Below are positions 1-37,100 of a DNA stretch of 37,100 bases, piece after piece. How positions within the stretch are numbered: position 1 is the stretch's first letter; the number at the start of each line of letters is the position of its first letter. Under the pieces are notes generated by a model, which worked only from the letters and a program-made list of their open reading frames with translations, did not search any database and was not told the origin of the DNA. Location of the stretch: the sequence record NC_049391.1; one strand, 5' to 3'. Source of the DNA: Xuanwuvirus P884B11. A program made the translations under genes and the position numbers.

Positions 1-401
1 TGCCCTTCCAGCCCGCGTGGCGGCTGGATCCGTCAAGGATCCGTGCGTGCACAAAAAAACGCGCTTTTTCTGCGCGCAGGTGACGGGGGGACAGGTTTCA
101 GGGGGTAAATAGCATCCCCTGAACGATGTCGCAGCAACACAACAGAATGGCTGTATTTCTCACGCTGAGCGTGAAAAAGACGTGAGGGCTTTTGATTTGA
201 TGGGGTGAAAGGTAAGGCCGTCAAAATCGCACTGAGGCGGCGAGAACATGCAGTTAACGCGGTGGGATTGCGTAAGAATCAGACCGTCGATGATGGCAAT
301 AAGCAGGAAAGCGTCGTGAAATTATCTGACTGATACAGGAGCTGGAGAGTCGGGGCATAAATTTTTTATGCCCCGGCGAAGCAGCAGACAAGCGAAGCGC
401 G

Positions 402-1448
402 TCAGGATGTGGGCTGGGTGTCCAGCAGTGCATAAGGGTTAAAGCGGATCACCTCTTCGCCAAGCCAGTCATTGATGTGCTTCATGGCCTCCATGACGGG
501 CATCAGCTCGTTAATTGCGTAAACCCGCGCGGCCTTCTCCACATCACCAAACGCACTTTTTTCACCCGGCATCGCCCCCATCAGTTGCGGCGGGACACGG
601 TGCGCAGCCAGCACATCATCACGGGATGCCGCCTTAACATTCATGAACTCATCCTTTGCGGTGATCTGCTGGAACGGCAAAATTTGCACCCCCTCTTTGC
701 CCCCGTTGGGCGCATGAATGAGCACGTTTTTAAACGCACCACCACCACGTGCACCCTGTAACGTTTCTTTCAGGGAGTCCATGCTTTCGCGGTTTACCTG
801 CGCTGCACCGATGTAGATGATGCACCCGGCGTGGGATCCGTTGTCGTAATACAGTTTTCTGAACATGTCCGCCGAATGAGACAGGCTGGCCGAGAGTAAT
901 GCGCCGAGATATTCCGGCATGCCGTAGATTTCCTGGTTAATATCCGGATTCATCAGGTGACACACTTTGCCGGGGCGAAACTGGAACGCGTCCTTGCCAT
1001 CCTGCACATACCACCATGATTCAAGATCGCTTCCGCGTCGCATGTATTTCGCCAGGGCGTGCCGTAATTTAAGCGGTTCGCCGAGCATATTGCTTCGAAG
1101 CTCAAGGAATGCGTTACCGAACACAAACCAGTCCAGCGCCAGCGCCGAGAAATCCTGCCGGGAAAGCAGCGGGTGCGGGATGTAGCAACCGAGTAATACA
1201 TTGCGCTTAAAGTAAAGCGCAGACTGATGCCAGGACGTTTGCCGGGCAGCTCTTGCCAGACCGTACCAGTCCACCGGGGTTTCATACCACCGCCCGTTAT
1301 CAGCACAGTACATATTATCCAGCAGGTCATGCCCGGTCAGGCGATAAGGCCCATCAAATGTGAATGCACTGAGCGACGATTCATTCCTGAGCGCATCAGC
1401 GAGATCAATGCGTGAACTCATGCGCACTTTTTTATTTTTTCTGCTCAT
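402..1448 (-). CDS. Q: Portal (capsid portal) protein, P2 gpQ-like
   Basis: 348-aa ORF; length, position next to terminase P and sequence resemble P2 Q as I recall it; start overlaps the P stop. Confidence 0.85.
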   Translation of the reverse strand: MSRKNKKVRMSSRIDLADALRNESSLSAFTFDGPYRLTGHDLLDNMYCADNGRWYETPVDWYGLARAARQTSWHQSALYFKRNVLLGCYIPHPLLSRQDFSALALDWFVFGNAFLELRSNMLGEPLKLRHALAKYMRRGSDLESWWYVQDGKDAFQFRPGKVCHLMNPDINQEIYGMPEYLGALLSASLSHSADMFRKLYYDNGSHAGCIIYIGAAQVNRESMDSLKETLQGARGGGAFKNVLIHAPNGGKEGVQILPFQQITAKDEFMNVKAASRDDVLAAHRVPPQLMGAMPGEKSAFGDVEKAARVYAINELMPVMEAMKHINDWLGEEVIRFNPYALLDTQPTS

Positions 1449-3199
1449 CAGAACTCCATAACCGTGAAACGCTCGTTTTCTCCTTCGCCGCCAATTGGTT
1501 CGTTAATGACAGCAAGCATGGTTGCCCACGCAAGGTCGCCGTGGCTGATCCCCCTCGCGCGGTCCGTTTCGTAAGTGATAAAGCCGCCCGGTGTTTTCAC
1601 CTTACGCACGGCGTTAAAGGCTGCGACCAGTTCGCGTTCGGCGCGATCGTATTCCCACCGCCCGGCGCGCATTATTTGCAGCATTTTCAGTACCAGCGAC
1701 CGTTTTGATGACAGCGTGAAGGTGTACGGAATAGCAGCAGGGAAAAACCGTTTCACTATCTGATAAACAGCCTCCCCGTTCCCGCCCGTCACATCAATGC
1801 CGATGTGTTCCACGTTGTAGCGACACGTGAACTCTTCAATGACTCTGGCCTGTTCTTCAAACTCCAGCCCCTGAACGCGTCGCGTCTCCACCGTTCGAAA
1901 ACGGCCACCAGGAACAGCCGGAGGGACCACCACGGACACCGCGCCGCTGTCGCCGTTGCCACTGCTGCCGTTTGCGTCATACCCAATCCATACCGGGCGA
2001 TTCCCCATCGGGCGGGGAGCAAAAGGTTTCCAGTCTTTCCAGTCGTCGTATCCGTCAACACCGCAGCCAATCAGGATATTCAGGTTAAATGCCGATTCCC
2101 CTTCGCGGACAAACTCACACATATAGAGATTGAGGAACTCGTCTTCGGTGTTTTCATCACGAATTTCGTCGATATCGGTGTGTTTCCAGCCGTGATTAAC
2201 CACATCTTCCAGCGTGACAATTTGCCGCCACGTCCGGTCAGGGCAGATAAGCCCGTTATGCAGCGTTTTCCAGTCCACAGAAAAACGCTGGCGTTTATGC
2301 GTGGCCTTTTTCTCGTTCCAGCGGTCGCCGTTCCAGTAGGCGTATGCCTCGTGCGTTTCGGTGGATGGCGTGGAGAAGTAGGTGCGCCGCAGTCCGCTGA
2401 GGGTTGCCATAGCGCCAGCCACCTTGCGCAGTTCAGCAAAGCGGCTGACCCAGAAAAATTCATCAAAATAAAAATTGCCAGTATAGGACTGTGCCGACGC
2501 AGCAGAAGTGCCGAGGAAATGCAGCTCTGCGCCGTTGGAGAGGATGATTTTATCACCCCCTTTCAGCTCCACATCAACTTCAGCCGCGGCCTTCTGAATA
2601 ATGCTTTTAAACTGGAACGCCTGACGACGCGACGCAGACAAAAAAATCTGGTTACGCTGGTAAGGTTGCGCCACATCGTCACGCAGCGCCATCAACAGTG
2701 CTTCCTGTGCAAAATACCAGGTCGCCCCAATCTGTCGGGATTTCAGGATCATCCTGTTACGTATCCCGGCTTCCCTGCAAAGGGTCAGGGCGTCAAACCA
2801 GCCCCGCTGATGCCACTCCAGCCTGCTGATGATTTTTTCCCGCAGTGCGGCAATCTGTTCCGGCGTGAAATGATTTTTAAGTTTTTTCGCCCGGGTTTTC
2901 TTTCCTGTGGCCGTCGCATCCGGCTGGTCATTATGCAGTTTTTTAAGCTGCCGGGTCAGCAGGTCTATTTCCTTGAAGTCACCACCTGTTTTATTCTGTT
3001 TTTCAGTAAGCTGGATGAGGCGCGCATCGATGGACTGCGTGACACGCTGCACGGGTGGCGTTTCATCCCACTGATCGCGTTTTTTCCACGCATAAATCGT
3101 GTTCGGGTTTATTCCCATCAGACGTGATATTTCTGCGGGCGGATAACCCTGCCAGTAAAGTTGTCGCGCACGCTGGCGCACAAAAGCGTCCTGAATCAT
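1448..3199 (-). CDS. P: Terminase large (ATPase) subunit, P2 gpP-like
   Basis: 583-aa ORF divergent from the O-N-M capsid operon, as in P2; N-terminal HTH-like segment followed by a large ATPase/nuclease body. Confidence 0.85.
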   Translation of the reverse strand: MIQDAFVRQRARQLYWQGYPPAEISRLMGINPNTIYAWKKRDQWDETPPVQRVTQSIDARLIQLTEKQNKTGGDFKEIDLLTRQLKKLHNDQPDATATGKKTRAKKLKNHFTPEQIAALREKIISRLEWHQRGWFDALTLCREAGIRNRMILKSRQIGATWYFAQEALLMALRDDVAQPYQRNQIFLSASRRQAFQFKSIIQKAAAEVDVELKGGDKIILSNGAELHFLGTSAASAQSYTGNFYFDEFFWVSRFAELRKVAGAMATLSGLRRTYFSTPSTETHEAYAYWNGDRWNEKKATHKRQRFSVDWKTLHNGLICPDRTWRQIVTLEDVVNHGWKHTDIDEIRDENTEDEFLNLYMCEFVREGESAFNLNILIGCGVDGYDDWKDWKPFAPRPMGNRPVWIGYDANGSSGNGDSGAVSVVVPPAVPGGRFRTVETRRVQGLEFEEQARVIEEFTCRYNVEHIGIDVTGGNGEAVYQIVKRFFPAAIPYTFTLSSKRSLVLKMLQIMRAGRWEYDRAERELVAAFNAVRKVKTPGGFITYETDRARGISHGDLAWATMLAVINEPIGGEGENERFTVMEF

Positions 3200-3353
3200 T
3201 GCTCCCCCTGAGTAATTACAGGAAGATTACCCGCGCGCGAAATCGTTCTCCTTACCCCCCTGTTCTGGCTGTTTTCTTACAACAAAAGCCCTTTGTATCA
3301 GCCTGTTACGCTTTGCCATCATGACTGAAGAACCAGTCAGAGGGGCAAAAACT

Positions 3354-4190
3354 ATGGCTAATGAAAAAAAGACATCCCGCAAAAAGTTTCGCGTGGCTGT
3401 CTCCGGATCAACTGTTGATGGACGCGAAATCAGCCCGGTACATCTGCGTGAAGCCGCCGAGAACTTCAACCCGGATGTTTACGCTGCCCGCGTGAACGTT
3501 GAGCACTATCTCTCGCCATGCCCGTCAAGCGAATTTTCCGCAATGGGCGATGTCACCGCACTGAGTACGGAAGATATTACGGAAGGCCCGCTGGCCGGAC
3601 GTACTGCGTTGTATGCAGAAATCGAACCGACCGAGCGCATGAAGCAGCTTGTCGCTGACGGCAAGAAAATCTATTCCAGTATCGAACTGCACCCGCAGTT
3701 CTCCGTTAACGGGCGCGCCTATCTGGTCGGGCTGGCGATGACCGACACCCCGGCAAGCCTGGGCACTGAGCGCCTGAAATTCACGGCACAGCAACGTCAG
3801 GCAGTAATGACGTTCAACAGTGTCCAGGGTGAGGCACCGCTCATTTCCGAAGCCATCGAGTCTGAAATCATCGAAATGGCAGAACAACGCCAGGAAGAAG
3901 GCACCCAGTGGTTTAACCGCGTAATGGGGATTATTGGTCGTGGCCGCAAAGCGGATGACGCCAGTTTCTCCCGTATTCAGGAAGCGGTGGAAGGCGTCGC
4001 AACGTCACAGGCCGACATTATCGACCGTTTTAATGTGCTGGAAACCCGCCATCAGCAGGACCGCCAGAAAATCACGTCACTGACCACAGAGCTGGCAGCA
4101 CTGAAGGAAAAACTGCGCACGCAGGACGGCGATCCGCAGAACCGCTTCACCGCAACGGGCGCAGCCTCCGACCAGCTGGCTGACTTCTGA
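3354..4190 (+). CDS. O: Capsid scaffolding protein, P2 gpO-like
   Basis: Start set at MANEKK (GAGGGG RBS-like upstream), which aligns with the P2 gpO N-terminus; ORF track starts 11 codons earlier at 3321. Confidence 0.85.
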   Translation: MANEKKTSRKKFRVAVSGSTVDGREISPVHLREAAENFNPDVYAARVNVEHYLSPCPSSEFSAMGDVTALSTEDITEGPLAGRTALYAEIEPTERMKQLVADGKKIYSSIELHPQFSVNGRAYLVGLAMTDTPASLGTERLKFTAQQRQAVMTFNSVQGEAPLISEAIESEIIEMAEQRQEEGTQWFNRVMGIIGRGRKADDASFSRIQEAVEGVATSQADIIDRFNVLETRHQQDRQKITSLTTELAALKEKLRTQDGDPQNRFTATGAASDQLADF

Positions 4191-4213
4191 TAAGACAAAG
4201 GAGCAAATTTTTT

Positions 4214-5266
4214 ATGAATCTGGTGATGTCAGATATTACCCGCAACAAGCTGGGTTGCTATATGGCGCAGCAGGCGTCGCTTAACAACATCCCGGTATCT
4301 GCACTGGTATCGCGATTTACCGTGGAACCCTCGGTGCAGCAGCGTTTTGAAAACGCAGTAAAGGAGAGCACTGAATTTACAAAAAAAATTAACGTGTTCG
4401 GTGTGACCGACCAGAAAGGCGAAAAAATCCTCCTGGACACCACCGGGCCGATTGCGCGCACGAATACCAGTTATGACGGCACAAAACGCCGTAACCCGAA
4501 TAACGTGGTTGATCTGAAAAACCGCAAATACCAGTGCGAACAGGTGAACTACGACACGTTTATTTCGTATCCGCAGCTTGATGCCTGGGCGGCACACCCT
4601 GATTTTCAGTCCCGCGTCAGCACACAGATTGCCCGGCAGGTGGCGCTTGACCGCATCATGATCGGTTTCAACGGCACGTCTCACGCAGATGAGTCCAACT
4701 TCAGCACCAACAAGCTGCTTCAGGACGTTAACGTGGGATGGCTGGAGCACATCAGAACCGACGCCAGCGAGCGCGTAATGAATGACGTGACGCTGACCTC
4801 CCGCAACATGGACAACACCGTGGCGCACGCGGGTAAGTATGCGAACGCTGATGCACTGGTACAGGACGCGCGCTCATCCCTGCTGGATGAATGGCACAAG
4901 GAAGCTGACGACCTCGTGGTGATTATGGGGCGCAACCTGTTTAACTCGCTGCGTCTGCCCGTGCTGAACAGCATCAGCGGCCAGAATCCCAATGCGGAAT
5001 TACTTGCCGGGCAGCTCATCCTGTCATCGCGCGCCATTGGCGGACTGGATGTATTCCTTGCGCCGTTCTTCCCGGATTCAACGATGCTGATCACCTCGTT
5101 CAACAACCTGTCGATTTACTGGCAGAAAGGAACAATGCGTCGCCTGATGAAAGACGAGCCGGAATACAACCGCATCGCCACCTACCAGTCCATCAATGAC
5201 GCTTATGTCGTTGAAGACTATGGCAAGTGCGCGATGGTCACTGGCCTGAAGTTCGCCGACAGCTAA
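4214..5266 (+). CDS. N: Major capsid protein, P2 gpN-like
   Basis: 350-aa ORF with AAGGAG RBS 9 nt upstream; FTVEPSV N-terminal motif and VEDY C-terminal region as in P2 N. Confidence 0.88.
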   Translation: MNLVMSDITRNKLGCYMAQQASLNNIPVSALVSRFTVEPSVQQRFENAVKESTEFTKKINVFGVTDQKGEKILLDTTGPIARTNTSYDGTKRRNPNNVVDLKNRKYQCEQVNYDTFISYPQLDAWAAHPDFQSRVSTQIARQVALDRIMIGFNGTSHADESNFSTNKLLQDVNVGWLEHIRTDASERVMNDVTLTSRNMDNTVAHAGKYANADALVQDARSSLLDEWHKEADDLVVIMGRNLFNSLRLPVLNSISGQNPNAELLAGQLILSSRAIGGLDVFLAPFFPDSTMLITSFNNLSIYWQKGTMRRLMKDEPEYNRIATYQSINDAYVVEDYGKCAMVTGLKFADS

Positions 5267-5311
5267 TCAAATCACGGCGGGCATCATGCCCGCCTGTAAC
5301 GGAGAGAAAAA

Positions 5312-6112
5312 ATGATTACTCCTGCACAGCAACACTGGCAGAACGTGATGGCACAGCGCGCAGGCCGGGCGAATGAAGGCGTGGACCACGCCGCGCGTAC
5401 CGCGCATGAAGAGGTGCTGTATCGTCTGCGTCTGGCACAGGCCCGGCTTAAGGGCGTACAGGCCAGAAGCGCGAAAGCCGCCATCAAAAAAGAGTTGTTG
5501 CCGGACTTTTCCGGCTGGATTGAGGGAACGCTGGAGGCTGACGGCGGGCAGCAGGATGAAGTGATTGCCACGCTGATGGTGTGGGCGATTGACTGCGGCG
5601 ATCTTCCGCTGGCGCTGCGTATTGGTGCATATGTGGTCCGTCACAACCTCATCATGCCGGATAACTTTGGCCGTACTGCTGCCACGGTACTGACCGAAGA
5701 AATCTGCAACCCGGTACTGACGCAGGCCGGGACGGATGCCGACGCGGATTTGTCCGCCTTTATCGAACCACTGGACACCCTCCGGGAGATTGTCACCGAC
5801 CAGGACATGCCGGACGAAGTGCGCGCCAAATTATGCAAGGCGTGCGCCTTTGCCCGTCGTGGTCTGCGTGATGCGGACAGCATGGCCCTGTCACTGAAGC
5901 TGCTGCGCGAAGCAATGCACCTGAACCCGAACGCAGGTGTGAAACGCGAGATTGCAACCCTTTCCCGCGCCCTGAAAAAAGCCGATTCCGCAGCCGCACC
6001 AGAAGATGCCAGCACACCGCAGGCGCAGGACGAAAGCAGCAAAAGTAAAAAGACAACGCGGAAGCCTGCAACACGAAAAACCACCGCGACGCAGAAGGCG
6101 AAGCGCGGTTAA
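5312..6112 (+). CDS. M: Terminase small (endonuclease) subunit, P2 gpM-like
   Basis: 266-aa ORF directly after N; basic Lys/Arg/Thr-rich C-terminal tail; position as in the P2 O-N-M-L operon. Confidence 0.8.
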   Translation: MITPAQQHWQNVMAQRAGRANEGVDHAARTAHEEVLYRLRLAQARLKGVQARSAKAAIKKELLPDFSGWIEGTLEADGGQQDEVIATLMVWAIDCGDLPLALRIGAYVVRHNLIMPDNFGRTAATVLTEEICNPVLTQAGTDADADLSAFIEPLDTLREIVTDQDMPDEVRAKLCKACAFARRGLRDADSMALSLKLLREAMHLNPNAGVKREIATLSRALKKADSAAAPEDASTPQAQDESSKSKKTTRKPATRKTTATQKAKRG

Positions 6113-6214
6113 CGACTGACCCCGTCAGCGGGCGGCGTGCGCGGTGTTCCGGTTTGACTCCGTGACCGTTTACACCGCGCACCCACCGCCCGATTTTTTT
6201 CAGGAGTGAACCCC

Positions 6215-6709
6215 ATGAGTATGGTTGCCAGAACCAACCCCGGACCCGCAGAGGACGACATCACCGATACCGATGATGGTGATACCCGTATTTCAGCGGG
6301 TGCATTCTGGCCGGATATTGTGCTGCGTGAGCTGCGTCTGGCGATACGACTGCCGGGCCGTGTGACCACCTCCCGCCTGCTGCATACCGCCACCGGGGCC
6401 GTGGCACACGTTACCCGCGAGCTGGAAGCGTGGCAGCAGGAACAGCAGGCGGCTGGCCATCAGACGCTGGCCGATGTTCCGGCACCCGTAATTAACGGAG
6501 AAAGCGTCAATCTCTGGCACTGGCGCAATGCCGTTTATACCGCCACACGCGCCCTGATTCTGGAGCGTTACCGCGATGCGGACACAACGGATAAGGGCGA
6601 CCGCCGCGCGGACGCACTGGATATACAGACATCGGATTTGTGGCGCGATGTAAGCTGGGCCATCTCTGACATTCTGCGCCGCCCGCGAATCTTTGCGGAG
6701 TTGTGCTGA
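6215..6709 (+). CDS. L: Head completion/stabilisation protein, P2 gpL-like
   Basis: ATG at 6215 with CAGGAG RBS 8 nt upstream (track offers GTG at 6206); size and position match P2 L. Confidence 0.8.
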   Translation: MSMVARTNPGPAEDDITDTDDGDTRISAGAFWPDIVLRELRLAIRLPGRVTTSRLLHTATGAVAHVTRELEAWQQEQQAAGHQTLADVPAPVINGESVNLWHWRNAVYTATRALILERYRDADTTDKGDRRADALDIQTSDLWRDVSWAISDILRRPRIFAELC

Positions 6710-6909
6710 TGAAAGTGAAGGCACTGGAAAGCGACACCGTGGATTCGCTCTGTTTCCGGTACTACGGCACGACGCAGGGCGTCACCGAAAAGGTGCTGGA
6801 TGCAAACCCCGGACTCTGTCAGCAGGTATTTCTGGACGCCGGGCAGGAAGTGGAGATGCCGGAGCCGGAGAAGAAGAAACGAGAAATGATTCAGTTGTGG
6901 GGGGAGTAG
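6709..6909 (+). CDS. X: Tail protein X (LysM-like), P2 gpX-like
   Basis: About 67 aa; ATG overlaps the L stop (TGATG); CxRYYG..G..E.VL.ANPGL motif as in P2 X. Confidence 0.8.
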   Translation: MKVKALESDTVDSLCFRYYGTTQGVTEKVLDANPGLCQQVFLDAGQEVEMPEPEKKKREMIQLWGE

Positions 6910-6911
6910 CA

Positions 6912-7235
6912 GTGAGCACCATTCAAACAGGGATCACAGAGCAGGTTATTGCATGGCTCTTTGACCACCTGCCAACGGTGTATGCAGTAGGCGCGGCGGT
7001 CAGCATTTCCGCGCTGATGAGTCTTTATGACGGACGAACACTGGTTCAGACCGTAACGGGATCGCTGGCGTGCGGCGTTCTTGCCATGGCCGTGGCCGGG
7101 TCGTTGCGCTTCTTCGGTTTTCCTGAAGATGCCGTGACGTTTATCGGCGCATCAATCGGTTTTATGGGGGCAGAGAAAGCACGCGACAAGGTTATTGCTG
7201 CCTTTAATCGCAGGGTGAAGGAGAAGGACGAATGA
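6912..7235 (+). CDS. Holin (P2 gpY position)
   Basis: GTG start with GGGGAG RBS; about 107 aa with predicted TM helices (AVGAAVSISALM, GSLACGVLAMAVAG); immediately upstream of the endolysin. Confidence 0.65.
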   Translation: MSTIQTGITEQVIAWLFDHLPTVYAVGAAVSISALMSLYDGRTLVQTVTGSLACGVLAMAVAGSLRFFGFPEDAVTFIGASIGFMGAEKARDKVIAAFNRRVKEKDE

Positions 7236-7624
7236 GCAACACATTTAAATTCAGCAGCCGGAGCGAAAAGAATTTGCAGGGCGTAAATCCTGATCTGGTG
7301 AAAGTGACCAGACGGGCACTGGAAATTTCGGAAGTGGATTTTGGTATCACCGAAGGGTTGCGCAGCCGTTACCGCCAGAAGCAACTTGTGGCCACAGGTA
7401 AGAGCCAGACCATGAACAGCCGCCACCTTACGGGACATGCCGTGGATGTTGTGGCTTATATCGGCAGCCAGGTGTCATGGGAATGGCCGCTGTACGAAAA
7501 AATCGCAGCAGCATTCAGACAGGCCAGCCGGGAACTGAATATTCCGGTGGAATGGGGCGGCGACTGGAAGACCCTGAAAGACGGACCGCATTTTCAGTTA
7601 CCACACGGAGCCTATCCGGCATGA
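7232..7624 (+). CDS. Endolysin, peptidase M15 family (zinc D-Ala-D-Ala carboxypeptidase-like / L-Ala-D-Glu peptidase-like)
   Basis: 130 aa; SRHLTGHAVDV and a C-terminal H motif typical of M15/VanY-like peptidases; sits in the lysis-cassette position held by lysozyme K in P2. Confidence 0.75.
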   Translation: MSNTFKFSSRSEKNLQGVNPDLVKVTRRALEISEVDFGITEGLRSRYRQKQLVATGKSQTMNSRHLTGHAVDVVAYIGSQVSWEWPLYEKIAAAFRQASRELNIPVEWGGDWKTLKDGPHFQLPHGAYPA

Positions 7625-8028
7625 AGCTCTGGCCCACGCTGGGCGTCGCTTTCCTTCTGATTGCCGCATGGGGAACATCCATGCGTCTGTCGTGGTCGCT
7701 GGGCCGGGAGAACGCCAGAAACGAAGCGCAGGCCAGCACCCTGAAAAGTACCGCCGACACCCTGAATATCATCAGCGCCGGGGTACAGGATATGCAGCAG
7801 GTGCTGGCGCAACTCCGCGTGGAAAATCAGCAACGCAATCAGGACGGAGAGGTAAGACGTGAACAGCTACGCAACGATATTGCAAAAGATGAATGCGCCC
7901 ACGCTTTGCCTGACGCTCGTTTTACTGACAGGCTGCGCAGGCACGCAGAACGCGCCACTGCCAGCGCCGTCAGTCCGGCTTATACCGCAGACGCTGACCA
8001 TACCGGTAACGCCTCCCCCCTTCCCTGA
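7621..8028 (+). CDS. i-spanin (Rz / P2 LysB-like)
   Basis: ATG at 7621 overlaps the endolysin stop; N-terminal TM (LWPTLGVAFLLIAAWG) then charged coiled-coil-like periplasmic domain; a lipoprotein ORF is nested in another frame. Confidence 0.7.
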   Translation: MKLWPTLGVAFLLIAAWGTSMRLSWSLGRENARNEAQASTLKSTADTLNIISAGVQDMQQVLAQLRVENQQRNQDGEVRREQLRNDIAKDECAHALPDARFTDRLRRHAERATASAVSPAYTADADHTGNASPLP

Positions 8029-8179
8029 TACTCCCACCTGGGGAAATCTCGGTATATGGGGCGACCGCCTTCTGGATGCACTGGAAACCTGTAACGCGGA
8101 TAAACGGGCCATTGAATTACTGGAACAGCGCAGGCTGCAACGACTGAACAACGAGGATAACAACCATGCTGAAAACTGA
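7859..8179 (+). CDS. o-spanin lipoprotein (Rz1 / P2 LysC-like), nested in and extending beyond the i-spanin gene
   Basis: Signal peptide with lipobox LLTGC, proline-rich mature region; overlapped out of frame with the i-spanin ORF. Start could be GTG 7859 or ATG 7889. Confidence 0.65.
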   Translation: MNSYATILQKMNAPTLCLTLVLLTGCAGTQNAPLPAPSVRLIPQTLTIPVTPPPFPDTPTWGNLGIWGDRLLDALETCNADKRAIELLEQRRLQRLNNEDNNHAEN

Positions 8180-8633
8180 TTCCCTGCGTGAAGCCATGAC
8201 CCGTTCATGCCGATGGTGTCAGGCCAACCCGGAAAAATTCACCATTTTCGTGGAGAGCGGCAACATTGAAACGACCGGAGAAACGCCCTCGTTTGTTTAC
8301 CGCTATCAGATGGTGATGTTTGTCATGGATTACGCCGGGGAGCTGGACGACCTCACGCTGCCGCTGCTGGCGTGGTTATCCGAAAATCAGCCACAGTTGT
8401 TGCTCAATCCGGAGCGTAATCAGGACATCAAATTCTCCGCCGTTATCAATGACGATGACAGCGCCGATCTCCTGTTTACGCTCCCCCTGCGGGAACGCGT
8501 TCGCATCACGCGCAGCAGTCAGGGCACACCGCAGGCAGAACACCTGCCTGAGCCAAAACCCCGCCTGCCATCTTCCGAAGGCGACTGGTCGCATGTATTC
8601 CAGGATGTGACGTGGGGTGAAAGCGATGGATAA
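8166..8633 (+). CDS. R: Tail completion protein, P2 gpR-like
   Basis: 155 aa, same length and position as P2 R. Confidence 0.8.
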   Translation: MLKTDSLREAMTRSCRWCQANPEKFTIFVESGNIETTGETPSFVYRYQMVMFVMDYAGELDDLTLPLLAWLSENQPQLLLNPERNQDIKFSAVINDDDSADLLFTLPLRERVRITRSSQGTPQAEHLPEPKPRLPSSEGDWSHVFQDVTWGESDG

Positions 8634-9261
8634 GGCATTCACCCGCGTGGATGAAACCTTTGAGGCCATCCGCGACAGCCTGAATCAGCAGGCCATCAAT
8701 AACATCGCCAGAAAGCTGGCACAGGATTTACGCCGCGCCCAGCAGGCGCGTATCCGGTCACAGAAAGCGCCGGACGGGACCGCGTGGACACCACGCAGAC
8801 GCCGCGTAACCCGGATACAGGAACGCATTCGCTTTATCTGGAATAACGAAGCACGCACGCTGAAAAACTGGCATCACGACACGGGGAAATACGGGCGAAC
8901 CATTACCGGGTGGGATGAGGATAAAAACAATATCCGCACGTTTTACCGGGATGACATCGACCGTTTTCTGGAAATACGCACCCGGCGCATCAACCAGGAC
9001 AGCACAAAGCGCGTCCCCATGTTCGTAAAAATGCGCACCGCCCGCTACCTGAAAGCCCGTGCAGATGCTTCCGGTGTGACGGTGGGTTACAGCGGCGTGG
9101 CTGCACGTATTGCACGCGTTCATCAGTTCGGTGAGCGCGATCAGGTTGCGTCGGGCATTTTCACCGATTACCCGGTACGTGAGCTGTTGGGCATCAGTCA
9201 GGCAGATGAGCGCCTGATTTATAACACTGTGCTGGGCCGGATTGCGGAGGCTGTACGGTGA
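8626..9261 (+). CDS. S: Tail completion / virion morphogenesis protein, P2 gpS-like
   Basis: ORF after R with overlapping start; longer than P2 S (about 211 vs about 150 aa); assigned by position and size class, start codon uncertain (8617 GTG or 8626 ATG). Confidence 0.65.
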   Translation: MDKAFTRVDETFEAIRDSLNQQAINNIARKLAQDLRRAQQARIRSQKAPDGTAWTPRRRRVTRIQERIRFIWNNEARTLKNWHHDTGKYGRTITGWDEDKNNIRTFYRDDIDRFLEIRTRRINQDSTKRVPMFVKMRTARYLKARADASGVTVGYSGVAARIARVHQFGERDQVASGIFTDYPVRELLGISQADERLIYNTVLGRIAEAVR

Positions 9262-9839
9262 GCGCAGAACTCATGCGACTGCTGAGCAATATCATCCGCA
9301 CCGGGATCATCTCTGAAGTTGATGAGGGATCCTGGTGCGTGCGCGTTCGCAGCGGCGAACTGGAAACAGGCTGGCTGCGCTGGAACACCACGCGCGCAGG
9401 TGCCTTCAATGTGTGGCTGCCGCCATCACCCGGCGAACAGGTGGTAATTGCCTGCATCGGCGGCAATCCGGAAACCGCCATGATAATCGGCAGCCTGTGG
9501 AGTGATGCCAGTCCGGCCCCCGGCAAAAGCCTGAAAGAAATCGTGGTCAGCGCGCCGGATGGCGCGGTGTTCCGCTACGACGCAGACGCAGGCGCACTGA
9601 GCGCCAGCGGCATGAAAACAGCCACCCTGCAGGCATCCGTCAGCGTGACACTGGATACGCCTGTCGTGGAATGCACAGACCTTCTGAGAACAGCGACGCT
9701 TGACGTCACAAAAGGGGGAAAGATGAGCGGCAATATCACGCACAGCGGCGGCGATTTCACCTCAAACGGCATCACAGTGCATACGCATAAGCACGGTGGC
9801 GTTAAAGGTGGCAGCGATTCGACAGGAGGCCCGCAGTGA
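9258..9839 (+). CDS. V: Baseplate spike / assembly protein, P2 gpV-like
   Basis: 193 aa; position before W-J-I; Gly/Ser-rich C-terminus typical of spike apex proteins. Confidence 0.8.
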   Translation: MSAELMRLLSNIIRTGIISEVDEGSWCVRVRSGELETGWLRWNTTRAGAFNVWLPPSPGEQVVIACIGGNPETAMIIGSLWSDASPAPGKSLKEIVVSAPDGAVFRYDADAGALSASGMKTATLQASVSVTLDTPVVECTDLLRTATLDVTKGGKMSGNITHSGGDFTSNGITVHTHKHGGVKGGSDSTGGPQ

Positions 9840-10186
9840 CAACCCGCTACACAGGAATGAATCCGGACGGGACGGGAAACCTGAACGATACGGAGCACCT
9901 GAAACAGTCAGTCAGGGACATCCTGACCACCCCGCTGGCAAGCCGGGTTATGCGACGGGAATATGGCAGCCTTGTGCCTGATTTGATTGACGAACCCATG
10001 AATAACACCACGCGTCTGCAATGCATGAGTGCTGCCGTGATTGCGCTGACACGATGGGAACCCCGCATTGCCCTGGACGCCATCGACGTTGTCTGGAAAG
10101 CGGGAGGCCGCGCCGGGGTGACGCTGTCGGGCACTGTCATGCAGACCATGCAGAATGTTGAATTAACCATCACGCTGAGGGAGTAA
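9836..10186 (+). CDS. W: Baseplate wedge protein, P2 gpW-like (gp25-like)
   Basis: 116 aa, overlapping start with the V stop; size and position as P2 W. Confidence 0.8.
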   Translation: MTTRYTGMNPDGTGNLNDTEHLKQSVRDILTTPLASRVMRREYGSLVPDLIDEPMNNTTRLQCMSAAVIALTRWEPRIALDAIDVVWKAGGRAGVTLSGTVMQTMQNVELTITLRE

Positions 10187-10189
10187 ATC

Positions 10190-11086
10190 ATGCCCGCCGT
10201 TGACCTTTCCCAGTTACCGGAACCCGCCATCATCGCGGAGCCTGACTTTGAAGCAATTCTGGCTGACACAAAGGCCATGATGATTGCGGCTTATCCCGCC
10301 GAACAGCGTGAAGCCGTTTCCGCCGCGCTGGAGCTGGAATCGGAACCCCTTAACGTTATCGCTCAAACCATGTCGTTTCGTGAAATGCTGTTACGCCAGC
10401 GGGTTAACGAGGGTGCACGCGCCTGCATGTTAAGCCACAGCGCCGGGACAGACCTGGACAACCTCGCGGGCAATATGAACACAAAGCGCCTGGTTATCAC
10501 TCCGGCAACGGATACCACCGACGCGGTGATGGAGAGCGACACCTCGCTGAGACTGCGGGCGCAGCGGGCGTACGACGGCCTGAGTGTTGCTGGCCCGTCA
10601 GGTGCATACGAGTATTTTGCCCGCAGCGCCAGCGGTCTGGTGCGTGATGCGCGGGCTATCAGTCCGTCTCCGGCAAATGTGACGGTTTCCATCCTGTCCA
10701 CTGAAGGCGACGGCACGGCAACGGAGGCGTTGCTTAATACCGTTCGCGCCGTTCTGAATGCAGAGGATACCCGCCCGGTGGCCGACCGCCTGACCGTACA
10801 GAGCGCCAGCATCGTGACATGGCGGCTGAATGCAAAACTGTACTTTTACCCCGGTCCGGAATCCGAACCTATTCTGGCCGCGGCGGAATCGTCATTCAGG
10901 AAGTGGCTGGCTGAACAGGGGCTTATCGGTCAGGACGTGGCGTTGTCCGCCATTGCTGCCGCACTTCATGTACACGGCGTGCAACGCGTGGAGATAATCG
11001 AACCCACACAGAATATGGCCATCAGCGACATACAGGCGGCGCGCTGTGAGTCATTCACCATCAGCGAAGGTGGGCGTAATGAGTAA
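10190..11086 (+). CDS. J: Baseplate assembly protein, P2 gpJ-like
   Basis: 298 aa following W; canonical V-W-J-I order. Confidence 0.8.
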   Translation: MPAVDLSQLPEPAIIAEPDFEAILADTKAMMIAAYPAEQREAVSAALELESEPLNVIAQTMSFREMLLRQRVNEGARACMLSHSAGTDLDNLAGNMNTKRLVITPATDTTDAVMESDTSLRLRAQRAYDGLSVAGPSGAYEYFARSASGLVRDARAISPSPANVTVSILSTEGDGTATEALLNTVRAVLNAEDTRPVADRLTVQSASIVTWRLNAKLYFYPGPESEPILAAAESSFRKWLAEQGLIGQDVALSAIAAALHVHGVQRVEIIEPTQNMAISDIQAARCESFTISEGGRNE

Positions 11087-11609
11087 TTCACTGTTACCGC
11101 CATCAGCCAGCAATTTCATGCGTTGTGCCGAAGCTGTCGGAACGCGCATTACAGACATCCCGGTAGACCTCAACACGCTGTGGTCGCCGGACACCTGCCC
11201 GGTGCACCTGCTGCCTTATCTCGCCTGGGCATTTTCCGTTGACCGCTGGGATCGCAACTGGCCGGAAGAGACAAAACGACAGGTGATTCGTGATGCATGG
11301 CTGATACACCGACACAAGGGAACCATCAGCGCACTGCGCCGGGCCATTGAGCCGCTGGGATACCTCATTCGTGTGTCTGAGTGGTGGGAGTTCGGCGGAG
11401 AACCGGGAACATTTACCGTTGAAGTGGGCACGCTGGACAGTGGCGTGACGGAGGAAATGTATCTGGAAATGGAGCGGTTGATTGCTGATGCCCGCCCGGT
11501 CAGCCGCGACATGACAGGGCTGAATATCATTCAGGAGATCCCTGGAGATATTTTCGCGGCGGCAGCAACTTACGACGGTGAAGTCATTACCATTTATCCG
11601 GACGATTAA
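11079..11609 (+). CDS. I: Baseplate/tail protein, P2 gpI-like
   Basis: About 176 aa from MSNSLLPP (track start 11046 is upstream and overlaps J); precedes tail fibre H. Confidence 0.8.
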   Translation: MSNSLLPPSASNFMRCAEAVGTRITDIPVDLNTLWSPDTCPVHLLPYLAWAFSVDRWDRNWPEETKRQVIRDAWLIHRHKGTISALRRAIEPLGYLIRVSEWWEFGGEPGTFTVEVGTLDSGVTEEMYLEMERLIADARPVSRDMTGLNIIQEIPGDIFAAAATYDGEVITIYPDD

Positions 11610-11611
11610 GC

Positions 11612-13762
11612 ATGAGTACCACAACACGAAAATTTAAAACCGTTATCACCGATACGGGTGCAAAAAAATTAGCGCAGGCAGCCGCGCCAGATGGTAAGCC
11701 TGTCCGCCTGACTCATATGGCCGTGGGCGACGGTGGCGGTACATTGCCCACACCTGACAGTAAGCAGACCCGTCTGGTGCATGAGGTGTGGCGACACGCT
11801 GTTAATCGCGTCATCCTGGACGCAACACATCAGAACCGCATTATTGCAGAGCTGGTTATTCCTCCAGAAACGGGCGGATTCTGGATCCGGGAAATTGGTG
11901 TATTTGATGAGCACGGCGATTTAATCGCGGTGGGCAATACTGCCGAAAGTTACAAGCCAGCCGTTGCCGAAGGGTCCGGTCGTGCACAAACATTTCGCAC
12001 CATTCTGACCGTATCCAGCACTGCCACCGTGGCGCTTACCGTGGATAACACCATGGTGATGGCCACAGTGGATTACGTGGATGACAAACTGAAAGAGCAT
12101 GAACAGTCACGACGTCACCCGGACGCCTCGCTGACCGCAAAAGGCTTTGTTCAACTCAGTAGCGCCACTAACAGCGTGTCTGAAACGCAGGCTGCAACGC
12201 CGAAAGCGGTTAAGGCCGCGTATGATCTTGCTAACGGTAAATATACTGCGCAGGATGCCAGCACGACGCGAAAAGGCCTTGTCCAGCTCAGTAGCGCCAC
12301 CAACAGCACGTCTGAAACGCAGGCTGCAACGCCGAAAGCAGTAAAGGCCGCGTATGATCTTGCTAACGCAAAATATACCGCTCAGGACGCCACGACAGCA
12401 CAAAAAGGGATTGTCCAGCTCAGTAGTGCCACCAACAGCACGTCTGAAACATTGGCCGCGACATCGAAAGCGGTTAAGGCGGTAATGGATGAAACAAATA
12501 AGAAAGCCCCATTAAACAGCCCGGCGCTGACCGGAACACCAACAACACCAACTGCGCGACAGGGAACGAATAATACCCAAATCGCAAGCACGGCTTTCGT
12601 TATGGCTGCGATTGCCGCCCTTGTAGATTCGTCACCTGATGCACTGAACACGCTGAACGAGCTGGCTGCGGCGTTGGGCAACGACCCGAATTTTGCGACC
12701 ACCATGACTAACGCGCTTGCGGGTAAGCAACCGAAAGATGCCACCCTGACGGCGCTGGCCGGGCTTGCTACTGCGGCAGACAGGTTTCCGTATTTTACGG
12801 GGAATGATGTCGCCAGCCTGGCAACTCTGACAAAAGTCGGGCGGGATATTCTTGCGAAATCGACCGTTGCCGCCGTTATCGAATACCTCGGTTTACAGGA
12901 AACGGTAAACAGGGCTGGTAACGCCGTGCAAAAAAATGGCGATACCTTGTCCGGTGGGCTTACTTTTGAAAATGACTCAATCCTTGCCTGGATTCGAAAT
13001 ACTGACTGGGCGAAGATTGGATTTAAAAATGATGCTGATGGTGACACTGATTCATACATGTGGTTTGAAACAGGCGACAACGGCAATGAATATTTCAAAT
13101 GGAGAAGCCGCCAGAGCACCACAACAAAAGACCTGATGACGCTGAAATGGGATGCACTAAATATTCTGGTAAATGCCGTCATTAATGGCAGTCTTGGAGT
13201 TGGTACGACGAATGCGTTAGGTGGTAGCTCTATTGTTCTTGGTGATAATGACACCGGATTCAAACAGAATGGTGATGGTATTCTGGATGTTTACGCTAAT
13301 AGTCAGCGAGTATTCCGCTTTCAGAATGGAGTTGCTATTGCTTTTAAAAACATTCAGGCAGGTGATAGTAAAAAGTTCTCGCTATCCAGCTCCAACACCT
13401 CCACAAAGAATGCAACGTTTAATTTATGGGGTGCTTCAACCCGTCCAGTAGTTGCAGAGTTAGGCGATGAGGCAGGATGGCATTTCTATAGCCAGCGAAA
13501 TACAGATAACTCGGTAATATTTTCTGTTAACGGTCAGATACAGCCCAGCAACTGGGGGAATTTTGATTCACGCTATGTAAAAGATGTTCGCCTGGGTACG
13601 CGAGTTGTTCAATTGATGGCGCGTGGTGGTCGTTATGAAAAAGCCGGACACGCAATTACCGGATTAAGAATCATTGGTGAAGTAGATGGCGATGATGAAG
13701 CCATCTTCAGACCAATACAAAAATACATCAATGGCACATGGTATAACGTCGCACAGGTGTAA
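11612..13762 (+). CDS. H: Tail fibre protein H (constant N-terminal part fused to currently expressed variable C-terminal tip)
   Basis: 716 aa; the crossover site lies in frame at codons about 422-430 (IEYLGLQE); C-terminus ends INGTWYNVAQV, mirrored by the inverted silent tip (INGTWYNAGSI). Confidence 0.85.
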   Translation: MSTTTRKFKTVITDTGAKKLAQAAAPDGKPVRLTHMAVGDGGGTLPTPDSKQTRLVHEVWRHAVNRVILDATHQNRIIAELVIPPETGGFWIREIGVFDEHGDLIAVGNTAESYKPAVAEGSGRAQTFRTILTVSSTATVALTVDNTMVMATVDYVDDKLKEHEQSRRHPDASLTAKGFVQLSSATNSVSETQAATPKAVKAAYDLANGKYTAQDASTTRKGLVQLSSATNSTSETQAATPKAVKAAYDLANAKYTAQDATTAQKGIVQLSSATNSTSETLAATSKAVKAVMDETNKKAPLNSPALTGTPTTPTARQGTNNTQIASTAFVMAAIAALVDSSPDALNTLNELAAALGNDPNFATTMTNALAGKQPKDATLTALAGLATAADRFPYFTGNDVASLATLTKVGRDILAKSTVAAVIEYLGLQETVNRAGNAVQKNGDTLSGGLTFENDSILAWIRNTDWAKIGFKNDADGDTDSYMWFETGDNGNEYFKWRSRQSTTTKDLMTLKWDALNILVNAVINGSLGVGTTNALGGSSIVLGDNDTGFKQNGDGILDVYANSQRVFRFQNGVAIAFKNIQAGDSKKFSLSSSNTSTKNATFNLWGASTRPVVAELGDEAGWHFYSQRNTDNSVIFSVNGQIQPSNWGNFDSRYVKDVRLGTRVVQLMARGGRYEKAGHAITGLRIIGEVDGDDEAIFRPIQKYINGTWYNVAQV
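12133..12490 (+). repeat. Three tandem ~126-bp (42-aa) repeats inside tail fibre gene H
   Basis: Near-identical units encoding G(F/L/I)VQLSSATNS(V/T)SET(Q/L)AAT(P/S)KAVKA...; visible as DNA repeats. Boundaries approximate. Confidence 0.8.
12876..12901. other. Invertase crossover site (gix/hix/cix-like), left, inside H
   Basis: TTATCGAATACC-TC-GGTTTACAGGAA; inverted repeat of the right site with complementary central dinucleotides (TC vs GA); matches the Gin/Hin-family site pattern of 12-bp half-sites around AAACC..GGTTT. Confidence 0.8.
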
Positions 13763-13765
13763 ATT

Positions 13766-14293
13766 ATGCAGCATTTAAAAAATATTAAGTCCGGAAATCC
13801 AAAAACAAAAGAACAATATCAGCTAACAAAGAATTTTGATGTTATCTGGTTATGGTCCGAAGACGGTAAAAACTGGTATGAGGAAGTAAATAACTTTCAG
13901 GACGACACCATAAAGATTGTATACGACGAAAATAATATTATTGTTGCCATAACCAAAGATGCCTCAACGCTTAATCCCGAAGGCTTTAGTGTCGTTGAGA
14001 TTCCAGATATAACAGCCAATCGTCGTGCCGATGATTCAGGGAAGTGGATGTTTAAGGACGGAACTGTGGTTAAGCGGATTTATACAGCAGACGAACAGCA
14101 ACAACAGGCCGAATCACAAAAGGTCGCGTTGCTTTCTGAAGCTGAAAGCGTTATTCAGCCACTGGAACGCGCTGTCAGGCTGAATATGGCGACGGATGAG
14201 GAACGCACACGACTGGAGTCATGGGAACGCTACAGCGTTCTGGTCAGCCGTGTGGATACAGCAAATCCCGAATGGCCACAAAAGCCTGAGTAA
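13766..14293 (+). CDS. G: Tail fibre assembly protein (chaperone), P2 gpG-like
   Basis: 175 aa directly after H; N-terminus [22 protein letters not shown] is shared with the inverted paralogue at 14322-14855. Confidence 0.85.
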
Positions 14294-14321
14294 AAATTAA
14301 GGCCCAATATCGAGCCTTCTC

Positions 14322-14855
14322 TCATTCTGGTTGTTCGGGAAACGTTACTGGCAGGCTGGAGGTGTCTGTAGATTCGACTTTCTGCGCATAGAGCATCCAC
14401 TCGGTTAATTTTTGTTTATTCTCGTCGGAAATGATGCCCAGCCGTAGCTGTGAGTCCCATAGCTGGGTTTTATCCCTGACAAGTTGCAACAGGCTTTGCT
14501 TTTCATTTTCCGCTTGTTGCCTCTGCTCTTCCTCGGTATAAGTTCGCTTTATCACTACGCCATCTTTGAACAACCATTTCCCCGAAATATCAGCCCGGCG
14601 ATTTGCTGTAATATCAGGTAATTCAACGACGCTTGCGCCTTCCGGATTAATTGCTGAAACATCCTTTTCAATACAAATAATAACGCCGTTATGGTCATAG
14701 ACCATTTTCAAAGTGTCTGGCTGGAAATTCTTTTGTTCCTCATACCAGTTTTTTCCATCATCTGAATAAAGCCATTTGATGTTAAATTGCTTTGTTAGCT
14801 GGTATTGCTCTTTTGTTTTAGGGTTGCCAGCAGTAATGTTTTTTAAGTGCATCAT
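14322..14855 (-). CDS. Alternative tail fibre assembly protein (G-prime) in the invertible segment
   Basis: 177 aa on the minus strand; N-terminal 40 aa nearly identical to G, C-terminus diverged; follows the alternative fibre tip. Confidence 0.8.
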   Translation of the reverse strand: MMHLKNITAGNPKTKEQYQLTKQFNIKWLYSDDGKNWYEEQKNFQPDTLKMVYDHNGVIICIEKDVSAINPEGASVVELPDITANRRADISGKWLFKDGVVIKRTYTEEEQRQQAENEKQSLLQLVRDKTQLWDSQLRLGIISDENKQKLTEWMLYAQKVESTDTSSLPVTFPEQPE

Positions 14856-14857
14856 CG

Positions 14858-15553
14858 TTAAATACTCCCCGCGTTATACCACGTCCCATTAATGCAATAC
14901 TGAATTGGCCTTGCCTGTGTTGTATCAATTAATTCATCACGGTTTCCGTTAACTGAACCCGTAACGACATAACCTGACCTGTCAGACCAGCCGGGACCAT
15001 TCCATGTCTGAACAGATGACAGACCGCCAAGGCGAATACCTGTAATAAACCTTGAGTTACATTCTGCCTGCGTATATGCACCAACATCTCCCGCTGAAGG
15101 TTTTCGTGTCGTGGTATAGAAATCTGACCAACCTAATTCAAACCCATAACCATCACGAGCCGACCTGTAGGAAATGCCACCATTTTTATAATTCACACGG
15201 AATTGTACGGCAGGACAGCTACCAGCATTTATATTAAAGTGAAGAATTAATGCAGATGCACCACTAATCAGGGCGTTATATGCACCACTATCCCAATTCC
15301 ATCCAACGGATGTATCACCATTAACAGTATTACCTGTTTGTCGGAGTGCAAATGCATTGACATTTTTGGCACTAATTGAAATATCGCTAGAACCATCAAA
15401 ACCAACTCCAGCAATTTTTCGTGCTGTTTTCAGCTTTGTTGCAGTAGCGGCATTGCCGGACAGTTCCCCAGAAAGGCCACCGCTGAATGTTTGTCGATTG
15501 GTCCAGGTATTCGCTGTACTGAGTAACGGTATTTTCTCCCCGCTTGTGCCGAG
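14858..15553 (-). CDS. Alternative tail fibre C-terminal segment (promoterless; becomes fused to H after inversion)
   Basis: Minus-strand frame is open from the right crossover site down to the stop at 14858, in the phase that continues H across the site; no start codon or RBS of its own at the 5-prime end. Confidence 0.75.
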   Translation of the reverse strand, partial: LGTSGEKIPLLSTANTWTNRQTFSGGLSGELSGNAATATKLKTARKIAGVGFDGSSDISISAKNVNAFALRQTGNTVNGDTSVGWNWDSGAYNALISGASALILHFNINAGSCPAVQFRVNYKNGGISYRSARDGYGFELGWSDFYTTTRKPSAGDVGAYTQAECNSRFITGIRLGGLSSVQTWNGPGWSDRSGYVVTGSVNGNRDELIDTTQARPIQYCINGTWYNAGSI

Positions 15554-15579
15554 TTCTCGTAAACCGAGGTTTTAAATAA
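15554..15579. other. Invertase crossover site (gix-like), right, adjacent to invertase gene
   Basis: TTCTCGTAAACC-GA-GGTTTTAAATAA, close to the Gin/Hin-family site consensus as I recall it; inverted relative to the site at 12876-12901. Confidence 0.8.
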
Positions 15580-15632
15580 TGGCCGTTTCTGGCCTGCATG
15601 GCATGATTTGCGCTTTTGGACGGGAGATTCAG

Positions 15633-16233
15633 TGTGCTGATTGGCTATGTAAGGGTATCAACAAATGACCAGAATACAGACCTGCAACGAAACGCTCTTG
15701 TTTGTGCAGGATGTGAACAAATATTTGAAGATAAATTAAGCGGGACAAAGACAGACCGACCGGGATTAAAACGCGCTTTAAAGCGCCTTCAAAAAGGTGA
15801 CACGCTGGTTGTCTGGAAACTGGATCGCCTCGGGCGAAGCATGAAACATCTGATTTCTCTCGTCGGGGAACTACGGGAGCGAGGGATTAATTTTCGCAGT
15901 CTGACCGACAGCATAGACACATCTTCTCCAATGGGGCGTTTTTTCTTCCACGTGATGGGTGCCCTAGCTGAAATGGAACGTGAATTAATTGTTGAACGTA
16001 CACTGGCCGGGCTGGCGGCAGCGCGCGCAAGGGGACGCACAGGCGGACGTCGACCGAAGCTGACAAAAGAACAGCATGAGCAAATAGCAAGGCTAATCAA
16101 AAACGGGCACGACAGAAAACAACTGGCAATAATTTACGGCATTGGCACATCGACGATTTATCGTTATCACCCTGTAGGCGATATACAGACTGAAGAAACA
16201 ACCGGGCAGACTCAGGAAAATGAAAACCGCTAA
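15633..16233 (+). CDS. Serine DNA invertase, Gin/Pin/Cin/Hin family
   Basis: GTG start with GGGAGA RBS (track offers TTG 15616); LIGYVRVSTNDQNTDLQRNAL catalytic N-terminus and C-terminal HTH, very close to Mu Gin / e14 Pin as I recall them. Confidence 0.9.
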
Positions 16234-16252
16234 TCTGACCATTAGCGGTTTT
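16223..16252. terminator. Bidirectional intrinsic terminator between invertase and U (convergent)
   Basis: Perfect 12-bp stem AAAACCGCTAAT / ATTAGCGGTTTT with 6-nt loop and T-run; overlaps the invertase stop codon. Confidence 0.6.
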
Positions 16253-16261
16253 TGTGTTAAA

Positions 16262-16756
16262 TCAGAACAGCCCTTTAACTGAACTGGCCGCGCTGTTAAG
16301 AGATGATGTCACCTTATCTTTGAAGCCGGACAGCATATCACTGAACGATGAGGATTGCAGGCGCTCCCGCAAATCCTCATCACAGCGTTCAAGAGTCAGT
16401 GAAAATTCTATCTTTTTCGCCTTACCGTAGCGATCAAACTCGGAGCGGGTCGTATTCGTTTCAGTCAGGACATACATGCCGTAAATCTGCCCGACGCCAT
16501 CAATCAAAGGCCAGGGTCGTCCTGTATACGCCTGCGTGGTCAGCAGCGACAGCGACACTTCGCCACCTGTAATTTCAGGATAAAGCACACCAGAAAGAAC
16601 GATGCGATCATCACCTGCACCGATATACTGCCAGCTTGCTGAACGGTTAACGCGTTCATTTTTCACATGCCGCCAGCTTTTGTTTTGCTGTAACTGCTGA
16701 TGCGGCAGCGTGCGCAGCTCAAAAACAAACATGCCGTAGATCATCATCATGGCCAT
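16262..16756 (-). CDS. U: Tail protein, P2 gpU-like
   Basis: 164 aa; follows the tape measure in transcription direction, as U follows T in P2. Confidence 0.8.
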   Translation of the reverse strand: MAMMMIYGMFVFELRTLPHQQLQQNKSWRHVKNERVNRSASWQYIGAGDDRIVLSGVLYPEITGGEVSLSLLTTQAYTGRPWPLIDGVGQIYGMYVLTETNTTRSEFDRYGKAKKIEFSLTLERCDEDLRERLQSSSFSDMLSGFKDKVTSSLNSAASSVKGLF

Positions 16757-16762
16757 GACTCC

Positions 16763-19606
16763 TCAATCTTTATCGTAAAAACTGCCACGCCCGGCACGGG
16801 CGCGCCGTTCCATTTCTGCCCTGACCATTTCACCGACCAGTTTCGCCAGTTCGCGGGGATTCTGCGTAACAACGTTATGCAGATGAACATGAATTTCACC
16901 ACCAAATCCGGAGGCAACAGGCTCCCGGTTACGGGAAGTTACAGGAACTGATGCCACTGGAGATCGTATAGCCTCCGCCACCGGGCGGGAGCTGGCCGCA
17001 ACAACAGGGACCAGCGCCGGAGGCAGCGGAGCCGGGACCACGGGTGTGATATTAATTGCGGGGGCAGGCTTACTGACCTGCGCAATCTTCCGCTCCTGCC
17101 ACTCCCCACGAACAGCAAGTGCTCGGGGCAGGTTTTTAAAGACAATATCGCCGGGGCCAATGCGTTTTTTCGTCTCCTCAACCAGCTTACCTGTGTTATC
17201 AGCAATTTTGCTGAGTCTGCGCAGCGTACCGGTATTGCTGTCTGTGAGCGGTTTATTGTCTTTGGGGTTATCACCTCCGGTGCCATTGCCATTTTCCACA
17301 GGCTTCGGCGGATTGATTTTCGCCAGGTCCCCCTGAAGCAAGGCAACCTTGTCCTGAAGAATGGCCGCACGCTGTGCGTCTTCGATTTTCTTGCGCGCCC
17401 TTTCCGCTTCATCCGGAAGCACACCAAGCTTTTCAAGTATCCACGCCAGCGTATCCAGCAACATTTTTGCAGGTGTCAGAACAAGTTGTAACGCACCGCC
17501 AAGAACGTTACCGAATATCTCGCCAGCACTGGTACATTTATCCAGAGTTTCCTTGCTGGACTCCATCGGTGACAGCAGCGATTTAAACCAGTTAAACACC
17601 TGGCTGATCCCACTCCCGATTGCGTCAAAAACAGGACCAAACCGTTCAAAGGTTTCGCGCAACGGGGTCAGCCTTTCCATAATCCCGCTGAACACCCCGG
17701 CAAAAAATGCCCTGATGGGATCCCAGTATTTCCAGATAAGAACGGCAGCTCCGGCAAGCGCAGCCACGATAAGACCAACCGGACTGAACAACGCCCCGAT
17801 AGCGCCTCCCAGTAAAGAAACGGAACCCGTCACCATTCCCCATAGTGCTGGCAGAACCCTGACAGCATTCATTGATCCGGTCAGGAGGGAAAAACCAAGA
17901 CGCAGTTTTGCCAGCGGGCCAGCAAGCACACCAATAGCCAGCGACAACGAGCCAACCGTTGCAGTCATTGCCAGCAGTGCACCGCCTGCAATCAGTAGCT
18001 GGCGCGTCAGTGCGGGATGGGCCTGCGCCAGCGCCGTCACCTTTGATACCACACGCGTGAGCCACTGCGTGACAGAACGCAGCGGACCGTCAATCAGATC
18101 TGCAATGCGGATGCGCAACCCTTCCCATGCACTGCTGAGTGATTTCAGATCGCCGTCAAGGTTGTTGGCCATAACCTTTGCCGTGCGTTCAGCCTCACCG
18201 CGCGCGCCTTCAAGTTCTTTTCTCAGTTTGGGTAAGGAGCCGTCACCTGCCGCATCAACGAGGGCCATAAATGATGTGAAAGCCTCTTCTCCGGCAATGT
18301 CCTTAAAGAACGATACCCGGTCAACTTCCCCGTATTTGCGGGTAGCTTTATAAAGGTCAGCCAGCACATCCTCCATCGGGCGCATTTTGCCCCCGGCATC
18401 CGAGACAGACACGCCAAGCTCTTTCAGCGCCTCTGCTGCCGCCTTTGGCGGTGATGCCAGACGAGCCAGGCTGGCACGCATTGCCGTACCAGCATCACTC
18501 CCCCTGATACCCATATTCGCCAGTACGCCCGCCATCGCTGCGGCCTGCTCCAGCGATATTCCCAGCTTACCCGCCACCGGACCTGCATATTTCATGGTTT
18601 CACCCAGTGCGCGAAGGTCAGTGTTGGTACGGGTAAACGCTGCGGTGAGTGTGTCGCCGACCCGGTCCATCTGGTCAGCAGAAAGACCGAACTGCGTCAG
18701 AATATTTGAGCCAATATCCGCCGTCTCACCGAGGTCCATACCGCCAGCCGTTGCCATGCTCAGTACGCCAGGGAGCGCAGCCTGAATGGCCTGTGGTGTA
18801 AAGCCAGCCATTGCAAGAAATGCCTGTCCACTGGCGGCATCGCCTGCGGTGAACTGCGTTTCAGAGCCAAGTTTTAACGCCTGCTCACGCAGCGCCTTAA
18901 ACTGCGGGCTGTTCTGGTCGATTCGCGTCAGTGCCTGAACGCGGGACATATCTTTGCCGAACCCGATCGCAGGCTGCAAAAAACGCCCGGCAGCATAGCC
19001 GCCCGCCGCTGCCGCACCAATTGCCAGCGCACCACCTGTTTTCAGTTTTCCCGCTGTTTCCTGCGCGCGCGAATACCGCTCACGCGCCCGTGTTACACGC
19101 GCAAGCGCCTGCCGTTCGCGTTCAAGCTGGTTGTTGTACTGTTCGGTGCGTCTGATGGCCTGCTGGATGGTGTTATCGCTGCCTGTCAGGGAAATGCCGT
19201 GGCGTTTCAGCTCTCCGCCAAGCTCCCGCATTTTCTGAATTTCCCGTGTGCGCGATTCATTCAGGCGTTCAAGCCGGGTGCTTAACTGCTGCATCAGCTT
19301 TTGTTGTTTTTCGCTGAGCACTGTACCCGTGCGTTGTAACTGATTAAGGGCGTTAAGCTGGCGTCGTGCTTTCACGATGCCCGCATCCGCTTTACTGACA
19401 GCGTCACGGGCGCGCTCAAATGATCGCGCCTGACGCTCGAGATTTTTGATCGCCCCCTGCGTTCGCTGGATGGAGTCACCAAACTGCCCCATCAGGCGGC
19501 GGGCGTTTTCGGCAGGCCGGGTCAGCCTGTCAACGGCGCTGAAAGCGACCCGGATATCAAGAGTCTTCATTGTCTGCATTCCCGCTACGAAGTGCCGCCC
19601 GCTCAC
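16763..19606 (-). CDS. T: Tail tape measure protein, P2 gpT-like
   Basis: 947 aa, Ala/Gly-rich with coiled-coil N-terminus and hydrophobic central segments; follows the E/E-prime chaperone pair. Start ambiguous (GTG 19606 or ATG 19579/19570). Confidence 0.85.
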   Translation of the reverse strand: MSGRHFVAGMQTMKTLDIRVAFSAVDRLTRPAENARRLMGQFGDSIQRTQGAIKNLERQARSFERARDAVSKADAGIVKARRQLNALNQLQRTGTVLSEKQQKLMQQLSTRLERLNESRTREIQKMRELGGELKRHGISLTGSDNTIQQAIRRTEQYNNQLERERQALARVTRARERYSRAQETAGKLKTGGALAIGAAAAGGYAAGRFLQPAIGFGKDMSRVQALTRIDQNSPQFKALREQALKLGSETQFTAGDAASGQAFLAMAGFTPQAIQAALPGVLSMATAGGMDLGETADIGSNILTQFGLSADQMDRVGDTLTAAFTRTNTDLRALGETMKYAGPVAGKLGISLEQAAAMAGVLANMGIRGSDAGTAMRASLARLASPPKAAAEALKELGVSVSDAGGKMRPMEDVLADLYKATRKYGEVDRVSFFKDIAGEEAFTSFMALVDAAGDGSLPKLRKELEGARGEAERTAKVMANNLDGDLKSLSSAWEGLRIRIADLIDGPLRSVTQWLTRVVSKVTALAQAHPALTRQLLIAGGALLAMTATVGSLSLAIGVLAGPLAKLRLGFSLLTGSMNAVRVLPALWGMVTGSVSLLGGAIGALFSPVGLIVAALAGAAVLIWKYWDPIRAFFAGVFSGIMERLTPLRETFERFGPVFDAIGSGISQVFNWFKSLLSPMESSKETLDKCTSAGEIFGNVLGGALQLVLTPAKMLLDTLAWILEKLGVLPDEAERARKKIEDAQRAAILQDKVALLQGDLAKINPPKPVENGNGTGGDNPKDNKPLTDSNTGTLRRLSKIADNTGKLVEETKKRIGPGDIVFKNLPRALAVRGEWQERKIAQVSKPAPAINITPVVPAPLPPALVPVVAASSRPVAEAIRSPVASVPVTSRNREPVASGFGGEIHVHLHNVVTQNPRELAKLVGEMVRAEMERRARAGRGSFYDKD

Positions 19607-19793
19607 GCCAGCTAACCACTTCGCCGGGCGTCATCATGAAGATTTCGGCGGGCGACCAGTTAAAAATGGCGGCAATATCCGCCACCAGATCTTCGATGTG
19701 CTCAAAGCACACCAGGGTGATTACGCTGCCGTCTCCTGCACGCTCTTCGCGCCAGAGTCTGGCTCGCTCATAAAATTTACAGCCACAGCGCAC
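19557..19793 (-). CDS. E-prime extension (made as an E+E-prime fusion by programmed -1 frameshift)
   Basis: Open -1 frame overlapping the 3-prime end of E and running into the T start; a run of seven A on the coding strand (plus-strand T7 at 19819-19825) sits just 5-prime of the overlap. Confidence 0.6.
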   Translation of the reverse strand: MRCGCKFYERARLWREERAGDGSVITLVCFEHIEDLVADIAAIFNWSPAEIFMMTPGEVVSWRERAALRSGNADNEDS

Positions 19794-20095
19794 AACTGAA
19801 TAAAATCGCGTGACGACATTTTTTTAATCATCACTTCATCCAGTCGTGGCGAGGTCACGCGAGGCAACAGCGTAAACATGGTATCCGCTTTCAGATTCAG
19901 CACATCAGACAGCGACAGACCACGCAGGGATCCAGCCTGCTCAATAGCCCCGGTGATCTCCACATACGTGATTTTTTCGCCACCACGCTCAATTGGTCGG
20001 GTCAGTTTTACGCCACGTTCGACAGCCATATCCTCACCTGCCGTCACATCATCCGCCACGGTGTTATTCCGGGTTTCAGTATCGATGTCTTTCAT
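19721..20095 (-). CDS. E: Tail assembly chaperone, P2 gpE-like
   Basis: 124 aa with AAGGAG RBS 7 nt upstream; GSLRGLSLSDV region aligns with P2 E (GTLRGVSLAAV). Confidence 0.8.
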   Translation of the reverse strand: MKDIDTETRNNTVADDVTAGEDMAVERGVKLTRPIERGGEKITYVEITGAIEQAGSLRGLSLSDVLNLKADTMFTLLPRVTSPRLDEVMIKKMSSRDFIQLCAVAVNFMSEPDSGAKSVQETAA

Positions 20096-20150
20096 CAGTT
20101 GTCTCCTTTTCAGTCAGAGGCGACGCACTGCGCCGCCTGCATATTACTTA

Positions 20151-20663
20151 TCAGCCAAGCCCAAGCGCGGAACGGATACGGTCAGGCACAATGTCCTTGC
20201 CGTCCTTCCGGTAGATGTGGTTCAACAGGTCGATTTCCCACAGCGGGCGATCGTTAACGCTCAGCTTGTAGTAGGTGTTTTTGACAGCGTAAGTGTGTGA
20301 TGTGGCTTCGCCCTGTTTGGCTTCCCCCATATCAATTTCCGTCACACGCCCGCGCATCTCGATTTCATACAGATCGCTTTCTGCATCGGTGTAGTATTCA
20401 CCCGCAAAACGCAGCAGCGTGCCGTCAATCGTGCCGCCATATTTAAGGAACAGCGCACGAACAGCTCCCCCCATGACAAAACTCGCATCAAGCGCGGAGT
20501 CGTCCAGACCGAGATCAATACTTACCGCCCCCATCATGCCACCACCACGATAGCTGTCGGTTTTGCGCGTCAGTTTGGGCGGCGTGACGGATGTCACTTT
20601 GCCCACTTCGTTTTCACCATCCACAAACAACGTAAAAAAGCGAAGATGTTTTGGTACAGCCAT
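20151..20663 (-). CDS. FII: Tail tube protein, P2 gpFII-like
   Basis: 170 aa; PKLTRK..YRGGGM..DLGLDD matches P2 FII motifs. Confidence 0.88.
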   Translation of the reverse strand: MAVPKHLRFFTLFVDGENEVGKVTSVTPPKLTRKTDSYRGGGMMGAVSIDLGLDDSALDASFVMGGAVRALFLKYGGTIDGTLLRFAGEYYTDAESDLYEIEMRGRVTEIDMGEAKQGEATSHTYAVKNTYYKLSVNDRPLWEIDLLNHIYRKDGKDIVPDRIRSALGLG

Positions 20664-21847
20664 CAGGCACCTCCCAGCACCGCAAATGCGGGACCAAAGA
20701 ATTCATCAGTAAACGTCTGGTAAAGCTCCATGTCTTCCAGTGGCGGAACGGGCGTATATTTGTAGCGAATACGCACACGTCCCTGACGTAAATTCGTGGT
20801 GCCGTTATCCACCACGTCATACCAGCACTCCGCACCAATCAGTTTCCCGGCAGTAACCAGCGAATCCAGTTTTGCCCTGATGGCGCTGATAACATCCTTC
20901 ACGTTCGCAGGTGTCAGTGGACTGTCGATGGTTTCAAACTGCGCTTCCGCAATTGAATCAGCCAGCACCTGTGCGGTTCGGGTATACACCTCAAAGATGT
21001 AGGCGTTCGTTTCCGGTGTGCGGTTGCCCCAGAAGCGGAACCCGTTGCGACGAATAATGGTCGTGATTTCTTTGTTGTTGAGGCTGTTGGCATCACTGTC
21101 TTCGGCCTGCAACGACCAGAACACATGCCTGGACATTCCCAGCACATTTTTAACCGGAACGTTGGACAGCGATTTGTGCCAGCCCTGCTCATGGTCAATG
21201 TACGCACGAAGGCCGCACGCATAAGCAGGCGCGGGGAACGTTTCGTTTTTGCCACTTTTCGGGTTGTAGGCGATGAAGTCAGGCCATAAGAGCATCACCT
21301 CACGTTCGTTGAATTTCTGGCGGTAGGTAATCGCCTCAGCCATCGTGTTACAACCATGACATGTGGCATACACAAACGCGCGCAGTTTACCCGCAATCAC
21401 GCACAAGGATTTTGTCACCGCCTCCGTGTCCAGCTCCGGCGCGGCCAGAATACGCGGACGGTATCCGATGCTTTCATCCTGCTCTGCAACAAGCAGCGCA
21501 TACATCCCCGTATAGCTGCCGTCAGATTCAGAACCACCGATAACCAGTTGATCCTGCGTTTTTCCGTCTTCTTCTTTGTGTTCAGCCACGCGAACGACGA
21601 TCACCTTTGTGCTCACCTGGTCTGCGATGGCCTTAAGCGCACGATAAAGCGTCCCCGTTGTTCCGCATTTTCCCAGCACGTCATTGACGCGGGTCAGCAA
21701 TGTGGGCTTGTTCAGCGGGAACAGCTCCGCGTCCGCATCATCCGCCGTTACCACGATACCGATAACGCTGGAATCAACATCGTTAATCGCTGTTACCAGG
21801 TCGGTATTTTCCGTAACACGGGCACCATGAAAACGAGTTTCACTCAT
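20663..21847 (-). CDS. FI: Contractile tail sheath protein, P2 gpFI-like
   Basis: 394 aa; motifs DADAELFPLNKP, QGWHKSLSNV, RRNGFRFWGNRT, YKYTPVPPLE match P2 FI. Confidence 0.9.
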   Translation of the reverse strand: MSETRFHGARVTENTDLVTAINDVDSSVIGIVVTADDADAELFPLNKPTLLTRVNDVLGKCGTTGTLYRALKAIADQVSTKVIVVRVAEHKEEDGKTQDQLVIGGSESDGSYTGMYALLVAEQDESIGYRPRILAAPELDTEAVTKSLCVIAGKLRAFVYATCHGCNTMAEAITYRQKFNEREVMLLWPDFIAYNPKSGKNETFPAPAYACGLRAYIDHEQGWHKSLSNVPVKNVLGMSRHVFWSLQAEDSDANSLNNKEITTIIRRNGFRFWGNRTPETNAYIFEVYTRTAQVLADSIAEAQFETIDSPLTPANVKDVISAIRAKLDSLVTAGKLIGAECWYDVVDNGTTNLRQGRVRIRYKYTPVPPLEDMELYQTFTDEFFGPAFAVLGGA

Positions 21848-22004
21848 AGCTTCAGCCCCTTGTATCCGTTAAATGATTCGGCAACAATCATCACCCACCA
21901 CGCGCGTAATCTCACCCCTGCGCCGTTCTCCCGCCACGGCGACAACAAAAAGCAGTAACCCCCTCCGCACGCACATGCGACCATGCCGCACAGGGAGGGA
22001 ACAG

Positions 22005-23114
22005 ATGACCGACACCACCATGCAATTGCTCAGTCAGGGCACAGACCCCGTGAAAATGCCGGATTTTGATATTCTCGCGGAGGGTAAAACGCTGTCAGGC
22101 GTGGCAGAGCGCCTGATGAGCCTGTCACTGACCGACAACCGGGGATTTGAGGCGGACCAGCTCACCATCACGCTGGATGATGCAGATGGTCAGTTGCAGC
22201 TACCGCCACGGGGCGCGCGCCTGACGGTTCTCATTGGCTGGAAAGGAGAACCGCTGACAGAAAAAGGCACTTACATTGTTGATGAAATCGCTCACGAAGG
22301 ACCGCCGGACAGGCTGACTGTTTCAGCCAGAAGCGCAGATTTTCGGGATGAATTTAACGTTAAACGTGAGGTGTCCTGGCATGATGTGACCGTTGAGCGT
22401 GTGGTATCCGCCATCGCTCATCGGTACGGTCTGAAACCGCAAATCAGCGAAATGCTGATGGATATCGAAATCGACCACGCCGACCAGACCGAAGAAAGCG
22501 ACATGTCCTTTCTTACGCGCATGGCGGAAATGCTGGGCGCAATCACCACGGTAAAAAGCGGTAATCTGTTATTCATTATGCCAGGCGGTGGCGTGAACGC
22601 ACAGGGCCAACCGTTGCCATCGTTCGCCATCACGCGCAGCAGTGGCGATCGCCATCAGTTCCGCATTGCTGACCGCGAAGCGTATACGGGTGTACGCGCC
22701 TACTGGCTTGATCTTAATTACGGGAAAAAGAAAAAAGTCAGCGTGAAACGCCGCAAACCGCCAAAACCCAAAAAGGAGAAAAGCAGCAGCCGTGAAGGTG
22801 ATTATATGGAAGGCGCGGAAGGAAATGTGTTTGTGTTACGCAAGACTTATCAGAACGAGCAGGCAGCAAGACGCGCAGCGGCGGCAAAGTGGCAGCAGCT
22901 ACAACGCGGAGCCGCATCATTCTCCATCACACTGGCTCGTGGACGCGCAGAACTCTACCCCGAAATGCATGGCACGGTAACAGGATTTAAAAGCGAGATT
23001 GATAATCAGGACTGGATTATTGCGAAAGCCGATCACACCATTGATAACAGTGGCTTTACCACGCAGCTTGAGCTTGAAGCAAAAATTCCGGAATGGATAG
23101 CAGAAACAGAGTGA
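22005..23114 (+). CDS. D: Tail/late gene D protein, P2 gpD-like
   Basis: Start at MTDTTMQ with GGGAGGG RBS (track ORF starts at 21873, overlapping FI); about 369 aa. Confidence 0.8.
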   Translation: MTDTTMQLLSQGTDPVKMPDFDILAEGKTLSGVAERLMSLSLTDNRGFEADQLTITLDDADGQLQLPPRGARLTVLIGWKGEPLTEKGTYIVDEIAHEGPPDRLTVSARSADFRDEFNVKREVSWHDVTVERVVSAIAHRYGLKPQISEMLMDIEIDHADQTEESDMSFLTRMAEMLGAITTVKSGNLLFIMPGGGVNAQGQPLPSFAITRSSGDRHQFRIADREAYTGVRAYWLDLNYGKKKKVSVKRRKPPKPKKEKSSSREGDYMEGAEGNVFVLRKTYQNEQAARRAAAAKWQQLQRGAASFSITLARGRAELYPEMHGTVTGFKSEIDNQDWIIAKADHTIDNSGFTTQLELEAKIPEWIAETE

Positions 23115-23156
23115 GCAACTTAGAATAGCAGCAGCACCACGTTAAGGGAGGTCGCT

Positions 23157-23417
23157 ATGTTCCGTTGTCCGCTTTGTGGCGCATCTGCCCGTATCCGCAC
23201 CAGTCGTTCGGAAAATGATTCAAACACCGTACGGAAAAAATATTACCAGTGTAACAACCTGGAATGCGGCATAAGTTTCTCAACACTGGAAGCTTTCCAT
23301 AAATTCACATCGAAACACGCCCCCGGCGTTCACTCTTCAGAAGGTATCCCGTGGCATGAGTTGCCAGCTTCACACAGGGGAAACAATCAGATGAGTTTGC
23401 CTTTATCTCAGAATTAA
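23157..23417 (+). CDS. ogr: Late gene transcriptional activator Ogr (zinc-finger), P2 Ogr/186 B-like
   Basis: MFRCPLCG...RTSR...YYQCNNLECGISF: the Cys4 zinc-finger spacing and N-terminus of P2 Ogr. Confidence 0.88.
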   Translation: MFRCPLCGASARIRTSRSENDSNTVRKKYYQCNNLECGISFSTLEAFHKFTSKHAPGVHSSEGIPWHELPASHRGNNQMSLPLSQN

Positions 23418-23607
23418 CAGGCAGAATTGCCGGAGTAACAAAAAAGCGATAGATTACGCGCGGGTGCCTTTCGGCTGATGGTCGGAGGGAATACCCGAAG
23501 GCCAGATGTGGAAAGGCCCCGGAAAACATTTCTGTTTAACCGAGGCCCTAACCGTCTAACCTTAGCAAGTGATAGGTTAGCGCCTCCCTGAAAAAGGAGC
23601 AAGCGCT

Positions 23608-23748
23608 ATGTCGCAAAAATCGCTTACGGCCATCACGTTCTGCGTGACGGCAATCCTCATCATCTGGATGCTGCACGGTTCGCTGTGCGAAATACGGATG
23701 AGCTTCTGGGGAGCGGAGTTTGCGGCGTTCTTACAGTGTAAGCAGTAA
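23608..23748 (+). CDS. Hok/Gef-family type I toxin (small membrane peptide)
   Basis: 46-aa ORF missed by the 60-aa track; hydrophobic TM then SLCEIR...AAF core shared with Hok/Gef; GGAG RBS; upstream hairpin (CTAACCT/AGGTTAG) and strong 3-prime hairpin at 23757-23779. Confidence 0.6.
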   Translation: MSQKSLTAITFCVTAILIIWMLHGSLCEIRMSFWGAEFAAFLQCKQ

Positions 23749-23821
23749 GGAAACCGCGACGGGGGAGCAATCCCCCGTCAATCGGTTGCCAGGGTAAGGT
23801 CGATAAGGCACCCTATCTCAC

Positions 23822-23931
23822 CAATGCCGTTCAGTTAGTTAAGGAATTGAGGTTCGATAGCCCGAACCTCGCGCAGAGGCAATATGACCGAAAGCCTGAT
23901 TCCTTAATGCCCAAGATGAGTCTCTATTCAT
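23822..23931. repeat. Left ~110-bp terminal inverted repeat of the 1.49-kb element
   Basis: Near-identical to the reverse complement of 25201-25307 (a few substitutions, one 3-bp indel); contains nested sub-palindromes TTAAGGAAT...ATTCCTTAA and GAGGTTCG...CGAACCTC. Confidence 0.8.
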
Positions 23932-24157
23932 AAAAGCGCTTAACTACTCGACATTGGCGGTGTATCCCCCGCATTGTCTGAATGCCGCCTCTTACCTTTC
24001 GCGGTCAACTGACGACTTCTAGTTCTAGAACGCCTTGATTTTTTGTACTTGTACATTGAAAAATAACCATAAATTGTTAGCCTGTGCAGTAGACTCAGTG
24101 GTGGTAACTGGTCAGCATGAAGTGTAAAGTGAATAACGAAGCTCTAAAATTATAGGG

Positions 24158-24406
24158 ATGGTCATGAATAATAAGCTAAAGGTAATTGAGTTAAATAGTC
24201 TTGATCTGTTTCGTAAAGAATTACTAACTACTATAAAGCCAGAGAAAGTAGAGAAATTACTTAGATGGTATCTTCAATCATATGGCGGTGTTAATTTCAA
24301 GTTCGGTTATGACAGACCAATTTTTAGAGCGCGAAAGTGCCCAAATGAATGCGGATATAATAACATCAGTGAGATATATCCCCCTCACCAGAAAAATGTA
24401 AAATAG
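24158..24406 (+). CDS. Hypothetical protein; probable N-terminal part of a frameshift-split RES-domain protein
   Basis: 82-aa ORF ending 6 nt before the next ORF; contains PIFRARK, positioned like the conserved N-terminal Arg of RES domains. Confidence 0.5.
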   Translation: MVMNNKLKVIELNSLDLFRKELLTTIKPEKVEKLLRWYLQSYGGVNFKFGYDRPIFRARKCPNECGYNNISEIYPPHQKNVK

Positions 24407-24411
24407 GCCGA

Positions 24412-24990
24412 ATGAATGATGATGGACAAGCTATCTTCTATGGCGCTTATAGTATCGGAACAGCTTTAGCCGAAATTAATGCAAAAGAAGGGGATTATGT
24501 TCACATAGCTCACTTTAAGATGCCGGAAAATTCAGAGTCTGGAATGCGATGTTTTGCTATCGGTGAGGTCTTTAATGTGTATCACGGTGTAAATACAATT
24601 TCAATTGAAGTGTTTAATGAAATTCGCGACATCATTAGCAGAATTGGTAAGGACGACATCCGAGCTTTGCTATCATATTTGTATATGGATGCCCTTTCTG
24701 CTGAGTTGCTTAATAGTATCAATGCCCATGAGGTAAATTATATTTACTCAAGAATTTTTTGCCGTCTTCTTCTTGATAAATACCCTGATGTTGATGGTCT
24801 TATTTATCCTAGCGCTAAAATAAAAGGGGCCTCAAATATCGCTTTGCGCACAGAAACAGTTAAATTGAGAATGCATTTAGTTGCTAATCTTGTGTTTAAA
24901 GTAAATAAAATTTATCCATATGGAATAGTAGATTTCAGTATAGTAAAACAAGCCAAAGGACATACATCAGATGGGCGCATCGTTTGGTGA
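24412..24990 (+). CDS. RES-domain protein (putative NAD-targeting toxin family), C-terminal part
   Basis: 192-aa ORF; the frame is open upstream to give GR-MNDDGQAIFYGAYSIGTALAE (GRxN...Y...E pattern) and later DGLIYPSAKIKGASNIAL (PS motif), the hallmark RES residues as I recall the family. Confidence 0.55.
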   Translation: MNDDGQAIFYGAYSIGTALAEINAKEGDYVHIAHFKMPENSESGMRCFAIGEVFNVYHGVNTISIEVFNEIRDIISRIGKDDIRALLSYLYMDALSAELLNSINAHEVNYIYSRIFCRLLLDKYPDVDGLIYPSAKIKGASNIALRTETVKLRMHLVANLVFKVNKIYPYGIVDFSIVKQAKGHTSDGRIVW

Positions 24991-25200
24991 GCCAAACTTT
25001 TAGTTAGCTGATTGAAAAACCGATGCGTCAGTTTGCACTGCATGTGGTGTATGGGAAGCGCGGGCTTGTAGTGCAGGTCATTTCAGAAGAAGCTAACGAG
25101 AAAGCTTAGACATACTGTGACTACTAAACAAGCAGAAAGCCCGTGTTTATGGGGGCAATCCACACAACAGGCGATGTCGATTAGTTAATACACTTGTATG

Positions 25201-25307
25201 AATAGAGACTCATTTTTGTGCATTAAGGAATCAGGCTTTCAGTCATCTTGCCTCTGCGCGAGGTTCGGGCTATCGAACCTCAATTCCTTAACTGAACTAC
25301 ATTGCCC
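25201..25307. repeat. Right ~110-bp terminal inverted repeat of the 1.49-kb element
   Basis: Reverse complement of the left repeat at 23822-23931. Confidence 0.8.
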
Positions 25308-25502
25308 TATCTCACAGCTCTAAATGCAAAAATCCCATGAAACTGTGGGTATTTCATCACACACTGACACTGCTCTACCTTTCTATATGTATCACTCTAA
25401 ACCAGTTAATCAATTGGCACTTATCAACAACAAAAAATCTGATAAAATCAAAATGTTTTGTAACAAATTTCAGCTTGTAGTGTTCCAAAGGAGACGGATT
25501 AC

Positions 25503-25835
25503 ATGGCATTAATCAAATGTCCTGAATGCCAGAAAGAGGTCAGCGATTCAGCATTATGTTGCCCTGCTTGTGGTAAACAACTGAAAAAACTTAAGCGTTC
25601 ATTTTTTGGAAAACTCATTAAATGGGCTTTTATATTTTTTAATATTTTTATGATCTATACACTTTTAGTTGGACTAGGAGGCGCTGATGAAATAATAAAC
25701 AATACCACATCCGATGCCGAAAAAGCTGGGGCAGTTATTGGTACGGGCTTAGGTTTAATTGTCATTGGAGGCTTATGGGTTATTGGCGATATCATTATCG
25801 GAATTTTAGTATTTCTTACTAAACCAAAGGGATAA
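25503..25835 (+). CDS. Small zinc-ribbon inner-membrane protein (hypothetical)
   Basis: 110 aa; CPEC...CCPACG zinc ribbon, then two hydrophobic helices; AAGGAG RBS; AT-rich codon usage unlike the phage core. Confidence 0.6.
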   Translation: MALIKCPECQKEVSDSALCCPACGKQLKKLKRSFFGKLIKWAFIFFNIFMIYTLLVGLGGADEIINNTTSDAEKAGAVIGTGLGLIVIGGLWVIGDIIIGILVFLTKPKG

Positions 25836-25839
25836 TAAA

Positions 25840-26733
25840 ATGAAAAATATGATTTTTACTATAGGTGCATTATTTATATCAATTAGTGTACTGCCTGTTC
25901 ACGCAGCAACTGAACATAAGAATTTCAATGCAGTGCTCCAGTGCCGAGCGATAGAAAACAATAAAGACAGACTTTCTTGTTATGATAAGTCAATACAACC
26001 GACTCGAACGAAAGTTGCTGAAAAATTTGAAAGCAGGGATCAATGCCCTGATGAGAAAGATGATGACAAACGTTTATCTTGTTATGATCGTTTTTTTTCT
26101 CCAACATTTACTCCATCTGTAAACTCAAAATCTAAAACGGAAAAGCTAGTAACAACAGAGGCTCAGCAACCAAATCTTTCTGAAATATCTAAATGCCGAG
26201 CAGAAAATGATAAAGAAACCAGACTAAACTGCTACGATAAACTATTCCCACAGGATGAAGCTGTTCAATCTGAATCACAATTAGAGAAAGCCACAGATGC
26301 AGGAAAATGGCACACGTCCATTACTACATCGCCAATTGATGATTCGAAAAATGTAATTTTATCGTTAGAAAGTGATGATTATATCAGAACTCCATTTGGA
26401 GAAGCTGTTACTCCCACTCTGTTTATAGCTTGCCGAGAAAAGAAAACCGAAGTATTTCTTAGTTGGGATGTATATTTAGGCCTTGAACAAACCAGCATGC
26501 TGTATCGTCTTGATAAACAGAAAGCAGTTGAAAGAAACTGGCTAATATCTACAGATACAAAGGCTGTTTTTTATAAAGGTAATGATATTGATTTCATAAG
26601 AAAACTTGCCAACTCACATAAAATGTACACAAAAATAACCCCCTATAATGAAAGCCCTGTAAGTGCAACTTTCAATTTAAGCGGCCTGTCAAATGCACTA
26701 AAACCGCTTCAAGATGCTTGTAACTGGAAATAG
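25840..26733 (+). CDS. Secreted (periplasmic) protein with three tandem Cys-pair repeats (hypothetical)
   Basis: 297 aa; signal peptide ending VHA-A; three copies of C-x11-C-YD(K/R) (QCRAIENNKDRLSCYDK, QCPDEKDDDKRLSCYDR, KCRAENDKETRLNCYDK); starts 5 nt after the previous ORF; AT-rich. Confidence 0.6.
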   Translation: MKNMIFTIGALFISISVLPVHAATEHKNFNAVLQCRAIENNKDRLSCYDKSIQPTRTKVAEKFESRDQCPDEKDDDKRLSCYDRFFSPTFTPSVNSKSKTEKLVTTEAQQPNLSEISKCRAENDKETRLNCYDKLFPQDEAVQSESQLEKATDAGKWHTSITTSPIDDSKNVILSLESDDYIRTPFGEAVTPTLFIACREKKTEVFLSWDVYLGLEQTSMLYRLDKQKAVERNWLISTDTKAVFYKGNDIDFIRKLANSHKMYTKITPYNESPVSATFNLSGLSNALKPLQDACNWK

Positions 26734-26754
26734 TATATACCTCCCCAATATCAG

Positions 26755-26792
26755 ATGACAAAACGCCCGTGAAAACGGGCGTTTTGTCATCT
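26755..26792. terminator. Intrinsic terminator-like hairpin after the accessory cassette
   Basis: Perfect 16-bp inverted repeat GATGACAAAACGCCCG / CGGGCGTTTTGTCATC with a 6-nt loop, T-run within the 3-prime arm. Confidence 0.6.
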
Positions 26793-27071
26793 GTAACTCG
26801 AAAATGTGGTCATTGCGTGGACATACGATGATATAAATCCTTTTATATCAAAAGATTAAACCACTATTATTTTCCTCAACAAGGATTTTTAACCCTTTTT
26901 CAGTCTCTGACAATCTAAGGCTCCTTTATCAACAAACGCCCATTTGCAAACTGCTGTTTAATCTGAAAAAACATTAATAATCACACAGATAACAACATAA
27001 CCATTTAGACGGGCAATACTGAAAAATTGTTATTCAGTATCGCCCTTTAAGCCGTTTCAGGCTATATAAAA

Positions 27072-28076
27072 TTAATCCCCCGTGGACACTGCGTGGACAC
27101 TTACGCCACCTTTCAGCGGATTAAGGGCCACCGCATCCTGCAGGTAATCCGGTGCAAAATGCGCATATGCCATTGTTTGCTGAATGGTTGCGTGACCAAG
27201 AATCTTCTGAAGCGCAATAATGTTTCCTCCGTTCATCACAAAATGGCTGGCGAACGTATGCCGCAGCACATGTGCAGCCTGGCCTTTTGGTAAATCGGGC
27301 TTAACTCTTTTCAGTGCCAGGCAGAATTCCCGGTACTTCACCTCAAACAAGCCGCCTGTTTCTCTGGTTTTGATCGCCTCACAAACTGCCTGCGAAATTG
27401 GCACTGTTCTCTTCCGGCCATTTTTGGTTTCAAGAAACGTTACACGGTTATGAACTATCTGTTCACCACGAAGCTTACAAGCTTCACTCCAGCGCGCCCC
27501 TGTGCTTAAACACAAAAGCGCAACACGCCAGTAGTCGCCCTCCAGTGTATCGAGCAATAGCGCCACTTCCTTCTGTGACAGGAACGCCATTTCTCGTGGA
27601 GATACATAAAGAATAGAAATTCCCCTTACTGGATGTTCTGCATCCCAAAGACCTATTTTTTTCAGCACGGTAAACATTCCGGATAACCGATTCATGTACC
27701 TGTTAGCAGATGACGGTTTCAATCCTTCAGCTATCTTTTGAGAACGCCACGCGATAATTTTCAGCTTATCAAGATCCACAGCCTGCATATCAGCGCCAAG
27801 CTCATTGATTATGTTGCGCAGTTGTTTTCGGTCTTCTTCCGCCTTACGCCTGTGCTGGCCGTGATACATCCACCACAACTCAAGCAAATCATTTAGCGTT
27901 CGACGATCACGGTAGCCCTGTATATATTCCCGCTTTTCAGCGTTCGCCATGATGTAGCGTTCAGTGGCCACCGCTACCGATTTTTTGTCAAATACCTTAC
28001 GCACGCGCTTTCCCTTGCGTCCGTTCGGCCTGATGTCCAGCAAATAACGACCATCTTCGAGCTTCTTAATCGACAT
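27072..28076 (-). CDS. int: Tyrosine integrase, P2 Int family
   Basis: Start at MSIKKLEDGRY (P2 Int begins MAIKKLDDGRY); C-terminal ARWSEA...HVLRHTFASH...LGHATIQQTMAYAH catalytic motifs (R, H-x-x-R, Y). Confidence 0.9.
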   Translation of the reverse strand: MSIKKLEDGRYLLDIRPNGRKGKRVRKVFDKKSVAVATERYIMANAEKREYIQGYRDRRTLNDLLELWWMYHGQHRRKAEEDRKQLRNIINELGADMQAVDLDKLKIIAWRSQKIAEGLKPSSANRYMNRLSGMFTVLKKIGLWDAEHPVRGISILYVSPREMAFLSQKEVALLLDTLEGDYWRVALLCLSTGARWSEACKLRGEQIVHNRVTFLETKNGRKRTVPISQAVCEAIKTRETGGLFEVKYREFCLALKRVKPDLPKGQAAHVLRHTFASHFVMNGGNIIALQKILGHATIQQTMAYAHFAPDYLQDAVALNPLKGGVSVHAVSTGD

Positions 28077-28172
28077 TACGAAGCCCTCCAATGAACCGCT
28101 CTACAATTTCTCCAGCCTCTTTCCAGCAATAATCAGACCAGACAAAAAGCAGGTCTAACCAGTTTTCTGGCC

Positions 28173-28493
28173 TCAGCGGGATAATTTTTGGATTGTTTCG
28201 GTTGAAACGCGATCTCCCTCCGAATTGCAGGAACCATCAAGAGAGAGAGCCGGAGAAATTTGCCCGACCTCCGGCATCGTTTCATCTGTTGATAACCAAT
28301 AAGCATACTTCTTAAATTTAGGGTGTTTCGTAACCTTAAGTAAGGCACCCTCTGTTACTTGCTTCCCCCTCACCTCATAGTTAGTTACCGTCCCATAAGG
28401 CAGCCCAACACAATCCGCAAACTCCTGGCGGGTCATACCTTCTGCTTCACGAATCAGGCGAAATTTTTCACCCATGCTTGACAAAGATGCCAT
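28173..28493 (-). CDS. C: Immunity repressor, P2 C-like
   Basis: HTH (MTRQEFADCVGLPYGTVTNYE) and QISPAL region resemble P2 C; start among several in-frame Met codons (28493 chosen; track gives 28547). Confidence 0.75.
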   Translation of the reverse strand: MASLSSMGEKFRLIREAEGMTRQEFADCVGLPYGTVTNYEVRGKQVTEGALLKVTKHPKFKKYAYWLSTDETMPEVGQISPALSLDGSCNSEGDRVSTETIQKLSR

Positions 28494-28533
28494 ATCGGGC
28501 ATATCCTCCATCGCAACATGCCACATCGGGCAC
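28493..28533. promoter_or_regulatory. Candidate operator direct repeats in the C/cox switch region
   Basis: ATATCGGGCAT and ACATCGGGCAC, direct repeats about 30 bp apart between the divergent C and cox genes; P2 C is known to bind direct repeats. Confidence 0.4.
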
Positions 28534-28606
28534 AAACATAAAAACACTCAAATAAGCCGATATAAGCCATTTTGAGCCATTCGAACGAATTAGGGAGATT
28601 ACCACA

Positions 28607-28894
28607 ATGAGCGAATCAGAGCTTGGGGGGTTCATTCAGGTAGCACCATATCCACTTGAAGCGGTGCCATATCAACTATTCGCCAAGATGATCGGCCGCA
28701 AGGAATCCACAGTCAGAACCATGATTGACGCAGCAAAGCTACCGACAATTGACTTTGTGAAACCAGGTTCAGTAAAGACGCGTGCATCAGAAAACTGGGT
28801 ATATCTGCCAGCATTTAACGAAGGCATGCGCAAAGCGTTTTTTGAGCAACCGAAAGAACGCCGCGACGCATGGTTGTTGTGGCTGGGACTTTAG
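28607..28894 (+). CDS. cox: Cox-like excisionase / lytic-switch regulator
   Basis: 95 aa; PYQLFAKMIG...WVYLPA...WLLWLGL resembles P2 Cox (PYQEFAKLIG...WVYLPA...WLMWLGL); GGGAG RBS. Confidence 0.8.
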   Translation: MSESELGGFIQVAPYPLEAVPYQLFAKMIGRKESTVRTMIDAAKLPTIDFVKPGSVKTRASENWVYLPAFNEGMRKAFFEQPKERRDAWLLWLGL

Positions 28895-28900
28895 TCATAA

Positions 28901-29107
28901 ATGACCAGCCATATCATCAGCGCCATTCTGACCCTTGTTTTTATTGAGATAGGCGTAATAGAGATCTATTTGTTTCGCAAGTTAACGGGACATGAAGAAC
29001 GCTTTATTGAACTCAGCATTGAATATATCGCCGCTTATACCAAAGGACTTTTCCCGGCAGCTATTGGGGCGATGTTTATAGCGTTTGTTATCTGGTTTAT
29101 CGGGTGA
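28901..29107 (+). CDS. Small hydrophobic membrane protein (hypothetical)
   Basis: 68 aa with two hydrophobic segments; first gene after cox. Confidence 0.45.
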   Translation: MTSHIISAILTLVFIEIGVIEIYLFRKLTGHEERFIELSIEYIAAYTKGLFPAAIGAMFIAFVIWFIG

Positions 29108-29359
29108 GAAACCTGACAACCCACAACTACTGCAATGAGGGTAATTATGTGTGGCATGGACAAATTGGACCTTATGTTAATTGTAATACTATCAATTAAC
29201 TTCGGTTACCTCTTAAGCGGCGCAATTCTCATGTGCGGAGGCAAACGAAAATGAACCAGCAGTCCGCAAAACGTGAAAACAATGCGATGCGATTTAATCG
29301 CAAATATTTTGAGTTCGGCCTCTATGCCGGAATAATTAAATCTGTACAGAGTCTTTAAC

Positions 29360-29701
29360 ATGAAACAGCAACGTAATTCACGCTTTCGCAATGGTGCAGA
29401 ACGCCACGCTAACCGTTTTGCTACCAGTGCATCACGCAGCAACATCCGCTACAGCCTGAGTGATACACACGCAACGCCGGATGGCTACCCAGTAAAACAA
29501 ATCGGCGAGCATGCCTGGCTGATTGAGAAAGCTGGAATCGTGATCCACAAATGCCCACGCAATCCGTTTACCGGAAACCGCATTTTTGCTCTAAGCAGTG
29601 GCGACAATCAGTTCGGGCAGGATTTCACATTATACGAAGCACTTCGCACGGTTGATCGTCTGCTTCGCGGGCAAAGTTTTATTAAACAGGCTGATTTATA
29701 A
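29360..29701 (+). CDS. Hypothetical early protein
   Basis: 113-aa ORF in the early operon; no recognisable motif. Confidence 0.45.
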   Translation: MKQQRNSRFRNGAERHANRFATSASRSNIRYSLSDTHATPDGYPVKQIGEHAWLIEKAGIVIHKCPRNPFTGNRIFALSSGDNQFGQDFTLYEALRTVDRLLRGQSFIKQADL

Positions 29702-29711
29702 CAGGTGCTTT

Positions 29712-29999
29712 ATGACCAAAGACCATGCACAAGGTGTATTTATCCGTTTTATTGATTTTCGCGGTGAACTGTTATTACGTGCATCCGCTATTGACGGAGT
29801 AACTCCGGCGGGTAAAAACGGAGCCGACGAAGCCACTTACGTTTATCTGAACGGCACGCGACTGCTTGTGGAACTTCCGTACCAGACCGTACGAGAAATC
29901 ATTAGCGAAGCTGAAAAGGCACGCCAGGTTAATGGCGATGAACCCTATATCGAAATTATTTGTATGGATTCAGAAGCTGAAATACAGAAAGCAGATTAA
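29712..29999 (+). CDS. Hypothetical early protein
   Basis: About 95 aa from MTKDHAQG; the track ORF (29598) extends upstream and overlaps the previous gene. Confidence 0.45.
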   Translation: MTKDHAQGVFIRFIDFRGELLLRASAIDGVTPAGKNGADEATYVYLNGTRLLVELPYQTVREIISEAEKARQVNGDEPYIEIICMDSEAEIQKAD

Positions 30000-30007
30000 G
30001 GGGCGTT

Positions 30008-30253
30008 GTGATGGGCAAAGAATATAAAACTCTCATTAACAAAGCACTTGAGCGTTTTTATTTTCGCTTAAGTGCATCAGGCGCTCATGCTGAACGTGCG
30101 GCCCGTGACTCATTGACCAGAGCAATCCGAAGTCTGTATGACGTGGCTTTTTACGCTGATGATCTGGATGCACTTAACGAACTTTCCGAGCTGATCTGTG
30201 CCGCAGAGTGCGGGGAACATATTGAACCGTATAAGCTGGGGAATATCGCATGA
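30008..30253 (+). CDS. Hypothetical early protein
   Basis: 81-aa ORF, same strand and tight spacing. Confidence 0.45.
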   Translation: MMGKEYKTLINKALERFYFRLSASGAHAERAARDSLTRAIRSLYDVAFYADDLDALNELSELICAAECGEHIEPYKLGNIA

Positions 30254-30363
30254 GTATATTTATCTCATGGCTTGTTCTGATTATTTCGGTGGCCTGCGCT
30301 ATTGGGATTATGCGAATTATTCATTCAATAAAAAAGATTGAACGCTTTTTCACTGGCGAATAA
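30250..30363 (+). CDS. Small hydrophobic peptide (hypothetical), start overlaps upstream stop (ATGA)
   Basis: 37-aa ORF MSIFISWLVLIISVACAIGIMRIIHSIKK... read by eye; below the track cut-off. Confidence 0.3.
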   Translation: MSIFISWLVLIISVACAIGIMRIIHSIKKIERFFTGE

Positions 30364-30448
30364 CAGAGCAAATAAAACCACAGATTAAATAAGAAAATGT
30401 AAAACAATCCGCATTCGCGGAGGTATTCGCACACGCCAAGGAGGCGTA

Positions 30449-30652
30449 ATGGCAATTAAGCATTTTCCTGTCGTTCGTTTTACCTCCAGAGGGCGTGAAT
30501 ACGAAGTCGACGAACGCCTGATTACCACAATCGACAAACACCGTTCAGAAAAGGATGCACATCACATCTATCTCACTGACGGCACTTACTTCTGCGCCAC
30601 GAATGTGGTGCGGGTGAACCTTATCCGACAGGTACAGGAGTCACGCAGATGA
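30449..30652 (+). CDS. Hypothetical early protein
   Basis: 67-aa ORF with AAGGAGG RBS. Confidence 0.5.
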   Translation: MAIKHFPVVRFTSRGREYEVDERLITTIDKHRSEKDAHHIYLTDGTYFCATNVVRVNLIRQVQESRR

Positions 30653-30894
30653 CCATTCTGGACTATATCGCCGCCAATCCGGGGTGTAGTGGTGGAGAAA
30701 TCGCCGCAGCACTGAATACCCCAACCACAGCCATTAATGCGGAGTTACGCCGACTCTGGCGCAGCGGTTCAGTCATAAGAAAAGAGCGCAAAACAGGCGG
30801 TCGCTTTTCTTACCAGATAAACCCGATGCCGTTCGGGTGCGGCAATCCACTTACCAACATGTTTAACCAGCTACTAAAGGAAGCCAGAGCATGA
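30649..30894 (+). CDS. Putative small winged-helix DNA-binding protein (hypothetical)
   Basis: 81 aa; overlapping start/stop with neighbours; basic helix-rich sequence. Confidence 0.4.
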   Translation: MTILDYIAANPGCSGGEIAAALNTPTTAINAELRRLWRSGSVIRKERKTGGRFSYQINPMPFGCGNPLTNMFNQLLKEARA

Positions 30895-31190
30895 GCGCCA
30901 TCAACCACCAGGAATTACGCGAACTGGCGACTGACCTGCAACGAATGGCAACGCCTCAAAAATTACTGGCGTTTCGCGCAATGCTCTCGCCGTCTGCTGT
31001 GCTGGCGCTGCTGGATGAGCTGGAGCACGCCAGAACCACACCTCTCGCCATTCGCCTGACGCTCCGTCATGAAATCGAGGATTTCTGCGCGACGTTGGAG
31101 GCGCCAGGCGAACCGGAAACGCCGGAAGCAATACAGCAAGAGCTGCTGCAACGCATTGACAAGGTTTTTGATTTTTTTCTGAACCACTAA
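30891..31190 (+). CDS. Hypothetical early protein
   Basis: 99-aa ORF, overlapping start with the previous gene. Confidence 0.45.
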   Translation: MSAINHQELRELATDLQRMATPQKLLAFRAMLSPSAVLALLDELEHARTTPLAIRLTLRHEIEDFCATLEAPGEPETPEAIQQELLQRIDKVFDFFLNH

Positions 31191-31512
31191 GAAACCAGAA
31201 CATGCACACACAAAAAAACCGCTTGCCATGCCGCAATCAGTCAGGTTACATTTCCGCTGCACCTCACAAAACGGGTGCCGGGTTTCGCAGCCTGCTGACT
31301 ACACAAGCGCACAACCGCGCCAGCGGTTTTTTTGTGCGTACTGTATTGCCACGTTTTTTTCGCGTCAGAATTATGGCGGGGCGTACGGGGCCGACTTCGG
31401 TCGGGCCGGGTTCTTGTGTAGCCGGTACTGCGAACCTCGTACGTCTCGCCACCCACAGTTTCGCAGCTCTGGATGGTGAGTTTTCACAACTTACTACACA
31501 AGGGGCCACACC

Positions 31513-31743
31513 ATGGCAAACCGCAAACCACACCGCGCTATCGCGGAGCGTCGTCACATCCAGACTGAAATCAACCGCAGACTTTCCCGCGCATCACGCG
31601 TCGCGCAAATCATGCACATCAATATGCTGCATGAGCGCAGCCACGCACTATCAAACATTTATTCCGCCTCTGTTTTCAGCTATCTGGCGGATGATCTGCA
31701 CGAGCTTCAACAGCTCATCCAGCAGCAAAACAAACTCCATTAA
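31513..31743 (+). CDS. Hypothetical early protein
   Basis: 76-aa ORF after a 320-bp non-coding gap; the track's 31202-31819 ORF in another frame looks spurious. Confidence 0.4.
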   Translation: MANRKPHRAIAERRHIQTEINRRLSRASRVAQIMHINMLHERSHALSNIYSASVFSYLADDLHELQQLIQQQNKLH

Positions 31744-31815
31744 CTCCTGTTCCGGGCCTTTCCTGCACCTTGCGGCGGGAGGCCTTCGCACATCTGTAAC
31801 AAGAGGATTGCCGCA

Positions 31816-32181
31816 ATGATTCTCGCCAACGACTTTCTTGAATACCTGCTCAACACAGAACGTGATCTTGCCGCTCGCGTGCGTGATCGTTATGACATGT
31901 ACCTGAAATCCCTGCCTGTACCGCAGCTCGCTGACGGAAAGATTGTTATTGATGGTCGCTACATGATTGACAGCCACGAGGGAAATTACAGGCTTTACCG
32001 CATTGAAGGTGGCACCCCGTCCGTTATTGGCATTTACCAGCGCCCATCCTCTGCAATCGTCGATGTGATTGCCGACAGCATCCGCATCACACATCGCCAT
32101 GCCGACACAGAAGACACCGTGCTGGAAATTCAGCGGCTGGCTACAGTCTGCCGCGACACCCTGAATGGCATGACGAAGTAA
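31816..32181 (+). CDS. Hypothetical early protein
   Basis: 121-aa ORF immediately upstream of A. Confidence 0.45.
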   Translation: MILANDFLEYLLNTERDLAARVRDRYDMYLKSLPVPQLADGKIVIDGRYMIDSHEGNYRLYRIEGGTPSVIGIYQRPSSAIVDVIADSIRITHRHADTEDTVLEIQRLATVCRDTLNGMTK

Positions 32182-32187
32182 ATCACT

Positions 32188-35010
32188 ATGACGGCAGAGT
32201 ACATCAGGGACTGGCAACAACCGCGCCACGCAGTGGGGCGTGAAGGAACGGGGATCCCCGCTCCTGAATCCGCGCTTTCCTCCTGGCTGGATGCCTACCG
32301 GGTAGAGAACGAGCGCCGCCAGGAAATGGCTGATGCGGCGTTCTCCGCAACGCCGCTGGGCAACCTGATTAATAAAAGCCTGGACGCACAGGAAAAACAG
32401 GACAAAACCATCACACTGGCAGGAGATGCCAGAAAACAGGCACGCGGCGCGGTGGATGAAGCCATGGCCTCGCTGCGCCTGCTGCCGTCCTATCTGCGCG
32501 ATCCGCTTATTCGCCACCTCTCCTTCCTGCGCAAAAAACAGGAAGCCGATCGTCAGAAAGGCAAAAAGAGCTGGCAGGCTGAACGCTACGCGCGCGGAAA
32601 CCTGCGCAAAATATTCGAACGTCTGGAGCGCACCGATCACCGCTGGCTGACACAGGGTTATCGCTCCCTTGCCGGACGCGAACGCCTGGACGATTTGCTT
32701 TACCTGCCGCAGCTCAACAAACACCAGATACAGACACTGGCCACCATGACGGCGGCGATGTTCAGCAGCACCTTCGAAAAACTCTGCGATGGCTTTGGCG
32801 CGACCGATGGCGAACTGACCATGGATGTAACGCTGAAGGCGTATCAGATGCTGGCCCGCATGGCGTTACACCTGCACGCCATACCTCCACATTATGACGC
32901 ACTGACAACAGACAAAGACCGGAGGAACGAACCGGACACGGAGCTGCTGCCGGGCGCAATCCTTCGCCTGACCTGTGCAGAATGGTGGAAACGCAAACTG
33001 TGGCTGTTACGTTGCGAGTGGAGAGAAGAACAACTCCGCGCCGCCTGTCTGGTTTCCAGAAAAACATCGCCCTATCTGAGCCAGGACGCGTTAAGCGAGT
33101 TTCGCGCACAGCGCGAGAAAACACGCGATTTCCTGAAAAGTTTCATGCTGGAAAATGAAGACGGGTTCACGATTGATCTCGAGACAGTGTATTACGCGGG
33201 AGTAAGTAACCCGGTTCACCGTAAGGCAGAAATGATGGCCACCATGAAGGGGCTGGAACTTCTGGCCGAAGCCCGTGGTGACAAAGCGGTGTTTCTGACT
33301 GTCACCTGCCCGTCAAAATACCACGCAACAACGGAGAACGGTCATCCGAACCCCAAATGGAACGGGGCCACCATGCGCGACTCCAGCGATTACCTGGTTA
33401 ACACGTTTTTTGCGGCGGTCCGCAAAAAACTGAACCGCGACGGCCTGCGCTGGTATGGCATCCGCACGGTGGAGCCTCACCATGACGGCACCGTGCACTG
33501 GCATATGATGGTCTTTGCTCATCCGGAAGAAATCGACAGCATCGTGGCCATCACCCGCGATATTGCCATTCAGGAAGATCGTCACGAACTGGGCGATGAT
33601 ATTACTCCGCGCTTTAAGGCGGAGTATGTCGACGGCTCAAAAGGCACACCAACCAGCTATATCGCGACCTACATCGGAAAAAACCTGGACAGCCGCGCCG
33701 TAGATGGCATCGACCCGAAAACGGGCAAGCCACGCGTTGACCACGAAACCGGAAAATCAATGGCCGAGAGCGTGGAGCGCGCCATTGGCTGGGCGCGTCT
33801 TCATCGGGTCCGCCAGTTCCAGTTCTTTGGCATCCCCTCCCGTCAGGTATGGCGTGAACTCCGCCGCCTTGCCAGCCAGATGGCACGCAACCCGGAAGGC
33901 CCGCAACGGCTGAAGGATGATGCAATGGATGCGGTACTCGCTGCCGCTGATGCCGGGTGTTTTGCCTCCTACATTGAAAAACAGGGCGGCGTACTTGTTC
34001 CACGTAAAGACTACCTGATTCGCACCGCCTACGACCTCGCAGATGAGCTGAACGATTACGGCGAGCAGAGTGTACAGATTTACGGGATCTGGTCGCCGCT
34101 CATCGGGGAGTCTTCCCGCGTGTGTACGCACCCGGATAACTGGAAGCTGGTAAGACGTAAACCGGAAGCGGAAGACAGCGCCCGCGAAAATGGTTTTGAC
34201 CTTCAGGGCGGCCCTACCGCCCCTTGGACTCGTGGCAATAACTGTCCCCGTGTACAGGAAACGGACAACAACGGGACAGAACAGCCGGAAGAACGGCCAG
34301 CACCGTGGCCGCAGCTTCCTGACGGCGTTGACGTGAATGAATGGATGCGCTCACTGAAACGGCACGAACGCCGGGCGCTGATGCGTTCGCTGCGTGACAA
34401 ACAGGCAAAAAACAGCAGTGATGAAATGCAGAACTGGACACAGAGCCGCAAACAGCCACGGCCTTTGCCTGATAACCACGAGTTACTCGCTAAAGAATGG
34501 CGGGAGTCTGCTGAATCTCTCGGCCTGCATATCGGTGAACAGCAGATGCAGCACCTGTTACGGGGCGGCAGTCTGTACGTTGACGGCAGCATCATTGCAC
34601 CGCAGGGATTTGAAATTGTACGCAAACCAGATACCCGCCCGGACAGCCGAATCACGCAACTCTGGCAGCGCCTGAGCCGTAATCACGGCGTAAGCAGCAC
34701 GGAGATCCGCCATAACCCGGTCGCCAGCTATCTGGAACAGCTGGGGGCATCAGACCCCGAAGCCGCCGCACACCTGGCATCCACACTTCAGCAGGACCAG
34801 AACACCATGAAAACCCCCGTTACCGTGCTTTCTGACATGCTGCGCGCCATCCGTGACGCAGAGCACGCACAGAGAATCAGTGAAACCACTGAACGCGCCC
34901 ACCGCAAAGCAGACCTGCTGCGGGGTAGCCTGACCAGTGGAAACAAAAAACAGACAGAAACGGGACTCACAAATCCCGTAAATGAGCAAAAAACGTGCCG
35001 CGATATATGA
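32188..35010 (+). CDS. A: Replication initiation protein A (rolling-circle, HUH endonuclease), P2 gpA-like with long C-terminal extension
   Basis: 940 aa; HUH-type TVHWHMMVF motif; position after the early ORFs as in P2. Confidence 0.85.
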   Translation: MTAEYIRDWQQPRHAVGREGTGIPAPESALSSWLDAYRVENERRQEMADAAFSATPLGNLINKSLDAQEKQDKTITLAGDARKQARGAVDEAMASLRLLPSYLRDPLIRHLSFLRKKQEADRQKGKKSWQAERYARGNLRKIFERLERTDHRWLTQGYRSLAGRERLDDLLYLPQLNKHQIQTLATMTAAMFSSTFEKLCDGFGATDGELTMDVTLKAYQMLARMALHLHAIPPHYDALTTDKDRRNEPDTELLPGAILRLTCAEWWKRKLWLLRCEWREEQLRAACLVSRKTSPYLSQDALSEFRAQREKTRDFLKSFMLENEDGFTIDLETVYYAGVSNPVHRKAEMMATMKGLELLAEARGDKAVFLTVTCPSKYHATTENGHPNPKWNGATMRDSSDYLVNTFFAAVRKKLNRDGLRWYGIRTVEPHHDGTVHWHMMVFAHPEEIDSIVAITRDIAIQEDRHELGDDITPRFKAEYVDGSKGTPTSYIATYIGKNLDSRAVDGIDPKTGKPRVDHETGKSMAESVERAIGWARLHRVRQFQFFGIPSRQVWRELRRLASQMARNPEGPQRLKDDAMDAVLAAADAGCFASYIEKQGGVLVPRKDYLIRTAYDLADELNDYGEQSVQIYGIWSPLIGESSRVCTHPDNWKLVRRKPEAEDSARENGFDLQGGPTAPWTRGNNCPRVQETDNNGTEQPEERPAPWPQLPDGVDVNEWMRSLKRHERRALMRSLRDKQAKNSSDEMQNWTQSRKQPRPLPDNHELLAKEWRESAESLGLHIGEQQMQHLLRGGSLYVDGSIIAPQGFEIVRKPDTRPDSRITQLWQRLSRNHGVSSTEIRHNPVASYLEQLGASDPEAAAHLASTLQQDQNTMKTPVTVLSDMLRAIRDAEHAQRISETTERAHRKADLLRGSLTSGNKKQTETGLTNPVNEQKTCRDI

Positions 35011-35086
35011 AGCGCGCACAAAACAGGCAAAAGCGGGATTTAAAAATCCTGTAACCGATTAATTAATCAACATAAGGAAAAGCGAC

Positions 35087-36046
35087 ATGAAAATTTGTAT
35101 CGACGACGGCTCCACCAACATCAAGCTGGCATGGACTGAGAACGGCGAACGCCGCAACGCCATCAGCCCGAACAGCTTCAAGTCGGAATGGTCTGCGCCG
35201 TTCGGTGGCACGCAGCCCGCGAACTACATGCTTGATGGCGTGCGCTATGGTTTTGATCCGGTCAGCGATCGCTTTGTCCAGACGACCGACACGCAATACC
35301 AGTACAGCGATGTGAATATAATTGCCATTCATCACGCGCTGGTCAAATCAGGCATCACACCACAGGAAGTGGATGTGGTTGTCACCCTGCCACTAAGCGA
35401 GTATTTCGATACAAACGCACAGCCGGACATGGCCAACATCAACCGCAAAAAAGCGAACGTCATGCGCCCGGTGGAGTACCAGAACGGCGAAGCATTCACT
35501 ATCCGTAACGTACGGGTTATGCCTGAATCCATTCCGGCTGGCTTTAAGGCACTGGCTGACATGAGTCCGTTTGAATCCCTGCTGATTGTGGATTTGGGCG
35601 GAACCACGCTGGATGTGGCAAAGGTTCAGGGGCAACTGGCAGGTATCAGCCAGGTGTTTTGCGATCCACACGTGGGCGTTTCTCTGATGGCCGATGCCGT
35701 ACTGTCGGTGATGGCCACTAACGGTATGCGCACCAGTCACCACATCGCCAATACCATTATCGAACATCGCCATGATGAAGCCTGGCTGCGCCAGCACATC
35801 CACAATGACGCGCATTACGCCAGCCTGATGGCGGTAATTCGTGAAAAGGAAGAAACACTGAAACAACGCGTGATCCGCGCGCTGGCGGGTTTTTCGGGTT
35901 ACGGGCGGGTGATGGTTGTCGGTGGAGGGGCGGAGATTGTGGCACCCGCTATCCGCGAAGCCTGCGGAGTTAATGCGACTTTCATCGCGGACGGGGTGCC
36001 ACAGTTTGCTCTGGTTAATGGGCTGTACGCAATGGACAAGGAGTAA
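35087..36046 (+). CDS. parM: Actin-like segregation ATPase ParM (StbA) family
   Basis: 319 aa; N-terminus DDGSTNIKLAW, ISPNSFK, YSDVNIIAIHHAL, VMPESIPAG, LIVDLGGTTLD, VVGGGAE track plasmid R1 ParM almost motif for motif as I recall it. Confidence 0.85.
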   Translation: MKICIDDGSTNIKLAWTENGERRNAISPNSFKSEWSAPFGGTQPANYMLDGVRYGFDPVSDRFVQTTDTQYQYSDVNIIAIHHALVKSGITPQEVDVVVTLPLSEYFDTNAQPDMANINRKKANVMRPVEYQNGEAFTIRNVRVMPESIPAGFKALADMSPFESLLIVDLGGTTLDVAKVQGQLAGISQVFCDPHVGVSLMADAVLSVMATNGMRTSHHIANTIIEHRHDEAWLRQHIHNDAHYASLMAVIREKEETLKQRVIRALAGFSGYGRVMVVGGGAEIVAPAIREACGVNATFIADGVPQFALVNGLYAMDKE

Positions 36047-36050
36047 ACCA

Positions 36051-36362
36051 ATGACGACTCCAACCAGACGGATAAGTTTCTATCTGAAGCCCACCGCCGT
36101 CAAGAACGAAGGAGAAGCATGCGCCTGGCTGGACAGCCTTACACCAGAAGCCCGCAAAAGCGGCCAACGCGTGGCTTTTCTGGCCGGGCTGGCACTTCTG
36201 AAAATGAATCCGGCAGAGGCTTATCGACTGGCTGCATGGGCTGGTGATGAAGCGTTATCAGTGACACAAACCAGGACAGAACGCCCCGCATCACAGCCAG
36301 TATCAACCGCACAGATAACCAGTCAGATGGCCGGAAATATCCGGGCGTTATTTCCTGAATAA
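36051..36362 (+). CDS. parR: ParR (StbB) centromere-binding adaptor
   Basis: About 103 aa from MTTPTRR; RRISFYLKP...LDSL...AFLAGLALLKMNP mirrors R1 ParR (RTIAFKLNP...LDSI...ALTAGLALYRQDP); start 5 nt after the parM stop with AAGGAG RBS. Confidence 0.75.
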   Translation: MTTPTRRISFYLKPTAVKNEGEACAWLDSLTPEARKSGQRVAFLAGLALLKMNPAEAYRLAAWAGDEALSVTQTRTERPASQPVSTAQITSQMAGNIRALFPE

Positions 36363-36425
36363 CACAACATCAGGGCGAGTTCGCCCTGCTCTCCACCTCA
36401 GAACATAAACAAGGAGAACGACTTA

Positions 36426-37016
36426 ATGAGCGAAATCAACTATCAGGCATTACGTGAACGTTATTCACCTGTGCCAGTACCGAAATGCCCTATTTGCGGC
36501 GAGGAAATGTCAATTCAGCGAATATCTGGAGCACAGGTTGTTTATGCCTGCTCCGGTTATGGTGATGATGGAGATTTCAAAATTGGCCGAACTCTTGCTG
36601 ACGAACATTATGAAAAATCACGCGTAACAGTGTTGGATGTCGGGGATCCTGAAGTATTGGCGCTACTTGATTGGCTGGAAACCAAAGACAACCGAATCGC
36701 TGAACTGGAAAAAATCGCCACTGACTATGCACTTAAATTCCAGAAAGCACAGGACGCATTAAAGCATGCCGCTTTGCTGCATAGCAGGACGGCGCAACAA
36801 ACAAATAATTTTGCAGTATCGCTTCCGGACATAAGCGAATATTTCATTAATGACGTATTTCAGCCCTTGCGATACGAGCGGGATGTTGAAAGAGCCATCA
36901 TAAAGGCTGGCGGAAAAGCATTGTGGCAGGAGAAACACGAGGACAGAACGCATCAGTCATGCGATGTAAATTGTGGATGGTTTAGCCCACTGACGACAGA
37001 TAAAAATAACACCTGA
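36426..37016 (+). CDS. Hypothetical protein with N-terminal zinc-ribbon-like CxxC motif
   Basis: 196-aa ORF with AAGGAG RBS; CPICGEE...YACSG motif, helical middle; no family recognised. Confidence 0.45.
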   Translation: MSEINYQALRERYSPVPVPKCPICGEEMSIQRISGAQVVYACSGYGDDGDFKIGRTLADEHYEKSRVTVLDVGDPEVLALLDWLETKDNRIAELEKIATDYALKFQKAQDALKHAALLHSRTAQQTNNFAVSLPDISEYFINDVFQPLRYERDVERAIIKAGGKALWQEKHEDRTHQSCDVNCGWFSPLTTDKNNT

Positions 37017-37100
37017 TCCCCCTCAAACCAGGGCGATAATCGCACATCGCCCTGCTGCACAATAGTGCACAAATTTGCACAATTTTTTTGAACGAATTTT

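Follow-up and report, generated by a model that had tools for sequence, protein, structure and literature searches.

Results

Organization of the locus

The window, that is, the whole 37.1-kb stretch of DNA analysed here, belongs to Xuanwuvirus P884B11, a P88-like prophage of the P2 family that is a full phage and no satellite, and whose repressor is a member of the P2 C family (37% identical). Its early operon contains a gap that holds, on the plus strand, an IsrK/seqA-type RNA followed by a C4/CI-type antisense RNA, and beyond the gap lie an epsilon-like gene, orf121 and replication gene A, in that order (Table 1). With a 651-bp query (31150-31800) that takes in both the RNA module and the epsilon-like gene, matches are obtained in 1253 of 5426 complete E. 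coli genomes. In the RefSeq/GenBank records that we inspected, the module is left without annotation or is mis-annotated as hypothetical ORFs. Since the minus-strand ORF annotated as gp13 in P88 lies across C4, we take it to be spurious.

Table 1. Coordinates of the features in and around the gap (positions are those of the window).
Feature	Position	Strand	Basis or remark
Through-module ORF, 205 codons	31202..31819	+	Position of P4 eta; overlaps Pfam 'Ash'
Internal sigma-70-like promoter, TTGCCA-18 nt-TACATT	31223..31252	+	Predicted; motif search
IsrK/seqA-like leader small RNA	31259..31333	+	Rfam RF01394, 64.1 bits (threshold 50), E = 1.2e-11
b1, upstream target of the C4 bulge, TTCGCAG	31284..31290	+	7/7 pairing with 31428-34
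a1, upstream target of the hairpin-2 loop, CTACACAAG	31299..31307	+	9/9 pairing with 31413-21
Intrinsic terminator, AACCGC-GCCA-GCGGTT + T7	31313..31333	+	3' end of the IsrK-like RNA
C4/CI-type antisense RNA	31369..31456	+	Rfam RF01695, 83.2 bits (threshold 45), E = 4.3e-15
a', antisense loop of hairpin 2, CTTGTGTAG	31413..31421	+	13 types in P88-like contigs
b', single-stranded antisense segment, CTGCGAA	31428..31434	+	6 types
b2, downstream target of b', TTCGCAG	31460..31466	+	Pairing and covariation
Copy of the C4 closing stem 5' strand, TGGTGAG	31474..31480	+	
a2, downstream target of a', CTACACAAG + two G-U pairs	31494..31504	+	Pairing and covariation
Epsilon-like gene (76 aa), putative first regulated gene	31513..31743	+	Pfam PF25738, 32.5 bits (cut-off 27)
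orf121 (121 aa)	31816-32181	+	Distal cargo, same transcription unit
Replication gene A (940 aa)	32188-35010	+	Phage_GPA, 436 bits

By sequence comparison, the predicted product of the first gene after the gap is homologous to epsilon, the derepression (anti-repressor) protein of P4, with 29% identity over 66 aa (E = 4e-9), and its frame has a coding signature (third-position bias 39 vs 23 and 22; 44% synonymous changes). A tblastn search with this protein against phage records matched only P88-like phages, and a related-locus search with the protein alone returned just 3 close loci. The P2 C repressors are the known target class of P4 epsilon. The epsilon-like proteins of Xuanwuvirus P884B11 and P88 are 96% identical, whereas their C repressors share merely 32% identity, so that a strictly cognate anti-repressor role is not obvious. 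For orf121, similarity to P4 orf151 and orf106 was not found, and an NCBIfam search with the epsilon-like protein, orf121, Cox and the Ead-like protein gave no match. Elsewhere in the window, a scan of all 37.1 kb for tRNA and tmRNA found none, and visual inspection around the module revealed no LexA box, the CTGT at 31340-43 having no matching ACAG.

Two Rfam RNAs behind a predicted internal promoter

The IsrK-like RNA scores above the threshold of its family and has the two 5' hairpins and the Rho-independent terminator of RF01394. It is laid out as hairpin 1, hairpin 2 with b1 in its loop, a1 and the terminator. The terminator-like hairpin with a T7 run that the earlier note placed at 31311-31335 is exactly this element (stem AACCGC/GCGGTT at 31313-31328, T7 at 31327-33). 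Taken alone, the IsrK-like stretch folds no better than its shuffles (z = -0.4). The c4-a1b1 motif (Rfam RF03163) reaches 20.9 bits at 31246-31298, below its threshold of 46.7; as this stretch is covered by the isrK model, the low score reflects a difference between models and not the absence of a1/b1. Further weak Rfam matches (STnc410, anti-hemB and a trypanosome snoRNA) were set aside as chance-level.

The predicted start of the internal promoter, at about 31259, is also the first base of the IsrK model. By eye, the geometry of a -10 element, 6 nt and the RNA start is common to P88, phiSM, five lambdoid phages, PhiR46_1 and P4, and the position of the promoter corresponds to that of PLE in P4. 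The 36-nt block at 31223-31258 is identical across 108 IMG/VR contigs. We also considered a second promoter-like site (31346-31374) as a promoter for C4, and rejected it because its predicted start falls inside the closing stem and its -35 element is not kept in P88.

The match to the C4 family is full-length (1-87 of 87). A 17-bp closing stem surrounds a CCGAC-TTCG-GTCGG hairpin and a second hairpin, GCCGG-loop-CCGGT, which exposes a' in its loop, and b' is left single-stranded between hairpin 2 and the closing stem, as is characteristic of the family. The minimum-energy fold of this stretch is the model structure (-47.7 kcal/mol, z = -4.46, 0/200 shuffles). Across 21 variants pairing in the stems is complete (100%), and both partners have changed in four of the stem pairs, of which two belong to the closing stem and two to the TTCG hairpin. 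The TTCG hairpin noted earlier is thus present, but it runs from GGCCGAC (31389-95) through TTCG (31396-99) to GTCGGGCC (31400-07), and the range first given for it, 31396-31418, begins at the loop and lies some 7-11 nt too far right. The conserved C4-leader AUG is present at 31373. Downstream of the RNA, the copy of the 5' strand of the closing stem can pair with the C4 3' strand at 31445-51 to form an alternative hairpin with b2 in its loop; this copy stands at one position in 10/10 family members, and where lineages differ in it, the changes compensate each other. An attenuator and a small RNA had been among the functions suggested for the gap, and two Rfam RNA genes, the first with an intrinsic terminator, bear this out; a protein-binding site had been suggested as well, and nothing points there.

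The two-part repeat is a duplicated antisense target

The earlier note reported a two-part repeat, and both parts are indeed present. GTTTCGCAGC occurs at 31282-91 and 31458-67, its sole two copies in 37.1 kb where 0.19 are expected, a count reached by 2/100 shuffles. CTACACAAG occurs at 31299-307 and 31494-502 and a third time, inverted, at 31413-21, which makes 3 copies against 0.14 expected and is reached by 0/100 shuffles. It is the inverted copies, missed at first, that are the key to the structure: CTTGTGTAG (31413-21) and CTGCGAA (31428-34) are the a' and b' segments of the C4-like RNA. They are complementary to both the upstream and the downstream copies on one transcript, as C4 RNAs are, and the words are absent elsewhere in the window. 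What looked like an independent repeat is a target present twice, as a1/b1 and as a2/b2, for the antisense RNA situated between the two copies. The downstream copy extends into the Shine-Dalgarno sequence GGGG (31502-05), 8-11 nt 5' of the ATG at 31513, and all 10 relatives likewise have the downstream target over the RBS of the first gene.

A covariation analysis with related phages, as the earlier note had advised, shows that both target copies change to match the antisense loops. The 108 related viral contigs (IMG/VR) yield 47 unique modules and contain 13 types of loop and 6 of bulge, which occur in 20 combinations. The loop a' pairs with a1 at 9/9 positions in 46/47 unique modules and with a2 at 8/9 or more in 46/47, and b' pairs with both b1 and b2 at 7/7 in 47/47, whereas non-cognate combinations of loop and target have on average 5.7/9 and 4.4/7 positions paired. 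Over 21 specificity types, b1 is 100% paired with 4/7 pairs changed on both sides; the values over types are 98.9% and 7/9 for a1, 100% and 4/7 for b2, and 96.3% and 6/9 for a2. In the two formal counts, 99.8% and 97.9% of cells are paired, compared to 35-49% with the partner slid, and 15 and 10 pairs have changed on both sides. None of 500 shuffles reaches the observed values, with the exception of one measure, the number of both-side-changed pairs in the downstream-copy (a2/b2) count, which 34/500 shuffles reach. P88-type loops, for example, read CTGTAGTTG/GTGGAAA where those of the window type read CTTGTGTAG/CTGCGAA, and the three-way match is kept, with yet other sequences, in lambdoid phages, PhiR46_1 and P4. 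The terminator hairpin, the TTCG hairpin and the two-part repeat of the gap are a single unit.

Discussion

A probable antisense-RNA module in the early operon

We consider it highly probable that the gap is an antisense-RNA immunity module of the P4/P1 type, which this P88-like prophage carries midway along its early operon. This reading is grounded in family membership established in silico, in pairing and covariation, in promoter-like and terminator motifs, and in the identities of the downstream genes. Its promoter, processing and termination are all predicted, and we infer from it RNA processing, early termination, translation bypass and an output in immunity and/or induction. The mechanism itself is already known from P1, P7, P4 and Gifsy-1, where it holds anti-repressor and replication genes in check; this copy was unannotated before.

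How might the module work? The internal promoter (31223-52) would start a transcript at about 31259. The majority of such transcripts would end at the T7 terminator as an RNA of about 75 nt that carries a1/b1, and those that read through would carry the C4/CI-like RNA. By analogy with P1 C4 and P4 CI, the latter may be excised, with RNase P making its 5' end, and accumulate. Its a' and b' segments could then pair with a2 and b2 on the same kind of transcript. As a2 reaches the Shine-Dalgarno sequence of the epsilon-like gene, we propose that this pairing blocks translation, and early termination of the untranslated RNA may follow, as it does in P1 and P4. In the lysogen this would keep the epsilon-like anti-repressor, orf121 and gene A switched off; that orf121 and gene A come under the RNA control is suggested by gene order and by the P4 precedent (epsilon...alpha). 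The upstream copy a1/b1 would compete for the a'/b' loops, in cis or, as the short RNA, in trans, and from the data on IsrK in Gifsy-1 we propose that such competition can modulate the block or undo it. Transcripts from the upstream early promoter Pe would carry the extra ATG at 31202 and with it a frame through the whole module, and translating this frame may disable both the terminator and the target sites, as translation of eta does in P4.

Comparison with known systems

In P4, seqA matches the isrK model at 60.8 bits and CI matches the C4 model at 74.9 bits, so that the two Rfam families stand in the same order as here, and the internal promoter lies at the same distance from the first RNA. 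The P4 immunity region is ordered PLE - seqA - cI/CI RNA - seqC - kil/eta - epsilon - alpha. At both loci two target copies flank the antisense RNA, the downstream copy at the RBS of the first gene, an ORF runs from upstream of the internal promoter through the module, and epsilon-family and replication genes follow. The differences are that P4 is a satellite, whereas the module of Xuanwuvirus P884B11 sits in a full P2-family phage; that 35 nt separate the IsrK-like and C4-like RNAs here, compared to 107 nt in P4; that epsilon directly follows the module, the Bro-type kil/eta protein of P4 being absent; that the through-module ORF and the downstream gene are in different frames, unlike eta/kil in P4; and that the alpha primase-helicase is absent and replaced by a P2-type gpA, a rolling-circle nickase. 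P2 and 186 have no Rfam match to the isrK or C4 models. The statement in the earlier note that P2 has nothing comparable thus holds for P2 itself, but P4, the satellite of P2, has a homologous module. The isrK and C4 models also match paired sites in eight other phages.

The module has been reported from P1/P7, N15, Gifsy-1, lambdoid prophages and PICIs (PMC3632133, PMC4825925, PMC10111431). According to published descriptions, the immI region of P1/P7 (c4 - icd - ant) makes a processed antisense RNA whose exposed a' and b' segments are directed at an upstream pair, a1/b1, and at a second pair, a2/b2, located at the RBS of a small first gene, and controls an anti-repressor; differences in specificity define heteroimmunity (PMC12197685, PMC8201110), and c4 blocks the RBS of the ant mRNA (PMC12197685). 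P1/P7 c4 and the C4-like RNA described here share one Rfam family, RF01695. Neither Ant nor Icd is related to the epsilon-like protein, and the P1 module is a separate operon, whereas here it is a segment of the early replication operon. In Gifsy-1 (isrK - orf45/STnc1160 - anrP), a C4-like element and then an anti-repressor gene come after an IsrK-family leader whose terminator is leaky; in structure, IsrK has been described as homologous to P4 seqA, and STnc1160 has been likened to CI (PMC4825925). The first AUG of orf45 is the conserved C4-leader AUG, with its counterpart here at 31373, and the read-through RNA can here too fold with a1/b1 paired to the C4 region (PMC4825925). Gifsy-1 differs in being a lambdoid phage, in its output, AnrP and then AntQ, and in that the short RNA activates there; Hfq binding and trans-activation of its own read-through mRNA come from Gifsy-1 experiments only (PMC4825925). 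Finally, the IsrK-C4 pairs of lambdoid phages (mEp460, ST64B, SfV-like and Stx phages) and of PICIs share the architecture and the three-way complementarity. Their modules lie inside, and in frame with, a 5' extension of a Rha/Bro-type anti-repressor ORF, unlike the module described here, which is followed by an epsilon-like gene in another frame.

Alternative readings of the gap

Could the gap instead encode a protein? The earlier note found no convincing reading frame in it, but the 205-codon ORF spans it, beginning upstream of the internal promoter, covering both RNAs, overlapping the epsilon-like gene out of frame and ending with a TGA (31817-19) that overlaps the ATG at 31816 of the next ORF. 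On this alternative, the ORF would be an Ash/Eta-like protein and the RNA structures incidental. A conserved coding frame in relatives had been named beforehand as a finding that would speak against a non-coding gap, and formally such a frame exists: all 74 unique P88-like sequences have the in-frame upstream ATG at the left edge of the module, and the frame is open past the epsilon ATG in 71/74 and broken in 3/74. Its translation also matches Pfam Phage_ASH (PF10554) just at threshold (26.5 bits, cut-off 26), and P4 eta, to which the P4 promoter is internal and whose translation prevents termination, is a real translated gene (PMC10111431). Constraint at the amino-acid level, in contrast, was not found. 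Variable sites are spread over the codon positions as 34/38/39, showing no periodicity, and the synonymous fraction is not clearly higher than in the other frames, whether all sites are counted (29.6% vs 21% and 25%) or the a/b sites are excluded (28.6/28.1/37%). Over the epsilon gene, the through-frame has the lowest synonymous fraction (19% vs 44% in the epsilon frame). The variation is compensatory at the RNA level, and an open stretch of this length, reached by 63/2000 dinucleotide shuffles, is not significant in a single sequence. Having neither codon periodicity nor a synonymous excess, PF10554 does not behave here as a constrained protein domain. The match (residues 16-109) covers exactly the RNA module, and the Ash profile is best read as the translation of a conserved RNA. 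We therefore reject the coding reading, to which we give very little credence. The through-module ORF may nonetheless serve a translation-dependent bypass, by analogy with P4 eta (PMC10111431).

A plain cis-acting site that divides the early operon without a trans-acting RNA, be it an attenuator or terminator, a protein-binding site or an origin-like site, would account for a terminator-like hairpin with a T7 run in mid-operon, and the annotations of P2 and 186 also show terminators inside early operons. Such a site is already contradicted by the three-way covariation over 20 specificity combinations, and leaves this, the conserved distance of the internal promoter and the Rfam matches unexplained; our repeat search found no iterons or other protein-site repeats either, and we find it hardly credible at all. 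A different possibility keeps the RNAs and exchanges their roles: the short IsrK-like RNA would be the main activator, as in Gifsy-1, opening in trans a read-through mRNA that is silent because a1/b1 pair in cis with the C4 region, with C4 itself a structural element or by-product. In the predicted fold of the entire read-through transcript, a1/b1 are indeed paired with the C4 loops (-106.6 kcal/mol, z = -3.1), and in the Gifsy-1 experiments IsrK activates and translation proceeds from the conserved C4-leader AUG (PMC4825925), which is also present here. Against it stands that a'/b' covary equally tightly with a2/b2 at the RBS, for which a model with IsrK only has no need, and that the C4 structure is conserved with covariation (83 bits). 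The C4/CI RNA is moreover the genetically defined repressor in P1, P7 and P4. Genetics in P4 makes seqA part of the termination mechanism, whereas IsrK of Gifsy-1 instead activates in trans. As the main route of control we consider the IsrK activator improbable, but the activator and antisense models are compatible, and both may operate.

Implications

With an antisense-RNA module in the gap, the early operon of P88-like phages would be split into a Pe-proximal part and a distal, RNA-gated part, the latter holding the anti-repressor and the replication genes. It would also tie a helper-type phage and the classic satellite P4 together in their regulation, as both have this RNA module and a gene of the epsilon family. 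It is conceivable, albeit rather unlikely, that P88-like phages use this satellite-style switch to gate an epsilon-type anti-repressor against repressors of the P2 C family, their own or those of co-resident prophages, and that the hypervariable loops are immunity 'barcodes' that arose from helper-satellite conflict. If so, P88-like phages would have an RNA-controlled route of induction that P2 is without, and where barcodes coincide, the RNA of a helper could shut off the replication genes of a satellite, and vice versa. Nature has further provided, in these modules, at least 20 presumably orthogonal antisense specificities that share an almost invariant scaffold and could serve immunity studies or be used as orthogonal RNA regulators. 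A spread of loops similar to the at least 20 combinations seen here is also present in P4-like satellites.

Two RNA genes and a duplicated antisense target

The interval between the stop codon of a 99-aa Ead/Ea22-like ORF (31190) and the ATG of a 76-aa ORF (31513) is occupied by two RNA genes, both of which are curated Rfam families. In an Rfam scan of the whole window at curated thresholds, isrK and the C4 antisense RNA were the only matches above threshold, both on the + strand and both within the gap. The terminator-like hairpin that an earlier note had described is present (AACCGC-GCCA-GCGGTT, 31313-31328), with a T7 run after it at 31327-33. The strong TTCG hairpin of that note also exists (GGCCGAC 31389-95, TTCG 31396-99, GTCGGGCC 31400-07), although it had been placed 7-11 nt too far to the right. 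The predicted fold of the C4 stretch reproduces the model structure (-47.7 kcal/mol; z = -4.46; 0/200 shuffles equally stable), and the IsrK-like stretch by itself is not unusually stable relative to shuffles (z = -0.4).

The two-part repeat, GTTTCGCAGC plus CTACACAAG, each in two direct copies, had been correctly noticed. The first part lies at 31282-91 and 31458-67, two copies in the 37.1-kb window against 0.19 expected (2/100 shuffles attain two), and the second at 31299-307 and 31494-502 with a third, other-strand copy at 31413-21 (three copies against 0.14 expected in the same window; 0/100 shuffles attain three). What had been missed are inverted copies, CTTGTGTAG (31413-21) and CTGCGAA (31428-34), that lie between the direct copies and are complementary to both. 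The direct repeat is therefore no independent repeat but the duplicated target of the antisense RNA encoded between its two copies. The antisense segments are termed a' and b', their upstream targets a1 and b1, and their downstream targets a2 and b2.

A sigma-70-like site (TTGCCA-18 nt-TACATT, 31223-52) has its predicted start near 31259, where the IsrK model begins, and the layout of -10, 6 nt and RNA start was seen by eye in 10/10 relatives. In P4 this position corresponds to PLE. A second promoter-like site (TTGCCA-17 nt-AATTAT, 31346-31374) was not counted: transcription from it would begin inside the C4 closing structure, and P88 does not keep its -35, which reads TCGCCA there. The -10 of this second site is the conserved AAUUAU leader of C4.

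Features of the gap and its surroundings, with lambdoid coding sequences carrying a 5' extension
Feature	Position	Strand	Remarks
integrase	27072-28091	-	P2-type switch
P2-C-family repressor	28173-28493	-	37% identity to P2 C, E = 3e-23
Cox	28607-28894		
through-ORF, 205 codons	31202-31819	+	starts 57 nt upstream of IsrK start, upstream of internal -35
isrK (RF01394)	31259-31333	+	64.1 bits (threshold 50); 3' end is the T7 terminator
b1	31284-90	+	TTCGCAG, in loop of IsrK hairpin 2
a1	31299-307	+	upstream target copy, 3' of b1
C4 antisense RNA (RF01695)	31369-31456	+	83.2 bits (threshold 45); TTCG hairpin is first inner hairpin
b2	31460-66	+	downstream target copy
a2	31494-502	+	downstream copy; with two G-U pairs reaches GGGG Shine-Dalgarno 31502-05 of gene starting 31513
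epsilon-like gene	31513-31743	+	Pfam 'Derepression' (built around P4 epsilon), 32.5 bits (cut-off 27)
lambdoid CDSs with 5' extension	L005:2141-3292; L006:2147-3304; L008:2141-3286; L009:2146-3297		

Covarying pairing with both target copies

Both Rfam models match, in the same order and on the same strand as each other, in P88, phiSM, PhiR46_1 and five lambdoid phages (mEp460, ST64B, 1720a-02, Lys8385Vzw, Stx2a_1447). The same two models match the immunity region of satellite P4 (seqA region 60.8 bits, CI RNA 74.9 bits), and neither matches the complete genomes of P2 and 186. The loop of hairpin 2 and the single-stranded segment after it differ in sequence in 10/10 modules, both target copies carrying the matching complement (in P4, CCTGTGAA vs TTCACAGG twice and TTCTCAC vs GTGAGAA twice), and in 10/10 modules the downstream a2 adjoins the Shine-Dalgarno sequence of the next gene.

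The exact 36-nt promoter and leader block (31223-31258) was found in 108 IMG/VR contigs, which, aligned to window positions 31259-31524, yielded 47 unique modules with 13 a' types, 6 b' types and 20 combinations. Pairing of a' is complete (9/9) with a1 in 46 of the 47 and at least 8/9 with a2 in 46 of the 47, while b' pairs at 7/7 with both b1 and b2 in all 47; non-cognate combinations average 5.7/9 (a) and 4.4/7 (b). Formal pair counts used an alignment of 21 representatives, with 500 shuffles and slid partners as controls. Taken together, the C4 stems, a'-a1 and b'-b1 reach 99.8% pairing, and 15 of the pairs have changed on both sides (0/500 shuffles match; slid partners 35-44%). For a'-a2 and b'-b2 the pairing is 97.9% (slid controls 36-49%) and the covariation score 0.679 vs 0.13 in shuffles; 0/500 shuffles match on four of five measures, and the fifth, pairs changed on both sides, is met by 34/500. 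From an evolutionary standpoint, these pair counts and the covariation are strong evidence for pairing of the antisense RNA with both copies and for diversifying selection on its specificity.

Across the 108 contigs, with their identical promoter and leader, the specificity region behaves like a cassette that is hypervariable and recombines within an otherwise constant scaffold. One C4 variant (contig L099, ~272-310, +) has an extra tandem hairpin 2, GCCGG-ATTCTTTGCTCT-CCGGT-GTTCTTGTGTAG-CCGGT, so that a single RNA carries two a' loops differing in specificity, of which a1 and a2 match only the second. A natural hybrid (L093:4605-4870, -) combines the a' loop CTGTAGTTG with CAACCAAAG at both targets (7/9 pairs) and may represent escape or recent recombination. 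P4-like satellites sharing the CI hairpin-1 (L124-L197, 74 IMG/VR contigs) display the same combinatorial variability, with about 8 a' x 4 b' types matched by their seqA and seqC copies, and no full a'+b' combination in these 74 contigs is shared with the P88-like set. In addition, the distal part of the closing stem's 3' strand in C4 (31445-31451) has a second potential partner, a copy of the 5' strand lying downstream (31474-31480); the resulting alternative hairpin puts b2 in its loop and is located +16 to +27 after C4 in 10/10 relatives. Its lineage differences are compensatory (CUCACCA/UGGUGAG; GCUACCACCA/UGGUGGUAGC; GCUAUCGCC/GGCGAUAGC), each case being weak alone.

A reading frame kept open across the module

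The earlier note saw no convincing reading frame here, yet a through-ORF spans the two RNAs and continues, in another frame, into the epsilon-like gene, its TGA stop overlapping the ATG of orf121, the 121-aa ORF that follows. Its ATG is the left edge of the conserved block; the upstream in-frame ATG occurs in 74/74 unique P88-like sequences, of which 71 keep the frame open beyond the epsilon ATG and 3 break it. Lambdoid relatives carry, in frame with the anti-repressor, an ATG at -360 that has a good Shine-Dalgarno sequence, and in P4 the corresponding ATG at -120 gives 214 codons; among the relatives' modules examined, PhiR46_1 has no corresponding upstream ATG. The translation also matches Pfam Phage_ASH at threshold (26.5 vs 26).

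Does this frame encode a conserved protein? Codon periodicity is absent (34/38/39 variable sites by codon position), and the synonymous fraction of 29.6%, vs 21% and 25% in the other frames, becomes 28.6%, 28.1% and 37% for the three frames when a/b sites are removed. Over the epsilon gene the through-frame has the lowest synonymous fraction (19% vs 44% for the epsilon frame), and the epsilon frame shows a third-position bias of 39 vs 23 and 22. Nor is the open stretch significant in a single sequence, its length being attained by 63/2000 dinucleotide shuffles (630/2000 for the module alone). Judged from these substitution patterns, the through-ORF shows no protein-level constraint. We read the frame as kept open while its product is not conserved, consistent with P4, whose eta gene contains a constitutive promoter and is translated at full length only from an upstream promoter, this translation preventing termination (PMC10111431). 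The C4 leader has a conserved AUG that serves in Gifsy-1 as the first AUG of 'orf45', which is translated (PMC4825925); its counterpart here, at 31373, is in the through-ORF frame.

The Phage_ASH match covers residues 16-109, exactly the RNA module, and the family is probably an annotation artefact, a translation of isrK-C4. No RNA is annotated at this locus in the records inspected. The hypothetical minus-strand ORF drawn across C4 in P88 RefSeq (gp13, L001:4056-4244, -) is a probable artefact, as are the ~200-codon 5' extensions through isrK and C4 of lambdoid 'antirepressor/Rha/peptidase/transcriptional regulator' CDSs.

Phage context and proposed regulation

The module belongs to a P88-like prophage (Peduoviridae, Xuanwuvirus) with a P2-type switch followed by a rightward early operon. 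Positions 31150-31800 share 99.7% identity with PhiR44_2, 92% with P88 and 84% with Citrobacter phage phiSM, and are present in 1253/5426 complete E. coli genomes. The epsilon-like protein shares 29% identity with P4 epsilon across 66 residues (E = 4e-9), and is followed by orf121, which has no assigned function, and replication gene A (Phage_GPA, 436 bits). Between P88 and this phage the epsilon-like proteins are 96% identical and the C repressors only 32%, a contrast that fits the proposed scheme less neatly; if epsilon acts on C, it must recognise something that C-family members have in common.

The analysis itself shows a pair of RNA genes from known families, a covarying pairing scheme, promoter and terminator motifs, a target overlapping the ribosome-binding site, and an epsilon-family gene and gpA downstream. 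The mechanism is inferred from P1/P7 (PMC12197685, PMC8201110) and P4 (PMC3632133, PMC4825925, PMC10111431). Further background on P4 and P1 is in Citron and Schuster 1990, Sabbattini et al. 1995 and Forti et al. 1999, 2002. By analogy, the internal promoter would be active in the lysogen, the T7 terminator would end most transcripts to give an RNA of ~75 nt, and read-through RNA would be processed to a stable C4-like RNA. Pairing of the latter with b2 and a2 would block translation of the epsilon-like gene and lead to early termination, so that epsilon, orf121 and gpA would be silent. The upstream copy, whose role differs between the P4 and Gifsy-1 literature, may tune the switch by competing for these loops, either within the transcript in cis or, once released as the short RNA, in trans. 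Transcripts from Pe, the upstream early promoter, would carry the ATG at 31202, be translated through the module and escape the block. The 3/74 relatives that break the through-frame fit the scheme less neatly. A 21-nt inverted repeat (90% complementary) joins 31206-26, just upstream of the internal -35, with 31319-39, the 3' half of the IsrK terminator plus U-run; its CACAAAAAAACCGC part is retained by almost every P88-like contig. As the repeat would be complete only on Pe transcripts, it may, speculatively, act there as an anti-terminator.

The kind of system is well known from P1/P7 immI, P4 immunity, N15, Gifsy-1 IsrK/STnc1160, lambdoid prophages and PICIs. We did not find described such a module in a helper-type P2-family phage, its placement between proximal early genes and the replication gene, its proposed direct gating of an epsilon homologue, or a through-ORF out of frame with the downstream gene. 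We consider it of moderate interest because it occurs very commonly in E. coli, connects the regulation of helper and satellite and offers a striking natural set of orthogonal specificities. Its output could be a second immunity, based on RNA, or derepression by a gated route. P2 is classically non-inducible. P88 was recovered following mitomycin C treatment (PMC5285337). Further downstream, gpA (32188-35010) has 940 aa here vs 761 aa in P2, and where P88-like records have a ParM-type plasmid-segregation gene after gpA, the window holds a 319-aa ORF (35087-36046).

Follow-up and report, generated by a model that had tools for sequence, protein, structure and literature searches.

Why would a temperate P2-like phage with an integrase of its own encode an actin-like DNA partition system of the type known from plasmid R1? 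The question is raised by the genome of Xuanwuvirus P884B11 (NC_049391.1), in which a ParM/ParR pair is found next to the phage replication gene A.

General organization of the genome

The window, i.e. the whole 37.1-kb stretch of DNA that was analyzed, is a complete P2-like phage genome in virion (attP) order, as seen from the ORF map and the Pfam matches. Its landmarks outside the partition locus are as follows:

402-1448, minus strand: portal gene Q (ORF map)
1448-3199, minus strand: terminase gene P (ORF map), followed by head, lysis, and tail genes
21873-23114: gpD (Pfam Phage_GPD)
24.4-26.7 kb: low-GC island
27072-28091, minus strand: int, intact (Pfam integrase)
28607-28894: cox (Pfam Phage_Cox)
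32188-35010, plus strand: gene A, rolling-circle replication endonuclease of 940 aa (Pfam Phage_GPA, 6.7e-131)
36426-37016: Ead/Ea22-like gene

The low-GC island is followed by attP and int, the C repressor gene, cox, small early genes, and gene A. Membership in the P2-like phages (Peduoviridae) is evident from the P2 gene order and from the presence of Q, P, O, N, M, L, gpD, int-C-cox, and gpA. When positions 12500-37100 of the window were compared, Citrobacter phage Shae_phiSM matched at 96% identity and 89% coverage; Escherichia phage P88 is about 95% identical over the shared parts, with a lower coverage than Shae_phiSM. An identical prophage is integrated beside pdxB in Escherichia coli M9, and comparison with it places the attP cross-over near position 26868, the window being the excised configuration. 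The intact Int/attP module that had been reported from a reading of the sequence alone is thereby confirmed, both for the int gene and for the attP configuration of the window.

Partition genes

The two genes of interest are encoded on the same strand as gene A:

35087-36046, plus strand: parM, actin-like segregation ATPase of 319 aa (Pfam, PDB, and PHROG matches)
36051-36362, plus strand: parR, predicted centromere-binding adaptor of 103 aa (Pfam, PHROG, and hhalign matches)

ParM has matches to both Pfam domains of the family, StbA_N (3.7e-82) and the ParM C-terminal domain PF21523 (1.3e-68), belongs to PHROG 691 "partition protein" (7e-90), and is aligned with R1 ParM (PDB 1mwk) over residues 2-316 (E 1.2e-92). 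It is thus an actin-fold ATPase of the ParM/StbA family, with the nucleotide-binding motifs DDGSTNIK, MPESIPAG, DLGGTTLD, and GGGAE kept relative to the R1 protein. Identity to plasmid ParMs is about 46-52%, the value for R1/IncF being 46%. In the plasmid collection, the matches fall into two groups with nothing between them, those at 95% identity or more, which are copies of the phage, and those below 60%; the phage ParMs form a clade of their own. Two homologs at 49-50% identity, encoded by an ICE in Dickeya and by an integrated plasmid in Mangrovibacter, were left out of this clade, as they are not phage-borne.

The true ATG of parR lies 45 codons inside the mechanically called ORF 35916-36362 and is separated from the parM stop codon by a gap of 4 nt. 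The gene product matches Pfam Plasmid_stab_B (7.8e-23) and PHROG 2515 (1.7e-57), so that a small gene of the R1 ParR/StbB family is located directly 3' of parM in the same operon, as in type II systems. Similarity to the plasmid proteins is much weaker than in ParM: ParR is only 24-28% identical to plasmid ParRs and has no match among PDB sequences, and a tblastn search of 72,556 plasmids turned up nothing but copies of this phage, genuine plasmid ParRs being absent from the hits. It is therefore profiles that link it to R1 ParR, the hhalign comparison with plasmid ParRs (IncF, IncL/M, and two others) running end to end with a probability of 98.9% (E 4e-17). Taken together, Pfam, the alignment with R1 ParM, and the hhalign profile search agree with the sequence-only reading that this is an R1-type (type II) ParM/ParR pair. 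Its further statement that both proteins correspond to R1 StbA/StbB almost motif for motif is accurate for ParM but goes too far for ParR.

Three regions can be distinguished in ParR. First, the N-terminus, which begins with RRISFYLKP followed by helices, is invariant in the alignments and is expected to be the DNA-reading part; RRISFYLKP plus two helices would be compatible with a ribbon-helix-helix fold. An AlphaFold2 model of the monomer, built from an alignment of 17 sequences, was too poor for a fold search (mean pLDDT 54, pTM 0.37). Second, residues ~68-92 form a hypervariable proline/glutamine-rich linker, of which several alleles occur; in some records with 97% DNA identity in parM, ParR identity falls to ~51-55% from codon ~18 on. 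Finally, the C-terminal tail NIRALFPE is conserved, and its N-I-x-x-L-F-P motif can be aligned with the C-termini of the IncF and IncL/M ParRs. In R1, the C-terminal region of ParR docks on ParM.

Within E. coli, parM diverges from the window copy with a dN/dS of ~0.05, which points to strong purifying selection on the protein. Among 80 IMG/VR loci, the gene is intact in 79 and truncated in one, while several ParR ORFs are truncated. As ParM is 99-100% identical in these 80 loci, they were useless for phylogenetic footprinting, and the more distant relatives discussed below came from a protein search followed by contig look-up.

Gene context and conservation

In P2, the genes old and tin are located between gpA and gpQ (Rousset et al., 2022; PMC9122126). 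The parMR cassette occupies the interval between gpA and gpQ as well, directly after gene A, in line with its earlier assignment to the tin/old site of P2. P2-like prophages from four other genera, Plesiomonas, Hafnia, Serratia, and Enterobacter, show the order A-parM-parR-(cargo)-Q as well. Their ParM is 54-62% identical; in each case its gene lies between A and the portal gene and is followed by a Plasmid_stab_B gene. In every pair compared, identity is higher for ParM than for gpA (62 vs. 54%, 61 vs. 32%, 58 vs. 48%, and 54 vs. 32%).

One further element is found beyond parR:

36371-36388, no strand assigned: GC-rich hairpin CAGGGCG-N4-CGCCCTG, just 3' of parR

The variable hotspot cargo starts at this hairpin, the stem of which recurs with different loops in most of the downstream clusters. 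The DNA beyond it is unrelated between loci and falls into 19 clusters among 60 loci. The cassette itself, located at the hotspot's left edge, behaves not as shuffling cargo but as a fixed neighbor of gene A, and is a stable part of one P2-like temperate lineage (the P88/phiSM group).

The presence of these genes is already annotated and published. RefSeq names the pair "plasmid segregation protein ParM" and "plasmid partitioning/stability family protein," the proteins have their PHROG families, and Rousset et al. (2022) mentioned a "putative plasmid partitioning system" in "around a fourth of P2-like phages" (PMC9122126). The latter is almost certainly the cassette described here: the locus (gpA-gpQ) and the host (E. 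coli) coincide, and the frequency agrees with our count of parMR DNA in 1361 of 5426 complete E. coli genomes. In addition, parMR DNA was found in 12 phage records, and virion-derived genomes with the cassette are those of P88, PhiR44_2, Shae_phiSM, Chuche, and 569R5. Rousset et al. (2022) treated the cassette, in a single sentence, as content of the hotspot and not as core (PMC9122126). What is added by our analysis is the A-parM-parR synteny across genera outside E. coli, the selection on ParM and its conservation above that of gpA, the candidate centromere, and the location of the copies by replicon. No published experiments on the ParMR of P2-like phages were found in the literature searched.

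Candidate centromere and expression signals

The spacer between gene A and parM is 76 bp long, which is too short for a parC of the R1 type. A pair of repeats was found that extends from this spacer into gene A:

34944-35054, no strand assigned: candidate parC/operator, two copies of a 38-nt direct repeat
34961-34978, no strand assigned: box 1, 18-bp palindrome CGGGACTCACAAATCCCG, matching CGGGA-N8-TCCYG
35034-35051, no strand assigned: box 2, 18-bp palindrome CGGGATTTAAAAATCCTG, matching CGGGA-N8-TCCYG

The copies of the 38-nt repeat (34944-34981 and 35017-35054) are 79% identical and 73 bp apart, start to start, the first being inside the 3' end of gene A, in its last codons. The 30 matches out of 38 at offset 73 were reached in none of 300 dinucleotide shuffles. 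Apart from boxes 1 and 2, the 37.1-kb window has no exact match to CGGGA-N8-TCCYG, and among 56 variants of the upstream sequence from E. coli loci the arms of the palindromes are mostly conserved, while the spacer between the arms is variable. The two palindromes were also considered as an intrinsic terminator of gene A; this was ruled out, since neither is followed by a T-run on the plus strand.

Comparable repeats occur in the other genera. The Plesiomonas phage has two GCGGGAC-N-CCC boxes in the corresponding position, at an offset of 72 bp, the first of them likewise at the end of gene A (0/300 shuffles). In the Hafnia phage, the best repeat has an offset of 73 bp and is not significant by itself. 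The Serratia and Enterobacter phages show another arrangement, with a 14-20-nt inverted repeat (GGGAAC..ATAGAAAAAT) 26-28 nt apart. Repeat pairs are thus present upstream of parM in all five lineages, and the 72-73-bp offset in three of the five; the different arrangement in Serratia and Enterobacter makes the centromere assignment tentative.

The parC of R1 contains ten 11-bp direct iterons, which form two clusters in an intergenic region of ~160 bp, and R1-type plasmids have arrays of short direct repeats. The phage candidate, in contrast, consists of two 18-bp palindromes partly inside gene A, a layout that could plausibly represent a different, minimal parC to which ParR would bind.

A consensus scan of the plus strand gave no sigma-70 promoter for parMR and no terminator-like site between A and parM. 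Inspection by eye upstream of parM showed no late promoter of the Ogr type (TGT-N12-ACA) and only a weak promoter-like pair, TTTAAA (35039-35044) and ATTAAT (35062-35067) with a 17-bp spacing, which agrees with the consensus at 8 of 12 positions. Its -35-like element TTTAAA overlaps box 2. A weak promoter in this position would allow autoregulation by ParR, as in R1, and could permit expression of parMR in lysogens. As parMR have the same orientation as gene A, with no terminator between them and no strong promoter of their own, they are probably co-transcribed with gene A, and from this absence of separate signals we infer that they are expressed mainly with the early replication operon. In P2 biology, gpA belongs to a repressor-controlled early operon.

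Known systems and the proposed role

The closest counterpart by sequence is the parMRC (stbA-stbB) system of R1/IncF plasmids. Both have a full-length ParM with the two Pfam domains and a ParR assigned to one Pfam family, in which the N-terminal region, predicted to bind DNA, and the C-terminal tail are homologous; with the candidate parC, the gene order would be parC-parM-parR in both. The R1 system, however, is located on a plasmid and the phage cassette on an integrative tailed phage, and the phage ParR, at 103 aa, is shorter than the plasmid ones (117-147 aa) and invisible to BLAST against plasmids.

Two other systems are found on elements that integrate. The srpMRC locus of SXT/R391 ICEs encodes an ATPase of the ParM type and a small adaptor, with a repeat-bearing centromere upstream of them; it shares an operon with int, is switched on only as part of the excision/replication program, and stabilizes the excised ICE replicating by the rolling-circle mode (Carraro et al., 2015; PMC4489591). 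Like the phage studied here, this element has an integrase and is normally chromosomal. It is, however, an ICE and not a phage, and the function is demonstrated there while being predicted for the phage cassette; moreover, SrpM is distant from R1 ParM and SrpR has no recognizable ParR domain, whereas the phage proteins are clear members of the R1 family. In the CGP3 prophage of Corynebacterium glutamicum, the filament former AlpC is co-transcribed with the adaptor AlpA, which binds upstream of the alpAC operon; both are induced early, and the excised circular CGP3 DNA depends on them to replicate efficiently (Donovan et al., 2015; PMC4446434). Here the likeness, drawn from the published description, is that of an integrated prophage encoding an actin-like protein and its adaptor; CGP3 is actinobacterial, its adaptor bears another name, and its gene order is alpAC. 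The combination with Int/attP had been called unexpected in the sequence-only reading, which is overstated, as SXT/R391 ICEs pair an integrase with a functional ParMRC system (PMC4489591) and the integrated prophage CGP3 uses an actin-like protein with an adaptor (PMC4446434).

On balance, we consider it probable that this is a functional ParMRC cassette and that it acts on the extrachromosomal circle of the phage while it is replicated by gpA, either in the interval between infection and integration or once the prophage has excised. ParR dimers would bind the paired palindromic boxes that straddle the end of gene A (the candidate parC), and the conserved C-terminal tail of ParR would capture the ends of ATP-ParM filaments, which in growing would push sister circular phage genomes apart. 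The cassette would be expressed mainly together with the early replication operon, at the time when gpA copies the extrachromosomal circle. The pay-off may be that copies reach both daughter cells, or that replication and packaging are ordered in space, or both, rather than a permanent plasmid prophage. This role is supported by the family assignment, the intactness of the genes, the purifying selection, the conserved synteny, and the paired repeats, as well as by the precedents of srpMRC and AlpA/AlpC. Points against it are that no more than two palindromic boxes make up the candidate parC, compared with the ten iterons of R1, that the repeats of Serratia and Enterobacter are arranged differently, that a weak promoter overlapping box 2 could allow expression in lysogens, and that the cassette has been regarded as hotspot content (PMC9122126). 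Active segregation by the cassette, which the sequence-only reading had offered beside episomal maintenance, is plausible.

An active cassette would mean that one in four E. coli strains harbors a prophage with a cytoskeletal DNA-segregation machine of its own, and it would blur the boundary between integrative prophages, ICEs, and plasmids. The efficiency of lysogenization by these phages, or their persistence after excision, would be affected, and a compact set of centromere, adaptor, and motor would be available in a well-understood phage chassis.

A tentative reading, to which we give clearly less credence, concerns P88-type phages as such: they may run ParMRC on their own monomeric circles via a two-palindrome centromere in the end of gene A, serving either a facultative low-copy plasmid (carrier) state or the spatial organization of lytic replication and packaging. 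Should it be true, this would be the first case in which actin-driven DNA segregation is shown to work for a tailed coliphage that integrates, and the model, found in a quarter of E. coli genomes, is genetically tractable.

Replicon location and alternative explanations

Phage-plasmids are extrachromosomal prophages such as P1, N15, and SSU5. The cassette could let the prophage persist stably outside the chromosome as a low-copy plasmid instead of integrating, and this idea has been put forward for P2-like phages before (Rousset et al., 2022; PMC9122126). It has in its favor that the partition system is a bona fide plasmid-type one and that a sister phage is on record as one closed circle of 34,461 bp, deposited as plasmid pZ1323PEC0009-2 (NZ_CP148288.1), from which it follows that the extrachromosomal form is sometimes captured. 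The record of this circle was not among the hits in the E. coli collection, which probably does not include the assembly of its isolate. However, the chromosome is the location of 1525 of the 1527 copies found in complete E. coli genomes, the prophage of M9 beside pdxB is integrated, and a phage identical to the circle over the 12.5-kb stretch compared is integrated in the chromosome of another isolate of the same project; spontaneous induction explains the single assembly circle equally well. Int and attP are not only intact but used. Furthermore, the region from cox to parM contains only gpA and small regulators and no plasmid-type replication module, according to the RefSeq annotation of the identical M9 prophage, and Pfam likewise gives only Phage_GPA, the rolling-circle initiator. 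Three further kinds of record were examined and are no evidence for a plasmid prophage, namely an IS26-truncated prophage on an IncC plasmid, a linear prophage fragment, and very large "plasmid" records. A stable plasmid prophage is not the norm in this lineage, and episomal phage-plasmid maintenance, proposed from the sequence alone, is not supported as the normal lifestyle; facultative maintenance of this kind as the function of the cassette is unlikely.

Still less likely, in our opinion, is that the cassette is lysogenic-conversion or competition cargo, directed at competitors and not at the DNA of the phage itself, one conceivable means being partition incompatibility toward plasmids or related phages with a shared centromere. 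It is true that this hotspot houses old, tin, and retrons among other defenses, and the high variability of the ParR linker and alleles, set against a ParM conserved at 99%, can indicate diversifying pressure. Nevertheless, ParM, ParR, and the Ead/Ea22-like protein are all without a match among the PADLOC models, and the invariance of the DNA-reading N-terminus of ParR argues that centromere specificity is not what diversifies. The position of the cassette is also not that of cargo, as it always abuts gene A while the variable genes begin past the hairpin 3' of parR, and its synteny across genera, with ParM more conserved than gpA, is core-like.

Finally, the view of the cassette as a decaying remnant of an old plasmid-phage recombination, to which its plasmid-like origin and the truncated copies (the one parM and several ParR ORFs among the 80 loci, and the IS26-truncated prophage on the IncC plasmid) could be referred, is effectively refuted by the selection and synteny data, given the low dN/dS, a parM that is intact in nearly all loci with its catalytic motifs preserved, and a gene order kept in five genera at 54-62% protein identity.

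Copies recorded as or on plasmids, and the integration site

The closed circular 'plasmid' record NZ_CP148288.1 (1-34461; 34,461 bp), from a cat isolate of E. coli, is a complete phage of the P88-like type that carries int and parMR; its final 12.5 kb are 100% identical to an integrated prophage in an isolate of human origin (NZ_CP148378.1) that belongs to the same project. Another P88-like prophage is carried by the 228-kb IncC KPC plasmid pC-Ec2-KPC (NZ_MK439959.1, 30763-60068). Its int/cox side has been cut off by IS26; A-parM-parR and the structural genes are still present. When the window was compared with the copy integrated in E. coli M9 (L001, 30330-30540), homology ended near window position 26868, which places the attP core at this point and attB at the end of pdxB.

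Gene A product and ParR alleles

The product of gene A (32188-35010) is unusually long, 940 aa (785 to 907 aa in related phages), the Pfam GPA domain covering residues 179-503 only. The candidate centromere overlaps the final codons of the gene with its box 1. Several ParR alleles have the first ~18 and the last ~8 codons in common (window 36051-36362; 2752-3066 in L005, a record with another allele) and diverge strongly between these ends (51-55% identity), whereas the adjacent parM still shows 97% DNA identity; a mosaic breakpoint therefore lies about 54 nt into parR.

Left edge of the gpA-gpQ hotspot

The following features were found immediately after parR in the window and in two relatives:

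Window 36371-36388 (within 36363-36425), GC hairpin CAGGGCG-N4-CGCCCTG, directly 3' of parR
L089 7450-8084 (Serratia relative), HicAB toxin-antitoxin pair
L090 6411-7757 (Enterobacter relative), KAP-family NTPase

Among the 60 loci compared, the DNA 3' of the hairpin falls into 19 unrelated clusters, and the hairpin therefore marks where the gpA-gpQ hotspot begins on its left side. Its stem is kept in most of the downstream clusters, with differing loops, and the hairpin may form a boundary for recombination or for transcription. The HicAB pair and the KAP NTPase fit a defence or addiction hotspot starting immediately 3' of parR.

Other regions

Between gpD and attP, the GC content of the island 24400-26750 drops to 36-38%, as compared with about 55% elsewhere. 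The island encodes:

24412-24990, RES-domain protein
25503-25835, zinc-ribbon protein
25840-26733, VasI/TagO-like protein

The island probably represents a second locus for cargo or morons; PADLOC yielded no match in it.

The tail-fibre region (14322-16233) comprises:

14322-15196 (-), tail-fibre and assembly segments
15616-16233, Gin-like serine invertase, adjoining these oppositely oriented segments

This arrangement suggests an invertible host-range switch, similar to those of Mu and D108; the latter phage was matched by sequence search in the tail-fibre/invertase part of the genome. Near the right genome end, close to the expected cos region, there is a short tandem repeat:

37056-37083, TGCACAATAG, 2.8 copies
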